A DNA stretch of 64,000 nucleotides, from positions 128,347 to 192,346 of the forward strand of contig CAWKMQ010000022.1 of the NCBI GenBank assembly GCA_963850725.1. The letters are read 5' to 3'. Under the pieces are notes generated by a model. The model had not been told where the DNA came from. It worked only from the letters and a program-made list of their open reading frames with translations, and ran no database searches. The translations under genes and the position numbers were made by a program. Shown here piece after piece: positions 1 to 64,000 of this stretch. How positions within the stretch are numbered: the stretch's first letter is position 1; each line of letters begins with the position of its first letter. This DNA is from Vicinamibacterales bacterium. Its GTDB lineage: Bacteria; Acidobacteriota; Vicinamibacteria; Vicinamibacterales; JAMQPK01.

Positions 1-2
1 AC

Positions 3-664
3 GTGCTGCCGCTCCTCGACAAGGAAGATCTTCGCCGCACGCCGAAGGCCTTCATCGGCTACAGCGACCTGACGACGGTTCTCACGTACCTGACGACGCT
101 CCATGGCATCGTCTCGTTCCACGGTCCGATGCTGGATCGGAGGCTCGGCCGTGGCGTCGAGGGCTACGATCGCGACTCGTTCGTCCGCGCGCTGACCCAG
201 GCAGAGCCGCTCGGCGAGCTTGGCGGCGGCCACGCTCGAGGCGCTTCGACCGGGAGAAGCGGCGGGGCCGCTGATGGGCGGGACGCTGGCGCAGCTCGTG
301 GCGTCGCTCGGCACGCCCTACGCGTTCAAGCCGCCGCAAGGGCCACATCCTCTTTCTCGAAGACGCCGGCGAGCGTCCGTATCGGCTCGATCGCATGCTG
401 ACGCAGCTGCGCCTGGCGGGTGTCGTCGACTCGGCATCGGCGGTCGTGCTCGGCGAGTTCAAGGATTGCGATGAGCCACGCGGAGAGCCGTCGGCGAAGG
501 GTGTGCTGGCGGCGTTACTGAAGGACTTCGAGGGGCCGGTGGTTTACGGCTTTCCGTCGGGACACACAACCGCGCCGTTCGTGACGCTGCCGTTCGGCGT
601 GCGCGCGCGCGTCGTCGCAAACGGACGGTCGCGGTTGATTATCGAAGAGGCGGGCGTCGAGTGA
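3..664 (+). CDS. ldcA: LD-carboxypeptidase (muramoyltetrapeptide carboxypeptidase, peptidase S66). The 5' end is cut by the window edge and the reading passes through three frames.
   Basis: ORFs 3..401, 220..474 and 395..664 together give the S66 motifs: FIGYSDLTT (Ser nucleophile), HILFLEDAGERPYRLDRML and FPSGHT. Frame switches lie near 215 and at GGG 340-342. Confidence 0.8.
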
Positions 665-2058
665 CGATTCATTTCATCGGTGTATGCGGGACGGCTATGG
701 CGACACTGGCGGCGCTGTTGAAGCGCAAGGGCCACGACGTGCAGGGCTCCGACGAGAACGTCTATCCGCCGATGAGCACGTTTCTGGAATCCGAGAAGAT
801 TCGGACGCTTTCCGGCTATCGCGCGGAACACATCACGCCGAGCATCGATCTGGTGGTCGTCGGCAACGCGATTTCCCGTGGGAACATCGAGCTCGAGATC
901 GTGCTCGACCGGAAGGTGCGGTACTGCTCGCTGCCCGAAGCCGTCAGGGAACACTTTCTCTGGGACGCGACGTCGATTGTCATCGCGGGCACACACGGCA
1001 AGACGACCACGACGTCGCTGGCCGGCTGGCTGCTCGTGCACGGCGGCCTGGACCCGAGCATTCTGGTGGGCGGCATCGCCCGCAACCTCGGGGACGATGG
1101 ATCGAGCTATCGGCTGGGCCAGGGCCGCGAGTTCGTCATCGAGGGCGATGAATACGACAGCGCCTACTTCGACAAGACGGCGAAGTTCCTGAAGTACCTG
1201 CCGGACATCGCCGTCATCAACAACGTCGAGTTCGATCACGCCGACATCTACAGCGATCTCGACGCCGTGCGGCTGGCGTTCCGGCGGCTCGTCAACCTCG
1301 TGCCGCGCACCGGACTGCTGTTGCTCGGGGCCGATTCGCCAGACGCGCTGGCGTTGAAGAAATGGGCCGTGAGCCCCGTCGAGACATTCGGACTCGACGA
1401 ATCATCCGACTGGCGCGCATCGGATATCACCGTCTCGAACGCGGGGCAGTCGTTCAACGTACTGCATCAGGGGTCGCTGTTCGGCGCGATGCGGCTTCCG
1501 CTCTTCGGTGCGCACAACGTTCGCAACGCGCTTGCCGCGATCGCGGTGGCGCATACCGTCTCCGTGCCGGCGGCGCTCATCGCCGAAGGGCTGGCGAGTT
1601 CCAGGGTGTGAAGCGCCGGCTCGAGATCTACGGCGAGGCGGCTGGAGTGACCGTGTACGATGACTTCGCCCACCACCCGACCGCCATCGCCGAGACGCTG
1701 GCGGGTCTCCGCGCGGCGAATCCTCATAAGCGCATCTGGGCCATTTTCGAGCCACGCTCGGCGTCGTCGAGCCGCCGCGTATTCCAGCAGGATTTCGCGC
1801 GCGCGTTCGGACCCGCCGACGAGGTCATCATTGCGCCCGTGTTCCGCACGAGTCTGCCGGAGGCCGAGCGGCTGTCCGCTCAGGAGCTCGTGAGAGACCT
1901 CAAAGGCGCGGGTCAGCGTGCGAGGGCGGCCGCGTCGATCGACGACATCGTGACGACGATCGTGAAAGAGACGAAAAGCCGGAGACCTGGTCGTCTTCAT
2001 GTCGAACGGCGGCTTTGGCGGCATCCATCAGAAAACCCTGCAGGCGCTTGGTGCATGA
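661..2058 (+). CDS. mpl: UDP-N-acetylmuramate:L-Ala-gamma-D-Glu-meso-DAP ligase (murein peptide ligase), with two apparent frameshifts
   Basis: Mur-ligase motifs are present: GVCGTAMATLA, GTHGKTTTTS, EGDEYDSAYFDK and NNVEFDHADIY. The C-terminal part lies in another frame: FQGVKRRLE, DDFAHHPTAI, FEPRS. Frame switches are at TT 1599-1600 and near 1975. The stop overlaps the next start (ATGA at 2055-2058). Confidence 0.85.
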
Positions 2059-2707
2059 GCCAGGGTCGCGTCGCCATTGTGGGAGATACCTGCGTCTCGA
2101 TTGAATTCGGCACGACAATCGATGACGCGATCAATGCGCGATGCGTGGCTTTCGCAAGGTTGCTCGAGGGCCTCGCCCTCGACGGCGTGCGCGACGTCGT
2201 GCCTACGTACAACGCCGTGACGGTCCATTTCGATCCGCGCATGATGAATCGCGGACTCGCTTTGCATAGAAATGAAGGCGCTTGCCGTGCGGACCGTCGG
2301 GCGAAGCGAGCGCCGATACGCGGACCGTCGAAGTGCCGGTGAGCTATGGTGGCGAGGCCGGTCCGGATTTGGCGGCGGTTGCGGCGTTTGCGCGATGTCC
2401 GCAGGACGAGGTGATTGGACTGCACACCGCGACGGAGTACCGCGTGTACATGCTCGGTTTTCTCCCAGGATTCCCATACATGGCAGCGGTGAACGCGAGA
2501 ATCGCCATGCCACGGCTGGATGCGCCGCGTTTACGCGTGCCGGCGGGGTCTGTGGGAATCGCCGGGATGCAGACGGGGATCTATCCGTGCGAGTCGCCTG
2601 GGGGCTGGAGAATCATCGGGAGAACATCGCTCAGACTGTTCGATGCGGCCCGCCCCGAGCCATTTCTGCTGAAAGCCGGCGACCGCGTGAAGTTCGTGGC
2701 AGCGTGA
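2055..2707 (+). CDS. pxpB: 5-oxoprolinase subunit B / KipI-type (allophanate hydrolase subunit 1 family), with one apparent frameshift
   Basis: The N-terminal part sits at the tail of ORF 1362..2342 (VPTYNAVTVHFDP). The rest is ORF 2282..2707 (EYRVYMLGFLPGFPYM, GIAGMQTGIYP). The frame switch is near 2270. Confidence 0.75.
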
Positions 2708-2711
2708 CGCG

Positions 2712-3627
2712 ATGGCGCATCTTTCCATCATTCGTCCGGGGCTGTTCACGACGGTGCAGGATCTCGGGCGTTGGGGCTATCAGTCGCGGGGCGTGCCGGT
2801 GAGCGGCGCCCTCGACTGGTTCTCACATCGTCTGGCGAATCTTCTCGTGGGCAACGATCCCACGGCCGCTGGGCTGGAAGTGACTTTGACGGGACCGCAG
2901 GTTCGATTCGAGCGTGCGACGAGCTTCGCGGTGACCGGCGCGGAGTTTGAGCTGACACTCGACGATCAGATCGTGGAGATGAATCAGGCGGTCGAGGTGC
3001 GGGCGGGATCGGTGTTGCGCTTTGGGGAGCGGATGCGGGGCGCTCGAGCCTACATCTCGGTTGCCGGCGGCGTAGATGTCTCACCGGTTCTCGGGAGCCG
3101 CTCGACACACGTCCTGACCGCGATGGGCGGTCACGAAGGCCGAGCCCTTCGCGTCGGTGATGCGCTGGCTCAAGGAGAAACGGTTCCGGGATCCGTTCTT
3201 GAAATAGCTCCGGGAGCATTTTCAAAGGCGGGGCCACTTTTCCCGTGGCGGAAACTTCGAGTTGTTCCTGTCGACCCGGGGATGGCAAAACATCTGACAG
3301 CGAGCGCGCTTCCGGATTTCGTCGCAGTCGAATCGCATGGGATACCGGCTTGAAGGTGCGACCGTGCCGATCAAAGCGACGGGAGAGCTCGTTTCGACGG
3401 CGGTGCCGACTGGCGCCATCCAGGTGCCGCCCACCGGGCAGCCGATTCTCCTGATGAACGACCACGCGACGACCGGTGGATACCGAATTGCAGGCGTTGT
3501 TATTACGGCGGACCTTCCAGTTGCGGGCCAGCTGGCGCCCGGCGACTGGGTGGAGTTCGAAACATGCTCGGTCGAAGACGCCGACGAGGCGTTGCGCCAA
3601 CGGGAGGCCCTGCTTGGCGCCTCATGA
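2712..3627 (+). CDS. pxpC: 5-oxoprolinase subunit C / KipA-type (allophanate hydrolase subunit 2 family), with one apparent frameshift
   Basis: ORFs 2712..3353 and 3337..3627 carry LFTTVQDLGRWGYQSRGVPVSGALD, GYRLEG and NDHATTGGYR. The frame switch is near 3335. Confidence 0.75.
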
Positions 3628-4553
3628 CGAATTTCTCGCGGCAAATGATGATGGCGTTTGGCGACGGGCGGCTTGCCAGCGAGGCGCCGCTGGCACCATT
3701 GACGACGTTCAAGGTCGGCGGGCCGGCGGAGTGGCTCCTGGAGACGCGATCGTCCGACGAAATCATGGAGGCGCTCCGTATCGCGCACGCCAATGGCGTG
3801 AGGGTGACCCTGCTTGGCGGCGGATCGAATGTGCTCGTCGGCGATCGCGGCGTCCGCGGACTTGTGATCCGGCCCCGTGGCGGGCAAATCGAGCAGCTCG
3901 ACGCCGAGCGCGTGCGCGCCGACGCGGCCACGACCATCAACGGGCTGGTCCGCTGGACCGTCCAGAGGGGAATCGCCGGGCTCGAAGCGTGGGCCGGTAC
4001 GCCCGGCACGGTTGGCGGCGCCATCTTCGGCAACGCGCACTTTGGGGGCCGCCTCATCGGCGAGCTGGTGGAATCGGTGCGGCTCGCCTGCGCCGACGGA
4101 TCGACCCGCGATGTTCCCCGCGACGAAATGGATTTCGGGTACGATCGAAGCCGCTTGCAGAAAACCGGCGAAGTCTTGCTGTCCGCGGTCTTCCGCGTGT
4201 CGTCGGGCGATCCCGCGGCGCTTCGCGACGTAGCCCGCCAGTCGCTCGCGTACCGCAAGAAGACGCAGCCGCTCGACACGCCGAGCGCGGGTTGCATCTT
4301 TCAGAATCCCGAGCGTCAGGATGTGCCGCCGGACATTCCCGCGTCGGCCGGTGCGCTCGTCGATCGAGCCGGGCTGAAAGGCGTCGCGCGTGGCGACGCG
4401 CGCGTCTCTCCGACGCACGGCAACTTCATCGTCAACGAAGGGCGTGCGACGGCAGCCGACATTCGCGGCCTCATCGATTTGTGCCGGTCGCGCGTGAGCG
4501 AGCGGTTTGGCGTCGCGCTACAGGAAGAGATCGTCTACCTGGGAGATTTCTGA
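3624..4553 (+). CDS. murB: UDP-N-acetylenolpyruvoylglucosamine reductase
   Basis: ORF 3564..4553 from the internal Met (MTNFS) carries PLAPLTTFKVGGPAEW, LLGGGSNVLV, AGTPGTVGGAI and SAGCIFQNP. The start overlaps the pxpC stop. Confidence 0.85.
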   Translation: MTNFSRQMMMAFGDGRLASEAPLAPLTTFKVGGPAEWLLETRSSDEIMEALRIAHANGVRVTLLGGGSNVLVGDRGVRGLVIRPRGGQIEQLDAERVRADAATTINGLVRWTVQRGIAGLEAWAGTPGTVGGAIFGNAHFGGRLIGELVESVRLACADGSTRDVPRDEMDFGYDRSRLQKTGEVLLSAVFRVSSGDPAALRDVARQSLAYRKKTQPLDTPSAGCIFQNPERQDVPPDIPASAGALVDRAGLKGVARGDARVSPTHGNFIVNEGRATAADIRGLIDLCRSRVSERFGVALQEEIVYLGDF

Positions 4554-5834
4554 TGTCGAGTTTGTTGATTGAAGGCGGCCGCCCGATCTCGGGAAGAATC
4601 GACGTCGAGGGCAACAAGAACGCCGCGCTTCCGCTGCTGGCGGCGTGCCTGCTGACGACCGAAGAGTGCGTGCTCACGAACATGCCGCGCATCGGCGATG
4701 TCGAGGTCATGGCGAAGCTGCTGACCGAGGTGGGCGCCGAAGTGCATGGCGTCGGCACGACGACGGTGCGCGTGAGGTGCCGCGACATTCTCACATCGGA
4801 GCCGACCAGCGAGCTGGTGGGCAAGCTGCGAGGCTCGGTGCTTCTGCTCGGGCCCGCTGCTGGCGCGTACCGGACGCGCGGTGCTGGCGACCCCGGGCGG
4901 CGACTTCCCGGCACGCCGCACCATCGGCACACACATCGATGCGCTCGTGCACCTCGGGGCGACGGTTCTGCCTTCGACGGGGCATGCGTTGGAGGCCCCT
5001 GACGGGCTGCACCCGGCGTCGATGTATCTCGACGAAGCGTCGGTGACAGGCACCGAGACCGCGCTTCTCGCGGCGGCGACGATCGAGGGCGTCACCGAAA
5101 TCCGTCACGCCGCCACCGAGCCGCACGTGGTCGAGGTGTGCGAGTTCCTGCAGCAGATGGGCGTCGGAATCACCGGCGCAGGATCGTCGACGATCCGCAT
5201 CGAAGGCACGACGCGGCCGAGCGGTGCGACCCACAAGCTGAACGGGGACTACATCGAGGCCGGCAGCTGGGCCGTGGTCGCCGCGGTGACGGGCGGGGCG
5301 ATCGAGGTCCGCGGCGCACGCGCGGAGGACGTCGAAGGGATCGCCTTCGTGCTGAAGCGGATGCGCATCGAATGCACGTTCGAAGACGGTCTCATGACGA
5401 TTCAACCATCGAGCCCGATTGCGGCAGGACGGATTACCACCGGCCTGTGGCCGAGCTTCCCAAGCGATTTCGTCAGCCTCGTCACGGTGCTGGCGACGCA
5501 GGCCGAGGGCCGGACGCTGATTCACGACTGGATGTACGAACTGCGTCTGTTCGCGCTGGAGCAGCTCAGCGGCATGCGGGCCGATCTGTTTCTCTGCGAT
5601 CCCCACCGGATCATCGTGACCGGGCCCAGCAAGCTGCGGGGACGCAAGCTCGACAGCCGCGATCTGCGTTCTGGAATGGCGCTGATTGCCGCCGGGCTGG
5701 CCGCCGAAGGGCAGAGCCGCCTGAGCCCGCTCGAGACCGTCGAACGCGGCTACGGGCACCTGGTCGAGCGGCTCAAGATGCTGGGCGCGCGGGTTGAGCA
5801 GATCGAGCAAAGAGTGCCGCAACCTCAGGTTTGA
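4553..5834 (+). CDS. murA: UDP-N-acetylglucosamine 1-carboxyvinyltransferase, with one apparent frameshift
   Basis: MSSLLIEGGRPISGRIDVEGNKNAALPLLAA sits at the tail of ORF 3476..5002 and continues in ORF 4881..5834. The frame switch is at CCC 4853-4855. The ATG overlaps the murB TGA (TGATG at 4551-4555). Confidence 0.85.
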
Positions 5835-7313
5835 CGACCTTGCCCATGGCGTTTCGCGGCAACTGCGACACGCACGCAAGGTTCCTCGGAATTTTGTAAG
5901 GGGCCAGACGCGTTCTGGCCCATTGTTTCAATTCCTCGAGATCGAGTCTCGCGTCCGGCCGCAGTTCGGCCGCGCAGCAGACGCGCTGACCCCACTCCAC
6001 ATCGTCCACGCCCACGACGACGCACTCGGCAATGGCGGGATGCGTGCGCAGCACCTCCTCGATTTCGAGCGCGGAGATCTTGTGTCCGCCGGATTTGAGG
6101 ATGTCGACGCTCGCGCGTCCGAGCAGGCGATACGCGCCGTCCTCGACGACGGCGGCATCGCCGGTGCGAAACCAGCCATCCACAAACGCCTCTCGTGTGG
6201 CGTCGGGCTGCCTCCAGTATTCCGAGAACACCCCCGGCCCTTTGAGCTGCAGCTCGCCGTCAACGATGCGTGCCGATACTCCGGGCAGGGGCTGGCCGAC
6301 ATACCCGGGCCGCCGATCGCCGTGCAGTGGATTCGAAAGCGCCATCCCGACCTCTGTCATGCCATACCGTTCGAGGAGGACGTGCCCGCTGATCTCCTTC
6401 CATCGATCGAGCACGATTCTGGGAAGCGCCGCGGATCCGCTCATCATCAGGCGCAGCGCGTGGCAGCCGCGCGAGCGTGACTCTCGAATATCCGCCGGCG
6501 CGCCGTCCCACGAACCGATCAGCCGGTGATAGACCGTCGGAACCGCGCTGAACAGCGTGAGCTCGCCCGACGAGAGGCGTTCCCACGTCGATTCGCTCTC
6601 GAACCGGGGCGCCATTTCGAGCACCGCGCCGCTCCAGAGCGCGCACGAGACGATGTTGAGGATTCCGTGCACGTGATGCAGGGGAAGGACGAGCAGCGTG
6701 CGATCGGATGCGGTCCATTCCCAGGCGGTCACGAGCGACTCGATCTGCGCGGTGAGATTGGCGTGCGTCGTGACGACGCCTTTCGGACGGCCGGTCGTGC
6801 CGCTGGTGTAGACGATCAAGGCGCGGCGGTTCATTAGGTTCGTTGGGTTCGTAAAGTTCGTAGAGTTCGTAGGGTTCGTCAGGTTCGTGGAGTCGTAGCG
6901 TCAGGTTCGTCGGGTTCGTAAGGTTCGCGCTCGTGTAGAAGCGCGCGCCTGCCGAGCTCGCGAGGGGCTCGATCGCTGCCTGGTTCTCAGCGTCCGCAAC
7001 CACAATGGACGCGTCCGAATCCTGAATCAGGTACGCGAGCTCGGCCGGTGGGTGAGACAGCGGCAGCGGGACGGCGATGCCGCCGGCGAGCCAGATGCCC
7101 CACTGCACGGCCACGTACTCGAATCCCGGCGTGACGAGAAACGCCGACGCGTGCCTCATCGAGATCGCTGCGCCCGTCGAGCAGTCGCGCTGCCACGTCC
7201 GCCGCCGCGGCGCAAAGCTGATCGTATGTGTAGCGTCCGTTGCGATCGAAAATGGCCGTACGAGTCCCATGAGCGCTTGCGCGCGCCACGATGGCAGGCA
7301 CCACGGGAGCCAT
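5773..7313 (-). CDS. AMP-dependent acyl-CoA synthetase/ligase (malonyl- or fatty-acyl-CoA ligase-like), with two apparent frameshifts and an internal 9-nt repeat array
   Basis: ORF 5773..6834 carries IVYTSGTTGRPKG, YGMTE, TGD and KIPR. The N-terminal part is spread over ORFs 6987..7397 and 6260..7270. The ATG at 7313 lies 1 nt after the secretin stop (TAG-C-ATG). Confidence 0.75.
6837..6930. repeat. Tandem 9-nt array with core GGTTCGT (about 9 units), inside the acyl-CoA synthetase CDS
   Basis: Read directly: ggttcgttg ggttcgtaa agttcgtag agttcgtag ggttcgtca ggttcgtgg, then a 13-nt irregular segment, then ggttcgtcg ggttcgtaa ggttcgcgc. The same core forms the left arm of the array at 49482. 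Confidence 0.9.
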
Positions 7314-7314
7314 G

Positions 7315-9186
7315 CTACTGCGGAGGTGGTGATTGCCCCGGGTTGGGCGGGGCTTGAGGCGCCGGTGGAAGGATCGGGCGCGAGGATGGCAGCCCACTGG
7401 GAGCCGGCCGTTCGGGCAATTCCCCCGGCGGCGGCGCCTGGTCTTCCGGAGGAAGCGGCAGATCCACGCCGCCAGCCGGCGCGGGGCTGACAGGTCCGGC
7501 GCTCGGTCCCGAGTCGCGGCCCATCTGGAAGGCGCGCAGGTCGTCCTCGGTGATGTCGAGCACGCGCACGATGCGCGGTGTCAGCATCAGGATGACGTCG
7601 GTCTGCTGCCGCTCGTTGCTCGAGTGCCCGAAGATGTGCCCGACAGCCGGAATGTCGCTCAGCCCGGGGATTCCATCGCGGACCTTCCGCTCGTCATCAC
7701 GAATCAGGCCGGCGAGCATGTTGGTCTCGCCGTCGCGCAGGCGAATCGTCGTCTTGATGAGCCGGTTGCCGAACGTCGGCAATCCCCCAAATCCCTCGCC
7801 CGAGATGCTCGTCACCGAGATCGCCAGCGCCAGCGTCACGTCGTTGTCCATGTGCGTGCGCGGCGTGATGTCGATGTTGACGCCGATGTTCTCGTAGTTG
7901 AACGACGTAATCGGCTGCTGGTTCACGCCGCCAGTCGCGATGGGCGAGAACGTCGTGACGGGTACCGGCACGCGCTCGCCGAACTGGGCCTGCGCGGCGA
8001 TGCCGACCTGTGACCGGAGCTGGGGATTCGCGAGCACGCGCGTCGCGCGATCCTGCTTGATGAGCCGGTAGTACAGGCCCGGCACGTTGGTCATGAATAC
8101 GTTGGAGGCGGTCAGGTTCTGCAGATCCTGGAGCGTCAGGCCTGGCTTGTTGACGTCGGCCACGCCGTTGATGCCGGCCGAGTTCGGCGACGCGAACTGC
8201 AATCCCCATTCGTTCAGCCGCGTCCGGTTCACCTCGAGCAGCTCGACATCGGTCATCACTTCGGGACGGGCCTTGTCGATCATGCTGATGAGCCGGCCCG
8301 CCGCGTCAATCCGTTCGGCCGTGTCGGTAATGGTGATGGCGTTGGTCCCCGCGATCGCGGCGATACGGCGGGCGTCGATGACGATCCGCAGCATGTCCAT
8401 CGTCTCTTTGACGTCGGCATTGCTGAGATAGAACGTGCGCACCAGGTCTTCTTCGTACTCGCGCCGTTTCGCCGGTGTATCGGGCACGATGGCGATCGTG
8501 CGTGGCGCCGTCACCCGATAGAAGGTCTGCGTGCTGGCAGTAATCGCGCGGAGCGCCTGGTCCAGGGTCTGGTTGCGAATCTCGATGTTGATCGGCTGCG
8601 CGCGGAAGGCCGGGTCGAAGACGACGTTCACTTTTGACATCTGCGCCAGCGCGCGAATGACGATGTCGCTGCTCGCGTTGCGGAAGTTCAGCTCATCCGG
8701 CAAAGGATCGGCCGGAATCGAGATGCCGGGCAGCGGCTGGTCCCGCATGCGCTCGACCAGCGCCTCGAGCTCGGTTTTTCCATCTCTCCGCACCGGCACC
8801 TTGGCGCGGAGCACGCTTTGCGTGTCCGCCAGCTCTTTCTGCACCTGGGCGTTTTCTGGATTGAGCTCGGCGGCCAGCTGATATTCGGCGACCGCTTCGT
8901 CGAGCCGGCCGGTGCCGGCGAGGCGGCGCGCCCGCGTGAAGTGATCCTGCGACGCGCGCAGCTTGGCGCGCTGCAGGCCGGTTCGCGCGTTCACGTCGTC
9001 CGGATTGCTCTGGAGCGCCCGGGTGTACTCGACGACCGCCACGTCGTAGTCCTGCCGGTCTTCGGCTTTGCGTGCTTCCCGAAGCGCCGCGCTGGTAATG
9101 CAACCGGAGATCGTCGCGGCGATCAAGAGAACTGAAATCGATCGCCCGAATGAGAATCGCGCGAGCACCCTAGCGGCCCCCGCCAT
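7315..9186 (-). CDS. Secretin (GspD/PilQ superfamily) with a lipoprotein signal peptide, N-terminal TPR region and Pro-rich C-terminal tail
   Basis: ORF 7315..9249 is read from the internal Met (MAGAARVLARFSF...LLIAATISG|C, a lipobox). It has TPR-like helices (YDVAVVEYTRALQSNPDD, EAVAEYQLAAELNPEN). The secretin core carries ANPQLRSQVG, INIDITPRTH, RLRDGETNMLAGLI, IPGLSDIPAVGHIF and LMLTPRIV. The ORF is intact. Confidence 0.8.
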   Translation of the reverse strand: MAGAARVLARFSFGRSISVLLIAATISGCITSAALREARKAEDRQDYDVAVVEYTRALQSNPDDVNARTGLQRAKLRASQDHFTRARRLAGTGRLDEAVAEYQLAAELNPENAQVQKELADTQSVLRAKVPVRRDGKTELEALVERMRDQPLPGISIPADPLPDELNFRNASSDIVIRALAQMSKVNVVFDPAFRAQPINIEIRNQTLDQALRAITASTQTFYRVTAPRTIAIVPDTPAKRREYEEDLVRTFYLSNADVKETMDMLRIVIDARRIAAIAGTNAITITDTAERIDAAGRLISMIDKARPEVMTDVELLEVNRTRLNEWGLQFASPNSAGINGVADVNKPGLTLQDLQNLTASNVFMTNVPGLYYRLIKQDRATRVLANPQLRSQVGIAAQAQFGERVPVPVTTFSPIATGGVNQQPITSFNYENIGVNIDITPRTHMDNDVTLALAISVTSISGEGFGGLPTFGNRLIKTTIRLRDGETNMLAGLIRDDERKVRDGIPGLSDIPAVGHIFGHSSNERQQTDVILMLTPRIVRVLDITEDDLRAFQMGRDSGPSAGPVSPAPAGGVDLPLPPEDQAPPPGELPERPAPSGLPSSRPILPPAPQAPPNPGQSPPPQ

Positions 9187-9812
9187 CGGTGACGACTTCA
9201 ACGTTGCGCGGCATCTGAAACACGAACTGGTTATCGGCAATGCCGACATTTTCCTTGAAATTCGAGAAGGTGAACGCCGAGCGGCCGCCCTGCGCGTCGA
9301 TCGTGATGAGCATCTGCAAATCCAGTGTTTTGGGCTCGACGACCAGCGTCAACGACTCGGTACTCGGGCTCGCGCCGCTTGGGCGTCAGCTTCAACGCGA
9401 TCGAGCCGGCGGGCGCATCGGGCACCTTGTCGAACGCGGCGTTGAAGTCGCGGGTGAGGTCGCCCTTGCCCGTCAGGAACAGCGCCGGCGTCGGGGCCTG
9501 TTCGTCGCGCGGCATCGTGCCGACGACAACCTGCTTGTCGAGCGGAATGTAGGAGTAGATCTTGCGCCCGTCGGAAACGAAGAGCTTCCGCTCGGGAGCA
9601 GTGTACTCCCATCTCATCTTTCCGGGTTTCTTGACCAGGAGCTTGCCGCGCTCGGTGGCCTGCTGTTTGAGCACGCCGCCACGGTAGGCATGGACGAAGT
9701 CGGCGGAAAAGTCGGCCACCTTGTCGTACCTGCGCTGCAGGTCGCGCGCGAGGGCGTCGGCCGTCTGGGCAGGGGCCGACTGGGCCGCCATGACCCCCGA
9801 CAGGGCCAGCAT
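9170..9812 (-). CDS. LolA-like outer-membrane lipoprotein carrier family protein, with one apparent frameshift. The start codon is uncertain.
   Basis: ORFs 9231..9812 and 9170..9352 carry FSADFVHAYRGG, GKLLVKKPGKMRWEY and VSDGRKIYSYIP. The frame switch is near 9355. A signal-peptide-like stretch (FAFVTAGIMLALSGVMAA) extends upstream of the first ATG without a canonical start. The 3' end overlaps the secretin start by 17 nt. Confidence 0.65.
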
Positions 9813-9867
9813 GATGCCCGCAGTTACGAAGGCGAAGTCCCACGGTACCTTAAAGATAGCACTTTCC

Positions 9868-9900
9868 AGGGCTTAGGGCTCAGGGCTTAGGGCTGAGGGG
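9868..9900. repeat. Heptamer tandem array AGGGCT(T/C/G) (minus sense CCCTAAG/CCCTGAG), 4-5 units
   Basis: Plus strand reads agggctt agggctc agggctt agggctg agggg. On the minus strand, stops fall at TAA 9889-9887 (the DUF2723 stop), TGA 9882-9880 and TAA 9875-9873. Confidence 0.85.
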
Positions 9901-11840
9901 AAAGACGGACCGTCGGGATGGGAGCGAAGATTCCTGAGTCGTAAAGGGTGCGATTCTCGGGACTCAGGGCCCTGAAGCTGATGCCGCGTTCCAGCGTCAG
10001 CTCGTGGCGGCCGTTGACGATGACGTGGCCGAAGCCGGCGCGGCGGATGGTGTCGGTCGGCAGCCAGGACTCCATCCGAATGTCGAGGTCGAACGGCTCG
10101 AATCCGCACGCGCACGCGAAACGGCCGGTCGCTCGTCTGAACGAGCTCGGGGCGCTCGCCGACTCTCCCGGCGATCACGTTGTATTGGCGAAGGGTTGGC
10201 TCCGCGGTCGCGGTGGTCAGGATTTTCCAGCCGCGGCCGACGCTGATGGGATTCAGGGGAAACTCGCGGTCGGGTCGCAGTATCGCGAGCACGTACGGAG
10301 TGCCACCGCGAATCGACTTCAGATCATCGCTGAACTGCAGTTTGTCTGGAGGGGGGTCGTGCTGCCATTGGGACGGGTTCGGGGGGTGGACCTTGTCATA
10401 CGCCCGGCCTGTCAGCACGACGTCGCGCCCGGCTATCGCATTCTCGGCCACGAATATCGCGAATCGATCGCGTCCACCCGGCCACGCCAGCCACGTCAGC
10501 TCCTCGGTGGCAAACCATGGCACGCCCGGCCTGTGCTCGCGCATGAAGTACTCGAACGCGTTCTGCACCTGCCAGTTGCTGTCGACGCCAAACACCGTCG
10601 GACGGTTCGTCGGCGTGAACGCGTGGAGCAGCCGAACGGCGCGGTTATCCTGGCTTCGATCGACGGCCGGAAACGTGTCGTAGCCCCGCCAGGCGGGATA
10701 CAGCAGAAGCACGAACCCCGCCGCGCCGCCACGCCGCGAAGAGGGAGTTGCATGAGCCCGCCGACGAGCGCGGCCACGCCGGCGCCGGCACACAGCGCGA
10801 CGATGTAGTGGGAAGGAAGGAAGAAGATGTAGGCGTCGCCGACGTTGTACGTCCACGCAAACGCGAGGTTTGCCGCATAAGAGCAGCAGAAGCAGCACAC
10901 CTCGTCCCGGCCAGCGGAGGGTGACGTATCCGACTCCCGCAACTGCGAGGAGGATGCCGGGCATGCCGAATTGCTGCCGCAGGTCGAACCAGTACATCGC
11001 CGGACGCGATTGAAGCCCGGTTTCGGACACGTTCATCACGAGCGTTTCGCGCCAGTCCGCTTTGGTGACGTCGAACCAGAACTTGCCGAGCCCTTCGGCG
11101 AGCGACGAAGGCGGCTCGAGGTCGGCCCACAGCCCGCGGAAATTCCAGGCGTATTGAAGCACGCCCAGAAGCGCAATGACGATGGCCATCGCTATCATGC
11201 GGACGCTCAGGGGATCCGTGGGGCCGCGCCGATGCATCAGCAGGAAGATGGCGAACCCCGGCAGAAGCAGCACCATGCTCAAGTGATTGCCGAATCCCAG
11301 GGCGTAGATCGCGTAGAACCACGCGAGCCGTCCGGCCGTCGGCTCGTCGCCCCATGCAAGCAGCGCCAGCATCGATGCGCCCACGAGGAGCAGGTGAAGC
11401 GTATAAACCTCGGCGGTAACGGCCTGCGACCAGAACGTATACGAGAAGGCGAGAAACAGCCCGGCTGCGGCGCCGGCGAAAAGAGACTGGGCCAGCCGCG
11501 CGCCAAGCCACGTCGCCAGGCCCACCGCCATGGCACCGTAGACCGCGGACGCGAGATTCAGGGCGCGCGCGGGCTCGCCGGGATGGAACAGGACGAACAG
11601 GTGGCCGAGGCCGTAATAGAGAGGGTAGGCCTGCCGCGGCGTCAGCGTGAGCGAGCTGACACCGGTTTGAAACGAGGCGCTGTCGCCGAAATCGAGCCCG
11701 GGAAGAAGCGTCGCGTAGTAGCAGAGAAACGCGACAACCGCGACGAGCGCCGAGACTAGCCCTTGGCCAGCGATCCGGGTTCGGGCGGAGCCGAGCGTGG
11801 TGCTTCCTTCGTTTCGATAGGAAAGTTGGCGGCGAGCCAT
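9887..11840 (-). CDS. DUF2723-type polytopic membrane protein (GT-C-like putative glycosyltransferase), with about 3 apparent frameshifts
   Basis: ORF 9873..11840 carries LLPGLDFGDSASFQT, PLYYGLGHLF, NLASAVYGAMAV, TAEVYTLHLLLV and GFGNHLSM. The middle segment is recovered from ORF 10496..10942 (NLAFAWTYNVGDAYIFFLPSHYIVAL). The C-terminus is recovered from ORF 9887..10075. The 5' end overlaps the rhodanese gene by 85 nt, so the start is uncertain. Confidence 0.6.
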
Positions 11841-12127
11841 TCTGGGACCCCGCCTTTGAGGACCCTAATCTTGATCCCCTTGCGCAGCAGCTCGGCCGCT
11901 ACGTGTGTGCTGACGATCTCGTTGGGATCTGAATCGTAGGCGACGATATCGCCGCCGGTCGGGATTGGGACCGATTCGATCGCATATGGCGGCACCCGGA
12001 TGGCGCCCGGCAGCTTGACCGTGCTGTGCTCATACGCGTATTTCAGACGCACGTCGAGGATGGTGGGTTTGTCCCCACGATCCAGACGTTCCTTCAGTTG
12101 TTCTTTGCTGATGCGTTCGACGGGCAC
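11756..12127 (-). CDS. Single-domain rhodanese-homology protein with no cysteine (predicted catalytically inactive)
   Basis: ORF 11756..12127 has a rhodanese layout: ILDVR..Y...H..GA, then IVAYDSDPNEIVSTHVAAELL, then VLKGG...W. Asp sits where the active-site Cys is expected, and the 123-aa product contains no Cys. Confidence 0.65.
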   Translation of the reverse strand: MPVERISKEQLKERLDRGDKPTILDVRLKYAYEHSTVKLPGAIRVPPYAIESVPIPTGGDIVAYDSDPNEIVSTHVAAELLRKGIKIRVLKGGVPEWLAANFPIETKEAPRSAPPEPGSLAKG

Positions 12128-12162
12128 GCGCTATTCTCGCCATGCCCCGGACAGACGTCAAG

Positions 12163-12369
12163 TTAGCGGCTTCGGCGGCCCTTCGGCGCGGCGTGGTGGT
12201 TGGTGGTGGCGGCCACCGGAACCGGAACGAGCTCCGGCCGTTTGGTCCGCACCTCCCACCCGTTCGACCGCTTACCGCAGTGAATGCAGCAAAGAAAGAC
12301 CGAGCCCGACGCGCAGGTGACGCCGAAATCGTGCCGTCCCGACAGGTAGCAGTTCAACAGGTTCCACAT
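12163..12369 (-). CDS. Small CHCC zinc-ribbon-like protein (68 aa), paralog of 18134..18424
   Basis: The core is CYLSGRHDFGVTCASGSVFLCCIHCGKRSNGWEV. An AAGAGG Shine-Dalgarno lies 7 nt upstream of the ATG. It aligns with CRVLGHRNEVAVGSGTVALKCDRCGWRSPGWML. Confidence 0.6.
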   Translation of the reverse strand: MWNLLNCYLSGRHDFGVTCASGSVFLCCIHCGKRSNGWEVRTKRPELVPVPVAATTNHHAAPKGRRSR

Positions 12370-12653
12370 ATCGGACCTCTTTCTTCGTTATTCATGCGCG
12401 TATCGCAAGTCAGGTACCGCCTTCGTCCATGACGTGATCGCCACGCAGAGGTGTGCACCGAGCGGGCAATTTCGCAGCAAAATCGAATCCCGTTGGCCCG
12501 CGCGCGCGTCAGTGGACCGCCGGTTCGAGCGCCGCCGAGCGTCTGGACGGTGACCAAATCTGACACCCGGATTACGTGTTTAGGCTGACCGTACGTAAGT
12601 AAACGCCGTGTAAGGCTGCGGGGGCCTTCGTCCGACATATCCTTACAGACCAC

Positions 12654-12863
12654 ATGGCCAAGGAAGTCAAAATCGGTAACCGCAGATTCTGGATTGTGTC
12701 CGAGCCCAACGATCGGGGTTGGAAGGCGCAGGTGCTCGAAGTGCTGGACGAGCACGGAGAAACCCGGAGCATGGAGATCGAAACCACCGGCGACACGCGA
12801 AGTGTTGCCGACGATCGAGCGGTAGGACAGCTCCAGCACCGTTTGCGGGATCAATCCTTCTGA
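12654..12863 (+). CDS. Hypothetical small protein (69 aa)
   Basis: The ORF has a coding-like composition (MAKEVKIGNRRFWIVSEPNDRGWKAQVLEVLDEHGE...). There is no clear Shine-Dalgarno, and a longer antisense ORF overlaps it. Confidence 0.35.
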   Translation: MAKEVKIGNRRFWIVSEPNDRGWKAQVLEVLDEHGETRSMEIETTGDTRSVADDRAVGQLQHRLRDQSF

Positions 12864-12890
12864 ACCCCCCGGACAAACCCTTTCACAGTT

Positions 12891-14714
12891 CTACGCAGTT
12901 CGCGAGACTGCTCTGAGCAAGTCTGGGAAGTTGAATGGCTTGGCGACGTGATCGTCGAAGCCGGCGTCGAGCACCGCCCTCCGGTCTGCGTCCGAGGCCA
13001 GGGCCGTCAGCGCAATCGCCAGGCTGGGCGAGCCGTCCGCATGCGCACGCCTGATGCGCCGCAGCAGTTCGTAGCCGTCCATCCCCGGCATCGCCAGGTC
13101 GCAGATGAGCACGTCGAAGAGCTGCCCGTTCAATTCGTCCAGCGCCTGTTGCCCCGAGCTGGCCTCCGTAATGGCGGCGCCCGTCCCCGCCAGCGCCTGC
13201 GCCGCGATTTCGCGGCTGTCGATGTCATCGTCAACGACAAGAATACGTTTGCCAGACAGGTCTGGCCGCGCAAGGGTATCCGCCTGCCTTGCCGGCACAT
13301 CCGCTCCGACCAGCCGGGGCAGCGAAAGCGTGAACCGGCTGCCACGGCCGCGGCCGGCGCTGGTCGCCCGTAGTATGCCTCCGTGCAGTTCGGTGATCTC
13401 TCTGGCAATCGCGAGGCCTAGCCCGAGTCCCCCGTGCTCGCGCGTCGACGACTGATCGGCCTGCCTGAAGCGCTCGAAAATGTAGGGCAGAAACTCGGGT
13501 GCGATGCCGATGCCCGTGTCGCTGACGACGATCGAACAGCTGCGCTCATCCGCGGTCAGATCGACGCCGACTGTGCCACCCGATTCGGTGAATTTGACGG
13601 CGTTCGACAACAGGTTCCAGACGACCTGCTGCAGCCGGTCGCGATCGCCAGAGACCATGACGGGCGAGGGGGCGATGTTGGGTTTCAGCCCCACGCCCTT
13701 TGCCGCTGCCGCTGTCTGAACCACGTCGAGCGAGGCTTCCACGACCGACCGTGCGTCGACCGCCTGGGTACGGAGCTGAAGCTTGCCGGTCGCCACCCGT
13801 GACACCTCAATCAAATCTTCGACAACGCGGGCCTGCGACTGTGCGTTGCGTTCGATGCTGGCCATGGCGCGCTCGAGCGTTGCCGGATCCATGTTCGTGG
13901 TGCGTATGATCTGGAGCCAGCCGAGCATGGCGTTCATGGGCGTTCTGAGCTCGTGCGACAGCGTGGCGAGGAACTCGTCCTTGATGCGATTGCTTTCCTG
14001 AGATCTCCTGAGCAGATCGTTCCGCTCGCTGTCTTTCTTCTGAATAACCTCGAGCATGGTGTTGAACGAATGGACCAGGCGTCCGACTTCGTCGCCGGTC
14101 GTGGCCTGCGCGCGCATGGAGTAGTCGCCGCTTGACGCGACGCGATCCAGCGTGGAGGAAAGCTCGACGATCGGCGTCGCGAGGTACCGCTTCAAATGGC
14201 TCGTCAGCAGGACGGCCACCAGAAAGCCCGTGGCGAGCGCGATGAGCGCGACGAGGGTCTGACGGCGCATCCAGGCGAGCAGAGCCGAATAGTTCCCGCG
14301 GATGTAGACGGTGCCGACGGCCTGGTTCCCAGCCATGGCGTGTTGGACGGCCGTAGGCACCCCAGCCGCCGTCGTGGCGGGCCAACTGGCCGGGCACGTA
14401 AACCCGATGCGCTGGAAGTGGCTGAACAGCTGGCCAACCCGGTCGTACACGCACACCAGGTCGATGTTCGGCCGCTCATCGAGGGCTTCGACCATACCGT
14501 CAACCGCCCGTTTATCGCCGGAAGCAACAGCGGCTCCGGCGTTGTGGGCGACGACCGACGCCTGCGATTCGACGTCGATGTGCTGATTGCGCCGCGCCAT
14601 GACGAAGGTGGTGACGAGCGACGCGAGGATGGCGACGAGGAGCGCGAAGACCGTCGGCACGAGGCCGAGGGTCAGTGTTTTTCGAGCGATTGGGAGATCA
14701 CGGAATGGCCGCAT
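12891..14714 (-). CDS. Hybrid sensor histidine kinase: TM - periplasmic sensor (CHASE8-like) - TM - HAMP - HisKA - HATPase - receiver
   Basis: Intact 607-aa ORF. It has the H-box LSHELRTPMNAMLGW, the N/G boxes LLSNAVKFT, DTGIGI and GGLGLGLAI, and the receiver motifs ILVVDDD, LICDLAMPGMDG and KPF. Confidence 0.85.
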   Translation of the reverse strand: MRPFRDLPIARKTLTLGLVPTVFALLVAILASLVTTFVMARRNQHIDVESQASVVAHNAGAAVASGDKRAVDGMVEALDERPNIDLVCVYDRVGQLFSHFQRIGFTCPASWPATTAAGVPTAVQHAMAGNQAVGTVYIRGNYSALLAWMRRQTLVALIALATGFLVAVLLTSHLKRYLATPIVELSSTLDRVASSGDYSMRAQATTGDEVGRLVHSFNTMLEVIQKKDSERNDLLRRSQESNRIKDEFLATLSHELRTPMNAMLGWLQIIRTTNMDPATLERAMASIERNAQSQARVVEDLIEVSRVATGKLQLRTQAVDARSVVEASLDVVQTAAAAKGVGLKPNIAPSPVMVSGDRDRLQQVVWNLLSNAVKFTESGGTVGVDLTADERSCSIVVSDTGIGIAPEFLPYIFERFRQADQSSTREHGGLGLGLAIAREITELHGGILRATSAGRGRGSRFTLSLPRLVGADVPARQADTLARPDLSGKRILVVDDDIDSREIAAQALAGTGAAITEASSGQQALDELNGQLFDVLICDLAMPGMDGYELLRRIRRAHADGSPSLAIALTALASDADRRAVLDAGFDDHVAKPFNFPDLLRAVSRTA

Positions 14715-14721
14715 GGTGGGG

Positions 14722-15735
14722 CTAGAGCCACTTGGCCTGTTTGAACCTCACATATAACAAGCCGCACAGCCCGAAAATCACCGCGAGCACGAACGGATAC
14801 CCAAACCGCCATCTGAGCTCGGGCATCTCGGCGAAGTTCATCCCGTAAATGCCCGCGATCGCCGTCGGGACGGCAAAAATCGCCGCCCAGGCGGCGAGCC
14901 GCCGCGTGTCCTCGTTCTGCGAGACGGACACGAGCGACAGATGCGCTTCGAGCGTCGTGCTCAGCAGGTCGCGCGTGCTGTCGATCATGTCGTTGATGCG
15001 CATCGCATGGTCGTAGACGTCCCTGAAATAGGGACGGGTCTGCGAGGGCACGAGCTCGTCGTCTTCGAGCCGGATGAGGCGGGCCGAGAGCTCGATGACG
15101 GGCGACACCACGCGCCTCAGCGTGATCAGATCGCGCTTCAGCTTGTAGATCTTGGTGGTGGTCCGCCTGTTGAACGAACCGGTGAACACCCGCTGTTCGA
15201 GCAGCTCGAGCTCTTCGCCGAGCGCATCCACGATCGGGAAGTACTGATCGACGATGAAGTCCATCACCGCGTAGAGCACGAAAGCAGGGCCCTGCTTGAG
15301 AAGTTCCGGCGTCGACTCGGCGCGCGAACGGACGGGAGTGAACGTGGTCGCATACCCGTGCCGCACCGTGACGATGAAGTTGCGGCCGAGAAACATGTGG
15401 ACTTCGCCGTATCGGACATCGCACGGCTTGCCTGGCTTCGGATCCTCGATCTGTGCCGTGCGCAGGACGACAAAGAGGGAATTGTCGTAGCGCTCGACCT
15501 TCGGGCGCTGGTGGGCCCCCAAAGCGTCTTCGATAGCCAGATCGTGGAGACCGAACTCTTCCTGAATTTTGCGGAGCAGCGGTTCGTTGGGCTCGTAGAG
15601 CCCGATCCACACGAACGTCTCGGGCCGCTTCAGGACCTCGCTGATCTCGTTGATCGGCACTTCGCCAATACGGCGCCCGCCGGCATATGACGCGCTGGCG
15701 ATGATGGTGCCCGCCGCGACGGCCGCGGTGTTCAT
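14722..15735 (-). CDS. corA: Magnesium/cobalt transporter CorA
   Basis: Intact ORF with the signature IYGMNF followed by two C-terminal TM helices. Confidence 0.85.
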   Translation of the reverse strand: MNTAAVAAGTIIASASYAGGRRIGEVPINEISEVLKRPETFVWIGLYEPNEPLLRKIQEEFGLHDLAIEDALGAHQRPKVERYDNSLFVVLRTAQIEDPKPGKPCDVRYGEVHMFLGRNFIVTVRHGYATTFTPVRSRAESTPELLKQGPAFVLYAVMDFIVDQYFPIVDALGEELELLEQRVFTGSFNRRTTTKIYKLKRDLITLRRVVSPVIELSARLIRLEDDELVPSQTRPYFRDVYDHAMRINDMIDSTRDLLSTTLEAHLSLVSVSQNEDTRRLAAWAAIFAVPTAIAGIYGMNFAEMPELRWRFGYPFVLAVIFGLCGLLYVRFKQAKWL

Positions 15736-15807
15736 GACCGCATTGTAACTGTGTTAGCGGACGGTGGGCCGTGGAAGTCGGTGGCAGAGTCGATCTAGCA
15801 TGTTGGT

Positions 15808-16596
15808 ATGCCGAAAATCGCCCTCGTTTCGCTGATCGCGGTCACCTTAACCCTGGCGCTCGGGGCTCAGACTCCCCAGACCATTCCGCCGCCGGGATCG
15901 AAAGCGCCGGTGTCCGGGTACACAGTTGTGCGCAGCTTTCCACACGATCCGAAGGCCTTCACCCAGGGTCTCGAGTACTTCGATGGCTATCTCTTCGAGG
16001 GGACGGGGCAGAAAGGGCAGTCGGCCGCTCGCAAGGTCGAGCTGGAGAGCGGCAAGGTCGTGCAGGAAGAGAAGCTGCATCCGCAGTACTTCGGCGAGGG
16101 TCTCACCATCGCGCAAGGCAAGATTTTCCAGGTGACCTGGAAAGACCGTCAGGGATTCATCTACGACGCGAAGACGATGAAGTTCATCAGGAACTTCACC
16201 TACTTCGGCGAAGGGTGGGGGCTGACGCACGATCCGCTCGGCATCATCATGAGCGACGGTACGAGCACGCTGCGATTTCTCGAGACGACCCGCTTTCAGG
16301 AAAAGCGGCGCCTCAAGGTGGTCGATGCCGGCGTGGCCATCGGCAACCTGAACGAGCTCGAGATGATTCGCGGCGAGATCTGGGCGAACGTGTGGCAGAC
16401 CGATTACATCGTGCGGATTTCGCCCAAAGAGGGGCGCGTGCTGGGCTGGATCAATCTCAAAGGGTTGCTGGGCGCGCCCAACGCGAAGATGCCGCCCGAT
16501 GCGGTGCTCAACGGCATTGCCTACGACGCGCAGAAGAACCGGATCTTCGTGACGGGGAAGTTGTGGCCGCGCGTGTTCGAGATAACCGTGAAATAA
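15808..16596 (+). CDS. Glutaminyl-peptide cyclotransferase (beta-propeller type), secreted
   Basis: Intact ORF with a signal peptide and FTQGLEYFDGYLFEGTGQ, EGWGLTHD, NELE and IWANVW. Confidence 0.75.
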   Translation: MPKIALVSLIAVTLTLALGAQTPQTIPPPGSKAPVSGYTVVRSFPHDPKAFTQGLEYFDGYLFEGTGQKGQSAARKVELESGKVVQEEKLHPQYFGEGLTIAQGKIFQVTWKDRQGFIYDAKTMKFIRNFTYFGEGWGLTHDPLGIIMSDGTSTLRFLETTRFQEKRRLKVVDAGVAIGNLNELEMIRGEIWANVWQTDYIVRISPKEGRVLGWINLKGLLGAPNAKMPPDAVLNGIAYDAQKNRIFVTGKLWPRVFEITVK

Positions 16597-16600
16597 TCTG

Positions 16601-16625
16601 ACGTAGTGTCCGGCTTCAGCCGGAC
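16601..16625. repeat. REP-like hairpin element, family 1 (ACGTAGTGTCCGGCTTCAGCCGGAC)
   Basis: A 7-bp stem GTCCGGC/GCCGGAC with a 4-nt loop lies 5 nt after the cyclotransferase stop. Near-identical 25-mers occur at 39161 and 57129. Confidence 0.85.
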
Positions 16626-16630
16626 TGTGC

Positions 16631-17165
16631 TTATCGCTGTTGTTTGAATTTCGGAATCATCGGCCCCAGCGCGGCGAGTGACGCCAGATCGACGTTGCCG
16701 ACGATGTTGACGACCGTCAGTTCGTTGGCCTCCGCGGCGATCACCGACGAGGCCGCCGTTGGTGCCGCCCTCTTTCCACAGGTAGATCTCCGTCAGCTCT
16801 CCCTTGCCCTTCACTCCGACAATACGCGACCATCCCTCGCGCGCGACCTGCTTGCGAACAGCCTCGACGTCGGCGTCGGTATAGGCGCCCGGCGCGTTGA
16901 ACTCGAAATGCTTGACGTAGATGCCCCTGATTCCGTCGATCAGCTCCTGGAGCTTCGCGTTGTCTCCGCCCCTCCCGGCGAGAAAGCCGGCCGACTTCTT
17001 CAGCATGGCCGAGTCGACCGTCACGTCGACGCTTTCCGTGGCTTTCTCGGCAAGGCGGCTCAAATGGTCCATCTGAATTCGAGCGCCCTGCGCCGAGGCG
17101 GTCCCGGGGAACAGGACATAAGCAAGGACGAGGACGCAGCTGCTAATACTGAGCCTGGCGTTCAT
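16631..17165 (-). CDS. DUF4252-like secreted protein, with one apparent frameshift
   Basis: ORF 16521..17165 has a signal peptide plus IRGIYVKHFEF and LTEIYLWKEGG. The C-terminus continues in another frame (VIAAEANELTVVNIVGNVDL...KFKQQR*). The frame switch is near 16748. It lies downstream of the sigma/anti-sigma pair. Confidence 0.6.
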
Positions 17166-17481
17166 ATCGGGAGATCTCCTGAACCTTCATTTGCACCGCT
17201 GACACCTTCGCGCTGGTGATCTGCAACGCCAGCACGACATTGCGGGCCGTTTGTTCGGCGTCCATCTGCTGTTGCCGTTCGTGCTGCCAGAGGTAGTAGG
17301 TGCCTCCGGCAACGATCGCGAGCGATGCGGCGACGGCCAACGCATAGCCGGTCCACCGCGCCGGCGGCTTCGGCTGGCTGACTTTTTCGCCCGACGCGAT
17401 TCTGCCGAGCACTTTCTCGTCGAATCCACGCGGCGGGTTCTTGCGTGTGAGCGCCTGCCGCAGTTCGCGTTCAAGATCCAT
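17143..17481 (-). CDS. Putative membrane-anchored anti-sigma factor
   Basis: A 112-aa ORF that overlaps the sigma gene stop. It has a single TM helix (YALAVAASLAIVAGGTYYLW) and sits immediately downstream of the ECF sigma. Confidence 0.55.
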   Translation of the reverse strand: MDLERELRQALTRKNPPRGFDEKVLGRIASGEKVSQPKPPARWTGYALAVAASLAIVAGGTYYLWQHERQQQMDAEQTARNVVLALQITSAKVSAVQMKVQEISRYERQAQY

Positions 17482-18052
17482 GGACGTGTCCCCGATCTGC
17501 CAGCTTGCGGCGCAGCACTTCCAGCGAGCGCCGCAGATGGCTCTTCACGGTGTTCAGCGGCATGTCGACGACGGCGGCGATCTCGGCCAGGTCGAGGTCC
17601 TCCTGGAACCGCAGCGTGACGACGATTCGCGGGTGCGGAGGCAGTTCGGCCACGAGCCGTCGCAACAGCGCGTCGAGCATCGGGTCCTGGAGTCGCGCGG
17701 CGGCCGCGGGCTCGTGCACCACTTCCATCGAGACCTCACGGCGGTTACGGGGACTTCTGACCCAGTCGATGCACCGGTTGCTCGTGACGCGCCGCAGCCA
17801 GAAGACCAGATGCCGGGCCGACTCTATGCGCGCGAGATTCTGGTGGAGCACCAGAAACACGTCCTGCGCCAGCTCTTCCGCCTGACTCCAGCTCTGGAGG
17901 AAGTGGTAGGCCAGCCCGAAGACCATCGCCTGGTGCTCGCGCACGAGCGCCGCGAAGGCCTCTGGAACGCCCGCCCGCGCCTGTGCCAGGACGTCGTCTT
18001 CCGAGGGCACCGGCACGTCCGGGGACGTGGCAGCCGTCAGCATCTGACTCAT
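17471..18052 (-). CDS. ECF-type RNA polymerase sigma factor (sigma-70 family, group 4)
   Basis: Intact ORF with region 2 (AFAALVREHQAMVFGLAYHFL, ELAQDVFLVLH, WLRRVTSNRCIDW) and region 4 (LRFQEDLDLAEIAAVVDMPLNTVKSHLRR). Confidence 0.85.
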   Translation of the reverse strand: MSQMLTAATSPDVPVPSEDDVLAQARAGVPEAFAALVREHQAMVFGLAYHFLQSWSQAEELAQDVFLVLHQNLARIESARHLVFWLRRVTSNRCIDWVRSPRNRREVSMEVVHEPAAAARLQDPMLDALLRRLVAELPPHPRIVVTLRFQEDLDLAEIAAVVDMPLNTVKSHLRRSLEVLRRKLADRGHVHGS

Positions 18053-18133
18053 ATACGTGAGGCGGGCCGGGAAAGGTGCAGTGGTGCGGCGTTTGCAGCT
18101 ATGGAATGTGTTTCCGGCGGGTTTTCAGGAGCC

Positions 18134-18424
18134 ATGCAGATCCACATCGTGATTCACCGGTCGCCTGTCAGATCGAACGACGTTCTGCGCCGGTTGTGGA
18201 GGGTTTCCAGACAGATGGCCTGCCGGGTGCTCGGCCACCGCAATGAAGTCGCGGTGGGTTCCGGCACGGTCGCGCTCAAGTGCGACCGATGCGGATGGCG
18301 GTCGCCGGGCTGGATGCTCGACAAGCGGCCGGCCGCGTCGAGCCACAGCGACACCTCTACGGATGCGCCCAGGGCCGCACGAGCGGCAGGTCACCTGCGC
18401 ATGGTGAAGAGTCCCACGCGATAG
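18134..18424 (+). CDS. Small CHCC zinc-ribbon-like protein, paralog of 12163..12369, divergent from the ECF sigma gene
   Basis: This is the C-terminal part of ORF 17441..18424; the rest of that ORF is antisense to the sigma gene. The core is CRVLGHRNEVAVGSGTVALKCDRCGWRSPGW. AGGAG lies just upstream of the ATG at 18134. ATG 18101 is an alternative start. Confidence 0.5.
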   Translation: MQIHIVIHRSPVRSNDVLRRLWRVSRQMACRVLGHRNEVAVGSGTVALKCDRCGWRSPGWMLDKRPAASSHSDTSTDAPRAARAAGHLRMVKSPTR

Positions 18425-18536
18425 AGCGTCCACGAACCCAAATTCCCGCCTGCTGATTCGACGATTATCCAGTGCTTGCCTATAAGGTAAGCATCGGGAT
18501 AAGCGATCGGACGGCACAATCCGAATCAAGCCAAGA

Positions 18537-19687
18537 CTGATCGGCCTCGACGTGCTCCGGCTTTGGCCATCATGCTCGTGCTTGGTCGGCACATGCCGCC
18601 ACCCCCCGAAACGTGGCCGAGTGGTTGCAGGTCAATCTTCTTGACCTGGCAACGCGGTGGTTGGGTGGGCGTTGATCTGTTTTTTGTTCTTAGCGGATTT
18701 CCTGTATCCGGCTTGCTGTTTACCGAGCACAACTCGCGGAACCGTTTGTCGATTGGCCGCTTTTTCATGCGACGGGGATGGAAGATTATCCTCCCTTCCT
18801 ACACTCATCGCGGCCACGTGATCGGCACGCTCATCCTCGGCGGCTCCATCGAGCCCAGTCGCTCGTATCTGAACTCATGTTCCTTCAGGGCTATGTAAAC
18901 TGGGCTATGGGATCACACCTGGTCGCTCGCGGTCGAAGAGCACTTCTATCTGCTTCTACCGCTTCGACCGATCCTGATGCTGAAAATAACAACAGCGACT
19001 CGCCTACCCCCTAAGCCTCTACCTTGCTCTGGTGGGATGTGTCGCCGTTCTCTCGCTTCTGAGACTGCTCACCTGGCGATATCGACCGATCTATGACCAT
19101 CACACGCACCTTTTTCCCAGTCACCTCAGACTCGACTCGTTGTTCTTCGGCGTTGCGATCTCAGACTGTACCATTTCCATAAGAGCAGGTTTATTCGAAT
19201 CGCTCTCCCCTTGGCGGCGGTGGCTGATAGTCGGCGGGCTTCTGCTGTTTATCCTGCGTTTTTGGTTCCAACTCGAAACGACGCCGTTCATCTTCACCGT
19301 AGGACTGAGCGTCCTCGTGTAGCAAGTGGCATGCTGATGGTAGGCACATTTCTGAGTGCCGTCCCTCCCAGCCGCCCCATCATCGTTATTGCGAGGCTGG
19401 GTGCCTACTCCGATACGATTTATCATGGCACGCGTTTGTGCGGGAATGGGCCGGGCCGGTGGTCGAGGTGGCTTTGGGCAAGGTGGTCGGGGTTCGGCAT
19501 TGAGACCGCGGTGTATCTGTTCGGCTCACTCGCTGTTGGCGTAATCATGGCCAGGATCGTCGAGGTCCCTGCGTTGCAACTGAGAGACTGCCGGTTCCCC
19601 TCACGCACGACCGGGCCGATAGCGGTCTCCAACGCTCCCGCGCGATGGGCAAGAGCCCGCGCGATCGGGAAGAAAATGCAGAATTGA
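18537..19687 (+). pseudogene. Acyltransferase family 3 (OafA/YrhL-like) gene, fragmented over at least 5 frame changes with no canonical start. GC is about 52-53%.
   Basis: Family motifs are scattered over three frames: LIGLDVLR, GWVGVDLFFVLSGF, FLQGY, WSLAVEEHFYL, and LGAYS..IY followed by WHAF in another frame, then IVEVPA. Two 60-nt samples (18841-18900 and 19081-19140) give 53% and 52% GC. Sequencing error cannot be excluded as the cause of fragmentation. Confidence 0.5.
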
Positions 19688-19706
19688 AGGATTTGTTAGG
19701 GAAAGT

Positions 19707-19782
<76 letters not shown>

Positions 19783-19847
19783 ACCGATGTCGCACAAGTG
19801 CTGCGTGCGAACGGCAATTTTACCACAGGCGATACAATTCACCCTCC

Positions 19848-21022
19848 ATGGCTCCTCTCAAACGCATCGGCGTGCTCACGGGCGGCGGCGACGCCCCGGG
19901 ACTGAACGCGGTCATCCGGGCGGTCGTGAAAACGGCCTGCAACGCAGGCATCGAGGTCCTGGGCATCGAGGACAGCTTCGACGGCCTCATCGACGCAGGA
20001 CGCATCGCGCCCGCTGACCCCGAAAGACGTCACCGGCATCCTCCGCCTCGGCGGCACCATCCTCGGCACCACCAATCGCGGCAACCCGTTCGCGTATCCG
20101 GTCGAAACGAAGCGACGGCAAAGTCGACTACTCGGCGCGCGTGGTCGAGAATTTCCACAAGCAGGGCCTCGACGCGCTCGTCGTCATCGGGGGAGACGGC
20201 ACGCTCAGCATCGCCCATCAGTTCGTCAAGCAGGGCATTCCGATCGTCGGCGTGCCGAAAACCATCGACAACGACATCGTCGGCACGGTCAGCACGTTCG
20301 GCTTCGACACGGCCGTCGATTTCGCGACCGAGGCGATCGATCGGCTGCACAGCACGGCGGAAGCGCATCACCGCGTCATGGTGGTCGAGGTGATGGGACG
20401 CTACGCGGGGTGGATCGCGCTCTATGCCGGCGTGGCCGGCGGCGCGGACGTGATTCTGATTCCGGAGATCCCGTTCGACTTGAACATCGTCGCCGAGCGC
20501 CTCAAGGAACGCGAGAGATTCGGCGCGCGCTTCAGCATCGTCGTCGTCGCCGAAGGTGCGGTCCCGATGGGCGGGAAGGTGTCGCTCATCGCGGAAGGCG
20601 ACGCGGCCACGGCCGAACGGCTCGGCGGCCTCAGCGCGGTCTGCGCGCGCGAGCTCGAGAAGCTGACCGGCAAGGAAACGCGGTACGTCGTGCTCGGCCA
20701 CCTGCAGCGCGGCGGCACGCCGACGAGCTTCGATCGCGTCCTGGCGACGCGTTTCGGCGGCAAAGCCGTCGAATGCCTGATGAGAGGGGAGTTCGACGTG
20801 ATGGTGGCCTCACAGCCGCCAGACATCGTGACGGTGCCGCTCGAAGAGATCGGCGGAAAGCAGAAGCGCGTGCCGCCGGATTTCGATCTGGTCCGCACGG
20901 CACGCGCGCTTGGTATCTCGTTCGGAGATCGACGTACGCAGCTCTGCAGTCAAGTGCTCGCGGCTCGTCAACGCGCCACGCGGTTACTTGGTGCCGCTGG
21001 TGCTGACCGCCGCGTCGTGTAG
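19848..21022 (+). CDS. pfkA: ATP-dependent 6-phosphofructokinase, with at least 2 apparent frameshifts
   Basis: [19 protein letters not shown] is in ORF 19848... [17 protein letters not shown] is in a second frame. [25 protein letters not shown] and GHLQRGG are in ORF 20141..21022. Frame switches lie between 20010 and 20140. The true stop may follow GISFGD, near 20925. Confidence 0.85.
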
Positions 21023-21087
21023 CTGTCGAGCGTCTTGGCGAACGCCGTCGACTTCGTCCGGCGGCTTGACTGCCACCGAACAGCACC

Positions 21088-21703
21088 TCACGCGCCGTCG
21101 ATGTTCGGGCCGTAGACGTCCTTCATGTCGCTGTCTGCGGTTTCGATGACGGCGCCCTCGAGCGCAACGCCGGCAAAGAGTCCTTTGCTGCGCGAGTAGC
21201 TCAGAATCTTCGCGTTGAACTTGGCGTCGGTGTCGGCGGCCGCCTCACGGCCAACCGGACCGGCGGCGACCGACATGCTCCCGCCCAGCTTGACCTTGGA
21301 TTCCAGCAGGCTCTTCGCGCTCTCGGGCGTCATGAACAGCATGATGTAGTCGGTGGATTCCACGCCGATCTGCAAGCCAAAGCTGCCACCGCCGATGTTG
21401 AGATACGCCGGCGCGCTCCAGCCGTTCGCCATTGCGGCAGGCCGCGACGCCACGCCCGCCCCGTCCGCCGAAACCGAACGCCGCCTTGAGCACCGAGGGA
21501 AATACGGCGATGCAGTCGGCGTCGTCGAGAACCCCCTGCGGAATGCCCTTGTCGGGCGCGCTCATGATTTCGCGAAACATCGTTGCCGCCTTCGTCGTCT
21601 GCTCGATCTCGTCGTGGATATCCTTGGCGGCCGTCTGTGCGGCCGCCTGGCCTGCCATGCCGACGATGAGGCAAATCGGCAGACTCAGCAAAACCCTTTT
21701 CAT
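21088..21703 (-). CDS. SYLF (DUF500/Ysc84-like) lipid-binding domain protein, secreted, with one apparent frameshift
   Basis: ORF 21245..21871 is read from the internal Met (MKRVLLSLPICLIVGMAG), joined to ORF 21088..21453 (GGGSFGLQIG, KLGGSMSVAAGPVGR, SRSKGLFAGVALEG). GGAGGAG lies 7 nt upstream of the ATG. The frame switch is near 21440. Confidence 0.7.
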
Positions 21704-21878
21704 ATGAAGACTCCTCCGCCTGGCTCCATGTGCAAGGGGAGCGCCACACCCTGGCCGCGGGAAAGTCGAAATCATGAGTGAATTGCTCGAAGGGATGGGG
21801 CAGATGGCTGACCAGCTTAGACATGATCCGTCATGGAGATGGCAGACCGGTCCGTGACTTGCCAGCCCCAAGACAGGT

Positions 21879-22448
21879 CTAGTGGCCCAGCAGGTCGGCG
21901 TCCTTCTTCTTCTGGGCGTCGTCGATGAGCTTGACGTGCTGATCGGTGATTCTCTGAACCTCGTCCAGCCCCTTGCGCTCGTCGTCTTCGGAAATCTTCG
22001 AGTCCTTCAGCAGCTTCTTGAGGCGATCGTTGGCGTCGCGCCGGATGCCGCGAACGGTGTTGCGCCCTTCCTCGGCCATCTTGTGGACGTGTCGAGACAA
22101 CTCCTTGCGCCGTTCGTCGGTCAGGGTCGGAATGGGGATGCGCACGACCTTGCCGTCGTTGGCGGGGTTCAGGCCGAGATCGGAGATCCGAATCGCACGC
22201 TCGACCGCGCCAATCAGAGAGGGATCGAACGGCTGCGCCACGATGAGCGTGGGCTCGGGAATCGAGAGGCCCGCCACCTGGTTGAGCGGAACCTTGGTGC
22301 CGTAGGCCTCCACCTGCACGTGATCGAGCAGGGCGGTCGACGCCCGGCCGGTGCGTACGCCGGCCAGCTCGTGTTTGACGTGCTCCAGAATGCCGTCCAT
22401 CCGCTTGTTGACTTCGCCGAAGATGCCTTTGAGGTCGTTGACGTCCAT
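21879..22448 (-). CDS. frr: Ribosome recycling factor
   Basis: Intact 189-aa ORF with [32 protein letters not shown] and IRRDAND. Confidence 0.9.
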
Positions 22449-22454
22449 AAGTCG

Positions 22455-23190
22455 ATCTCCCCGCCGTTCATATCCGTCACGAGTGAACCGACGGGCTCGC
22501 CCATGACGGTCCGGCGCAGGTTGCCGGGTGTGCGCAGGTTGAAAATAATGATGGGCAGGCGATTGTCCATGCAGAGCGTGATCGCCGTGGAGTCCATCAC
22601 CCGCAATCCCTTGTCGATGACTTCGAGGTAGGAAATCCTGTCGAACCGCGTGGCCTGCTTGTCGATCATGGGGTCGGCGGTGTAGATGCCGTCGACCTTC
22701 GTGCCCTTCAGGATGACGTCGGCCTTCATTTCCATCGCGCGGAGCGCGGCCGCGGTATCGGTCGTGAAGTACGGGTTGCCCGTGCCCGCGGCAAAGATGA
22801 CGACGCGGCCTTTTTCGAGGTGGCGGATGGCCCGGCGGCGGATGAACGGCTCGGCCACGGCGCGCATCTCGATGGCCGTGACGACGCGCGTCAGCACGCC
22901 CTGCTGCTCGAGCGCGTCCTGCATGGCCAGCCCGTTGATGACGGTCGCCAGCATGCCCATGTAGTCGCCCGTGGCGCGATCCATGCCTTTTGCGCTGGCC
23001 GCCACGCCGCGGAAGATATTGCCCCCGCCGATGACGATGCCGACCTCGACGCCGAGGCTCTGTATGTCCTTGATGTCCACGGCGATGCGCGGTGGTGACG
23101 GCGGGATCGATGCCGAAGGTGCTGCTCGCCCATCAACGCCTCCCCCGACAGTTTCAACAGGATGCGTTTGTAAACGGGGGCGGCGGGCAT
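22455..23190 (-). CDS. pyrH: UMP kinase, with apparent frameshifts. The 3' end is uncertain.
   Basis: [13 protein letters not shown] is in ORF 22891..23190. [52 protein letters not shown] and MD..A are inside the long ORF 22214..23836. The frame switch is near 23110. No in-frame stop occurs before frr. Confidence 0.8.
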
Positions 23191-23200
23191 GGCGAAGGAG

Positions 23201-23300
23201 AATTATAGTCGAAAGTCGCAGGTCGAAAGTCGCTAGTCGCAAGTCCAGTCGCGCCAGTCGATCGACCGTGGCGCACTGCGACTGCGACTTGCGACTACTC
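23201..23300. repeat. Mirrored heptamer array: AGTCG(C/A)A about 8 times (period 7), then TGCGACT 3 times
   Basis: GTCG starts at 23208, 23215, 23222, 23229, 23236, 23248 and 23257. Inverted units begin at 23279, 23285 and 23292. The array lies between the tsf 3' end and the pyrH start. Confidence 0.85.
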
Positions 23301-23898
23301 GGCGCGCTTTCGCCGATCTTGTAACGCGCGAAGCGGCTGACGTGATGTTCTCGCCCATTTTCGCGGTGGCGTCGGCGATGAGCTGCGAGATCTTCACGTT
23401 CGGATCGCGGATGGACTTCTGATCGAGCAGGACGACCTGTTCGAAAAACGCGTCGAGCTTGCCCTCGACGATTTTCTCGATGATTTCCGGCTTCTTGCCC
23501 GACTGGGCCATCTGGGCGCGATAGATGTCTTTTTCCTTCTCGAGCACGGCCGCGGGGACTTCGTCGCGCCGCGCGTACTTCGGATCGGCCGCCGCGATGT
23601 GCATCGCGATTTCCTTCACGAGCGCGCCGAACTGGTCGGTGCGCGCCACGAAATCGGATTCGCAGTTCACCTCCACCAGGACGCCGATCTTGCCGCCCAT
23701 GTGGATGTAGCTGCCGATCGACCCCTGGCTGGTGGTCCGGCCCGCTTTCTTGGCGGCCGACGCCAGCCCGCGCTTGCGGAGCAGGGTGGTGGCCGCTTCG
23801 ATGTCGCCGTTCGCTTCGGTGAGCGCCGCCTTGCATTCCATGAAGCCGGCGCCGGTCATGTCACGAAGCTTCTTTACGAGTGCAGCAGAAATTTCCAT
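23295..23898 (-). CDS. tsf: Elongation factor Ts (short form), with an apparent frameshift near the 3' end. The stop is uncertain.
   Basis: ORF 23233..23898 carries [20 protein letters not shown]-type N-terminus, [10 protein letters not shown] and LLDQ. The C-terminal [11 protein letters not shown] is in another frame. A candidate TAG lies at 23297-23295. Confidence 0.85.
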
Positions 23899-23916
23899 CT
23901 CATCTCCGACGAGTAC

Positions 23917-23949
23917 AAAAAAAGCGCCGGTCGGCGTTCGACCGGCGCT
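23917..23949 (-). terminator. Rho-independent terminator/attenuator between rpsB and tsf
   Basis: The minus strand reads AGCGCCGGTCG-AACGC-CGACCGGCGCT followed by TTTTTT. That is an 11-bp perfect stem, a 5-nt loop and a T-run. Confidence 0.8.
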
Positions 23950-23967
23950 CGGTCAGCTCGGGGATAC

Positions 23968-24807
23968 CTACACGCCGGCGGGAGACGTCGCCGCTTCCGC
24001 GACCGCTCGCCGGGTCGGGCGCGCGCCGCGCTTGTCGTCGGCGCCGCCATCGTCCTGTGCGGCGGCCGATTCGGCCTGCGCCGATTCGCGGGCGCCGCGG
24101 CCCGCGTTGACGGCGTCGGCAATCCGCGCGGCGAACAGCCGGATCGCGCGCAGGGCGTCGTCGTTGCCGGGAATACGGAAGTCGACTTCATCGGGATCGC
24201 AGTTGGTGTCGACGATGCCGATGATCGGAATCTTGAGCTTCCGCGCTTCGTCCACCGCAATTTTCTCTTTGCGCGTGTCGACGATGAAGACGGCGTCGGG
24301 CAGCTTCGCCATGCCGCGAATGCCCTCGAGGTTCTTCTCGAGCTTGCGGCGCTCCTTCTCGAGGCGCGCGACTTCCTTCTTCGAAAGGGTGTCGTACCGG
24401 CCGTCGGTGGACATCGACTCGAGGTCGCGGAGACGCGCCAGGCTGCGCTGGATGGTGTTGAAATTGGTGAGGAGTCCGCCAAGCCATCGCTGGTTGACGA
24501 AGTACATGCCCGAGCGCACCGCCTCTTCGGCGATGACGTCCTGGGCCTGCCGCTTCGTACCAACAAAGAGGAGGGTCTTTCCCTCGGCGGCGAGATTCAT
24601 GACGAAGTCTTCGGCTTCCTTGAACAGCTTGACCGTCTTGCCCAGGTCAATGATGTAGATACCGTTGCGCTCGCCGAAAATGTACTCCTTCATCTTCGGG
24701 TTCCAGCGCTTCGTCTGGTGCCCGAAGTGCACTCCGGCTTCCAGCAAATCCTTCATGGCGATCGGGGTCAAGCGGCCTCCATACCTTTCCAATCTCCTCC
24801 TCGGCAC
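23968..24807 (-). CDS. rpsB: 30S ribosomal protein S2
   Basis: Intact ORF with [33 protein letters not shown] and IVDTN. The true start may be the internal Met at 24756. Confidence 0.9.
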
Positions 24808-24843
24808 CGGCGCAACTGACGTTGCGCCCTACCGTTCGTGTAG

Positions 24844-25236
24844 CTAACGTTTGCTGAACTGGAAACGCTTACGCGCGCCAGCCATGCCGTATTTCTTGCG
24901 CTCTTTCGCGCGGGCGTCGCGCGTCAGCAAGCCGCCCTTTTTCAACGCTTTGCGCAGTTCGGCGTTGTATGCCACCAGCGCGCGCGCGATCCCGAGCCGC
25001 ACGGCCCCCGCCTGCCCGTTGATGCCGCCGCCCGCGACGGTGCAGACCACGTCGAACTGCTCAACGGTTTGCGTCAGCACCAACGGCGTCTTGATTTGGG
25101 TTCGCAGGGCTTCGGTGGGGAAGAACGCGTTGAACTCGCGGTGGTTAACGGTGACGGTACCCTTACCTGGCCTCAGGAAGACTCGTGCGGACGACGTCTT
25201 CCGGCGGCCGGTTGCGTAAAATTCTGTGACTGGCAA
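24844..25236 (-). CDS. rpsI: 30S ribosomal protein S9 (TTG start)
   Basis: Intact ORF with [33 protein letters not shown] and [10 protein letters not shown]. Confidence 0.9.
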
Positions 25237-25237
25237 C

Positions 25238-25670
25238 TTATGCGACCTCGAGTGACTGTGGCTTCTGAGCCGTGTGTGGATGATCGGGGCCGGCGTACAC
25301 CTTCAGCTTGCGGTACATGGCCGCGCCGAGCGTCGTTTTGGGAAGCATGCCGTGCACGGCTTCCTCGACGATACGACGTCGGGCGCGCCTGGCGGACGAT
25401 CTTCGCGCGTTCTTCGCGCAGGCCGCCCTCGTAGCCGCTGTGACGCCGATACAGCTTCTGCTCTTCCTTGCGCCCGGTCAGTTTCACCTTGGCCGCATTG
25501 ACAATGACAACGTGATCGCCGGTGTCGATAAACGGGGTATAGGTGGCCTTGTGCTTTCCCTGAAGCAATCTGGCCGCCAGGGTCGCGATACGGCCGAGCA
25601 CCTGCCCGTCGGCATCGATGACGTGCCAACGGCTTTCAATGGTCTTCGGAGTGGCTACATACGTCCGCAT
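25238..25670 (-). CDS. rplM: 50S ribosomal protein L13, with one apparent frameshift
   Basis: [29 protein letters not shown]...[11 protein letters not shown] is in ORF 25173..25865. The C-terminus [28 protein letters not shown]...LEVA* is in another frame. The frame switch is near 25385. Confidence 0.88.
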
Positions 25671-25716
25671 GAAACGATGGATCCTCTGAGAAAAACTGGC
25701 ACAACGGTAAACCCAA

Positions 25717-25745
25717 ATCTTACGTGGAGTTGTCAAGAGTGTCAA
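25717..25745 (-). promoter_or_regulatory. Candidate sigma-70 promoter for rplM-rpsI
   Basis: The minus strand reads TTGACA (25745-25740), a 17-nt spacer, then TAAGAT (25722-25717). It lies about 45 nt upstream of the rplM ATG, in a lower-GC intergenic region. Confidence 0.45.
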
Positions 25746-25958
25746 GTGACTGAGCCGTACAGCATTGCACTCGTAAGTGATTTCCCCATCAAGCTCGAAA
25801 GCGCGAACGCCGATACCTACAGCGGCGGCATCGATGCAGATCACAGCTTCGTTATTCGGCGACAAAAGCGTGATCGAATCTGCCGTGGATCGCCGATTTT
25901 CGTCGGTGATGTTGCGGGCGCCGGTGGCACCGGCCTTGCCCGTCGGAGCGCACGAACC

Positions 25959-27032
25959 GTGAAGAGCTTTTCTTTATTCACTAAAAGCCGATCCGTGGTC
26001 GGACTCGATATTGGCTCGAGCGCCGTCAAGGCGGTCGAACTGAAGGCCGCCGGCAAGGGCTATCGCGTCGCGGCGTACGGCACCGAGGCCGTGCCGCCCG
26101 ACAGCATCGTCGACGGCGCCATCATCGATGGCACCGCGGTGGCCGAAGCGATCCGCCGCGTGTTCGAGTCGAAGGCCTTCAAGACCAAGGACGTCGCGGC
26201 GTCGCTCTCGGGCAACGCCGTCATCGTCAAGAAGATCTCGCTGCCGGTGATGACGGCCAGCGAGCTCGACGAATCCATCTACTGGGAAGCCGAGCAGTAC
26301 ATCCCGTTCGACATCCAGGACGTCAACCTGGACTACCAGATTCTCGACGCCGGCGGCGCCGACGCGAAGGGCACGATGGAAGTGCTCCTGGTCGCCGCCA
26401 AGAAGGAAAAGATCGCGGACTACACCGGCGTGATTGCCCAGGCCGGCCGCACGCCGGTCGTGGTCGATGTGGACGCCTTCGCGCTGCAGAACGCCTACGA
26501 GCTGAACTACGGCTTCGAGCCGGGCGCGGTCGTCGTGCTGCTCAACGCGGGTGCGAGCGCCATCAACATCAACATCATCGCGAACGCGCAGTCGGTGTTC
26601 ACGCGCGACATCTCGCTTGGCGGAAACGCCTACACCGAGGCCGTGCAGCGTGAGCTGAATCTGCCATTCGAGAGCGCCGAGCTCCTGAAAAAGGGGACAC
26701 CCGTCGATGGCGCGACCTTTGAAGACGTCATGCCCGTCCTGCGGGCGATGACGGAGAACGTGCTGCTGGAAGTGCAGAAGACGTTCGACTTCTTCAAGGC
26801 GACGGCGTCGACCGATCACATCGACCGCATCATGCTCAGCGGTGGCGCCTCGCGCGTCGAAGGGTTCGCCGAGGCCCTGCAGGAGCGGTTCGGCACGCCG
26901 GTCGAGATGTTCGATCCGTTCCGGAAGGTGACGCTCGACGGAAAGAAGTACTCCGCCGATCAGCGCGCGACGATCGCGCCCACGGCGGCGGTGGCGGTCG
27001 GGCTGGCGCTCAGACGGGCAGGTGACCGGTGA
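25959..27032 (+). CDS. pilM: Type IV pilus assembly protein PilM (actin-like ATPase fold), GTG start
   Basis: This is the C-terminal 357 aa of ORF 25308..27032; the upstream part of that ORF is antisense to rplM. Motifs are [24 protein letters not shown] and ISLGGN. Confidence 0.85.
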
Positions 27033-27604
27033 TCAAAATCAACCTGCTCGCCGTCGATCGCGATCGCACCAAGCGCAAGGCGAAGTTCCAGATCGGCCAG
27101 AAGATCACCGCCGCGTGCAGCCTCGTGCTGGTCGTCGCCGCGCTGGGCGTGGGCTGGTGGTTCTGGTACCTGCAGCGCACGTCCACGGAGCTCGACGAGC
27201 AGATCGCGGCGGCGCAGCGCGAGACGCAGCGCCTGCAGAGCATCATCCTGCAGGTGCAGCAGTTCGAGGCGCGGCGTGCGCAGTTGCAGCAGCGCGTCAC
27301 GCTCATCGAGCAGCTGCGCAAGGGACAGACGGGGCCGGTGCATCTGCTCGACCACGTGAGCCGCGCGCTGCCCGACTCGATGTGGCTGACCGACTTGAAA
27401 AATACCGGCGCCGATGTGGCCATCGACGGCCGGTGCACGTCGCTCACCTCGCTGTCGGACTTCATCAGCGGGCTGGAAGGCTCGAAGCTGTTTGCGGGCG
27501 CCGTCGAGATCGTCGACAGCCGCGTCGAGCTGGCGACGAACACGACGCCCGAGCTGATTCGTTTTTCGGTGAAAGGAAAGCTCCTCGCGGGAGCTGCGAA
27601 TTAA
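27029..27604 (+). CDS. pilN: Type IV pilus assembly protein PilN
   Basis: INLL motif at the N-terminus, a single TM helix, then a coiled coil. It overlaps the pilM stop and sits in the expected operon position. Confidence 0.8.
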   Translation: MIKINLLAVDRDRTKRKAKFQIGQKITAACSLVLVVAALGVGWWFWYLQRTSTELDEQIAAAQRETQRLQSIILQVQQFEARRAQLQQRVTLIEQLRKGQTGPVHLLDHVSRALPDSMWLTDLKNTGADVAIDGRCTSLTSLSDFISGLEGSKLFAGAVEIVDSRVELATNTTPELIRFSVKGKLLAGAAN

Positions 27605-27608
27605 CGGC

Positions 27609-28196
27609 ATGGACCTGAATCTCAACAAAATCCCGTGGTACGGCCAGGTCGGCATGTTCGTCGTCATCGCGCTGGCGATGGTCGGCGTGTTCTACTACTT
27701 CTACGTCGTGCCGACCGAGGCCGAGATGGCGACGCGCGAGACGCAGCTGACCGCGCTCCGCACCGACATCGCGAAAGGCGCGTCGACGGCGGCCCAGTTG
27801 CCCCAGTTCAAGCAGCAGGTGAGCGAGCTGGAGACGCGGCTCGAGGGTCTGAAGGCGGTTCTGCCCGAACACAAGGACGTGAGCGATCTGCTCCGGCGGA
27901 TTCAGACGCTCGCGACGCAGTCGAATCTGGCGATCCGCGCCTTCAAGCCGGCGCCGTCGGTCACCAAGCAGCTTCACGAGGAATGGCCCATTCAGCTCCA
28001 GCTGGACGGCACGTACCACAACCTGGCGATGTTCTTCGATCGCGTCAGCAAGTTCTCCCGAATCATCAACGTGAGCAACATCTCGATTCGGGGCAAGGAA
28101 AAGCCCGACGCGACGTCCACGATCACGGTCGACTGCACGGCGACCACGTTCGTGCTGCTCGAGGCCGCGAAGCCAGCCGCGGCAAAGGCGAACTGA
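27609..28196 (+). CDS. pilO: Type IV pilus assembly protein PilO
   Basis: TM helix plus coiled coil, and a C-terminal ferredoxin-like part (WPIQLQLDGTYHNLAMFFDRVSKFSRIINV). Confidence 0.8.
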   Translation: MDLNLNKIPWYGQVGMFVVIALAMVGVFYYFYVVPTEAEMATRETQLTALRTDIAKGASTAAQLPQFKQQVSELETRLEGLKAVLPEHKDVSDLLRRIQTLATQSNLAIRAFKPAPSVTKQLHEEWPIQLQLDGTYHNLAMFFDRVSKFSRIINVSNISIRGKEKPDATSTITVDCTATTFVLLEAAKPAAAKAN

Positions 28197-28197
28197 C

Positions 28198-28713
28198 GTG
28201 ACTTCAATCCTTACGCGCGCTGCCTTGTGCGTCGGACTGCTGCTTGGCGCATCGGTGCTCGCCTCGGCGCAGGGTGCGCCGGCGGCGCAGCCCACGGCTC
28301 CGCAGCCGGCCGCCGCTCAGCCCGGTGCACCGGCCGCACCGGCACCGGCCGCGCCGGCGCCCGAGGCGTACACCTACGAGCCCGACGGCCGGCGCGATCC
28401 ATTTATCAACCTGTTGTCGCGGGGCGCCGATCAGGCGACTCCAGGCCGGAAGACGTCCGGCCTCTCGGGGCTGGCCACCGGCGACGTGATGCTGCGCGGC
28501 GTGCTGGCGAGCCGCGGCGCGTTCGTCGCGATGGTGTCGGGACCGGACGGAAAGACGTACGCGGCGCACGCCAACGATCGGCTGCTCGACGGCGTCATCC
28601 GAACTGTGACGGCGAACGGCATCGTCATCATGCAGGAAGTCAACGATCCGCTCTCGCTGGTCAAGCAGCGGGAAGTGCGAAAGGGACTCAGGACCGCGGA
28701 AGATGTTAAATAA
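28198..28713 (+). CDS. pilP: PilP-like pilus assembly protein
   Basis: Signal peptide, Pro/Ala-rich linker, RRDPF motif and a beta domain (LRGVLASRGAFVAMVSGPDGKTY). It lies between pilO and pilQ. Confidence 0.7.
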   Translation: MTSILTRAALCVGLLLGASVLASAQGAPAAQPTAPQPAAAQPGAPAAPAPAAPAPEAYTYEPDGRRDPFINLLSRGADQATPGRKTSGLSGLATGDVMLRGVLASRGAFVAMVSGPDGKTYAAHANDRLLDGVIRTVTANGIVIMQEVNDPLSLVKQREVRKGLRTAEDVK

Positions 28714-30997
28714 ACGACTCCTCCTTAAACCCGGCTTGATGGTGGTGCTCGTCCTGGCAGGACTGTGGGCGACCGGCCGCGCGCCGGTCGGCGCCTTCGG
28801 GCCCGCGCCGGAAACCACTGCCGAGCCGTCGCCGCAGTTGAAGGGACTTTCCGCCAGCGCAGGGCGGCGCATCACGACGGTGACCATCGAGACGACCGAT
28901 CCGGTGGCGTATCTCACGCAGCGGCCGGATCCGAAGACGCTGGTCGTCGATCTGCGCGACGTCGACGCCGCGCGGGCGGCCAGCGTGGTGCTCGGCGCCA
29001 AAGGCCTGGTGGCGGGCGCTTCGGTCGAAAAAGCGACGGGTGCCGACGGCGCGCGCGTGGCGCGCGTCCGGATCCATCTCACGCAGGCGGCGGCGCATCA
29101 GGTGCGGACCAAGCGCAACCTGATCTATGTCGACTTCGACAGCGCGTTCGCGGCCGACAGCCTCGGCAATGCGCGTGCCCGCCGGCGCTCCGCGCGTGGC
29201 GCCGACGCGCTACGCGACCATGCTCGAAAGCATGCGCGCCGAGCCGAAGCCAACGGGCGCGAGCATCACGCTCGTCGGCAACGGCGAGCTCGTGGCGGCG
29301 TCGGTGACGCCGATGAGCGATGGCACGCCGCGAATCGTGCTCGGACTTTCCGAACGTCAAGTCGACGGCGCCCGATGAAATCGCCGTCGGCCGCGGGCCG
29401 GTGTCCGTCGTGCACGTCGCCACGTCAGGCTCGACGTCGGTGCCGACGACGCGGGTGACGATCGACCTGATGCGACCCGCGACCTATCGAGTCATTCCGC
29501 CGGACGACTTCGGCCGGACCTACACGATCCTGCTCGAGGAAGAGGCCGCGGCCCTGGTGATGCCGCCGGCGCCGGCCGCGACGACGCCCGGCAGCAATAC
29601 CGTGGCCGCGCTCGATCCGATTAACGCGCTGCTGTCGCGCAGCGCGGCCGGTCCGGCACGGGGCACGGGCCCGCTGGCGCAGGCGCCGCAGGGGGCGACG
29701 CCGCAGTTGCCGGCGTCGGCTCCGGCTCAAGGCGCGCAGCCGCGCTTCACCGGCCATCCGGTGTCGCTGGAATTCGAAAGCGCGGATCTGCGGACGGTGC
29801 TTCGCACGTTCGCGAACATCAGCGGGCTGAACATCGTGATCGATCAGTCGGTGCAGGGCGCCGTCGACGTCTCGCTGCACGAAGTGCCGTGGGACCAGGC
29901 GCTCGACATCATCCTGCGCGATCACAAGCTGGGCTATTCGGTCGACGGGACGATCGTGCGCATCGCGCCGCTCGCCGTGCTGGCCGACGAGGAAGGGCAG
30001 CGCCGCAAGCTGGCCGAAGAGCGCGCGCTCGCGGGCGAGCTCGAGCTGCTGACCCGCCCGCTCAGCTACGCCAAGGCGGCCGAGCTGACGCCGCTTCTGA
30101 CGCGCACCGCGCTGTCGTCGCGCGGCGATATCCAGGTCGATCCGCGGACCAACACCATCATCATCCGCGACCTGGCCAGCCGGCTTCAGGGCGCGTCGGC
30201 GCTGATCGATTCGCTCGATCGGCCGCAGCCGCAGGTCGAAATCGAAGCGCGGATCATCCAGACCACGCGCGACTACGCGCGCAAGCTCGGCGTGCAGTGG
30301 GGGTTCAACGGCCGCGTGGCGCCCGACCTCGGCAACACGACGGGCCTGGCGTTTCCGAATCAGGGAGCGATTGGCGGACGGACCGGTGGAGTCGCAGGGC
30401 AGCCGGTGCGGATGCCGACGTCGACCGCCGTGGACCTCGGCGTGAACACGGCGAGCAGCGCCATCGGGCTGGCGCTGGGTTCGGTCAACGGCGCCTTCAA
30501 CCTCGACGTGGTGCTGACGGCGCTCGAGGAATCGGGCAACGGCCGCATCCTGTCGACGCCGCGCGTGGCGACGCAGAACAACGTGCCCGCGGAAATCACC
30601 CAGGGCGTGCAGATTCCGATTCAGACGGTGGCCAACAACACCGTCACCGTGTCGTTCCGCGACGCGGCGCTCAAGCTGAACGTGACGCCGCAGATCACCG
30701 CGGCGAACACCGTGATCATGAGCATCGTGCTCGAGAACTCGTCGCCCGACTTCAGCCGTGCGGTCACCGGCATTCCGCCCATCAACACGCAGCGCGCGGT
30801 GACCTCGCTGCTCGTCTCGGACGGACAGACGTCGGTGATCGGCGGCATCTACATCAATTCGCGCGATTCGTCGATCGATCGAGTACCCCGGGGTCTACAA
30901 GATTCCGCTTCTGGGCTGGCTGTTCCAGCGGCGCGAGCTGACCGACGAGACCCGCGAGCTGCTGATCTTCATCACGCCGCGCATCATCAAGGGCTAG
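28703..30997 (+). CDS. pilQ: Type IV pilus secretin PilQ with two AMIN domains, with 3 apparent frameshifts
   Basis: Assembled from ORFs 28703..29458, 29127..29378 and 29320..31341. Motifs are VSLEFESADLRTVLRTFANISGLNIVID, secretin_N repeats, LSTPRVATQNN, LNVTPQIT, and the terminal GVYKIPLLGWLF...LLIFITPRIIKG* in a third frame. Frame switches lie near 29170, near 29342 and at CCCCGGGG 30886-30893. Confidence 0.85.
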
Positions 30998-30999
30998 CC

Positions 31000-31661
31000 A
31001 TGGGCAAAGGGAGAAGAGTGGACATGCGCGCAGTTATTCGTTCGGGAATCGCAGGCGCGGCGGTGGCTGTCGCGCTGGCCGGTTCGATCTCGTGCGGCGA
31101 CGTGGCGCGAACGGGGAAGTCGCCCTCGATGATCGTCATCGATTCGCTGCAGGCCGCGTCGGGCGCCGATCCAGGCAGCCTGAGCGGATTTCTGCTGTCG
31201 GACGTCGTGACGCTGGTGGAACAGACCATCAACGGCGAGACCGTGCAGAGTGCCGACCATCTTCAACGACGTCGGGCAGGCGACGTTGCGGTTGATCCTG
31301 AAAGATCAGGGCGCCGGCCGGCGCGCTGCCGACGACCTTGAACGCCGTGACGTTGAACCGCTATCACATCAACTACCGCCGGGCGGATGGACGCAATACG
31401 CCCGGGGTGGATGTGCCATGGCCGGTCGACGGCGGGGTGACGGCGACGCTGACCGGCGGCACGGTGGTCGTCCCGTTCGAGATGGTCCGCCACCAGGCCA
31501 AGCTCGAAGCGCCGCTTCGCGCCATGGCCTTTGGCGGCGGCCGCATCTTCATCTCGACGATTGCCGAGGTCACGTTCTACGGAACGGATCTCGCCGGGAA
31601 CGAGGTGCAGGCGTTGGGCACCATCAGCGTGAGCTTCGGCGATTACGGAGACCCAGAATAG
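31000..31661 (+). CDS. Hypothetical lipoprotein downstream of pilQ, with 2 apparent frameshifts
   Basis: Signal peptide ending LAGSISC. The reading continues through ORFs 31250.. and 31338..31661 (VTLNRYHINYRRADG...VSFGDYGDPE). I recognise no family. Confidence 0.5.
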
Positions 31662-31663
31662 GA

Positions 31664-32668
31664 ATGGTCATGACCACACATCTCAAACACGCGCTCGTGC
31701 TCGCGCTGGCCGCTGGTCTGGCCGCGTGCACGGTGACCGATACCGTGGCGCCGCCGCTGGCAGGCCCGTCGGAGATGAGCCTGTCGCTGGCGATCACCGC
31801 GACCCCCGACGTCCTTTCACAGGACGGCCGGTCGGTATCGCGAATCAGAGTCTCGGCGCGGGACCCGAACAATCAGCCCGTGTCGAAGACACTCTATGTG
31901 GAAATCGAAGGCGGCGACTTCGGCACCCTGTCGACGCGTGAAGTCACCACCATCAACGGTGAAGCGGAGTTCACGTACACCGCGCCTCCCGCAGGCGACG
32001 GAACGGTTCAGGACGTCTCGATTCGAGTAAGGCCGAGGGAGACGGATTTCGCCTCGTCGTTGTCGCGGGTGGTGAACGATACGACTCAGGCCAGACGGAA
32101 CCATCAACACCGGCGGGCTGTCACCGGTGTTCGTCTTCCTTCCGACCCAGCCGGCAGCGCACCAGACCGTCAGGTTCGACGCCTCGTCTTCCACGGCCGG
32201 GAGAGGCGCGACCATCACGCGTTACGATTGGACGTTCGGCGATGGGACGTCCACGTCGAGCAGCAGCTCGGCGGTGACCCACGCATACTCGACACCGGGC
32301 TCCTATGCCGTGAGGTTGACGGTGACCGACTCGCAGGGCGCCTCGGCGACGTCGGCAAGCCAGGTCGTGGAGGTGGGCGCCGGCGTCGCTGCCGGTTGCG
32401 GCGTTCGTGTTCTCGCCGCTGGAACCCGTCGTCGGCGAGACGGTCTTCTTCAATGCCGCGCACGTCGACGGCCGGGCCCGGACATCAGATCGTGAGCTAC
32501 AGGTGGGATTGGGGTGATGGACAGCCTGCGCAGGGCGGGTCGACCCGGTCGCACGTCTTCGGCGGCAGCGCCTCACCGAAGACCGGGAACTTCGTCGTCG
32601 TGCTGACGGTCACGGACGAGGCCGGGCAGACGTCGACCCTCGCCCAGACCATGCCGGTATCTCCATAG
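31664..32668 (+). CDS. Lipoprotein with one Big/Ig-like domain and two PKD domains, with several apparent frameshifts
   Basis: Lipobox LAAGLAAC. A Big-like segment (TATPDVLSQDGRSVSRIRVSARD). PKD signatures are VRFDASSS...ITRYDWTFGDG...HAYSTPGSYAVRLTVTD (ORF 32127..32495) and VSYRWDWGDG...VVVLTVTDEAG. Confidence 0.65.
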   Translation: MVMTTHLKHALVLALAAGLAACTVTDTVAPPLAGPSEMSLSLAITATPDVLSQDGRSVSRIRVSARDPNNQPVSKTLYVEIEGGDFGTLSTREVTTINGEAEFTYTAPPAGDGTVQDVSIRVRPRETDFASSLSRVVNDTTQARRNHQHRRAVTGVRLPSDPAGSAPDRQVRRLVFHGRERRDHHALRLDVRRWDVHVEQQLGGDPRILDTGLLCREVDGDRLAGRLGDVGKPGRGGGRRRRCRLRRSCSRRWNPSSARRSSSMPRTSTAGPGHQIVSYRWDWGDGQPAQGGSTRSHVFGGSASPKTGNFVVVLTVTDEAGQTSTLAQTMPVSP

Positions 32669-32681
32669 GTTTCGAGTAGAC

Positions 32682-33416
32682 GTGCCAGACAATCCTCGCA
32701 TCGAGGAGCTTCGACGCCGGGTCCAGACGGACCCGGCGTCGATTGCTTTTGCACAGCTGGCGGAAGAGTACCGTCGAGTGGGCAGCTATCAGGAGGCGAT
32801 TGCTGCCTGCGACGCCGGGCTCAAAATCCATCCGGGATATCTGTCTGCGCGTGTGACGCTCGGTCGCGCGCTCATCGAAGTGGACGACCTGGATGCCGCC
32901 GAGGTGGAGCTGCGTCAGGTTCTGCAGATCGCGTCCGAAAATCTCGCCGCCATTCGAGGGCTGGCCGAGATCCACCATCGCCGCGGTCAATTGCCCGAAG
33001 CGCTGCAATTCTATAAATCAGCCCTGGTTCTGGCCAAGCACGATCCCGATCTCGAACAGACCGTCGACGAGATCTCCCGGGCGCTCACCACCGAACCAGC
33101 CCCTGTCGAAGATGATGGGATGTCGTTCGCCGAGGCGCAGGCCGAGTTTCTTGCGGCATTGGAAGGGTTCGAGGCGCTGGGCGCCGCCGAGCACGAAGAA
33201 TCGCTGGCCGAGCCTGAGGTGTCCGCTCCGGCCGAGCCCGAGTCGCCGGAGCTGGTCACGCTCGCGTCGGTCGAACCGGCCGAACTCGAGGAGCCGCTGG
33301 AACCGATCGAAGTCCCCGTGCTGGTGGGCGCCGGAGCGCCCGAAACTCCAGAGCTCTATCAACTCGAGCGCTTTCTCGACGCGATTCATACCTACCGCCA
33401 GCGCCGGGCGGTCTAG
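32682..33416 (+). CDS. Cytoplasmic TPR-repeat protein with an acidic C-terminal tail
   Basis: Intact ORF with about 3 TPR units (FAQLAEEYRRVGSYQEAIAACDAGLKIHPGY, ARVTLGRALIEVDDLDAAE, GLAEIHHRRGQLPEALQFYKSAL). It has no signal peptide. Confidence 0.7.
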   Translation: MPDNPRIEELRRRVQTDPASIAFAQLAEEYRRVGSYQEAIAACDAGLKIHPGYLSARVTLGRALIEVDDLDAAEVELRQVLQIASENLAAIRGLAEIHHRRGQLPEALQFYKSALVLAKHDPDLEQTVDEISRALTTEPAPVEDDGMSFAEAQAEFLAALEGFEALGAAEHEESLAEPEVSAPAEPESPELVTLASVEPAELEEPLEPIEVPVLVGAGAPETPELYQLERFLDAIHTYRQRRAV

Positions 33417-33425
33417 AATCTCCTC

Positions 33426-34640
33426 GTGCGCCTCGCTCCTCGCGAAACCCTGGCGGCCCGGCACGGCAAGCTTCGAGAAGCGGTCAACGCGGCCGATCTC
33501 GACAGCCTGGTCGTGACGCATCTGCCAAATGTGTTCTATCTCACGAACTTCCAGGGAACCGCCGGCGTTGCGGTGGTGACGCTGGAAAGGCTGTACTTGA
33601 TTCTCGATTTCCGGTACAGTGCGGCGGCGAGCGCGCTGTGGGACACCCCGCATGGGTGTCCGGACGCCGAGATCGTTCCCGTCGACCGGACGTATGACGA
33701 GACGCTGACGGTGCTCATCAAGAAGCTCCAGTTGCAACGGCTCGGCATCGAGGGCGCGTACGTGTCGGTCAACCGTGCGCACGACCTCGCGAAGAGCCTC
33801 GACGCCACGATCCAGGCCGGATCGGGCGTCATCTTCGAGGAGCGTGGACCGAACGCGGCGGCCCGTCCCGTTTCGGTCGTGGCAACCGACGGCGTCGTCG
33901 AACAGTTGCGCATCGTGAAGGATGCGCACGAGATCGCGATGCTGCGTCGTGGCGGCGAACTGCTTTCGACGGTGGCGGTCGACGTGCTCGGCGAAATCAA
34001 GGCCGGCATGAAAGAGCAGGAGTTTGCCGCGAGGATCGACTGGCGCATCAAGAACGCCGGCTTCGAGCGGTGCTCGTTCGAGACGATCGTGGCGAGCGGC
34101 CCGAATGCGGCGCAGCCACACGCCCATGCCAGCGAGCGTGTCATGAGGGACGGCGACCTGGTGGTGCTGGACTTTGGCGGCGTCTACGGCGGATACTGCG
34201 TCGACCTGACCCGGACAATCGCCCTGGGGCGGCCCGATGCCGAGATGACGCGGGTCTACGGAGCCGTGCTGGAGGCCCAGAAGGCCGCCATCGGGGTGAT
34301 ACGACCGGGGGTGCTGGCCGGAGACATCGACGCGGCGGCCCGGGGCACGCTGCACCGGCATAAACTGGCGGAGGCCTTCGGACACAGCACGGGCCACGGC
34401 CTGGGCGTCGAGATTCATGAGACGCCGCGGATAGGCCCTCGACGAGAGGCGACCGGAAACGCGCCGGCGCCGTCGGATGTTGCGATCGAGCCCGGGATGG
34501 TCTTCACCATCGAGCCGGGCGCCTATCTTCCCGGTTGGGGAGGCGTGCGGATCGAAGACGATGTGCTGGTGACGTCCGACGGGGTCGAGGTGCTGACAAA
34601 CGTTCCTACGGGTCTGAAGCAGGACTACACAAACGAATGG
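33426..34640 (+). CDS. M24-family Xaa-Pro aminopeptidase. The 3' end is uncertain.
   Basis: Metal-ligand motifs are present: LVVLDFGG, CVDLTRT, GHSTGHGLG, VFTIEPG and VRIEDD. The ORF runs into accB without an in-frame stop, so an indel near 34600 is likely. Confidence 0.8.
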
Positions 34641-35122
34641 AATTTGACGAGATCAATCGCATCCTGGATATCGTTCGCGAGCACGACCTCAGCGAGTTCG
34701 AGCTCGAGCGCGAAGGATTCAAGATACGCATCAAGAAAGGTTCGTCCATCCAGGGCACGGGAGGGTTTGCGCCGCCGATCGTGCAGCACGTCGTGGCGGC
34801 GCCCCCGCCGTCTGCCGCGGTTCCGGCGCCACCGCCGCTCGAAGCCGTACCCAGTTCACCGCCGCCGGCCTCCGACGAAGTCGATTTCGCCATCGTGAAA
34901 TCGCCCATCGTCGGCACGTTTTTCCGCTCATCCGAGCCGGGCAGCGCCCCGTTTGTCGATGTGGGCAACACGGTGAAAAAGGGTCAGGTTCTGTGCATCA
35001 TCGAAGCGATGAAGCTGATGAACGAGATCGAGTCGGAGTACGATGGGGAGATTGCGAAGGTCTACGTCGAGAACGGACAGCCCGTTCAGTACGGCGAGCG
35101 GCTCTTCGCCATCAAGGTGTGA
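34637..35122 (+). CDS. accB: Biotin carboxyl carrier protein of acetyl-CoA carboxylase
   Basis: Read from the internal Met of ORF 34535..35122. It has a Pro/Ala linker and the biotinylation motif CIIEAMKLMNEIE. Confidence 0.9.
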   Translation: MEFDEINRILDIVREHDLSEFELEREGFKIRIKKGSSIQGTGGFAPPIVQHVVAAPPPSAAVPAPPPLEAVPSSPPPASDEVDFAIVKSPIVGTFFRSSEPGSAPFVDVGNTVKKGQVLCIIEAMKLMNEIESEYDGEIAKVYVENGQPVQYGERLFAIKV

Positions 35123-35152
35123 GTGGGTCTCATTAGGGCCCCGCAGCCAAGC

Positions 35153-36526
35153 ATGTTCAAAAAAATCCTGATTGCGAACCGCGGTGAGATCGCCATGCGC
35201 GTCATCATCGCGTGCCGCGAGCTCGGCATCAAGACCGTGGCGGTGTATTCGGAAGCGGACGAGCACGCGCTGCACGTCCGGTTTGCCGACGAAGACGTGC
35301 GTATCGGGCCGGCGCGGAGCGCCGAGAGCTATCTGAACGTTCCGGCGATTATCAGCGCCGCGGAAATCACGGGTGCCGACGCCATTCATCCCGGTTACGG
35401 CTTCCTCTCCGAATCGGCGTACCTCGCGGAGGTCTGCGAGGCCTGCCATATTCGCTTCATCGGACCCGATCCCAAGGTGATTCGTCTGATGGGCGACAAG
35501 GCCCGCGCGCGCCGTGCCATGAAGAAGGCAGGCCTGCCGATGCTGCCCGGCACCGACGGTCCGGTCGAGAACGAAGAAGCGGCGCTGAAGTTTGCCACCG
35601 GGTGCGGCTTCCCGGTCATCGTGAAGGCGACGGCGGGCGGAGGCGGCCGCGGCATGCGCGTCGTGAGGAACCCGCAGGAGCTGGGCCACGCGATCAAGAC
35701 GGCACAACGCGAGGCGGAAGCGGCGTTCGGCGTCCCTGACGTGTACATCGAGAAGTATCTCGACAACCCGCGGCACATCGAGGTCCAGGTGCTGGGCGAC
35801 CACCACGGCGCGGTCGTGCACCTCGGCGAGCGTGAGTGCTCGATCCAGCGGCGGCATCAGAAGCTGCTCGAGGAATCGCCGTCGCCGGCGCTCACCGAGA
35901 AGCAGCGTCGCAAGCTCGGGAACCTGGTTGTCGACGCGGCCAAGGCCGTGCAGTACACCAACGCGGGAACCTTCGAGTTCCTCATGGACGACCAGGCCCG
36001 GTTCTACTTCATGGAGGCGAACACGCGCCTGCAGGTCGAGCACCCGGTCACCGAGTTCGTCACCGGTATCGACATCGTGAAGGAGCAGATTCGCATCGCG
36101 GCCGGCGAGCGGCTGTCGTTCAGGCAGGGCGAGATCACCTTCAACGGACACTCGATCGAGTGCCGCGTCAATGCCGAAGATCCGGAAACGTTCGTGCCGT
36201 CGCCCGGGTACATCAGCGTCTTCAGCATCGGCGGCGGGCCTGGCGTTCGCGTCGACTCGGCCGCGCACTCGGACTGCACGATTCCCCCGTACTACGACTC
36301 GATGATCGCGAAGGTCATTTCGTACGGCCGCGATCGGCACGAAGCGATCGTGCGCATGAAGCGGGCGCTCGAGATGGCGGTGGTCGAAGGCATCAAGACC
36401 ACCATTCCGATGCACCTGCGCATCCTCAACGACCCGGATTTCGTGGCCGGCAGGCTGAGCACGAAGTTCATGGAGCGTTTCGCGCCCGCTCCCGAGAAGG
36501 CCGCCACTCGCGCCGAGGCCGTCTGA
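35153..36526 (+). CDS. accC: Biotin carboxylase
   Basis: Intact ORF read from [14 protein letters not shown], with [20 protein letters not shown] and [15 protein letters not shown]. Confidence 0.92.
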
Positions 36527-37161
36527 TACGTGCTCCTCTCAACGCCATCATCGACGACGAGGTGACTCGCCGTGCGGGGTGGACCGTTAGTGCCCTGACC
36601 GACGCTTATCTGGCTGGCGGGGCGCGGTTCCTTCAGATTCGCTCCAAACAGGCGTCGAGCGCCGCATTTCTCGCGATGTGCGAGGACGTGGTGGCCCGCG
36701 CACGTCCGCACGACGCCACGGTCATCGTGAACGATCGCGCGGACATCGCCACGCTCGCCGGTGCCGATGGAGTACACGTCGGGCAGGAAGACCTCGATCC
36801 CGCGTCCGTGCGCCGGCTCGTCGCCCGCCCGGCGATCGTCGGCTTGTCCACGCACTCCGCCGATCAGGTGCGCGAGGGATTGGGCCTGCCGGTGGATTAC
36901 ATCGCGGTCGGTCCCGTGTTCGGGACGACGACCAAGGACACGGGGTATCGCGAAGTCGGGCTTCAACTGGTGAGAGACGCCGCCGCGATCGTGCGCGAGG
37001 CGGGTGCCGTCATGCCGATCGTCGCGATTGGCGGGATCACGCTGGAGCGGGCGGCCGACGTCATTCGTGCCGGGGCCGCGTCGGTCGCCGTCATTTCCGA
37101 TCTGCTTTCGACGGGAGATCCGGAAGAGCGCGTCCGCGAGTATCTGCGCGCGCTGGTATAG
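36523..37161 (+). CDS. thiE: Thiamine-phosphate synthase. The start codon is uncertain.
   Basis: This is the tail of ORF 35836..37161: [46 protein letters not shown] and IVAIGGI. Confidence 0.8.
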
Positions 37162-37184
37162 ACACGTAATCGGATTACCTCGCG

Positions 37185-37202
37185 ACAGGGCTAAAGCCCT
37201 GT
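37185..37202. repeat. REP-like hairpin element, family 2 (ACAGGGCTAAAGCCCTGT)
   Basis: A 7-bp stem with a 4-nt loop, located after thiE. A second copy is at 46708..46725 (ACAGGGCTTCAGCCCTGT). Confidence 0.75.
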
Positions 37203-37228
37203 GCCACCGAAAAGGTGCCCCGCCGGAC

Positions 37229-38218
37229 ATGAAAAACCGTCTACTGCCGACCCTGCTTCTGTTGACCGCGGTGATCCTCGGGGGAACGCTTGGCTATGTG
37301 GTCATCGAGCGGTGGCCCGTCTGGGACGCGTTCTACATGACGGTGACGACGGTCGCGACGGTGGGATACCGCGAGATCCACCCGCTGTCGACGGCCGGCC
37401 AGGCTTTTACGCTCCTCCTGATCTTCGTGGGAGTCGGCACGGCGCTGTATGCTTTCTCCGTTCTGGCGGCCGTGGTCGTGGAAGGCGGATGGCCGAAGTA
37501 CGTGGAACGATGGCGGTACATGCGCATGATCAAGAACCTGTCCGATCACTACGTCATCTGCGGGTACGGGCGCATCGGGTCGATCGTGGCCGCCGAGTTC
37601 ACCCGTCAGAAAATGCCGTTCGTCATCGTCGATCGCGATCCGGCACGCGTGCTCCAGGCCAACCAGCACGGCCATCTCGCGGTGGAAGGCGATGCGAGCC
37701 GCGAGGACACGTTGAAGCCGCTCGGCATCGAACGGGCGCGGGGACTGGTTGCGGCCGTGGGAACGGACGCCGAGAACGTGTATGCCGTGCTCACCGCCCG
37801 GGTGATGAAGAGCGATCTGTTCATCATCGCGCGCGCCGAGGGTGAGGAGTCGGTGTCGAAGCTGAAGAAGGCCGGCGCCGACCGCGTGATTTCGCCGTAC
37901 AGGATTGGCGCGGTGCAGATCGCGCAGACGGCGCTGCGGCCCGGCGTCGTCGACTTCGTTGAAATCGCGACGAGCTCCGACAACCTGGAGCTGTCGATCG
38001 AGGAAATCCGTGTCGAGGAGAAGTCGATCCTCGCCGGACGCCCGCTGGCCGAGGTCATTCAACGCGATAAGATGAACGTGGTCGTCGTGGGCATTCAGCA
38101 CACGCATGGACGCATGGAATTCAATCCCACGCGAGACACCGTGCTTCACGCCGGGGATCACCTCATCGTGCTCGGCAGTGCGTCGACGCTGAAAGACCTC
38201 AGCCAGGCGGCCAGATAA
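37229..38218 (+). CDS. 2-TM potassium-channel-like protein with RCK (TrkA-N/TrkA-C) domains and a non-canonical filter TVGYRE
   Basis: Read from the internal Met of ORF 37004..38218. The layout is TM1, pore helix (WDAFYMTVTTVATVGYRE), TM2, Rossmann motif ICGYGRIGS, then a TrkA-C-like tail. Confidence 0.8.
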   Translation: MKNRLLPTLLLLTAVILGGTLGYVVIERWPVWDAFYMTVTTVATVGYREIHPLSTAGQAFTLLLIFVGVGTALYAFSVLAAVVVEGGWPKYVERWRYMRMIKNLSDHYVICGYGRIGSIVAAEFTRQKMPFVIVDRDPARVLQANQHGHLAVEGDASREDTLKPLGIERARGLVAAVGTDAENVYAVLTARVMKSDLFIIARAEGEESVSKLKKAGADRVISPYRIGAVQIAQTALRPGVVDFVEIATSSDNLELSIEEIRVEEKSILAGRPLAEVIQRDKMNVVVVGIQHTHGRMEFNPTRDTVLHAGDHLIVLGSASTLKDLSQAAR

Positions 38219-38222
38219 ATCC

Positions 38223-39179
<957 letters not shown>

Positions 39180-39194
39180 CCGGACCGAATCCAC

Positions 39195-39801
39195 ATGTTG
39201 AAAGTGGCGCTGACCGGCGGTATCGCGACGGGCAAGAGCTATGTCGTCGCACGGCTGAAAGACCGCGGCATTCCCACCATCGATGCCGACGAAATCGTTC
39301 ACGACGCGCTCGGTCCCGGCACGTCCACCGCGAAGACGATCGCGGCCACGTTCGGGGGCGAGTTTCTGAGGCCTGATGGAAGCGTTCACCGCTCGCTGCT
39401 CGGGGCGAAGGTGTTCGGCGATCCCTCGATGCGGCGAAAAGCTCGAAGCGATTGTTCACCCCCTCGTCTGGGACACGATTCGCCGGTGGTTCGACGCGCT
39501 CGCGCAGCCCATGGGCGTCGCGTCGATCCCGCTGCTCTACGAGACGAACCACGAGAGAGACTTCGACTTCATCGTGGTGACGTTCTGTCCGCCGGAAATT
39601 CAGCTGCAGCGAATACTCGATCGGGATCGAATTTCAGAAGAGGAAGCGCTGCAGCGGATCGCGGCCCAGATGCCCGCGGACGAAAAAGCGCGGCGTGCGA
39701 ACTTCGTGATTCAGACAGGTGGCACGAAGCCGACGACCGATCGGCAGGTGGACGAGTTGATGAGCGCGCTCCGGCAGTTCGCGATACCCGGCTCTAACTA
39801 G
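39195..39801 (+). CDS. coaE: Dephospho-CoA kinase, with one apparent frameshift
   Basis: P-loop VALTGGIATGKS is in ORF 39195... The reading continues in ORF 39376..39801 (LEAIVHPLV, IPLLYE). The frame switch is near 39425. Confidence 0.82.
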
Positions 39802-39828
39802 GTTACCGGCTACCAAGCCGCTTCGCGG

Positions 39829-39854
39829 TGTCGAGAAAGGTTTGCCTCTCGACA
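39829..39854. terminator. Candidate bidirectional hairpin between convergent coaE and the 39927..40347 gene
   Basis: TGTCGAGA-aaggtttgcc-TCTCGACA, an 8-bp stem. There is no clear U-run. Confidence 0.3.
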
Positions 39855-39926
39855 GGCGAGGCGAAGTGCCGATTCCGGACGACGCAGATGCCGGGCAGAA
39901 AATCGATTTCGATATCGTCAGGATTG

Positions 39927-40347
39927 TCACGGACTCCTGTGCATCCGCTCCACGGAAAGAGTCATTTCCATTCCGGCCTGCCGCACCCACAGCGCGTCGG
40001 TCCGCAGCTCCAGCTCGCTGGGGATCGTCGGCTTGCCGCCGAATTGCTCGGACACGACTTTCCGGTGTTGTTTGAGGAACTGCTTCGCGAGCTCGCGTCG
40101 GAACACGGGGCCGAAGAGGACGCCCGCAAGACTCCGGCCAGGAGCGCGAGCGCCAGCTGCGAAACGGTGCGGGCGCCTCCGAAATACGCCCAGGTCGCGG
40201 AAAGAACGAGGCCAAGCCGCTACGCTGACGACCAGAACATGCTGACGAATCTGCTTTTGGAAAGCCGCGTCCTGTTGGCCAGCCGCCACGCCGTTTCGAC
40301 CGCATCGTCAATCGACGCATCGTATGCAAGGCGATAGAGCGCATCGG
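39927..40347 (-). CDS. Hypothetical membrane protein (two predicted TM helices), with about 2 apparent frameshifts
   Basis: Hand translation gives MNADALYRLAYDASIDDAVETAWRLANRTRLSKSRFVSMFW, then a hydrophobic segment (LGLVLSATWAYFGG...LALALLAGV), then ORF 39927..40289 (FRRELAKQFLKQHRKVVSEQFGGKPTIPSELELRTDALWVRQAG). I cannot assign a family confidently. Confidence 0.35.
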
Positions 40348-40408
40348 CATTCATACATGTTTTCGGCAGATCCGCTGTGACTCTTGACTGAGGCAGGATC
40401 GACGCCTC

Positions 40409-40478
40409 GACTCGGACTCCAGGACTCCAGACTCTTAGGACTCTTGGACTCCAAGACTCCTAGACTCCCAACTCCTCG
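40409..40478. repeat. Tandem roughly 8-nt array with core GACTCC (minus sense GGAGTC), about 8 units
   Basis: ACTC starts at 40410, 40416, 40424, 40431, 40440, 40448, 40456, 40464 and 40471. The array overlaps the last 6 codons and the stop of lapB. Confidence 0.85.
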
Positions 40479-41677
40479 GGTTCCTTTGCCGGCGCGATCC
40501 GATCTTCGACAAAGGTGTTCCATTCGTGGCAGTGGGGACATTGCCAGAGCAGCTCGGTGCTGCGATAGCGGCAACGCATGCAGATATGCGGGTCCATGTA
40601 GAAGACCGCGTGTTTGGTGAGATCGACGTAACGCTGGACCAGCGAGCTTTCGAAGTCGAGACGCGCGAGCACCTGCCAGATGGCCTGATGCAGCGTCAGG
40701 GCGTGAGGATTGTGGACCAGCGCCTCGAAGAGCAGTTCCAGAGAACGGCCGGCGTCGCCGCGCGCTTCGACGTGTTTCGCCAGCGCCAGCCGGGCGCGCC
40801 AGTCCTGCGCGTTCGCGGCAATCAGCTTGCCGAGCAGCTGGGCGAACCGTTCGGGCGTGCCCATCTTCTCGTAGGCGAGCGAGAGACGATCGAACGTGAG
40901 GTAGGCGCGCTCGGGCGCCTTGCCGATCACTTCCTCCCAGATGCCCGTCGGCCTGCGCCATGCGCTCCTCGCGCGCGTGGATGTCGCCGAGATTCAGATA
41001 CGCGGGAACACCGCGGGATCGAGATCGATCGCCGACTGAAAGCGCGCCGTGGCGCCCGCATAATCACCCCTGGCTACCGCCTGCAGACCGAGCTCGTTTT
41101 CGAGAAACGCGAGGATCGCCTGGCTGCGGCCGTCCTCGGCGCCGGCCTGGTTGCCGATAGAGCGCCGCACTTCGTATGCTTCCTGCCACTGATGCTGATC
41201 CTCGTGGAGTTTCTCGATATTGAGCAGCGCGTACTGGTTCTTCGGATCGAGCTTGATGACCTCGTTGAACGCCTCGAGCGCGCGATCGACGAAGCCGCCA
41301 CGCTTGAAGTCGAGACCGAGGCACAGCAGCACGTGCGCATGCTCGAGGCGCGTCAACCGGGGCCGCTGCAGGAGGCTCTGGTGAATGTTGATGGCCCTGG
41401 CCACCTGCCCCTTCTCGCGATACAGGCTGCCGAGCAGGAGGTGGATTTCCAGCGCATCGCCGAGATTTTCGGCGGCCTTGCTCAGCTCCTCGATGGCGAG
41501 ATCGATCTGATTGGTGACGAGGAAATTCAGGCCGACGATGTAGTGCAGCGATTCGGGCACGCGGCGGCGATCGATCAGCCGACCCGACCGCAGCTTGTAG
41601 CGCTCCCACGCTTTCCCGACCGTCAGCCCGATGAGCAGCGCGACGAGTGCGGCGAGGAAGGGATAGTAGGCGCTCAA
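40460..41677 (-). CDS. lapB: LPS assembly protein LapB/YciM-like (TM + TPR + C-terminal rubredoxin-type zinc site), with about 2 apparent frameshifts and a TTG start
   Basis: The N-terminal TM helix and TPRs are at the tail of ORF 40994..42370 (YYPFLAALVALLIGL, LLLGSLYREKGQVARAINIH). The C-terminus is in ORF 40460..40930, with CMRCRYRSTELLWQCPHCHEWNTF. Frame switches lie near 41000 and 40940. Confidence 0.75.
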
Positions 41678-42659
41678 AACAACTCTGTCCGCCAGAGGTC
41701 GTGGAGATGGATCACGCCCGCGACCGTCTGGTCGTGGCCCGCGACGACGAGCGACGTAATCTTGCGCTGCTCCATGATGAGCAGCGCCTGCGCCGCAAGC
41801 GTCGAGGGATCGATCACAATCGGCCGGCGTCGTCATGACGTCGCCGGCAGTCTTCTCGAGCAGCCCGCTGTTGCCGACCATGTAGCGTCGAAGATCGCCG
41901 TCAGTGATGATGCCCACCAGTTGGGCGGTCTCGTTGACGACGCACGTCATGCCGAGGCCTTTGCTCGACATCTGCGAGAGGACGTCCCGCATCGGCGTGT
42001 CCGCCGTGACGATCGGGGCGTCCGCGCCCTGCTGCATCAGCTGATCGACACGCATCAGCTTCTTGCCGAGCTTGCCGCCGGGATGGATCTTGGCGAAGTC
42101 CTCCTCGCGGAATCCCTTTTCGACGAGGAGCGTCATGCAGAGCGCATCGCCCATCGCGAGCGCGGCGGTCGTGCTGGCGGTCGGCACCAGATTCAGCGGG
42201 CAGGCTTCCTCCGAGACCTGGCAGTCGATGGACGACATCGGCCGACTGGGCGAGCGTGGAAGCCGGATTGCCGGTGATGGCCACGATGCGCGCGCCGATC
42301 CGCCGGATCGCTTCGAGCAGCCGCAGCACTTCCTGCGTTTCGCCGCTGTGCGAGATCGCCAGCAGCACATCCTCCGGCTGGATGACCCCGAGATCGCCGT
42401 GCGTCGCTTCGGCTGGATGCAGGAAGAATGCGGACGTGCCCGTGCTGGCCAGCGTGGCCGCGATTTTGCGGCAGATGATGCCCGACTTGCCCATCCCCGT
42501 GACGATGACGCGGCCCTGACACTCGTAGAGCATCTTGACGGCGCGATCGAAGTTCTCGTCGAGCCGATGGATGAGCGCCGTGATGGCCGCGGCCTCGGTC
42601 TGGAGAACCTTGCGCGCGAGGGCGCGATCGGTTTTCGTTGGTGTCCGTGGTATGGCCAT
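41674..42659 (-). CDS. kdsD: Arabinose-5-phosphate isomerase (SIS + 2 CBS domains), with about 2 apparent frameshifts
   Basis: ORF 41901..42659 carries RVIVTGMGKSG and ISHSGET. The middle part of ORF 40994..42370 carries CPLNLVPTASTTAALAMGDAL, IHPGGKLG and the CBS region. The end, LWRTELF*, overlaps the lapB start. Confidence 0.8.
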
Positions 42660-42676
42660 GTCGGGTCCCGACCTTC

Positions 42677-43520
42677 TTATCGGACGACGCCGGCTTCGCG
42701 TCTAACCGAGTCGAGTCGCAGCAGATGGCGCAACAGCGGCTCGAGGCGTTCGAGCGGCAGCGCGTTCTGTCCGTCACTTTTGGCCCGCGGCCGGGTTGTC
42801 GTGCACCTCGACGAACAACCCGTCGATGCCGGCGGCCACCGCCGCCGAGGCGAGCGGCTCGATGTACTCCGCCTGGCCGGCCGTCACCCCGTCCCCGCCC
42901 CCGGGCAGCTGCAGACTGTGGGTCGCATCATAAACCACTGGATAGCCGAGCGATCGCAGGATCGGGAAGGCGCGCATGTCGACGACCAGGTTGTTGTAGC
43001 CGAAACTGAATCCCCGCTCGGTGATGAACACCTGCGAATTCCCCGAATCGACGACTTTGGCGATCGCGTGCTTCATGTCGGCCGGAGCCAGGAATTGCCC
43101 CTTCTTGATATTGATGGCCCGGCCCGTTCGTGCGGCCGCGACGATCAGATCGGTCTGACGGGAGAGAAACGCCGGAATCTGCAGCACGTCGGCGACCTCG
43201 GCCACCGGCGCCGCCTGACTGGCATCGTGGATGTCGGTCAGGACCGGAACGCCGAAGCGCGCCTTGATGCCGGCGAGCACCGCGAGCCCTTCCTGCAAGC
43301 CGGGGCCGCGAAACGACTTGAGCGACGTGCGGTTCGCCTTGTCGTACGACGCCTTGAAGATGAACGGCAGCGCCGCAGCGCGACGTGATCTTGACGAGCG
43401 ATTCGGCGATCATCGCCGCGTGATCGGGGCTCTCGATGACGCACGGGCCGGCAATCAACGCCAGGGGCGCGCCCGAGCCGAGGACCACACTTCCCGCAGC
43501 GACACGTCTGGTGTCGGGCA

Positions 43521-43521
<1 letters not shown>
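42677..43521 (-). CDS. kdsA: 2-dehydro-3-deoxyphosphooctonate aldolase (KDO-8-P synthase), with about 2 apparent frameshifts
   Basis: IAGPCVIES is in ORF 42928..43521. [40 protein letters not shown] and [10 protein letters not shown] are in ORF 42774..43298. The C-terminal tail is in a third frame. Confidence 0.85.
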
Positions 43522-45183
<1,662 letters not shown>

Positions 45184-45206
45184 TCAGGGTCTCCTTTTCG
45201 CGACTT

Positions 45207-46004
45207 CTACACGCGCGCGTCGGCCGTCAACAGCCGGCGCACGCGTTCCAGATCTTCGTGAGTATCGACGCCAATCGAGTCGTGCGTGGTCTCGACCATC
45301 CTGATGGAAAATCCGTGCTCGAGCGTGCGCAGTTGCTCGAGCGCTTCGGCGCGCTCGAGCGGCGTTGGCTCGAGGGAAGCAATCTTGAGCAGAAATTCAC
45401 GCCGCTGGACGTACAGACCGATATGTTTCAGTGGAACCGGCGCATCGGACCGGCCGGTCGTGTCGCGGACGTGCGGAATGGGTGCGCGGGAAAAGTACAG
45501 CGCATCACCGAGTCGGTTGGTCACGACCTTGACGATATGCGGATCGCGCACGTCGTCGGCCGCGCCGAAACGCCGGCAGAGCGAGGTCATGTTCAGCGCC
45601 GCGTCGTGGCGAAACGGTTCGATGGCTTCGTCGATGGCGGCCGGCTCGATGAGCGGTTCGTCGCCCTGCAGATTGACGACCAGGTCGCAGTCCAGCGCTT
45701 CGGCAACTTCGGCGATTCGATCGGTGCCGGTTGCGTGCGTCGATTTCGTCAGACGCACATCGCCGCCAAATTTTGTCACCGCGTCGGCAATTCGCTGGTC
45801 ATCGGTGGCCACCAGCACGGCGTCGACATTGCGCGCCGCAGCGGCGCGCCGATAGACGTGCTCGATCATCGGCCGCCCCGCGATGTCGGCGAGCGCCTTT
45901 CCCGGAAAACGGGTGGACGCGTAGCGGGCAGGGATGACAGCGACAGTATGTTTATGGTTTTGGGAACGATCGCGGATGCTTTCGGAGCAACCTGCGGGCC
46001 GCAC
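45207..46004 (-). CDS. kdsB: 3-deoxy-manno-octulosonate cytidylyltransferase (CMP-KDO synthetase)
   Basis: Intact ORF with [37 protein letters not shown] and IGLY. Confidence 0.88.
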
Positions 46005-46076
46005 GGTGAATAGTACACAGGTTTGCCGGCATTTTCGCTGCGATCGCGTCAGCGGAAGTGCTAGGATGATCAGGTC

Positions 46077-46604
46077 GTGTTGACGACTCGGAGCACGTTG
46101 AATGCACTCTGGGTTGGCGGGGGCGGTGTCCTCGCCACGTGGCTCGCCGTGTCACCAAATCCAGGTCCACCGGCTGCCGCGCAGCAGTTCTCCGTGCCGA
46201 GTACCACGACCAGGACAGAATCGTCGGCCGAAGGGTTGAACGCGCAGGCCGATCGACTTCGCGAGCGCACGGCCGCCGTCAGCTTGCGGGCGTCGACGCG
46301 CAATCCATTTCAATTCAATTCGACACGCACGCGCTCGAACGTCGGGACAGCGCGCGAGCAGGCTGCAGAGCCCATGGCGCTCGCGTCGCCGGTGCCAGTC
46401 GCACCGCCTGCTCCTGTCATCACGCTGGCAGGCATCGCGCAGACGGCGGGCAAGCGCACCGCAATTATCACGATCGCGGGGCAGTTGTATCTGGTGCGCG
46501 AGGGCGATTCACTGGCCGGCCGCTATACGGTCGTCAAAATCGATCCGGAGAACGTTCTGGTCCGCGACAGCGACGGCGCCGAGCAGCGCCTCGTCCTTCC
46601 GTAG
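46077..46604 (+). CDS. Hypothetical TM-anchored protein with PilP/GspC-like architecture
   Basis: Intact ORF with an N-terminal TM helix, an RNPFQF motif, a Pro-rich linker and a C-terminal beta domain ([46 protein letters not shown]). Confidence 0.5.
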
Positions 46605-46651
46605 TCGGCCTCAAGCCACAGAATCAGACAGCCCGAGCGGATACTGTACGA

Positions 46652-48343
46652 TCAGTGATCCGGCCTTAGCCGGACCGGAATTCGGATACAACGAGTTCCG
46701 TTGTGGAACAGGGCTTCAGCCCTGTCCCACGCGTCGAGCCGCACGCGCCACACGCTGATGATGTTGGGGATCTTCTGAATCTCGGCGAGCACCTGGTCGG
46801 TGACCGTGGCGGCAGGCCCGTTGTCCGGATGCTCGTCCACCTTGACGACGCCGATCGCGCAGTTGACCAGGCACTCGGGATCGCGCCCGAGCGCGAAGTT
46901 GGCGATGTTGACGCCGTGGCGGCCGAGCAGCGTGCCGACATCGCCGATGACGCCGGGCTGATCGTTGTTCCTGATGATGAGCAGCGTCCCTTCGAGTGGT
47001 GATTCGACGCCGACGCCGTCGACCAGCACCAGGCGCAGGCTGCCATTGGCGAAGACCGTCCCTTCCACCCAGCGCTCGCCGTCGCTCGTGTGCAGCTTCA
47101 CAGAAATGAGGCTCGTGTAGTTGCGCGCGCGTGTGCTGCGCGATTCGACCAGCTCGATGCCGCGCTCGGCCGCAATCGTGCGCGCGTTCACGGGCGTCAC
47201 GCCGCCCGATGAGAGGATCGCGGACAGCACGCCCTCGAGCACCGCGCTGCCGAGCAGTTGATTGTCCTCGGCCGCCAGCTCGCCGTAATAACGCACGCCG
47301 ATCGCATTGATTCGCGCCTGACCCATCTGGGCGACGACCGAGCCGAGCGATCGCGCGAGCATGAGATACGGCCGCAGCCGCTTGTACGCCTCCTGCGACA
47401 CGGAAGGGAAGTTCACGGCGTTGCGGATGATGCCCTCATTGAGAAAGTCCCGCAATGCCGCCGCGGTCTCGCTGCCGACCTGTTCCTGCGCTTCTTTGGT
47501 GGACGCCGCGATATGTGGCGTGGCCACGACCTGTGGCAGCGTGGCGAGGCGCCAATCCTGAGGCGGTTCGGGATCGAACACATCCAGGCCGGCGCCGGCC
47601 ACGTGGCCGCTTTCGATGGCATCGGCCAGGGCCGACTGATCCACCAGTTCGCCGCGCGCGGTGTTGATGATGCGCACGCCCTTCTTGCATTTCGCGAGCC
47701 GCTCCGCGTTGAAGAGATGCCTGGTCGAGGGCAGCGACGGCACGTGGAGAGAAATGTAATCCGCCCGCGCGCACAGCTCGTCGAGGGTGACGAGCTCGAC
47801 GCCGAGCGACGCGGCCATGTCGGCCGAGATGAACGGATCGTGCGCGACCACGTTCATCTCGAATGCGTGGGCGCGCGCCGCCACTTCCTGTCCGATCCGG
47901 CCGAGGCCAACCAGGCCAAGGGTCTTTGACCGAATTTCGGCGCCCGCGAACTTCGACTTCTCCCACTTCGCGTTCTTCATCGAAGCGTCGGCGGCGGGAA
48001 TGTTTCTCGCGAGCGACAGAATCAAGCCCATCGCGAGCTCGGCTACGCTCAGGCTGTTCGCGCCGGGCGCGTTCATCACGACGATGCCGCGTGCGGTGGC
48101 CGCGGGCACGTCGACGTTGTCAACTCCCGTGCCAGCCCGTGCGATGACGCGGAGCCTGGTTGCTGCTTCGATGATCTCGCGGCTGACCTTCGTCGCGCTT
48201 CGGACGATGAGCGCGTCGGCGTCCTTGAGATCCGCCATCAGCTCCGCGGCCGGCCGGCCCTGGCGGTTGTCGATGTTCCAGTCCGGCTGTCGAAGTAGGT
48301 CGATTGCAGAAGAAGGCAGGCCGTCCGCGATGACAATTTTCAT
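46652..48343 (-). CDS. serA: D-3-phosphoglycerate dehydrogenase (long form with ACT domain); the last roughly 27 codons are REP-encoded
   Basis: ORF 46652..48490 read from the internal MKIVIADGL, with GLVGLGRIGQ, NTARG, LDVF and TPH. An ACT-like domain follows (LLIIRNNDQPGVIGDVGTLLG). The tail DAWDRAEALFHNGTRCIRIPVRLRPDH* translates the two hairpin elements. Confidence 0.88.
   Translation of the reverse strand: MKIVIADGLPSSAIDLLRQPDWNIDNRQGRPAAELMADLKDADALIVRSATKVSREIIEAATRLRVIARAGTGVDNVDVPAATARGIVVMNAPGANSLSVAELAMGLILSLARNIPAADASMKNAKWEKSKFAGAEIRSKTLGLVGLGRIGQEVAARAHAFEMNVVAHDPFISADMAASLGVELVTLDELCARADYISLHVPSLPSTRHLFNAERLAKCKKGVRIINTARGELVDQSALADAIESGHVAGAGLDVFDPEPPQDWRLATLPQVVATPHIAASTKEAQEQVGSETAAALRDFLNEGIIRNAVNFPSVSQEAYKRLRPYLMLARSLGSVVAQMGQARINAIGVRYYGELAAEDNQLLGSAVLEGVLSAILSSGGVTPVNARTIAAERGIELVESRSTRARNYTSLISVKLHTSDGERWVEGTVFANGSLRLVLVDGVGVESPLEGTLLIIRNNDQPGVIGDVGTLLGRHGVNIANFALGRDPECLVNCAIGVVKVDEHPDNGPAATVTDQVLAEIQKIPNIISVWRVRLDAWDRAEALFHNGTRCIRIPVRLRPDH
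46656..46725. repeat. Two adjacent REP-like hairpins: a family 1 variant at 46656-46675 and family 2 at 46708-46725
   Basis: TGATCCGGCCTTAGCCGGAC and ACAGGGCTTCAGCCCTGT. Both lie inside the 3' extension of the serA ORF. Confidence 0.8.
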
Positions 48344-48550
48344 GAAGTGATTAAAGTATAATCCGTCGGCTTTGCGTGGCGGCGCCACAGGCGGCGGGCG
48401 AATCGCACCATGATGGTGCAATCCGCTAATTTCTTCGGATAGTCCAACGCAGAAGCGGTTTTCGTGGATCTTTTCAACAGGGTTTTCCACAATTTCTGTT
48501 GAACGGATATCAATGGCGGAAGTGAGTTGACCTAATTTTCAGGAGCTTCG

Positions 48551-49478
48551 ATGAATCGCAAGGTGACAGTGGTGGGCGGTGCGGGCAACGTAGGTGCGAC
48601 GGTCGCGCGCAGCATCGCGGAAAAGGAACTCGCCGATGTAGTGATCGTCGACATCGCCGATCAGAAAGCATCAGGCGTTGCGCTCGACATTCTCGAGACG
48701 TGTCCCATTATTGGATCCGACAGCCTCGTCATCGGCGGATCCGATTACGCGCAGAGCGCCAACTCCGACGTCGTGGTCGTCACCTCTGGCGTGCCCAGAA
48801 AACCTGGCATGAGTCGTGACGACTTATTGAATGTGAATTTCAACATCATGAAATCGGTCACCGAGCAGGTGATCAAATACTCGCCCAACTGCATCATCGT
48901 GCCAGTGGCCAATCCGCTCGACGCGATGTGTCAGGCGGTGTACAAGCTCAGCAAGTTCCCGCGCGAGCGCGTCATCGGCATGGCCGGCGTGCTCGACTCG
49001 GCCCGCATGCGCACGTTCATTGCACAGGAGTTGAAAGTGTCGGTGGAGAACGTCCATGCGTTCGTGCTGGGCGGGCACGGCGACACGATGGTGCCGCTGC
49101 CGCGCCTGTCGACCGTCGCGGGCATTCCGATCACGCAGCTTCTGTCAAAGGATCGAATCGAGGCCATCTGTAAGCGGACGGCGGACGGCGGCGCCGAAAT
49201 TACAAAATTGGTGGGCACCAGCGCGTGGTATGCGCCGGGAGAGTCCGCCGCCGAAATGGTCGAGGCGATCCTGAAGGACAAGAAAAAGATTCTGCCGTGC
49301 TCGGTGTACCTTGAAGGCGAGTACGGCGTGAAGGGGCAGTATCTCGGCGTGCCCGTGAAGCTGGGCGCGCGCGGAGTCGAACAAATCATTCAGATCAAGC
49401 TGGAGCCCGAGGAGCAGGCGGCGCTGATGAAGTCGGCCGGCGGCGGTCAAAGAACTGGTCGACGTGATAAAGATGTAA
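48551..49478 (+). CDS. mdh: Malate dehydrogenase (LDH-like family), with one apparent frameshift near the 3' end
   Basis: [39 protein letters not shown] and LGGHGD. The C-terminus [12 protein letters not shown] is in another frame. The frame switch is near 49440. AGGAG lies upstream of the ATG. Confidence 0.88.
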
Positions 49479-49481
49479 CTA

Positions 49482-49600
49482 GTTCATGGTTCGTGGGTTC
49501 GTCGGTTCGTGGGTTCGCGAGGTTCGGTCGCGAAGCGACGAATCGGCGACGAAACCTGACGAACCTGCGAACTTCACGAACCCGACGAACTCACGAACTT
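49482..49600. repeat. Mirrored oligonucleotide array: GGTTCGT-type units 6 times (period about 8), then ACGAAC-type units 7 times (period about 9)
   Basis: GTTC starts at 49482, 49489, 49497, 49505, 49513 and 49522. CGAA starts at 49540, 49550, 49560, 49568, 49577, 49586 and 49594. The array fills the gap between convergent mdh and sdhB. Confidence 0.9.
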
Positions 49601-49608
49601 AAGCCCGT

Positions 49609-50372
49609 TCAAGCCCCCCGCCCTTCCAGATCGCGCGCCTGTACTCCGCGAATCATCCGCGCGATGTTCGAAATCGGGATCAGTTTAGGGCAGACGGCTT
49701 CGCATTCGCCCTCGTTGGAGCAGTTGCCGAAGCCTTCGGCCTCCATCTGCTCGACCATCCGCACCACGCGGCGCTCGCGTTCGGGCTCTCCCTGCGGCAG
49801 CAGGGCCAGATGGCTGATTTTTGCGCTGGTGAACAGGTGCGCGGCCGCGTTCTTGCACGCCGCGACGCACGCGCCGCAGCCGATGCAGGCCGCCGCGTCC
49901 ATGGCGAGATCCGACTTGTCCTTCGGCACCGGGATCGCATTGGCATCCTGCGCGCCGCCCACACCCACCGAGATGTAGCCGCCGGCCGCGAGGATTCGAT
50001 CGAACGCCGAGCGATCGACCGTGAGATCCTTCAACACGGGGAAGCCCTTGGCCCGCCACGGCTCGATGACGATGGTCTGGCCGTCGGTGAACCGGCGCAT
50101 ATGCAGCTGGCAGGTGGTGGCGCCCGGGTCGGGTCCGTGCGCGACGCCGTTGATCATGCAGCCGCAGGCGCCGCAGATGCCCTCGCGGCAGTCCGAGTCG
50201 AAGGCGATCGTGTCTTCCCCCTTGCGGATGAGCTCTTCGTTGACGACATCGAGCATCTCGAGGAACGACATGTCGATCGAGATGTCTCTGGCGACATAGT
50301 CGACCAGGCGCCCGGGCTGATCCTTGGCCGGCTGGCGCCAGACTTTGAGGTTGACCGTGATGGCTTTGCCGC

Positions 50373-50376
<4 letters not shown>
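49609..50376 (-). CDS. sdhB: Succinate dehydrogenase/fumarate reductase iron-sulfur subunit (GTG start)
   Basis: The 2Fe-2S, 4Fe-4S and 3Fe-4S cysteine clusters are present: [21 protein letters not shown] and [12 protein letters not shown]. Confidence 0.88.
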
Positions 50377-52282
<1,906 letters not shown>

Positions 52283-52286
<4 letters not shown>

Positions 52287-52954
52287 GATCGCCCTCCCGC
52301 GAAAAATACCCAGAGCGCAATCACGATGAACCCGCCGGCGATGATGACGGCCGAGACCTTGCCGACCTTGCGTATGAGCGGCGTGAAGCGCGGGCCGCTC
52401 AGGCCCAGCGACTGAAAGGAACTGGCGACGCCGTGCCAGAGATGCAGCCCCACGAGCACCATCATCCCGATGTAGAGCGCGACGGTGATGGGCGAGCTGA
52501 AGTTCTCGAGCTCGATACGGTAGAGATCGTTGATGCCTTCGCCGACGTCGTAGTGCGCCCTCAACTTGAACTGCCATACGTGAATCGGCACGAAGATCAG
52601 GATGGCCAGCCCGGTCAGAATCATCGACGCGGAACCGAGGCTCTTTTGACTCGTCCCGCCCGCCCATGCTTTCGTGGCGTACTTCGCCGGACGCGCCTGC
52701 TGATTCTGAAAGGTCATCCGGATCGCCTTGACGAGGTGAATGAGGAAGACCAGGAGCAATCCAATTTCGATCGGAATGATGAGCGGGTTGCTCGTCAGGA
52801 AGTGCGCGTACCCGTTGTACGTCTCGCGGCCGAGGAATATCATCAGGTTGCCGATGATATGCACGATCAGATACAGGAAGAGCAGAACGCCCGTCACGCC
52901 GATGATCAGCTTCGTCGTGATCAGCGACGCCAGGACGCTCCGTCGGGTCGTCAT
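52283..52954 (-). CDS. sdhC: Succinate dehydrogenase cytochrome b subunit (b558-type, 5 TM helices)
   Basis: Read from the internal Met MTTRRSV. It has five hydrophobic helices with conserved His residues ([26 protein letters not shown]). Its ATGA overlaps sdhA. Confidence 0.75.
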
Positions 52955-53052
52955 GTCTTGAATTCTATTCGCAAGCGCCCTGTGCCGACAAACAACGGCG
53001 CGGCGCGTTGGGCGGTGCGAGAAAAGATGATACGATTCACCGTTTCCCGCAT

Positions 53053-54212
<1,160 letters not shown>

Positions 54213-54219
<7 letters not shown>

Positions 54220-54254
54220 CAACTGACGACTGAGAACTGAAGACCACCAACCGA
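54213..54254. repeat. Heptamer tandem array (A/G)ACTGA(A/C/G), 6 units of period 7
   Basis: aactgac aactgac gactgag aactgaa gaccacc aaccgac. TGA falls at 54217 (the sucC stop), 54224, 54231 and 54238. Confidence 0.9.
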
Positions 54255-54257
54255 CAC

Positions 54258-55124
54258 ATGGCGATACTCCTAGACAAGTCCACGCGGTTGATCGTTCAAG
54301 GCCTCACCGGCAAGGAAGGCACCTTTCACGCGAAGCAGGCGGCGGCGTACGGCACGCAGGTCGTCGGCGGCGTCACGCCGGGGAAGGGCGGCACGACCCA
54401 CGAAGGCTGGCCGGTTTTCAACACGGTCGCCGACGCGGTGAAAAGCACGGGCGCCAACACCTCGGTGATCTTCGTACCGGCAGCGTTTGCGGCCGACGCG
54501 GTCATGGAGGCGGCTGACGCCGGCCTGCGCCTCGTCGTGTGCATCACCGAAGGCATTCCTACACTCGACATGATGCGCACGTTCACCTACCTCAGAGAAA
54601 AGCCGACGCGCGTCGTCGGACCGAACTGTCCGGGGGCGATTTCGCCGGGCAAGGCGAAAGCCGGCATCATCCCCGGCCACATCTGCCGCGAAGGGCGCGT
54701 CGGTATCGTGTCGAAGAGCGGCACCCTCACTTATGAAGCCATTCACCAGCTCAGCCAGCTCGGCATGGGTCAGTCATCGTGCATCGGCATCGGCGGCGAC
54801 CCGCTCATCGGCACCTCGTTCGTGGATGTGCTGAAGCTGTTTCAGGACGATCCCGAAACCGACGCCGTGGTGATGATTGGCGAGATCGGCGGCACGGCCG
54901 AAGAGGAAGCCGCGCAATACATCAAGAAGTCCTTCAAGAAGCCGGTGGTGGGCTTCATCGCGGGTCAGACGGCGCCTCCCGGGCGCCGCATGGGGCATGC
55001 CGGGGCGATCATCGCCGGCGGCAAGGGCACCGCGAACGAGAAGATGGCGGCTCTGACGGCGGCCGGCGTGACGGTGGTGAAGAGCCCGGCAGACATCGGA
55101 ACTGCTGTAAAGAGCCTGCTGTAA
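54258..55124 (+). CDS. sucD: Succinyl-CoA synthetase alpha subunit
   Basis: Intact ORF with [31 protein letters not shown] and MGHAGAI. Confidence 0.92.
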
Positions 55125-55218
55125 GCGGTTTGCCGCGATTTGGCGATATAATGTGTGGTTGGGGTCAGGAAATTTCCCCAATAGCCATCGCGCCGTAGCG
55201 CCACACCAAGGACCAGGC

Positions 55219-57108
55219 ATGTCACCGACAGACGTCGTATCGCAGGAGAAGCCCACCCAGGCTCGCACCAAGGTCATCAACGATTTCAGTATTCAGGTTG
55301 CCACCGTCAACGGCTCCGGCAGTCAGACCGCCAACCTCGTCCTCCTTCGCTCCATCCTCCTGATGGGTGTTCCGGTCTCGGGGAAGAACATGTTTCCCTC
55401 GAATATTGCCGGCTTGCCCACCTGGTACACCATCCGCGCCAGCAAGCGCGGCTATGTCGGACGGAAAAAGGAAGTCGATTTCCTCATCGCGATGAACCCG
55501 GAAACGGCCAAAGAGGACGTGATGACCCTCGACGCCGGCTCCGCGGTGGTCTACGACGAGCCGCTCAAGCTGAACGCGCTCCGCTCGGACCTGACCTTCT
55601 ATCCGGTGCCGTTCGACAAGCTCGTGACGCCGGTCTGTCCGGATGCCAAGCTCCGCCGGCTCGTCCGCAACATGATCTACGACGGCATCCTGGCGAAGCT
55701 CCTGGGCATCGACATGGGCATGATGGAGCAGGCGCTGGCCCGCCAACTCGGCAAAAAAGCGAAAGCGGTGACGCTGAACCAGGGGGCATTGAAGGCCGGC
55801 TGGGACTACGCCGAGGCGACCTTTACCAAGCAGGACCCGTTTCACATCGAGAAGATGAACGAAACGGCGGGCAAGATTCTCATCGAGGGCAACGCGGCGG
55901 CCGCCATCGGCTGCATGATGGCCGGCGTCACCGTCGTCGCGTGGTATCCGATTACCCCGTCCTCCTCGCTGTGCGAATCGCTCATCGGCTACATGCGCAA
56001 GTACCGCATCGACAAGGAGACGGGTAAGGCGACATTTGCCATCGTGCAGGCCGAGGACGAGATCGCCTCGCTCGGGATGGTCATCGGGGCGGGCTGGGCA
56101 GGGGCGCGCGCGATGACCGCAACCGCCGGTCCCGGCATCTCGCTCATGTCAGAGTTCGCGGGCCTGGCGTATTACGCCGAGACACCGGCCGTCATCTTCG
56201 ACGTGCAGCGTGTGGGCCCGTCAACGGGGCTGCCGACGCGCACGGCGCAAGGCGACCTGCTGAGCACCGCGTTCCTCTCGCACGGCGACACCAAGCACAT
56301 CCTGCTGATTCCGAGCTCAGTCGAAGAGTGCTACGAGATTGCGATGAGCGCCTTCGATCTGTCCGAAGCGATTCCAGACGCCGATTTTCGTGATGATGGA
56401 CCTCGACCTCGGCATGAACAACTGGATGTCGAATGGCTTCGAGTACCCGACCAGGCCGATCGATCGCGGCAAGCGTGCTCACGGCGGACGTGCTGAAGAA
56501 GCTGGGCGAGTGGGGCCGCTACAAGGACGTCGACGGCGACGGCATCGCCTATCGCACGATTCCGGGCGACGGCATGCCCGCGTTTTTCACGCGCGGTTCG
56601 GGTCACAACCCGAAGGCGCAATACAGCGAGCGGCCGGACGACTACGTCGACAACGTCGACCGGCTCGAGCCGCAAGTTCGAAACGGCGCGCAGCTACGTG
56701 CCGGCGCCGATCGTGGAAACGAACAGGAACGCGAAGATCGGCATCATCGGCTACGGCACGTCGCACTGGGCGATCGGCGAAAGCCGCGACCAGCTTCGCG
56801 AAGAAACGAAGGTCGAGACGCTCGTACCTCCGGGTGCGCGCGTATCCGTTTACCGAGGAACTGGCGCATTCATCGACGCGCACGAGCGCATCTACATCGT
56901 CGAGCAGAACCGCGACGCCCAGCTGCTGATGCTGATGAAGCTGGAGCTTTCGCCCGAGCGCGTGGCGAAGCTTCGCAGCGTGCTCCACTACAACGGGCTG
57001 CCGATCGACGCTCGCAGCATCAGCGACGACCTCCTGTCGCAGGAAGGGTTTGAAGTGGCAAAGAAGGCGACTCCCGCTTCCGCATCGTCGATGACGGGCG
57101 GCGAGTAG
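55219..57108 (+). CDS. korA: 2-oxoacid:ferredoxin oxidoreductase alpha subunit (KorA-type fused alpha/gamma), with at least 4 apparent frameshifts
   Basis: GSGSQTAN, GNAAAAIGCMMAGV..YPITPSS, EDEIASLGMVIGAGWAGARAMTATAGPGISLM and VGPSTGLPTR are in ORF 55153..56496. The C-terminal third is spread over ORFs 56390.., 56433.. and 56698..57108. Confidence 0.82.
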
Positions 57109-57128
57109 GAGCTTGTACCATTGGAATT

Positions 57129-57153
57129 ACGTAGTGTCCGGCTTTAGCCGGAC
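57129..57153. repeat. REP-like hairpin element, family 1 (ACGTAGTGTCCGGCTTTAGCCGGAC)
   Basis: This 25-mer is identical to the one at 39161..39185. It lies in the korA-korB spacer. Confidence 0.85.
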
Positions 57154-57173
57154 CGTGAGGGATAAGGAACAAC

Positions 57174-58202
57174 ATGGCGACTCCAATAAAGGTGAATCGA
57201 ATCGGCCTGGAACCGCAGATCTACAAGGGCGGCAAGACGACGCTGTGCGCCGGGTGCGGGCACAACGCGATTTCAGAGCGCATCATCGAGGCGTTTTATG
57301 AGATGGGCGTCGATCCCAAACAGGTAATCAAGCTGTCGGGCATCGGCTGCTCCAGCAAGAGCCCCGCCTATTTTCTGGGCGGCTCTCACGGGTTCAACGC
57401 GGTGCACGGCCGGATGCCGTCGGTGGGCACGGGCGCGATGCTGGCGAACCAGAAGCTCATCGCCATCGGCGTCAGCGGCGACGGCGACACCGGCGCCATC
57501 GGCATCGGTCAGTTCGTCCACCTGATGCGGCGCAATCTGCCCATCATCTACATCATCGAAGACAACGGCTGCTACGGCCTCACGAAGGGGCAGTTCTCGC
57601 CGACGGCCGACGTCGGGTCGAAGCTGAAAAACGGGGTGGTCAACGACCTGCAGCCGATCGACACGTGCGCGCTGGCCGTCCAGCTCGGGGCGACGTTCGT
57701 GGCGCGGTCGTTTTCGGGCGACAAGAAGCAGCTGCTCGCGCTGCTGAAGGCGGCGCTCAGTCACCGTGGAACGGTGATGCTCGACGTCATCTCGCCGTGC
57801 GTGACCTTCAACGACCACGAAGGGTCGACGAAGAGCTATGCCTACGTGAAGGATCACGACGATCCGCTCGAAGAAGTGAGCTTCGTGCCGTTCTTCGAGG
57901 ACATCTCGGTGGAATACGACCCGGGCACGACCCAGGAAGTGAAGATGCACGACGGATCGCGTCTGTTTCTGAAGAAGCTCGAGGAGTCCTACGATCCGAC
58001 CGACAAGCTCGCGGCCATGCGCGTCCTGCACGAGACGGCGCGCCGCGGCGAATTCGCGACGGGGCTGATCTACATCGAGCCCGATCGCGACGATTTCCTC
58101 CGCCAGCTCAACGTGGTCGACGAGCCGCTGGCCTCATTGCCCCTCGAGCGCACACGCCCGTCCAAGGCCGCGCTCGACGAGATCATGGAATCCTTGCGCT
58201 GA
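57174..58202 (+). CDS. korB: 2-oxoacid:ferredoxin oxidoreductase beta subunit (TPP-binding)
   Basis: Intact ORF with LCAGCGH, GIGCSS, SGDGDTGAIG and NNGCYGLTKGQ-type motifs. Confidence 0.88.
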   Translation: MATPIKVNRIGLEPQIYKGGKTTLCAGCGHNAISERIIEAFYEMGVDPKQVIKLSGIGCSSKSPAYFLGGSHGFNAVHGRMPSVGTGAMLANQKLIAIGVSGDGDTGAIGIGQFVHLMRRNLPIIYIIEDNGCYGLTKGQFSPTADVGSKLKNGVVNDLQPIDTCALAVQLGATFVARSFSGDKKQLLALLKAALSHRGTVMLDVISPCVTFNDHEGSTKSYAYVKDHDDPLEEVSFVPFFEDISVEYDPGTTQEVKMHDGSRLFLKKLEESYDPTDKLAAMRVLHETARRGEFATGLIYIEPDRDDFLRQLNVVDEPLASLPLERTRPSKAALDEIMESLR

Positions 58203-58213
58203 GCTTCGCGGTC

Positions 58214-58285
58214 ATGGCAGATGGCAGAATGGCGGATGGCAAAGGGCCGTCTGCCATGCCATCGTGCCAGTCTGCCATGTGCCCT
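58214..58285. repeat. Mirrored array: ATGGC(A/G)G units 4 times (period 7-8), then TCTGCCAT/GCCAT units
   Basis: ATGGC starts at 58214, 58221, 58229 and 58236. Inverted TCTGCCAT units are at 58250 and 58271. The array lies between convergent korB and the 58296..58499 ORF. Confidence 0.85.
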
Positions 58286-58295
58286 GACAGGTTAC

Positions 58296-58499
58296 CTATT
58301 TCAGCCCTTGCGTTTGGTCCGCGTTGGCCCCAATCACATCCTCGGCAATCGCCAGCCGATCCTTGGGCAGCCCGTTGCTGTCGAGGGCTCCAGGCGCGTT
58401 CTCGTTGCCTTGCTGGGTGTCCGTAGGACGGTCACCTTCCACCGCCCCCTTGTCGTGATCCGGGTCAGTCGGTTTCGGCAGAGCGGTTGGAGCGGGCAT
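58296..58499 (-). CDS. Small acidic hypothetical protein (67 aa)
   Basis: AAGGAG lies 7 nt upstream of the ATG. The sequence is hydrophilic (..GNENAPGALDSNGLPKDRLAIAEDVIGANADQTQG..). It is divergent from ndk. Confidence 0.55.
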   Translation of the reverse strand: MPAPTALPKPTDPDHDKGAVEGDRPTDTQQGNENAPGALDSNGLPKDRLAIAEDVIGANADQTQGLK

Positions 58500-58540
58500 C
58501 TCGGTCTCCTTGCGACAGGGCTATATAATTGACGACTTCT

Positions 58541-58956
58541 ATGGAACGAACATTCGCCATCATCAAGCCGGACGCCACGTCGAGGCAGTACACGGGCAAG
58601 ATTCTTCAGCGAATCGAGGAAGCCGGATTCAGAATCCGTGCCATGAAGACGCTGAGGCTGACGCAGAAGGAAGCCGAGGGCTTTTACGCCGTGCACCGCG
58701 AGCGTCCGTTCTTCAAGGGGCTCACCGAATTCATGGCGTCGGGACCGATCGTCGCGATGGTGCTCGAGGCGCCCGACGCGATCAAGAAGTGGCGCACGCT
58801 GATGGGGGCCACCGATCCGGCCAAGGCCGATCCCGGCACCATTCGGAAGGAGTTCGCGAGCTCGATTGGCGAAAACGCCACGCACGGCTCCGACGCGCCC
58901 GAGACCGCGGCCTTCGAGATCGGGTATTTTTTCGCGGCATGGAACTCGTCGACTAG
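58541..58956 (+). CDS. ndk: Nucleoside diphosphate kinase, with one apparent frameshift near the 3' end
   Basis: [12 protein letters not shown], the active-site NATHGSD and YFF. The terminal GMELVD* is in the frame of ORF 58510..58956. Confidence 0.88.
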
Positions 58957-58964
58957 AGTTCGTT

Positions 58965-59035
58965 GACGCAGAGCCGCAAAGGCGCTGAGAATTCTACTTT
59001 TCGAGGAATTTCTCTGCGGCTCCGCGCTCTGCGTC
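58965..59035. other. Long imperfect hairpin (71 nt) downstream of ndk
   Basis: The outer stem is GACGCAGAG/CTCTGCGTC (58965-73 with 59027-35). Inner pairings are CCGCA/TGCGG and GAGAATTC/GAAtTTCTC. Confidence 0.5.
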
Positions 59036-59052
59036 GAGACGAGGTCCGTCGA

Positions 59053-59218
59053 ATGGGGAAGTTGCTGGTCGTTGCGGAGGGATCTTGCTGGTGCTCGGGC
59101 TGCTCGTGATGGCCGGGTTCCCGCTGTTCCGGCTGCCCGGAGACTTCACCGTGCGCCGCGGCCCGGTGACCTTCTACTTTCCGCTGGTGACGTCGATTCT
59201 GTTGAGCATATTCTGCTG
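59053..59218 (+). CDS. DUF2905-like small membrane protein, with an apparent frameshift
   Basis: MGKLLVVA, then in the next frame [46 protein letters not shown]. The RLPGD...FYFPL pattern is typical of DUF2905. Confidence 0.55.
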
Positions 59219-59254
59219 ACACTCGTCATGATGTTTTTCCGCAAGATAGACAAG

Positions 59255-59809
59255 ATGACTATCAAATCCGATCGGTGGATCAAAAGAATGGCTCGCGAGC
59301 ACAGGATGATCGAGCCGTTTGTCGAGAGCCAGGTGCGTGGCAGCGCGATCTCGTACGGCGTGTCGTCGTATGGCTACGACATCCGCGTGGCCGACGAGTT
59401 CAAGGTCTTCACCAACATCAACAACACCGTCATCGATCCCAAGAACTTCGATCCGCGCTCCTTCGTCGACATCAAGACCGACGTCTGCATCGTGCCGCCC
59501 AACTCGTTTGCGCTCGCGCGCACCATCGAGTATTTCCGCATCCCCCGCGACGTGCTGACGATCTGCCTGGGCAAGTCCACCTACGCGCGCTGCGGGATCA
59601 TCGTCAATGTGACGCCGTTCGAGCCCGAGTGGGAGGGTACGGTCACGCTCGAGATCTCGAATACGACCCCCTTGCCGGCGAAGATCTACGCCAACGAGGG
59701 GATCGCGCAAGTCCTGTTCTTCCAGAGTGATGAGCCCTGTGAGATGTCCTACAAAGACAAAAAAGGGAAGTACCAGGCGCAGACCGGCGTGACGCTGCCG
59801 AAGATTTGA
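59255..59809 (+). CDS. dcd: dCTP deaminase
   Basis: Read from the internal Met of ORF 59072..59809, with [34 protein letters not shown] and EPEWEG. Confidence 0.88.
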
Positions 59810-59878
59810 CGTACTCCGGTACATCCGTATATAAATTGGCGCATTACTCGCAAATCCCAGGGTCTCGTTTCGCGCTAA

Positions 59879-60775
59879 ATGGACAAACTAGTCGAGCGAG
59901 AGGCGGCCGCTCGCAACCCGCTGGCATCAGCGCCCGCGATCGCCGTTCAGTTCTTCCTTATCCCGCTGCTCGTTGTCGGCGCCACGGTGCTCGTTTATGT
60001 CGGTTTTCGCAGTCTGCTCAGCGAGGGCCGGACGGCCGAGGAATATCTCACCGACATCCGATCGGGCGGGAGCAACCGGCGTTGGCCGGCCGCGTACGAA
60101 CTGTCGCGGCTGATGGCCGATCCGGCGTTCGTCGAACGAGAAGGTGCGAAGCTCGCCCCCGAACTGACCAAGGCATTCGCGGAGTCGGGAAACGACGACC
60201 CCAGGGTAAGGCAGTATCTCGCGTTGACGCTGGGCCGGCTGACCCCGCCCATTCCTGCCGAGGCGCGCACGCTTCTGATAGGCGCGCTCAACGACCAGGA
60301 CAGTCAGACACGAATCAGCGCGATCTGGGCGCTCGGATCGACGGGTGATGCGTCGGCCGCCGCCGACATCGAGCGGCAGTACCAGTCCGAGGACGCGGGT
60401 GTCCGGAAGATGGCGGTGTACGCGCTAGGGTCGATGCCGGTCGGGACGGGCAACGACATACTCGTCAAGGCGCTCGAAGACGGGCAGGCCGACGTGCAGT
60501 GGAACGCCGCGATTGCGCTGGCCCGGCATGGCCGCCACGAGGGCGTGCCGGTGCTGCGGCGCATGCTCGACCGCGCGTACGTCGAGCGGAACGTCACGCG
60601 GCAGCCGCAGCCGCGCGAAGACGTGGATCCGGTCGGCGAGGTGATGATCAGCGGCCTGCGGGCGATCGCGGCCTTGAAGGAATCGGCGTTGTCGGACCAG
60701 GTGAGGGCGTTGAGCACCGAAGACCATGACTTGAAGGTCAGGCAGGCAGCGATCGAGGCGTTGAAGAATCTGTAG
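59879..60775 (+). CDS. HEAT-repeat protein with an N-terminal TM helix
   Basis: Intact ORF. The TM helix is AIAVQFFLIPLLVVGATVLVYVGF, followed by repeated D..VR..A..ALG HEAT/PBS-lyase-like units. Confidence 0.7.
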   Translation: MDKLVEREAAARNPLASAPAIAVQFFLIPLLVVGATVLVYVGFRSLLSEGRTAEEYLTDIRSGGSNRRWPAAYELSRLMADPAFVEREGAKLAPELTKAFAESGNDDPRVRQYLALTLGRLTPPIPAEARTLLIGALNDQDSQTRISAIWALGSTGDASAAADIERQYQSEDAGVRKMAVYALGSMPVGTGNDILVKALEDGQADVQWNAAIALARHGRHEGVPVLRRMLDRAYVERNVTRQPQPREDVDPVGEVMISGLRAIAALKESALSDQVRALSTEDHDLKVRQAAIEALKNL

Positions 60776-60786
60776 GTAAACAACCA

Positions 60787-61607
60787 ATGGCTGACGAAAC
60801 GAAACCCCCTGCGCCTGGCGCGCCGAACGCACCTGGCTGCACCCGTCGCACCCGGCGCACCCGTCGCACCTAACGCACCTGTCGCACCCGACGCACCCGT
60901 CGCACCCAGTGCGGCTCCGGTTGCGCCAAACCAGCGGCTCCAGCTGCGCACGCCGCACCTGGCGCACCGGCGCACCTGCCGCACCCAAACCGGCCGTGCC
61001 GCCCAAGCCGGCGGCGCCTCCGCCGCCTTCGGTGGATCTGGCCGGCAAAACGACGACGGCAGCGGCCACCGCGGCGAAGGTCAGCTCGCGCGATCCTGAC
61101 GACTCGTCGCCGCTCGTCACGCGGCGCGTGTGGCTGGGTATGGCATGGGGAGCGTTCTCGGCGGCCTCGGCGGCCGCGCTGGCGGCGACCGGCCGCTTCA
61201 TGTTTCCCAACGTCCTCAACGAGCCGCCGCAGCAATTCAAGGTCGGCTTTCCCGCCGACTTCGGTATGGGTGTGGACGAGCGGTTCAAGGAATCGAACGG
61301 CATCTGGATTGTCCGGACGGCCGACGATATCGATCAGCACGCCAGCGGGTTCTACGTCCTGAGCACGACCTGCACTCACCTCGGCTGCACGCCGAACTAT
61401 CTCGCCGCCGAAGGCAAGTTCAAGTGCCCGTGTCACGGCAGCGGATTCCGCACGACGGGCGTCAATTTCGAAGGACCGGCGCCGCGACCGCTCGAGCGCG
61501 TGGGCGTCGCGCTCGCCGAGGATGGTCAGATACAGGTCAACAAGGCGCGCAAATTCCAGCGAGAGCTCGGACAGTGGATCGATCCCGAGTCGTTCCTGCG
61601 AATCTGA
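60787..61607 (+). CDS. Rieske [2Fe-2S] subunit of a cytochrome bc-type complex, with a Pro/Ala-rich repeat N-terminus and at least 2 apparent frameshifts
   Basis: CTHLGC and CPCHGS are in ORF 60909..61607, with a twin-Arg/TM segment TRRVWLGMAWGAFSAASAAALA. The ATG at 60787 opens MADETKPPAPGAPNAP, then the frame is lost at 60838 inside the 9-nt array. Confidence 0.8.
60829..60910. repeat. Tandem 9-nt array GCACCCGTC (9 units), coding for (APx)n
   Basis: GCACC starts at 60829, 60839, 60848, 60857, 60866, 60875, 60884, 60893 and 60902. The single 10-nt spacing, between the first two units, coincides with the reading-frame break. Confidence 0.9.
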
Positions 61608-61649
61608 ACACTGCGAACCGACGACTGAAGACTGACAACTGAAGACTGA
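61601..61649. repeat. Heptamer tandem array (x)ACTGA(x), 7 units of period 7, between the Rieske and cytochrome b genes
   Basis: aatctga acactgc gaaccga cgactga agactga caactga agactga, then tATG. TGA falls at 61605 (the Rieske stop), 61626, 61633, 61640 and 61647. Confidence 0.9.
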
Positions 61650-61650
61650 T

Positions 61651-62484
61651 ATGGCCACAGAGACCAAAACGATAAAACCGCAGGAAAGCGCCGCCACGCG
61701 CTTCTGGAACTGGCTGACCGAAACACAGGTCTGGACCTCGGTGTTCCGCCACGAGCGGCCCGATACCGATCGCAATCGCGTGCTCGTGATGCTGTCGAAC
61801 GTCTTCCTGCATCTGCACCCGGTGCGGATCAGGAAGTCGGGCGTCAAGCTGCGCTACACGTGGTGCATGGGAGGGCTGAGCTTCTTCCTCTTCCTGGTCC
61901 TCACCTTTACCGGCTTGCTGCTGATGTTCTACTACCGGCCGACGCTCGAATACGCCTACAACGACATCGTCGGTCTGCGCGAGCATGTGCCGCTCGGCAT
62001 CATGCGCGAGATGCACCGGTGGGGCGCGCACGCGATGGTCATCACGGTGTGGCTGCACATGTTCCGCGTCTTCATGACCGGGTCGTACAAGCCGCCGCGC
62101 GAGTTCAACTGGAGCATCGGCGTCATCATGCTGGTGCTGACGCTGCTGCTGTCGTTCACCGGCTACCTGCTGCCGTGGGACCAGCTGGCGATCTGGGCCA
62201 TCACGGTCGGCTCGAACATGGCGCGCGCGACACCGTTCCTCGGGCACGAAGGGCCGGGCGCGGCGCTGCTGGCGCTGGGCGACGTCAAGCTGATTCACGC
62301 GGCCGACGATGCGCGGTTCGCGCTGCTGGGCGGCACGTTCGTCGGCGAAGGCGCGCTGCTGCGGTTTTACGTGCTCCACTGCGTCGGGTTGCCACTGGGC
62401 ATTGCCGTGCTGATGGCGGTGCACTTCTGGCGCGTGCGCAAAGACGGCGGCATCTCGCGGGCCACTTTAGGCGGTAGCTGTTAG
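61651..62484 (+). CDS. Cytochrome b (b6-like N-terminal, haem-binding part)
   Basis: Intact ORF with 4 TM helices and conserved His residues ([34 protein letters not shown]). Confidence 0.82.
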
Positions 62485-62501
62485 CCCGTAGCTGGTAGCA
62501 A
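62467..62501. repeat. Heptamer tandem array (G/T)TAGCNN, 5 units of period 7
   Basis: TAG falls at 62468, 62475, 62482 (the cytochrome b stop), 62489 and 62496. The next ATG is at 62506. Confidence 0.88.
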
Positions 62502-62505
62502 AACT

Positions 62506-63583
62506 ATGGATTTCATCAAAGGAATCTTTAACGTCATCGCCGATCCGCGGCTGTACTTCGTGTTGATGGTGCTGTCGCTCGTCTTGATGGTGTGGAAGCG
62601 CGAGGCCTTCGCCTCGAAAGCCGTGGGATACGGCGTGCTCGGCTTTCTGACGCTGTTCTTCGTCCTCGGCGGCCTGGATCCGAACTTCCGGCTCATCATC
62701 ACGAAGCCCGACAACGTGCCCATCGTCGGGCTGATCTTCCTGCTGGTGTTCTTCACCTGGTACTCGATGCGTCAGGCCGTGCTGAACGACCAGCGCATCG
62801 CAAAAGGTGAGGGGCCCATCGAGAAGGCCGAGTCGGATCGCGTGTGGGTGTGGCCGGACCTCGTCTACACCGAGCTCATCTCGCTGATCCTGTGCTCCGT
62901 CGTGCTGATCGTCTGGTCGATCCTGCTGAAGGCGCCGCTGGAGCAGCCGGCGAACCGTGCCGTGACGCCGAACCCGTCGAAGGCCCCGTGGTACTTCCTC
63001 GGCCTGCAGGAAATGCTCGTGTACTTCGATCCCTGGCTGGCGGGCGTCGTGCTGCCGAGCCTGATCATCGTCGGGCTGATCGCCATTCCGTACATCGACA
63101 GGAACCCGAAGGGAAATGGCTACTTCACCTTCAACGAGCGAAAGACCGAGATCACGCTGTTCCTCTTCGGCTTTGTCGTCCTGTGGTCGTCGCTGATCGT
63201 GCTCGGCACGTTCCTTCGCGGGCCGAACTGGAACTTCTTCGGCCCTTCGAGTACTGGGACACGCACAAGCTGGAGGCGCTGACCAACGTCAATCTGTCGG
63301 AGTACTTCTGGGTGCGCGTGCTCGGGCAGGGGCTGCCGACGAACTACTTCATTCGAGAACTGCCGGGAATTCTGCTGTCGCTGGTGTACGTCCTGGTGCT
63401 GCCGGTGGTCCTGGCTCGAGGCGCTGTTCAAGAGCTTCTGTCGGCAAGCTCGGCGCTCCGCGCTTCTACGTCACCGTCTTTCTGTTCCTGATGATGATGT
63501 CGCTGCCGGTCAAGATGCTGCTTCGGTGGATCTTCAACCTGAAGTACATCGTGGCGATTCCCGAGATCTTCTTCAATATCTGA
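62506..63583 (+). CDS. Cytochrome b C-terminal part / subunit IV-like membrane protein with extra TM helices, with 2 apparent frameshifts
   Basis: PNPSKAPWYFLGLQEML and IPYID are in ORF 62506..63282. The reading continues in ORF 62844..63491 and a third frame (YVTVFLFLMMMSLPVKMLLRWIF...FFNI*). Frame switches lie near 63240 and 63425. Confidence 0.75.
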
Positions 63584-63589
63584 GACGCT

Positions 63590-64000
63590 ATGGCTGAAAA
63601 AAAGGCTGTCGGTCACGCCTATAACATCGACTTCCTGAACGTCGTCTTTGCGGCGTCGAGCATCTTCCTGTTCCTGTCCACGATCTGGATGGTGTGGGAC
63701 GACTTCGACCGCGAGTGGAAGAACACGCAGCGCCAGTTCACGCAGCTCGAACTCGAGGTGACGCGCGCGCAGCTGGCCCAGACCGAGCGTGGCATCGACA
63801 AGACCAAGATGACCGGCCTGCAGCAGCAGCTCGCCGCCGCTGAAAAAGCGATGGAGGGCAACCGTCAGCAGATCGACGTGCTGAACGACGAGATGGCCGA
63901 GATTGATGCCAGGCTCTATCGGGTGAGTCAATCGGCGCAGTTCGCGAAGGCGACCTACGACGTCCACCGATATGCGTTCGAGGAACGGCGGACGAAGGAC
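63590..64000 (+). CDS. TM-anchored coiled-coil protein, 3' end cut by the window edge. It may be the next subunit of the bc-type complex.
   Basis: Hand translation from ATG 63590 gives MAEKKAVGHAYNIDFLNVVFAASSIFLFLSTIWMVWDDFDREWKNTQRQF...; this ORF is absent from the supplied track because it has no stop. No haem motif is visible in the part seen. Confidence 0.5.
   Translation, partial: MAEKKAVGHAYNIDFLNVVFAASSIFLFLSTIWMVWDDFDREWKNTQRQFTQLELEVTRAQLAQTERGIDKTKMTGLQQQLAAAEKAMEGNRQQIDVLNDEMAEIDARLYRVSQSAQFAKATYDVHRYAFEERRTKD

Follow-up and report, generated by a model that had tools for sequence, protein, structure and literature searches.

A conserved lolA–secretin gene pair in Vicinamibacteria and its putative self-piloting lipoprotein secretin

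Gene content and reading frames of the locus

Six tightly packed genes lie on the minus strand of the window, which is the whole stretch of 64,000 nucleotides from a soil acidobacterium analysed here. All of them are present as the first-pass annotation had described, and Pfam searches upheld every domain call it had made. The features of the locus, with the evidence for each, are as follows.

4553..5834, plus strand: murA (start approximate), convergent on the end of the proposed operon; tblastn synteny and ORF translations
5773..7313, minus strand: ANL-family acyl-CoA synthetase (ACS), MatB/PRK07787-like; Pfam; indels against a relative
7315..9186, minus strand: secretin of the TPR-lipoprotein type, "short" clade, intact, 623 aa; Pfam, PDB profiles, AF2, Foldseek
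9170..9812, minus strand: lolA, housekeeping periplasmic lipoprotein carrier; Pfam, TIGR00547
9887..11840, minus strand: putative DUF2723/TMEM260-like GT-C glycosyltransferase, about 655 aa; PF11028, AF2, Foldseek
11756..12127, minus strand: Cys-less rhodanese-homology protein, 123 aa, cytoplasmic; Pfam, synteny
12163..12369, minus strand: Cys/His mini-protein, 68 aa, without a Pfam family; tblastn

The gene junctions are also those first described. The stop codon of the frame-corrected lolA (TAG, 9172-9170) lies downstream of the secretin ATG (9186-9184), which gives an overlap of 17 nt, and a single base separates the secretin TAG (7317-7315) from the ACS ATG (7313-7311). The DUF2723 gene ends with a TAA at 9889-9887. 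The promoter/terminator scan, which was uninformative, returned no terminator-like sites at the gene junctions. The earlier statement that no pilus or T2SS genes stand beside the secretin holds for about 10 kb around it, where no ATPase, platform or pilin genes were found. The pilMNOPQ genes, with a separate pilQ (29320-31341), are located about 17-20 kb from the locus.

Three of the six genes are frameshifted in this assembly: ACS with two shifts, lolA with one (1 nt, near 9360, at an indel against a relative) and DUF2723 with three or more (near 10880, 10722, 10324 and 10102). Each shift matches a 1-nt indel against a relative of ~96% identity (about 94-96% in the two pieces aligned). Such single-base frameshifts are likely to be long-read assembly errors, because the lolA, DUF2723 and ACS orthologues of near-identical relatives are intact and because shifts likewise affect the housekeeping genes mpl and murA in other parts of the window. 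The start of lolA is probably further upstream than annotated, since its signal peptide is incomplete and indels are frequent in the 5′ region. A decay of the locus through real pseudogenisation of lolA, DUF2723 and ACS would fit the seven or more frame-disrupting 1-nt indels inside 6.6 kb, but it is highly improbable in view of the shifted mpl and murA, the single-copy and normally essential lolA, the completeness score of this genome (73%) and the intact genes of its closest relatives, which are long-read MAGs.

The lolA–secretin pair and its variable neighbours

In 79 of the 80 Vicinamibacterales species loci, the gene immediately upstream of the secretin is lolA, and so it is in all 30 loci of the sister order, where the flanks are different. 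From the lolA stop codon to the lipobox Cys downstream of it, the distance is 40-94 nt (median 58) for 68 of 69 species, and the frame offset between the two genes is fixed in 64 of 69. The conserved unit is the lolA–secretin pair, which is found class-wide in Vicinamibacteria. One genus has lost the secretin and carries the rhodanese gene and lolA without it, and two near-complete genomes retain lolA without the short secretin; most of the genomes compared are MAGs, so that absences are soft evidence. In Vicinamibacterales, murA is convergent in nearly all of the 80 species loci (tblastn) and marks a conserved peptidoglycan-gene backbone flanking the pair. The literature search returned no paper on a lolA–secretin operon.

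The carrier gene of the pair is the single housekeeping lolA of the genome. Its product matches the Pfam LolA family (7.8e-25), and the intact orthologue of a relative (G006) reaches 137.3 bits on TIGR00547, for which the equivalog cut-off is 112. It is the sole PF03548 locus in 6/6 genomes, and one LolA-family gene per genome is the pattern in Vicinamibacteria, with one exception among ten genomes. The signal peptide is devoid of a lipobox Cys, as in a periplasmic non-lipoprotein. The first-pass annotation was right to see a LolA-family partner of the secretin; a specialised LolA paralogue is ruled out by the single copy and the equivalog-level score.

The other four genes, which neighbour the pair on a housekeeping backbone that is itself syntenic, vary between lineages and are not parts of one machine. 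The idea that all six genes form a lipid or glycoconjugate export module, attractive but unsupported, is rejected by the gene order beyond this genome, in which lolA–secretin alone is kept across families and orders. From the set of unusual secretin partners first proposed, the link to lolA is real and deeply conserved, whereas ACS and DUF2723 turned out to be patchy neighbours. At this locus, the ACS gene is confined to the genus from which the window comes, as an insertion between the secretin and murA. Its product matches AMP-binding (2.3e-64) and AMP-binding_C in Pfam, all its NCBIfam matches are under the cut-off, and the gene contains a 9-nt repeat array at 6828-6927 (TRF).

The rhodanese gene is conserved upstream of lolA across the order. 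Its product (Pfam 4.7e-9; NCBIfam rhodanese_LYCAU sub-threshold) is free of Cys and carries the active-site loop YDSDPNE, with D in the loop, and thus lacks the catalytic Cys of a sulfurtransferase. The mini-protein, with the core MW.LLNC...RH.....C.HCG.RSNGW, is probably a zinc ribbon. It has tblastn matches of 45-96% identity in more than 35 species and is kept with the rhodanese gene in many families; in one genome (G022) its orthologue is directly upstream of lolA. In other families, a PolX-like (PolX/PHP) gene is found upstream of lolA.

The DUF2723 gene is accessory: most relatives lack it, and it is present in about 35 of 80 species (about 40%). All four searched genomes possessing one have it at this position, and in the eight other searched genomes, which are without a copy at the locus, none was found anywhere. 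The product matches PF11028 (TMEM260-like, 6.4e-19), and the AF2 model made for an orthologue of 90% identity (pLDDT 88, pTM 0.90) resembles ArnT, PglB/STT3, DPY19, ALG9 and Pmt4 in Foldseek (TM 0.42-0.54). Together with an invariant D50-x-G52-D53 in the first periplasmic loop, the predicted fold points to a GT-C glycosyltransferase of the TMEM260-like type. No paper on DUF2723 in bacteria was found in the literature. Glycosylation of the Pro-rich secretin tail by this protein was considered and rejected, as the tails of DUF2723-positive species contain less Ser+Thr (0.038 vs 0.084 in others, in a species comparison uncorrected for phylogeny).

Architecture and paralogues of the secretin

The secretin starts with a lipobox signal peptide, in which the LLIAATISG claimed earlier is indeed followed by C (Cys29). 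It continues with about 2.5 TPR repeats (approx. 35-130), an N0 domain (approx. 166-235), one N1 domain (approx. 249-308), the secretin domain (376-541) and a disordered Pro-rich tail. Pfam matches to Secretin (PF00263, 4.9e-36), Secretin_N (6.9e-10) and TPR_11 (4.2e-9), with a weak one to the N0-like domain STN/FecR_C, place it in the secretin superfamily. PDB profiles match GspD, PilQ and RcpA. The best NCBIfam match is GspD (TIGR02517), at 159 bits vs a cut-off of 351, and the protein is not classed as GspD, having N0 and one N1 only and no adjacent gsp genes. It is likewise not PilQ (TIGR02515, 99 bits vs 284), as it has no AMIN match and pilQ is a separate gene. In the AF2 model, the TPR and N0 regions have a pLDDT of 88-97, and the C-terminal tail is mostly below 50. 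The best Foldseek matches are T4P, T2SS and T3SS secretins alike, together with the PilQ N0 domain, so that structural sub-typing was dropped. A conserved tail motif, P-[ILV]-x-P-P, was also abandoned, since its 26/40 occurrences came from a permissive pattern in Pro-rich sequence.

The lipobox Cys is present in 65/65 full-length orthologues, as in the liposecretin HxcQ, and the residue at +2 is Ala in 36/40 and Asp in none. A TPR module with a predicted lipid anchor, the architecture of TPR-lipoprotein pilotins, is fused here with the secretin in one chain. Against the PDB, the TPR region has generic TPR matches only, none specific to solved pilotins, and a weak, sub-threshold match to the Slam TPR was also seen. 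The secretin is predicted to be lipidated, Lol-dependent and self-piloting, and the self-piloting idea of the first-pass annotation gains support from a lipobox and TPR kept in all orthologues.

This secretin is an extra paralogue in an Acidobacteriota-wide TPR-lipoprotein secretin family, found in 102/121 Acidobacteriota genomes and not described in the papers searched. The secretin tree has three clades. The long paralogues occur in T2SS-like clusters of the order gspF-gspE-pilM-pilN-pilO-x-secretin-pseudopilins (Pfam-confirmed content; loci L040 and L130), and such a cluster with a cohesin-tailed secretin is present in 29/31 relatives. Long and short forms share the lipobox-TPR-N0-N1-secretin architecture at about 35% identity; the long one ends in a C-terminal cohesin domain and belongs to a motor cluster, whereas the short one has the Pro-rich tail and lies behind lolA. 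In another class (f46), the long-secretin cluster has lolA at its head. A "short" secretin of f46, flanked by FadL-like and long-chain acyl-CoA synthetase genes, was not taken as an orthologue, since in the tree it belongs to another clade, whose branching relative to the rest is not resolved; its orthology, if true, would have tied acyl-CoA synthetases to the secretin studied here.

The short secretin has no ATPase of its own. In the complete genome G028, which encodes four secretins, each of the three assembly ATPases is beside or paired with another secretin, and the remaining ATPases are PilT-like. This genome has no CpaF-type locus either, and a Tad system with a fused TadD-RcpA was discarded on these grounds. 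There is no ATPase type that is found alongside the short secretin in all of the genomes. In G029, the long secretin has been deleted from an otherwise intact T2SS-like cluster and the short one is kept; the deletion also took a PilP-like gene, whose product would dock a secretin. The short secretin is missing and the long one retained in G027 and G097, G011 is without both a GspE-like gene and the long secretin, and no PilB was seen in G029 or G025.

Role of the pore and comparison with known systems

Other secretins need separate TPR-lipoprotein pilotins of the PilF/PilW/Tgl/TadD type. We consider it reasonably probable that the secretin of the locus is a liposecretin which pilots itself, depends on Lol, is co-expressed with lolA and works for a filament machine whose genes lie elsewhere. 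In this model, the conserved unit would be a two-gene operon, lolA and then the liposecretin, and the N-terminal lipid anchor and TPR module would replace the separate pilotin. After Sec export and lipidation, LolCDE would pass the 65-kDa liposecretin to LolA for transport to the outer membrane; there, it would multimerise into a gated pore, with N0 and N1 as a short vestibule on the periplasmic side. The gene overlap may couple the supply of the chaperone to a bulky, potentially toxic client, and would give constitutive expression of the pore. The degree to which secretin biogenesis depends on Lol varies (PMC3230066).

Because the paralogues of the secretin sit in T2SS-like clusters, its partner is likely to be a canonical machine encoded at another place in the genome. 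Most likely, the pore would work in trans for such a cluster or for a different type-IV-filament machine. The complementary losses, with the short secretin only in G029 and the long one only in G027 and G097, count for this proposal. The ATPase companion changes from genome to genome; this variation counts against the proposal, as the pore could be motor-independent, and so do the loss of the docking PilP-like gene in G029 and the lack of specific pilotin similarity in the TPR region.

An unlikely alternative is a stand-alone channel, such as a polysaccharide "nozzle" or a DNA-uptake pore, which would reach the outer membrane by ordinary Lol sorting, the adjacency to lolA being inherited synteny with no regulatory meaning. 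The strongly syntenic backbone with its convergent murA agrees with such a scenario, and a TPR module with an outer-membrane channel is the architecture of the polysaccharide exporters of the PelB/PgaA/BcsC type. In myxobacteria and cyanobacteria, secretins are known to act as nozzles for slime (PMC12475490). However, the pair outlasts the changed flanks in the sister order, the overlap with its fixed frame offset argues for selection on the coupling, and polysaccharide synthase or Wza-type genes were not found adjacent.

Little weight is given to a dedicated Lol-coupled export route, in which a secretin without a motor would receive lipoprotein or lipid cargo directly from LolA on its TPR arm and pass it to the surface, with the GT-C enzyme and the acyl-CoA synthetase, where present, modifying the cargo. 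Surface lipoproteins can pass through T2SS secretins, and we know of no LolB or Slam in the phylum Acidobacteriota. The class-wide overlap would suit this reading, as would a secretin without its own ATPase that is kept in genomes missing one or another motor, the position of lolA at the head of the long-secretin cluster in f46, the adjacency of DUF2723, where present, to lolA and the weak match to the Slam TPR. On the other hand, the only lolA of the genome must do the general lipoprotein traffic, and the two near-complete genomes with lolA alone put the secretin outside the core Lol route. Moreover, ACS and DUF2723 are dispensable, Ser+Thr is lower and not higher in the tails of DUF2723-positive species, and the conserved N0 suggests docking to a platform of the PilP/GspC type. 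The chance is likewise slim that the short TPR-liposecretin works without a motor as a conduit in the outer membrane, fed straight by LolA with surface lipoproteins or lipid-linked molecules. If true, it would account for the overlap with the sole lolA throughout the history of the class and for the persistence despite motor losses, and a pore working without a motor would amount to a novel path through the outer membrane.

In soil, Vicinamibacteria rank with the most abundant bacteria, and to our knowledge almost nothing is known of their envelope biogenesis and secretion. A self-piloting secretin whose gene overlaps the sole lolA of the cell would be a natural experiment on the matching of large lipoprotein clients to the Lol chaperone. 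In E. coli (ftsK-lolA-rarA), lolA is likewise single-copy, equivalog-level and equipped with a cleavable signal peptide, but it is uncoupled from any client gene, whereas here it overlaps one lipoprotein client. The DUF2723 protein resembles ArnT, PglB/STT3, PMT and TMEM260 in its predicted GT-C fold and in the acidic motif of its first periplasmic loop, and differs from them in its C-terminal domain, which is distinct and measures about 250 aa.

The functions of a lipid-anchored TPR and a pore are also combined in PilQ-PilF/PilW/Tgl (T4aP) and RcpA-TadD (Tad; PDB 8ODN, PMC10499894), each of which consists of two proteins, while in the secretin described here a predicted lipid anchor, the TPR module and the pore lie fused in one chain. 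This chain has no specific similarity to those pilotins and scores far under the PilQ and GspD equivalog cut-offs. HxcQ is presented as a liposecretin self-piloted by its lipid anchor in the account of Viarre 2009 given in PMC12475490. By its sequence features, the secretin appears to resemble this component of the Pseudomonas aeruginosa Hxc T2SS, a lipoprotein secretin in which the lipid anchor replaces the pilotin and the Lol route is used. HxcQ is encoded within its own T2SS operon, without a TPR module and without a link to lolA; the secretin of Vicinamibacteria, in contrast, has a TPR arm and a Pro-rich tail, and its gene, which overlaps lolA, stands apart from those of any motor.

Gene set and assembly state

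Six minus-strand genes at 5773-12369 had been proposed in the first-pass annotation to form one export module for envelope lipids, lipoproteins or glycoconjugates. The genes themselves are confirmed, and of their interpretation the link between lolA and the secretin and the reading of the latter as a liposecretin stand, while the module, with its genus-limited order, does not. Both junctions were given exactly: lolA and the secretin overlap by 17 nt, and the secretin is joined to the acyl-CoA synthetase as TAG-c-ATG.

12163-12369, minus: 68-aa Cys/His mini-protein
11756-12127, minus: Cys-less rhodanese
9887-11840, minus: DUF2723/TMEM260-like membrane protein
9170-9812, minus: lolA
7315-9186, minus: TPR-lipoprotein secretin
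5773-7313, minus: ANL acyl-CoA synthetase

The source is a 65% GC Vicinamibacterales (Acidobacteriota) MAG, in which lolA, DUF2723 and the synthetase carry frameshifts. These are treated as long-read assembly errors, because each is the site of a 1-nt indel versus a ~96%-identical relative (about 94-96% over two aligned pieces), the orthologues in relatives are intact and housekeeping genes are shifted as well. The genes mpl, pxpBC, murB and murA (window 1-5834 and throughout) are likewise split, which fits an unpolished long-read assembly; the nearest relatives are also long-read MAGs. The completeness score of 73% is probably lowered by such frameshifts.

Two repeats lie within the set. A 7-nt repeat, AGGGCTT (9867-9899, 4.6 copies), covers the stop codon of DUF2723 together with the spacer that separates it from lolA. 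Compared with relatives, indels are densest just downstream of it, at the lolA 5' end, which leaves the start of lolA uncertain in this assembly. The synthetase coding region contains a 9-nt tandem repeat of about 10.7 copies (GGTTCGTAA, 6828-6927). It encodes a low-complexity insert (…NLTNPTNLT…EPYELYELYEPNEPNEP) that separates the N-terminal part from the TSGTTGxPKG motif; the array has many indels versus the ~96%-identical relative and holds one of the frameshifts.

Synteny and neighbouring genes

The orthologous locus was compared in 16 relatives and 80 further species-level genomes. The full order is kept only inside the window's own genus, the synthetase being found at the locus in that genus alone, and the six genes are not one conserved module. 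About 35 of the 80 species have DUF2723, and the mini-protein and rhodanese often occur together upstream. The downstream flank is steady: a convergent murA in nearly all Vicinamibacterales, then murB, pxpBC, mpl, ldcA and nagZ. The locus is thus a syntenic housekeeping backbone with genes inserted or lost. Several other Vicinamibacterales families carry, between the rhodanese and lolA (or DUF2723), a PolX-like gene for a protein of about 540-560 aa with DNA_pol_B_thumb and PHP domains (loci L035 10618-12234, L031 3612-5300 and L032 3662-5344).

By its predicted structure (pTM 0.90), with fold matches to ArnT, PglB, DPY19 and Pmt4, DUF2723 is a genuine GT-C glycosyltransferase; its loop 1 holds an invariant D-x-G-D. 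It is an accessory gene. Of 12 genomes checked, four have it, each time as the gene immediately upstream of lolA; in the eight without it at the locus it was not found genome-wide at E <= 1e-10. A simple test gave no sign that DUF2723 glycosylates the secretin tail. The synthetase matches generic acyl-CoA/malonyl-CoA synthetase models only, all below cut-off. The rhodanese has no cysteine anywhere, and neither it nor the mini-protein matched a Pfam family of known function. The mini-protein motif, MW.LLNC..[CS].RH……C.HCG.RSNGW, is conserved in many families, mostly alongside the Cys-less rhodanese; in the relative G022 the mini-protein (L036 10628-10858) adjoins lolA, directly upstream.

The lolA-secretin pair

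The link between lolA and the secretin holds across the class. The secretin lies directly downstream of lolA on the same strand in 79 of 80 Vicinamibacterales species, the single exception having just 51 nt of upstream sequence. In the sister order, lolA is directly upstream of the secretin in 30/30 loci with different flanks, and the secretin was found in 39 of 41 genomes. The distance from the lolA stop to the lipobox Cys is 40-94 nt (median 58) in 68 of 69 species, and the frame offset is identical in 64 of 69. A lipoprotein signal peptide requires about this much sequence, so the two genes overlap or abut almost everywhere.

A specialised LolA-like partner is ruled out by single-copy status and by the equivalog score. 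One LolA-family locus was found in each of six genomes searched, and a phylum sample gave a single copy in 9 of 10 Vicinamibacteria and two in many other Acidobacteria. The intact orthologue scores 137 bits versus the NCBI equivalog cut-off of 112 bits. This lolA is the housekeeping carrier.

Direct adjacency was not found outside the class in the phylum sample. In a family of another acidobacterial class (f46, about 43% GC), the lone lolA leads the long-secretin cluster, in the order lolA, ECF sigma, anti-sigma, x, gspF, gspE, pilMNOP, TPR-secretin, pseudopilins (L130/L131). Here lolA and a TPR-liposecretin are linked physically a second time, independently of the first.

The secretin and its candidate partner machine

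The secretin has a lipobox Cys29 and about 2.5 TPR repeats, then N0 and one N1 ahead of the secretin domain; its tail is Pro-rich and disordered. A lipobox occurs in 65 of 65 orthologues, and the +2 residue is Ala in 36 of 40 and Asp in none. Together with the TPR repeats, the lipobox upholds the liposecretin reading, from which we infer lipidation and self-piloting. Scores fall far under the GspD, PilQ, SctC and MshL equivalog cut-offs, and fold search assigned no sub-type.

The TPR-lipoprotein secretin family occurs in 102 of 121 Acidobacteriota genomes and forms three clades, among which the tree gives no branching order: the Vicinamibacteria lolA-linked short secretins, the long secretins with a C-terminal cohesin domain, and further short secretins of other classes. 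Long-secretin clusters encode T2SSF, T2SSE(+MshEN), PilM, PilN, PilO/GspM, a 198-aa protein and the secretin, then pseudopilins. Third-clade short secretins of f46 (L124-L126) have a FadL-like outer-membrane protein and a 600-aa long-chain acyl-CoA synthetase upstream, and rsmA, uppP and ftsK downstream. No description of a lolA-secretin operon or of this family was found in the papers searched.

The complete genome G028 encodes four secretins (PilQ, Msh-like, long TPR-secretin and short secretin) and only three assembly ATPases (PilB, GspE-like and MshE-like), the other ATPases being PilT-like. The short secretin is without its own motor, because each of the three adjoins or pairs with another secretin. 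The GspE-like cluster occurs in 29 of 31 relatives, most genomes compared being MAGs, whose absences are soft evidence. No single motor type tracks the short secretin, since G011 keeps it with no detectable GspE-like cluster and no PilB was found in G029 or G025.

Losses affect either paralogue. G029 (99% complete) lost both the long secretin and the PilP-like gene from its T2SS-like cluster by deletion and kept the short secretin; in G027 and G097, rhodanese-lolA faces murA, the short secretin is missing and the long one is kept. Such complementary losses fit, short of proof, a partial redundancy of the two paralogues. In G029, only the last 53 codons of the long secretin survive, within a 137-aa fusion ORF (L142, G029:C36, 12881-13275), beside intact gspF, gspE, pilMNO and pseudopilins; this genome has a single T2SSE-family ATPase and an intact pilMNOPQ (L143).

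In the proposed mechanism, the secretin would be a self-piloted liposecretin that requires LolA for crossing the periplasm. Its overlap with the sole lolA would tie a bulky, multimerising client to the supply of its chaperone and provide constitutive expression of the pore. The pore would then work in trans, partnered by a type-IV-filament machine, for which the T2SS-like cluster is the likeliest candidate. The precedents are the liposecretin HxcQ (Viarre 2009, as cited in PMC12475490) and a secretin biogenesis dependent on Lol (PMC3230066).

Follow-up and report, generated by a model that had tools for sequence, protein, structure and literature searches.

The 38 bases that separate sucC from sucD in this genome are best read as a solo forward (NRACTGA)n arm, one locus of a genome-wide, slippage-prone and patchily distributed family of intergenic heptamer repeats, and we give this reading a probability of roughly 0.6. 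In this order the family probably takes three forms: cassettes, where a TCAGTYN arm precedes a small PF05635 gene and an NRACTGA arm follows it, hairpins that keep this order of arms but contain no gene, and solo arms. The ACTGA family of Acidobacteriota is a variant of the repeats described by MacGregor and thus belongs to a known but unexplained class. As a single locus the sucC-sucD junction is ordinary, and its value is that of a clean, well-dated example of this class of repeats.

The window, i.e., the whole stretch of 64,000 nucleotides that was analysed, is part of contig C22 of a 5.2-Mb assembly (G000; 65% G+C, 43 contigs, 73% complete). Re-reading of the sequence showed that the six-unit array proposed in the earlier note for 54213-54254 has exactly these coordinates in the NRACTGA register (Table 1). 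The six 7-nt steps are present as described, but the unit strings had been written one base out of phase, and units 5 and 6 are degenerate. TGA is indeed found at 54217, 54224, 54231 and 54238, closing all three frames, and the sucD ATG lies where it had been placed. Unit 5 takes the position of the family's usual terminal unit NRACTA(C/T), which reads CGACTAC or CGACTCC in relatives, and such terminal ACTA units recur across the ACTGA-family loci of the genome. No Shine-Dalgarno-like sequence is present between the array and the sucD ATG. The identities suggested for both genes were confirmed by Pfam, and the nearest relatives of SucC come from Vicinamibacteria MAGs of the phylum Acidobacteriota. 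The long sucC ORF covers 53008..54219, but the SucC proteins of relatives align from residue 16, and the true start is likely the ATG at 53053 (MKIHEYQ...).

Table 1: Repeat units and genes at the sucC-sucD junction and the second ACTGA-family array of the window.
Feature	Position in window	Strand	Details
sucC (succinyl-CoA synthetase beta subunit)	53053..54219	+	Pfam ATP-grasp_2 6e-76, Ligase_CoA 4.9e-31
Repeat unit 1, AAACTGA	54213-54219	+	perfect NRACTGA, carries the sucC stop TGA 54217-54219
Repeat unit 2, CAACTGA	54220-54226	+	perfect NRACTGA
Repeat unit 3, CGACTGA	54227-54233	+	perfect NRACTGA
Repeat unit 4, GAACTGA	54234-54240	+	perfect NRACTGA, forward orientation towards sucD
Repeat unit 5, AGACCAC	54241-54247	+	degenerate, 3 core mismatches
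Repeat unit 6, CAACCGA	54248-54254	+	degenerate, 1 core mismatch
CAC and sucD (succinyl-CoA synthetase alpha subunit)	54255..55124	+	ATG 54258; Pfam CoA_binding 2.1e-30, Ligase_CoA 1.9e-25
Second ACTGA-family array	61601..61649	+	seven in-register units: three degenerate, then CGACTGA AGACTGA CAACTGA AGACTGA

TRF describes the sucC-sucD array as a period-7 repeat of 3.9 copies. The pattern ACTGA-N2-ACTGA (ACTGANNACTGA) occurs six times in the window compared to 0.07 matches expected, and none of 100 shuffles reaches six. All six matches fall in the sucC-sucD array or at 61622-61649 in the second array, in agreement with the consensus that the two had been said to share. The first unit of this second array holds the stop of a Rieske-domain gene (TGA 61605-61607) and a single base separates its last unit from the ATG of a cytochrome b gene at 61651. 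Chance or artefact as the source of the sucC-sucD array is ruled out by the shuffles, by the genome-wide count given below and by the presence of the array in independent assemblies and in both DNA and RNA contigs.

Throughout G000 we found 101 matches of the same pattern in 56 clusters, where about 1.3 are expected from the ACTGA frequency measured in this genome. Together with up to 571 three-unit matches in relatives, this upholds the view that the repeat is a dispersed family and not the product of a one-off slippage event. The genome holds 62 ACTGA arrays of 2-6 units, and heptamers as a whole are abundant in it, with 540 period-7 arrays of at least three copies versus 192 at period 6 and 270 at period 8. 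These belong to 127 distinct canonical units (at least three copies), of which AATCCCT (68 arrays), AATCTAG (33) and AAAGTAG (29) are the commonest; as written, the commonest families are AGGGATT, CTAGAAN, AAAGTRR and AGATGGC. Period-7 arrays occupy 8.8% of the convergent, about 6% of the co-directional and 3.2% of the divergent junctions and are thus somewhat commoner where gene 3' ends meet.

Gene contexts were taken from a codon-model gene finder built for this analysis, and start positions are therefore approximate. By these calls none of the 28 ACTGA arrays with at least three units in G000 lies inside a gene. Nine are co-directional forward, seven co-directional reverse, seven divergent and five convergent. 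As the arrays span all four contexts, the family is real and dispersed but not tied to junctions of subunit genes, and the idea that it marks same-strand junctions of this kind finds no support. The same census bears on the explanation implied by the earlier note, in which the array serves as a designed three-frame stop cassette or insulator between the subunit genes of one complex. Such a cassette would account for the presence of TGA in every frame no more than 21 nt from the sucC stop and for the similar construction of the Rieske/cytochrome b junction, and among stop-asymmetric co-directional period-7 arrays the stop lies on the sense strand in 50 and on the antisense strand in 23. This bias, however, comes only from plus-strand junctions (36:10) and vanishes on the minus strand (14:13), while 81 of the 229 co-directional period-7 arrays have no stop on either strand. 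Furthermore, reversed ACTGA arrays exist, as do ACTGA arrays in gaps between divergent or convergent genes, and congeners manage with a TAATG overlap at the same junction. Coverage of all frames is automatic, because any unit of 7 bases that contains TGA closes every frame after three copies, and we infer that the three-frame stops are a by-product of the TGA in the 7-nt unit and not a designed property. The idea of a stop cassette is thus largely refuted by the context census and we consider it highly improbable.

Several properties of the family go beyond neutral slippage, namely a conserved core with a free spacer, a forward bias at starts and a fixed order of arms. When the units of TRF-defined ACTGA arrays are compared to the consensus of their own array, the two spacer positions mismatch at rates of 0.35 and 0.175 and the five core positions at 0.012-0.088. 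The 67 perfect-core units carry the spacer dinucleotides AA (19), GA (14), CG (14), CA (9), TG (4), AG (4), TA (2) and GC (1). A same-strand start within 35 nt downstream (0-26 nt found) follows 14 of 22 forward arrays but only 1 of 13 reversed ones. Nine of 15 reversed arrays begin 2-10 nt after a same-strand stop, the TAG of which sits in the terminal ...ACTA unit. All ten inverted ACTGA pairs of G000 are ordered TCAGT arm then ACTGA arm, and this order is also found in every pair listed for the relatives G016 and G030. As regards a possible replacement of Shine-Dalgarno sequences by the arrays, with crude starts and an assembly without a 16S gene, about 22% of the start sites show a Shine-Dalgarno-like 4-mer and a GGAG-like motif follows about 5 of the 14 start-proximal ACTGA arrays.

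After masking of the repeat cores, no flanks are shared among 46 array loci of G000 except by adjacent CTAGAA arrays and one duplicated locus. Since the array loci are flanked by unique sequence, this genome shows no vehicle for copy-and-paste, and a mobile element of this kind was rejected for G000. The duplicated locus (C29:62268 and C5:18962, outside the window) has flanks that are 95-99% identical; the ACTGA array inside it has four units in one copy and two in the other, which is a within-genome case of unit-number change.

To follow the history of the junction we compared the sucD locus in 30 relatives, 18 of them from the same genus (g1; L081-L097, L100). The three closest genomes all keep the array, with four units in G015, five in G009 (all CGACTGA) and six in G004, compared to four in G000. 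Their SucD proteins are 97-99% identical, their spacer dinucleotides differ and their 3' flank is identical to that of G000; between the four genomes 7.5-13% of the third-codon positions of sucD are different. These data show that the array arose in the common ancestor of G000 and its three closest relatives and that it gains and loses whole 7-nt units. The conservation of the array in relatives that the earlier note had raised as a check thus holds for these nearest genomes but not for the other congeners. G001 and G005 have a TAATG stop/start overlap, G002 has a 5-nt spacer, G011 carries GGGGTAA units, and G010, G012 and G018 carry GAGTCGG-type units. Hairpins are found in G014 (TTAGTTG/CAACTAA arms) and in G007, G008 and G013 (184-238 nt, TCAGTC/GACTGA arms). 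In the remaining families of the order TAATG or plain spacers of 1-44 nt prevail, with G030 (CCCTGAC x3) and G025 (a CAGGCTA hairpin) as exceptions.

Even sister genomes differ, as G010 has a 40-nt array where G002 has the 5-nt spacer, and G012 has GAGTCGG units where G011 has GGGGTAA. On the sucCD tree of 28 genomes an array must have been gained or lost at least six times, and the state or type of the junction must have changed at least 11 times. Some tandem array is present at this junction in 14 of the 18 congeners, built from at least five unrelated units, compared to the roughly 6% of co-directional junctions occupied in G000, so that sucC-sucD appears as a hot spot. From the states of the relatives, an overlap or a short plain spacer is most likely ancestral and the arrays are derived and short-lived, and the sucC-sucD array is young and unstable. 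A core TCA-cycle operon thus tolerates the swap of its ancestral stop/start overlap for a heptamer array.

Within the preferred reading as a solo arm of a dispersed family, the array would have replaced the bare TAATG overlap or short plain spacer of other lineages and may persist as a harmless or mildly useful linker between sucC and sucD. It would close all reading frames after sucC only incidentally and would provide sucD with an unstructured, A-rich leader lacking a Shine-Dalgarno sequence. In this case sucD might be translated by re-initiation or standby binding instead of the ancestral coupling through an overlap.

Differences in unit number among close strains could also point to a contingency locus, in which slippage switches or tunes the expression of sucD by phase variation. 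In favor of this are the four, five and six units of the close relatives, the unit-step differences in environmental contigs, and the example of Haemophilus influenzae, where phase variation is driven by a heptamer repeat in a 5' UTR (PMC12721329). However, sucCD encodes a core enzyme of the TCA cycle whose subunits are needed 1:1, and steps of 7 nt alter neither ORF, as the array is located between a stop and a start and downstream of any promoter. Metagenome contigs moreover cannot reveal switching within a population, and we regard a contingency locus as very unlikely.

The environmental evidence consists of Logan contigs, in which the spread of copy numbers per population is invisible. Soil and rhizosphere metagenome contigs show the same 4-unit allele with G015- or G004-like variants. 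Metatranscriptome contigs from three studies span the end of sucC, the array and the start of sucD, one with four units and two with an extra 7 nt (GACTGCG or AACTGCG) and G009-like flanks. These contigs from soil RNA libraries fit a co-transcription of sucC and sucD as well as slippage in unit steps, with carry-over of DNA in the libraries being possible. At the G000 junction no RNA structure beyond chance is predicted (MFE z-score 0.10), and structure was therefore rejected as a feature of this junction, hairpins being found only in relatives. The predicted hairpins of G014 (-41.9 kcal/mol, z = -4.3) and G013 (-103.6 kcal/mol, z = -7.6) both start at the stop codon, and that of G014 ends about 5 nt before the AUG.

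The three-unit ACTGA pattern is unevenly spread among relatives. Within the genus it was found 208 times in G004, 183 times in G009, 128 times in G015, 69 times in G016 and 38 times in G000, and not once in eight other congeners, and it is most frequent, with 571 matches, in G030, which belongs to a different family within the order. Of the Acidobacteriota, sampled evenly across the phylum, 58 of 301 genomes (44 of 187 genera) contain the pattern, in many cases with spacers specific to a lineage (ACTGACC, ACTGACT or ACTGAGG, for example), showing that ACTGA-type heptamers are also common in this phylum, which is one of the main ones in soil. Part of the ACTGA load of G030 is supplied by a dispersed element of about 115 nt, which is present in near-identical copies in both orientations (L111-L118, several contigs). 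In this element a TCAGT arm and an ACTGA arm enclose a 20-nt loop, and there is a small second hairpin (CTACAGCG...CGCTGTAG) in addition. Its appearance is that of a mobile, non-autonomous member of the family; its non-repeat parts are absent from G000.

A protein family that goes along with the repeats is PF05635 (S23p/Avd-like). Genomes of the genus have 3-19 such genes each, whereas only 1 of 14 control genomes has any. In relatives, 24 of 29 PF05635 loci are enclosed by period-7 arrays that lie within about 60-250 nt, mostly as clearly inverted copies of one unit, and 12 of 16 further loci (in G004, G009 and G015) by short-period arrays. In G000 the five intact copies that were located all have such flanking arrays, and their arm units are abundant dispersed families of this genome (three-unit counts AAAGT 120, GGGATT 97 and GGTTCGT 21). 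Two of the cassettes, G016:C206 and G030:C87, have a TCAGT arm before the gene and an ACTGA arm after it. They lie directly behind the TAG of a gene for a macB-like permease, and their PF05635 ORF runs into the ACTGA arm and stops there. At the orthologous locus of G000 (C41:133925-134340, outside the window) a decayed PF05635 ORF likewise follows directly after the permease TAG, with a TCAGC/TCAGT arm on its 5' side and a GCTGA/ACTGA arm on its 3' side, in which the ORF ends.

Intact orthologues of this macB-linked cassette are present in G016, G030, G003, G004, G005, G007 and G009, and their arm units vary. The arms are CCGTTTA in G003, G005 and G009, TCAGC in G004 and CAGCTGC in G007, and in G015 the 3' arm has about eight ACTGA units while the 5' arm is mostly CCGTTTR. 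As the arms differ between genomes, a one-to-one pairing of this orthologue with ACTGA was rejected; G009 has 183 three-unit ACTGA matches but CCGTTTA arms at this cassette. Thus, the association between gene and arrays is strong, but the unit at a given cassette drifts and the abundance of ACTGA tracks no single orthologue. PF05635 resembles Avd, an accessory protein that acts with the reverse transcriptase of diversity-generating retroelements (PMC10053308), and this homology prompted us to consider dispersal by a resident reverse transcriptase. Reverse transcriptase genes (PF00078) are absent from G000, G004, G009 and G015, which makes retro-dispersal unlikely, and the idea was dropped on this ground. 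The sucC-sucD gap itself contains neither a PF05635 ORF nor a second arm, and its solo arm points towards sucD, as the 3' arm of a cassette would.

A different explanation would see in the array a functional RNA element, whose ACUGA cores are candidate periodic sites for an oligomeric protein that sets initiation at the downstream gene, here sucD. Candidate binders would be a PF05635/Avd-like paralogue or, as proposed by MacGregor, S1 or a cold-shock protein. The conserved core and free spacer are in line with this, as are the forward bias at starts (14/22 versus 1/13), which is the same pattern as in the Beggiatoaceae genome BOGUAY, the likeness of PF05635 to Avd, and the array-flanked PF05635 genes whose arm units are dispersed as ACTGA is. 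The core conservation, the orientation bias and the 14 of 18 congeners with an array at sucC-sucD are also not what inert debris would show and count against the preferred reading, as does the lack of a visible copy-and-paste vehicle in G000. On the other hand, in close relatives this junction is filled by unrelated units or lacks a spacer, and a sequence-specific role for sucD is therefore not conserved. The units of the orthologous macB-linked cassettes differ (TCAGT, TCAGC, CAGCTGC, CCGTTTA), the ACTGA-rich G009 has CCGTTTA arms there, and the G000 cassette with GCTGA/ACTGA arms is decayed. We consider a functional RNA element possible but rather unlikely.

It could also be possible, if only as a tentative proposal, that heptamer arrays are the cis partners of PF05635 proteins, with each paralogue encoded between inverted arms and its own unit dispersed over the genome and docked on stops and starts. 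Solo arms like that between sucC and sucD would in this case be putative leaders addressable by a protein, a role that we find equally doubtful at present. If this were true, the arrays and genes would form a repeat-protein system with a REP-RAYT-like logic built on a four-helix-bundle nucleic-acid binder, and they would give a first handle on the TAACTGA and STRR-type heptamers of several phyla. The association with PF05635/Avd-like genes thus offers a testable hypothesis on what reads or spreads the repeats.

The solo arm between sucC and sucD and its dispersed relatives find their closest counterpart in the TAACTGA intergenic direct repeats, which occur in 2-6 tandem copies in marine Beggiatoaceae, some Cyanobacteria and Bacteroidetes (MacGregor 2015, PMC4679880). 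In BOGUAY 147 of 170 TAACTGA sets point towards a start codon, the commonest class ending 1 nt upstream of it; 14 sets overlap the upstream ORF, only one inverted repeat was found among the 170 sets, and no RNA structure was predicted for the direct arrays (PMC4679880). The phylogenetic distribution is patchy and the function unexplained (PMC4679880). Both families share the ACTGA core, the period of 7 nt, the short sets and the nearly always intergenic position with a mostly forward orientation at starts, and details such as an end 1 nt before the start, as seen here at cytochrome b, or a set that supplies the stop of the upstream ORF, as at sucC, recur as well.

They differ in that the first two positions vary here (NR), with exact TAACTGA in only 2 of the 67 perfect-core units and in none of the sucC-sucD array, and in that over 100 further heptamer units are present in the genome beside this family. 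About 20 of the 56 clusters here are inverted pairs of fixed arm order, the host phylum is Acidobacteriota, and the arms also flank PF05635 genes, which are not mentioned in PMC4679880. Strict membership among the TAACTGA repeats thus fails on the exact unit and on the absence of related repeated heptamers, but the behaviour is the same, and the core conservation and start-codon bias seen here reproduce and extend MacGregor's observations.

The STRR heptamers of cyanobacteria are further intergenic heptamer repeats. In Xanthomonas and Nostoc, long simple-sequence repeats and arrays of G-rich heptamers have been described (Mrazek 2007; abstract of Rehm et al. 2015, PMC4692102). They share with our genome the period-7 excess in intergenic DNA, and the commonest unit of G000, AGGGATT, is of the same G-rich type. 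Slippage is their accepted mutational mechanism, in keeping with the whole-unit changes of the sucC-sucD array between close strains. These descriptions, however, deal with DNA structure (G-quadruplex) or mutation, and no core-plus-spacer pattern, start-codon bias or associated gene is reported in them. For the gene-adjacent tandem heptamers of cyanobacteria, Xanthomonas and Beggiatoaceae, neither MacGregor 2015 (PMC4679880) nor the abstract of Rehm et al. 2015 (PMC4692102) gives a mechanism or function. In the literature searched we found no paper that links heptamer repeats to Acidobacteria, PF05635 or TIGR02436.

For the cassettes a parallel is given by the intervening sequence of the Coxiella burnetii 23S rRNA, which encodes an S23p/PF05635 protein, is flanked by a stem and is excised by RNase III (PMC4990558). 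Here too inverted repeats forming a stem enclose a small PF05635 gene, and the selfish behaviour with an ORF prone to decay can be compared to the decayed copy at C41:133925-134340. Unlike the intervening sequence, the cassettes sit between protein-coding genes and have stems of tandem heptamers, and sucC-sucD has one arm and no gene. In TRAP/HutP-type RNA sites short conserved cores are bound by a cognate oligomer and the spacers between them are free; the ACTGA arrays show this pattern of cores and spacers, and a cognate binder would be hypothetical.

In REP/REPIN-RAYT systems a gene is flanked by inverted short repeats that are also dispersed intergenically, and paralogues are paired with different repeat families. 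The combination of a gene flanked by inverted repeats and the same repeat dispersed in the genome is found here as well. In contrast to RAYTs, the flanked genes match PF05635 and not a transposase, and the PF05635 four-helix bundle is not known to act as a nuclease or transposase. The repeats here are also tandem arrays that change by slippage, and copy-and-paste of a larger unit is not seen in G000, although G030 has its dispersed element of about 115 nt.

Besides the ACTGA arrays, tandem repeats of 7-9 nt are dense throughout the window. In the same row of genes, a GGTAGCT x3.9 array (62473-62499) lies where cytochrome b meets the gene that follows it, and an ATGGCAG x3.9 array (58214-58241) is placed between the ORF that ends at 58202 and the one that starts at 58221. 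Units of the window also serve as arms of PF05635 genes in relatives, with GCTACCA in G001, G007 and G008 and ATGGCAG in G009, and a PF05635 gene at C33:146970 has arms of the GGTTCGT family. Other unit families form hairpins that lack a gene, made up by the inverted pair AGTCGCA x5.6 facing TGCGACT x3 (23207-23296) and by GGTTCGTG x4.8 facing GACGAACC x5.8 (49488-49598). Further arrays are GGTTCGTAA x10.7 (6828-6927), AGGGCTT x4.6 (9868-9899) and GGACTCCA x6.9 (40414-40476). Finally, a 9-nt repeat, GCACCCGTC x7.7 (60839-60907), lies just upstream of the listed GTG start of the Rieske-domain ORF and inside the stop-to-stop frame of this ORF, and may either encode a repetitive N-terminal segment or be a leader array.

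Follow-up and report, generated by a model that had tools for sequence, protein, structure and literature searches.

The Rieske/cytochrome b operon of a Vicinamibacterales bacterium raises the question of why both of its internal junctions are occupied by tandem heptamers that place a stop codon in all three reading frames, and whether such stops are selected or incidental. The operon lies in a stretch of 64,000 nucleotides (GenBank assembly GCA_963850725.1, contig CAWKMQ010000022.1, positions 128,347 to 192,346), hereafter called the window, whose coordinates are used throughout. The GC content of the window is 64%, against the roughly 66% given for the genome in a first-pass annotation of the same DNA.

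Heptamer Arrays in the Rieske/Cytochrome b Operon

The genes and arrays of the operon are as follows.

60787 to 61607, plus strand: Rieske iron–sulfur protein gene (Pfam Rieske)
61601 to 61649, plus strand: heptamer array 1, NNACTGA, seven units, filling the Rieske/cytochrome b spacer
61651 to 62484, plus strand: cytochrome b gene, N-terminal, b6-like (Pfam Cytochrome_B)
62467 to 62501, plus strand: heptamer array 2, KTAGCNN, five units, covering the 3′ terminus of cytochrome b together with the spacer that precedes the subunit IV-like gene
62506 to 63583, plus strand: cytochrome b C-terminal (subunit IV-like) gene (Pfam Cytochrom_B_C)

Both arrays were confirmed in the sequence as the first-pass annotation had described them, with stops in every frame. 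Array 1 consists of the units AATCTGA, ACACTGC, GAACCGA, CGACTGA, AGACTGA, CAACTGA, and AGACTGA, followed by a single T (1 nt) and the cytochrome b ATG at 61651. TGA is present in five of the seven units, at 61605 (the Rieske stop, contained in unit 1), 61626, 61633, 61640, and 61647, corresponding to frames 0, 0, 1, 2, and 0. Units 2 and 3 are degenerate and lack TGA, and the period-7 call made by TRF within the array covers 61620–61649 only. The RNA is weakly structured (MFE −5.5 kcal/mol, z +1.42), and the spacer sequence at 61608–61650 contains neither GGAG, GAGG, nor AGGA, and thus no Shine–Dalgarno (SD) 4-mer. The same unit family is found again at 54214.

Array 2 is made up of TTAGGCG, GTAGCTG, TTAGCCC, GTAGCTG, and GTAGCAA, followed by AACT and the ATG at 62506; its TAG triplets at 62468, 62475, 62482, 62489, and 62496 fall in frames 2, 0, 1, 2, and 0. 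Its fold is likewise unremarkable (z +0.69), and its spacer sequence holds no SD 4-mer. Scans for intrinsic terminators (hairpin plus T-tract) and for sigma-70 promoters (−35/−10) returned none in 61590–61660 or 62460–62510.

That the functional stop is simply one unit of the array, as had been proposed, is true of the Rieske gene and needs to be amended for cytochrome b. Judging from one extra base at about 62455–62459 in the alignment with two related loci (L001 and L002), and from about 35 orthologues with the C-terminus ...GGISGPL*, the ancestral and conserved cytochrome b stop is probably the TAG at 62468–62470, likewise part of unit 1; the use of 62482 as a stop probably results from a sequencing indel. 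The extra base shifts the stop by just 14 nt, into the third unit. Other indels affect the neighboring genes. In the subunit IV-like gene, three 1-nt indels occur at about 63245, 63425, and 63441 compared with the intact genes of L001 and L002, and the Ala/Pro-rich N-terminal region of the Rieske gene contains two frame changes, only after which the window matches its relatives, which begin MADETKPPAP. A candidate third junction array of 9-nt units upstream of Rieske (60839–60907) was rejected on these grounds, being a coding Ala-Pro-Val linker masked by frameshift errors.

Other Arrays in the Window

The window alone contains eight period-7 or period-8 arrays. Arrays outside the operon, including one of 9-nt units, are listed here.

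6828 to 6927, strand unassigned: 9-nt-unit array, GGTTCGTNN, 11 units, with a GGTTCGT core common to the 49488 array
9867 to 9899, minus strand: heptamer array, sense CCCTRAG, 4.6 units, overlapping the last codons of a TMEM260-like gene, upstream of lolA
23207 to 23296, minus strand: inverted pair, AGTCGCA and TGCGACT, hairpin at the 3′ end of gene 23233..23859
40414 to 40476, minus strand: octamer array, sense TGGAGTCC, seven units, overlapping the 3′ end of gene 40460..40930
49488 to 49598, minus strand: inverted array pair, GGTTCGTG (five units) and ACGAACC (six units), long hairpin immediately 3′ of gene 49609..50376
54214 to 54244, plus strand: ACTGA-family array, AACTGAC, four units, at the sucC/sucD junction
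58214 to 58285, plus strand: inverted pair, ATGGCAG (four units) and CTGCCAT, hairpin 12 nt past the stop of gene 57174..58202

The direct arrays at tight junctions resemble arrays 1 and 2. The sucC stop (TGA 54217) lies inside unit 1 of the 54214 array, with the sucD ATG at 54258, and the 9867 array carries TAA at 9889, TGA at 9882, and TAA at 9875 (the real stop) in three frames. All four tight-junction arrays of the window have stops in three frames, and the RNA of the four junction arrays folds no better than shuffled sequence (z +0.7 to +1.9, including +1.74 for sucC/sucD and +1.86 for 9867). The inverted pairs, on the other hand, form strong hairpins: −68 kcal/mol (z −6.7) at 49488..49598, −52.7 kcal/mol (z −5.6) at 58214..58285, and −47.2 kcal/mol (z −4.2) at 23207..23296. 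The 58214..58285 hairpin lacks a T-tract and received no call in the terminator scan. When the window was searched with Rfam 15 at the gathering score, the sole match was a tRNA at 19710–19782.

The Array Class across the Clade

The wider sample comprised 781 kb, namely the window and about 36–40 relative loci from high-GC Acidobacteriota, all centered on one operon; the closest genomes are Vicinamibacterales (Acidobacteriota) with 97–98% cytochrome b identity. Genes were called with a home-made caller based on codon bias, for which the other five frames provided the training contrast, arrays of at least three copies were called with TRF, and Markov shuffles of the same 781 kb served as the control. 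Arrays of period 7, 8, and 9 numbered 42, 31, and 40, compared with 7, 3, and 2 in the shuffles, so that AT-rich arrays of 7–9-nt units are about 6–20 times commoner than expected. The class was seen in 37 loci, and the two junction arrays of the operon are members of it.

Placement is far from uniform. Although 87% of the sampled DNA is coding, 37 of the 42 arrays of period 7 fall outside coding sequence or on contig edges; the five called in coding sequence are for the most part weak repeats rich in GC, besides a few 3′-terminal overlaps or doubtful gene calls. Arrays of period 6 and 9 lie mostly in coding sequence. A period-7 scan had been proposed as a check of the first-pass annotation, and here, over 781 kb, it returned the anticipated enrichment at gene ends (KS p=6e-11 for position within the spacer), with 32 of 58 arrays at most 10 nt from the upstream stop and eight of 58 at most 10 nt from the downstream start; sense-strand stops did not exceed composition, as described below. 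Divergent spacers, 16 kb in total, contained no arrays at all.

Inverted pairs account for 34 of 62 arrays and fold into long hairpins; in 13 of 15 pairs the 5′ arm of the hairpin is rich in G. In L001, L002, and a third locus (L021), such hairpins occupy one shared operon-end position with unrelated units. When separate spacers of the same genome are paired, the two have a unit family in common in 31% of cases, compared with 4% for pairs from different loci (odds ratio 10, p=5e-9). Unpaired arrays have more A than T on the sense strand (18 of 24) and a GC content of 47%, compared with 62% in ordinary spacers. Arrays also fold less strongly per nucleotide than ordinary spacers (−0.12 vs −0.27 kcal/mol). 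The weak folding of the pooled unpaired arrays is due to their low GC; the idea that they are less structured than their composition predicts was ruled out, the mean z being −0.58. The clade is SD-poor, with an SD 4-mer at 27% of starts, compared with 11% in a control window.

Turnover at Orthologous Junctions

Comparison of copy number at orthologous junctions, also suggested at the outset, proved informative. The TAGC array between cytochrome b and subunit IV has about three units in L002, five in the window, and about seven in L001, and the alignment gaps between the three are blocks of 14 and 24 nt. Elsewhere, TRF arrays were found at the Rieske/cytochrome b junction in four of 40 other loci and at the cytochrome b/subunit IV junction in five of 40; in the remaining loci the spacers are as short as 2–15 nt, and plain spacers of 1–15 nt are seen among relatives. 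The sucC/sucD junction, read for the relatives from sequence flanking their cytochrome b loci (an exact-protein look-up for sucD gave no record), carries AACTGAC in the window and GTAAGGG, CCAAGAA, GTGGGTC, or no array in relatives, and in one of them (L006) eight CCAAGAA units are entirely stop-free. Units at the same junction are unrelated even between genomes of 93–98% protein identity. Arrays thus expand, contract, and are replaced rapidly, in unit-sized steps, between close relatives.

Origin and Possible Function of the Arrays

On balance, we lean towards the view that the arrays are by-products, i.e., clade-wide AT-rich repeats of the slippage type in which the all-frame stops are incidental. 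Slipped-strand mispairing would be the likeliest cause of the unit-sized changes, and the arrays are confined to transcribed spacers that follow a stop codon. A heptamer of 47% GC often includes TAA, TAG, or TGA and, since 7 is coprime to 3, at least three copies set the stop triplet of a unit in every frame; the rotation of this triplet through the frames makes the all-frame stops a by-product. As arrays abut or overlap the end of the open reading frame (ORF), the next unit may catch a C-terminal indel or the loss of a stop, and the functional stop would thereby become one unit of the array. At most, the function at the two junctions may be that of a low-GC, A-rich, weakly folded, SD-free spacer, which would leave the downstream start accessible in a GC-rich, SD-poor mRNA.

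The earlier suggestion of slippage-driven expansion seeded on the stop context agrees with the unit-sized series of about three, five, and seven copies, and seeding is plausible for both arrays of the operon; as a general rule it was rejected. It fits only arrays that already contain the stop (13 of 41), and in arrays that begin beyond the stop, agreement of the stop-containing unit with the consensus (0.24) is no better than that of out-of-register controls (0.26).

An active role in translation initiation or coupling, in which the array would be a cis-acting RNA site for S1, a Csp- or CsrA-like protein, or the ribosome and would support SD-independent initiation downstream, is a rather unlikely alternative. 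At three junctions of the window, distances of 1, 4, and 13 nt separate the array from an ATG that has no SD, and the ACTGA family is present at two window junctions and in a start-proximal position in L021. Such a role was proposed by MacGregor for TAACTGA repeats (PMC4679880), whose geometry is similar: forward, with a modal end 1 nt before the start and few SD (PMC4679880). In Nostoc, moreover, heptamer repeats near start codons change reporter output (10.1101/2022.06.06.494920). The A-rich sense strand and the SD-poor clade are in line with this proposal, as is the count of metagenomic ACTGA arrays at most 40 nt upstream of a long ATG-initiated ORF, 18 forward and eight reverse. However, ACTGA arrays adjoin genes in both orientations. 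That they are always aimed at the start codon was rejected, as both orientations occur in metagenome contigs with a bias of only about 2:1. Furthermore, most orthologous junctions work without an array, with the plain 1–15-nt spacers described above; the same junction can carry unrelated units in close relatives; and array position across the clade follows the upstream stop rather than the downstream start.

Pure neutral slippage does not predict the reuse of units within a genome, the absence from divergent spacers, or the strand asymmetry. The three are hints of a mechanism of dispersal, of a factor acting in trans, or of selection at the RNA level. Combining the unit reuse, the fast replacement at orthologous spacers, and the absence from divergent ones, one may imagine a clade-wide system that installs genome-specific 7–9-nt units directly after stop codons, either as A-rich spacers or as mRNA 3′-end hairpins without a U-tract. 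We consider such a system unlikely; if it exists, it would imply that units are copied by a dedicated mechanism or that an RNA-binding factor acting in trans co-evolves with them. In the case of STRR and TAACTGA repeats, suspicions of such a mechanism or factor are old, but none is known to have been identified.

A more specific form, which we find quite improbable, is a dedicated mobile or templated process resembling REP or MITE elements, in which an inverted pair would represent the complete element and a lone array half of it. The within-genome reuse of unit families, the large share of arrays in inverted pairs, the hairpins with unrelated units at the same operon-end position in three loci, and the strict association with 3′ ends would all be expected of it, and array 2 repeats GTAG, the tetranucleotide head of REP sequences. 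Nevertheless, terminal repeats, target-site duplications, or a transposase were not seen, the arrays change in length by unit-sized amounts, and the units are much shorter than any known mobile element.

It is very improbable that the arrays are maintained as a barrier whose all-frame stops halt frame-shifted or read-through ribosomes before the next cistron or 3′ hairpin. The claim that the heptamers would end frame-shifted translation is accurate as a description: off-frame ORFs of 170 and 205 codons in Rieske and cytochrome b terminate exactly inside the arrays. The +2 frame has few stops (roughly one every 111–155 codons), and all three frames are stopped at eight of 14 junctions with arrays, against 19 of 112 without; the four tight-junction arrays of the window have stops in three frames, as noted above. 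Sense-strand stops also outnumber antisense stops, 105 to 67 overall and 84 to 38 in stop-proximal arrays; this excess is explained by composition, which could itself have been shaped by selection. Selection for stops, however, finds no support when column shuffles of the units are taken as reference, with 105 sense-strand stops against 109 expected in all arrays and 49 against 51.8 in unpaired ones. The consensus unit contains a stop in only eight of 25 unpaired arrays on the sense strand (and seven of 25 on the antisense strand), leaving two thirds without one, and the stop-free sucC/sucD array of L006 persists with eight units. Since stops match composition and so few consensus units bear them, a selected “frameshift catcher” is not supported. 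Ordinary junctions are in agreement: only 17% of those of 30–80 nt stop all three frames, co-directional spacers contain 2.5 sense stops per 100 nt, below the approximately 2.8 estimated from base composition, and in 83–91% of ordinary junctions one frame or more stays open, so that the clade gives no sign of a general pressure for all-frame stops.

An assembly or sequencing artefact is practically excluded: the window is indel-prone (at least six frameshifting 1-nt indels in 2.8 kb compared with intact relatives), but the observed errors are single bases and never 7-nt blocks, the class recurs in 37 loci, and homologous arrays occupy the same junctions in independent assemblies (L001, L002, L021, L030, L009, and others). 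The array-bearing relatives include contigs with names of the short-read-assembler type (k141_, NODE_..._cov) as well as other MAGs.

The arrays have practical consequences for annotation. Annotated stop and start positions at array junctions are unstable, array copy number offers a fast strain marker, and all-frame stops at a junction are not to be taken for a designed feature. Any explanation must account for three regularities, namely the anchoring to stops, the absence from divergent spacers, and the genome-specific reuse combined with rapid turnover. Should a dispersal mechanism or binding factor exist, the clade provides many independent unit families for its search.

Comparison with Known Systems

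Mycobacterial MIRUs and enterobacterial REP/BIME sequences are also repeats of intercistronic or 3′ operon spacers; the ORFs of MIRUs extend over the stop and start codons on either side, and REP hairpins, with their GTAG head, stabilize the upstream mRNA. Their units measure 20–100 nt, compared with 7 nt here, and REP sequences are palindromic and moved by RAYT transposases. Unlike REP/BIME, an imperfect palindrome of 20–40 nt forming a hairpin, the junction arrays repeat a 7-nt unit directly and do not fold stably. The “ambush” hypothesis, according to which off-frame stops limit the cost of frameshifting, shares its reasoning with the barrier idea, although it concerns coding sequences rather than intergenic arrays; the stop enrichment it predicts is absent from these arrays. 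A search of a literature library for repeats in Vicinamibacteria found nothing.

Closer relatives are found among short simple repeats, and the arrays are the same kind of element as STRR, the long simple sequence repeats of Mrazek, and TAACTGA repeats. The likeness to STRR noted in the first-pass annotation is borne out. The consensus units of STRR1–3 are CCCCAGT, TTGGTCA, and CAACAGT. Like the present arrays, the STRR of heterocystous cyanobacteria are non-coding tandem 7-bp units at operon-internal junctions, with few families per genome; some form hairpins, and a role in transcript stability or translational coupling has been proposed (PMC2670836). They differ in phylum, the host here belonging to Acidobacteriota, and in unit sequence (NNACTGA and KTAGCNN here). 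An STRR between hupS and hupL, which forms an intercistronic hairpin, is a precedent for the operon junction (PMC2670836); arrays 1 and 2, in contrast, are single direct arrays without a hairpin, although other arrays of the window do form hairpins.

The long simple sequence repeats described by Mrazek in 2007, as summarized in PMC4679880, share with the present arrays units of 5–11 nt, lengths beyond chance, a predominance of heptamers, the exclusion of units that are not a multiple of 3 from coding DNA, and slippage as the proposed origin. In that summary they come from other lineages, and anchoring to stop codons and inverted pairs go unreported (PMC4679880).

A further close precedent is provided by the TAACTGA repeats of marine Beggiatoaceae, some cyanobacteria, and Bacteroidetes, which share with array 1 the heptamer period and the ACTGA core, and are likewise intergenic, forward, and end 1 nt before the start codon (PMC4679880). 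In 2015, MacGregor described these ACTGA-core arrays as carrying stops in all frames, overlapping the ends of upstream ORFs, and ending most commonly 1 nt before the start codon (PMC4679880). The first-pass annotation knew of no description of stop-phased junction arrays in this kind of genome; precedents are this work and, for the operon junction, the hupS-hupL STRR (PMC2670836). As here, some TAACTGA repeats overlap the upstream ORF end with all-frame stops (the LITDN- of that paper), there are few SD sequences and no predicted RNA structure, and a single unit recurs at many loci of a genome (PMC4679880). There are, however, clear differences. The units of array 1 are AATCTGA, AGACTGA, CAACTGA, CGACTGA, or degenerate, and never TAACTGA, the shared part being the ACTGA core (5/7 bases); ACTGA is one among many unit families in the clade, whose arrays keep to the upstream stop rather than the downstream start; and the host is an acidobacterium of 64% GC, outside the range of Beggiatoaceae, Thiocystis, cyanobacteria, and a few Bacteroidetes. 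With it, a lineage of soil Acidobacteria that has cultured members joins the few groups with dispersed heptamer families, such as the STRR and the TAACTGA repeats of Beggiatoaceae.

Heptamer Arrays at the Cytochrome b Operon Junctions

Both internal junctions of the Rieske/cytochrome b operon are occupied by heptamer arrays that place stop codons in all three frames, as the first-pass annotation had described; the observation is real and beyond chance. The arrays and their genes are as follows.

60787: ATG, start of the Rieske gene (Pfam match Rieske, 60909-61607)
61601-61649, forward strand: array 1, NNACTGA x7, read as AATCTGA ACACTGC GAACCGA CGACTGA AGACTGA CAACTGA AGACTGA, then T and the cytochrome b ATG at 61651; TGA at 61605 (the Rieske stop), 61626, 61633, 61640 and 61647
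61651-62484: cytochrome b (Pfam Cytochrome_B)
62467-62501, forward strand: array 2, KTAGCNN x5, read as TTAGGCG GTAGCTG TTAGCCC GTAGCTG GTAGCAA, then AACT and ATG at 62506; TAG at 62468, 62475, 62482, 62489 and 62496
62506-63282: subunit IV-like gene (Pfam Cytochrom_B_C)

Both arrays were recovered by TRF, together with several further arrays in the window. No Rfam family, promoter or terminator accounting for the junction arrays was found, and single junction arrays are no more stably folded than shuffles (z +0.7 to +1.9). The gene after subunit IV (63590-64000) begins with a membrane segment, behind which comes a long region resembling a coiled coil, and its sole Pfam match, CC2-LZ, is weak.

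Probable Sequence Errors and the Cytochrome b Stop

The nearest genomes are Vicinamibacterales MAGs (Acidobacteriota), represented by the related loci L001 and L002 with cytochrome b identities of 98% and 97%, respectively. Four other loci (L009, L013, L018 and L020), with 89-93% identical cytochrome b in a Vicinamibacterales-like context, come from records labelled Bifidobacterium, Woeseiaceae or Lacipirellulaceae MAGs, which probably reflects binning or labelling mistakes in the public records.

Compared with the intact L001 and L002, the region 60787-63583 carries at least six frameshifting 1-nt indels. Two frame changes are needed in the Rieske gene when it is read from its true start at 60787 (MADETKPPAP, as in L001), and three further indels fall in the subunit IV-like gene. 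The remaining one, an extra base which the alignment places at ~62455-62459, moves the cytochrome b frame past TAG 62468 to TAG 62482; GGISGPL followed by a stop forms the C-terminal end of ~35 orthologous cytochrome b genes. Six frameshifts within 2.8 kb of respiratory genes indicate sequencing errors, and the ancestral cytochrome b stop is therefore the one in the first unit of array 2. The window sequence has the error-prone look of a long-read assembly, and it is unlikely that the three genes are pseudogenes. The arrays themselves are not artefacts: independent assemblies carry homologous arrays at these same junctions. The 9-nt tandem repeat at 60839-60907 (GCACCCGTC x7.7), intergenic under naive ORF calling, was rejected as such: it codes for a low-complexity Ala-Pro-Val linker in the N-terminal part of the Rieske protein, and relatives have a similar Ala/Pro-rich stretch.

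Other Arrays in the Window

With eight arrays of period 7 or 8 in the window, arrays 1 and 2 are not special to the cytochrome operon. The others include the following.

54214-54244: AACTGAC x4 at the sucC/sucD junction; sucD ATG 13 nt past the array
9867-9899, minus strand: CCCTRAG x4.6, with TAA, TGA and TAA in three frames, the third being the upstream gene's real stop
49488-49598, 58214-58285 and 23207-23296: inverted pairs of arrays just 3' of genes, forming hairpins without a T-tract

The three inverted pairs form long hairpins (-47 to -68 kcal/mol, z -4.2 to -6.7), which may act as terminators lacking a U-tract or as stabilisers of mRNA 3' ends. On the forward strand, antisense to the genes, 9867-9899 reads (GGGCTNA)n, with five G3 tracts at 4-nt spacing that fit a G-quadruplex-type motif; L002 has TTAGGGA-like units. 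An octamer array at 40414-40476 (minus strand) extends into the 3'-terminal part of a gene for a LapB-type zinc-ribbon protein and has GGAGTC, containing the SD-like GGAG, ~6 times on its sense strand. A GGTTCGT core is common to 6828-6927 (9-nt units) and 49488-49598 (8-nt units plus inverted partner), 42 kb apart.

Frequency and Placement in the Clade

The window was pooled with Acidobacteriota loci (781 kb in total), arrays of ≥3 copies were called by TRF against Markov shuffles, and genes were predicted by a codon-bias caller (coding fraction 87% in 37 high-GC sequences). Arrays of period 7, 8 and 9 numbered 42, 31 and 40 vs 7, 3 and 2 in the shuffles. Five of those with period 7 lay in CDS, the other 37 being outside coding sequence or at the edge of a contig; the "in CDS" arrays are for the most part weak repeats of high GC content, alongside a few that overlap a gene's 3' end or depend on a doubtful gene call.

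Independently of start-codon calls, co-directional spacers held 60 arrays in 62.8 kb and convergent spacers 4 in 8.0 kb, whereas divergent spacers (16.0 kb) held none vs 14.5 expected (Fisher p=7e-4). Within co-directional spacers, arrays crowd towards the upstream stop (median relative distance from it 0.08, KS p=6e-11); of 58 arrays, 32 begin ≤10 nt from that stop and only 8 finish ≤10 nt from the next start. About half of the arrays (34/62) are arms of inverted pairs, whose 5' arm is G-rich in 13 of 15 cases. Unpaired arrays have 47% GC vs 62% in ordinary spacers and are rich in A on the sense strand, where A outnumbers T in 18 of them and the reverse holds in 6. Units are genome-specific yet reused within a genome, being shared (≤1 mismatch) by 31% of within-locus pairs >400 nt apart vs 4% between loci (p=5e-9).

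Turnover and Origin of the Arrays

Slippage-driven expansion, one of the origins proposed at first, gains support from unit-number differences between relatives, which point to slippage-type turnover. The TAGC array between cytochrome b and subunit IV ranges from ~3 units in L002 through 5 in the window to ~7 in L001, with alignment gaps of 14 nt and 24 nt; in L021, another related locus, TCAGT units followed by ACTGA units form an inverted pair there. At the Rieske/cytochrome b junction most relatives have plain spacers of 2-15 nt, L002 has CATCTAG AAACTAA AAACTGG AATCTGG, in L021 ACTGA units are present but leave the Rieske stop outside the array, and two other loci (L003 and L004) have unrelated octamers. 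Even close relatives carry mutually unrelated units in orthologous spacers, as at sucC/sucD.

Arrays at the sucC/sucD junction
Window: AACTGAC x4; sucC stop in unit 1
L001 (sucD identity 93%): GTAAGGG x3; sucC stop in unit 1
L006: CCAAGAA x8; sense-strand stop absent
L025: GTGGGTC x5; one sense-strand stop (a single TGA)
15 others: no array; spacers of -1 to 147 nt

An inverted array pair also occupies the same site downstream of the cytochrome bc gene cluster in L001 (14812-14887), L002 (14778-14884) and L021 (14844-14997), each time built from a different, unrelated unit (ATTGGGAG, GGGATCA and GGGTGCC, respectively); the hairpin is kept, the sequence is not.

Seeding of the expansion on the stop context holds in part. 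It is plausible for arrays 1 and 2, to judge from their first units (AATCTGA; CTYTAG-G), which are positionally conserved gene ends. Of 41 stop-proximal arrays, 13 contain the stop; in the remainder, the unit holding the stop resembles the consensus no more closely than out-of-register controls do.

A barrier designed to catch frame-shifted ribosomes is not supported, stop numbers being at shuffle expectation: 105 sense-strand stops in co-directional arrays vs 109 in unit-column-permuting shuffles, and 49 vs 51.8 +/- 7.7 in unpaired arrays. Consensus units of unpaired arrays contain a stop in 8/25 cases on the sense and 7/25 on the antisense strand. The sense-over-antisense excess (105 to 67 overall, 84 to 38 in stop-proximal arrays) is explained by the C-poor sense composition. 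The supposed scarcity of off-frame stops is seen in the +2 frame (one per 111-155 codons) but not in the +1 frame (one per 34), and two off-frame ORFs, 170 and 205 codons long, do terminate within the arrays. All three frames are stopped at 8 of 14 junctions with arrays vs 19 of 112 ordinary 30-80 nt junctions, a low share which argues that the clade has no general demand for such barriers. We conclude that all-frame stops are a consequence of repeating a low-GC heptamer with a period coprime to 3.

Comparison with Known Repeat Systems

A modest role of the arrays as an AT-rich, SD-free, weakly folded spacer ahead of the downstream start is possible but unproven. SD use is low in the 37 high-GC loci, where GGAG/GAGG/AGGA occurs at -18..-4 of 27% of ATG starts vs 11% in a control window, with slight A enrichment at -11 to -8. 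In a metagenome scan, ACTGA-NN x3 arrays were present in contigs of 28-69% GC; either orientation adjoins gene ends, with the forward one favoured ~2:1 upstream of ATG-initiated ORFs.

No published account of such arrays in Vicinamibacteria came up in our literature search. TAACTGA repeats are forward-oriented, their largest class ends 1 nt ahead of the start codon, and 14 sets overlap the upstream ORF end, with stops in all frames; SD sequences are rare, RNA structure is not predicted, and translational regulation is an untested proposal (MacGregor 2015, PMC4679880). The hairpin-forming STRR heptamers between cyanobacterial hupS and hupL have been suggested to act in transcript stability or translational coupling (PMC2670836), and heptamer repeats near start codons in Nostoc altered reporter output (10.1101/2022.06.06.494920). 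The Vicinamibacterales arrays are a new lineage-level instance of this known kind of element, which comprises STRR, long simple sequence repeats and TAACTGA-like repeats.
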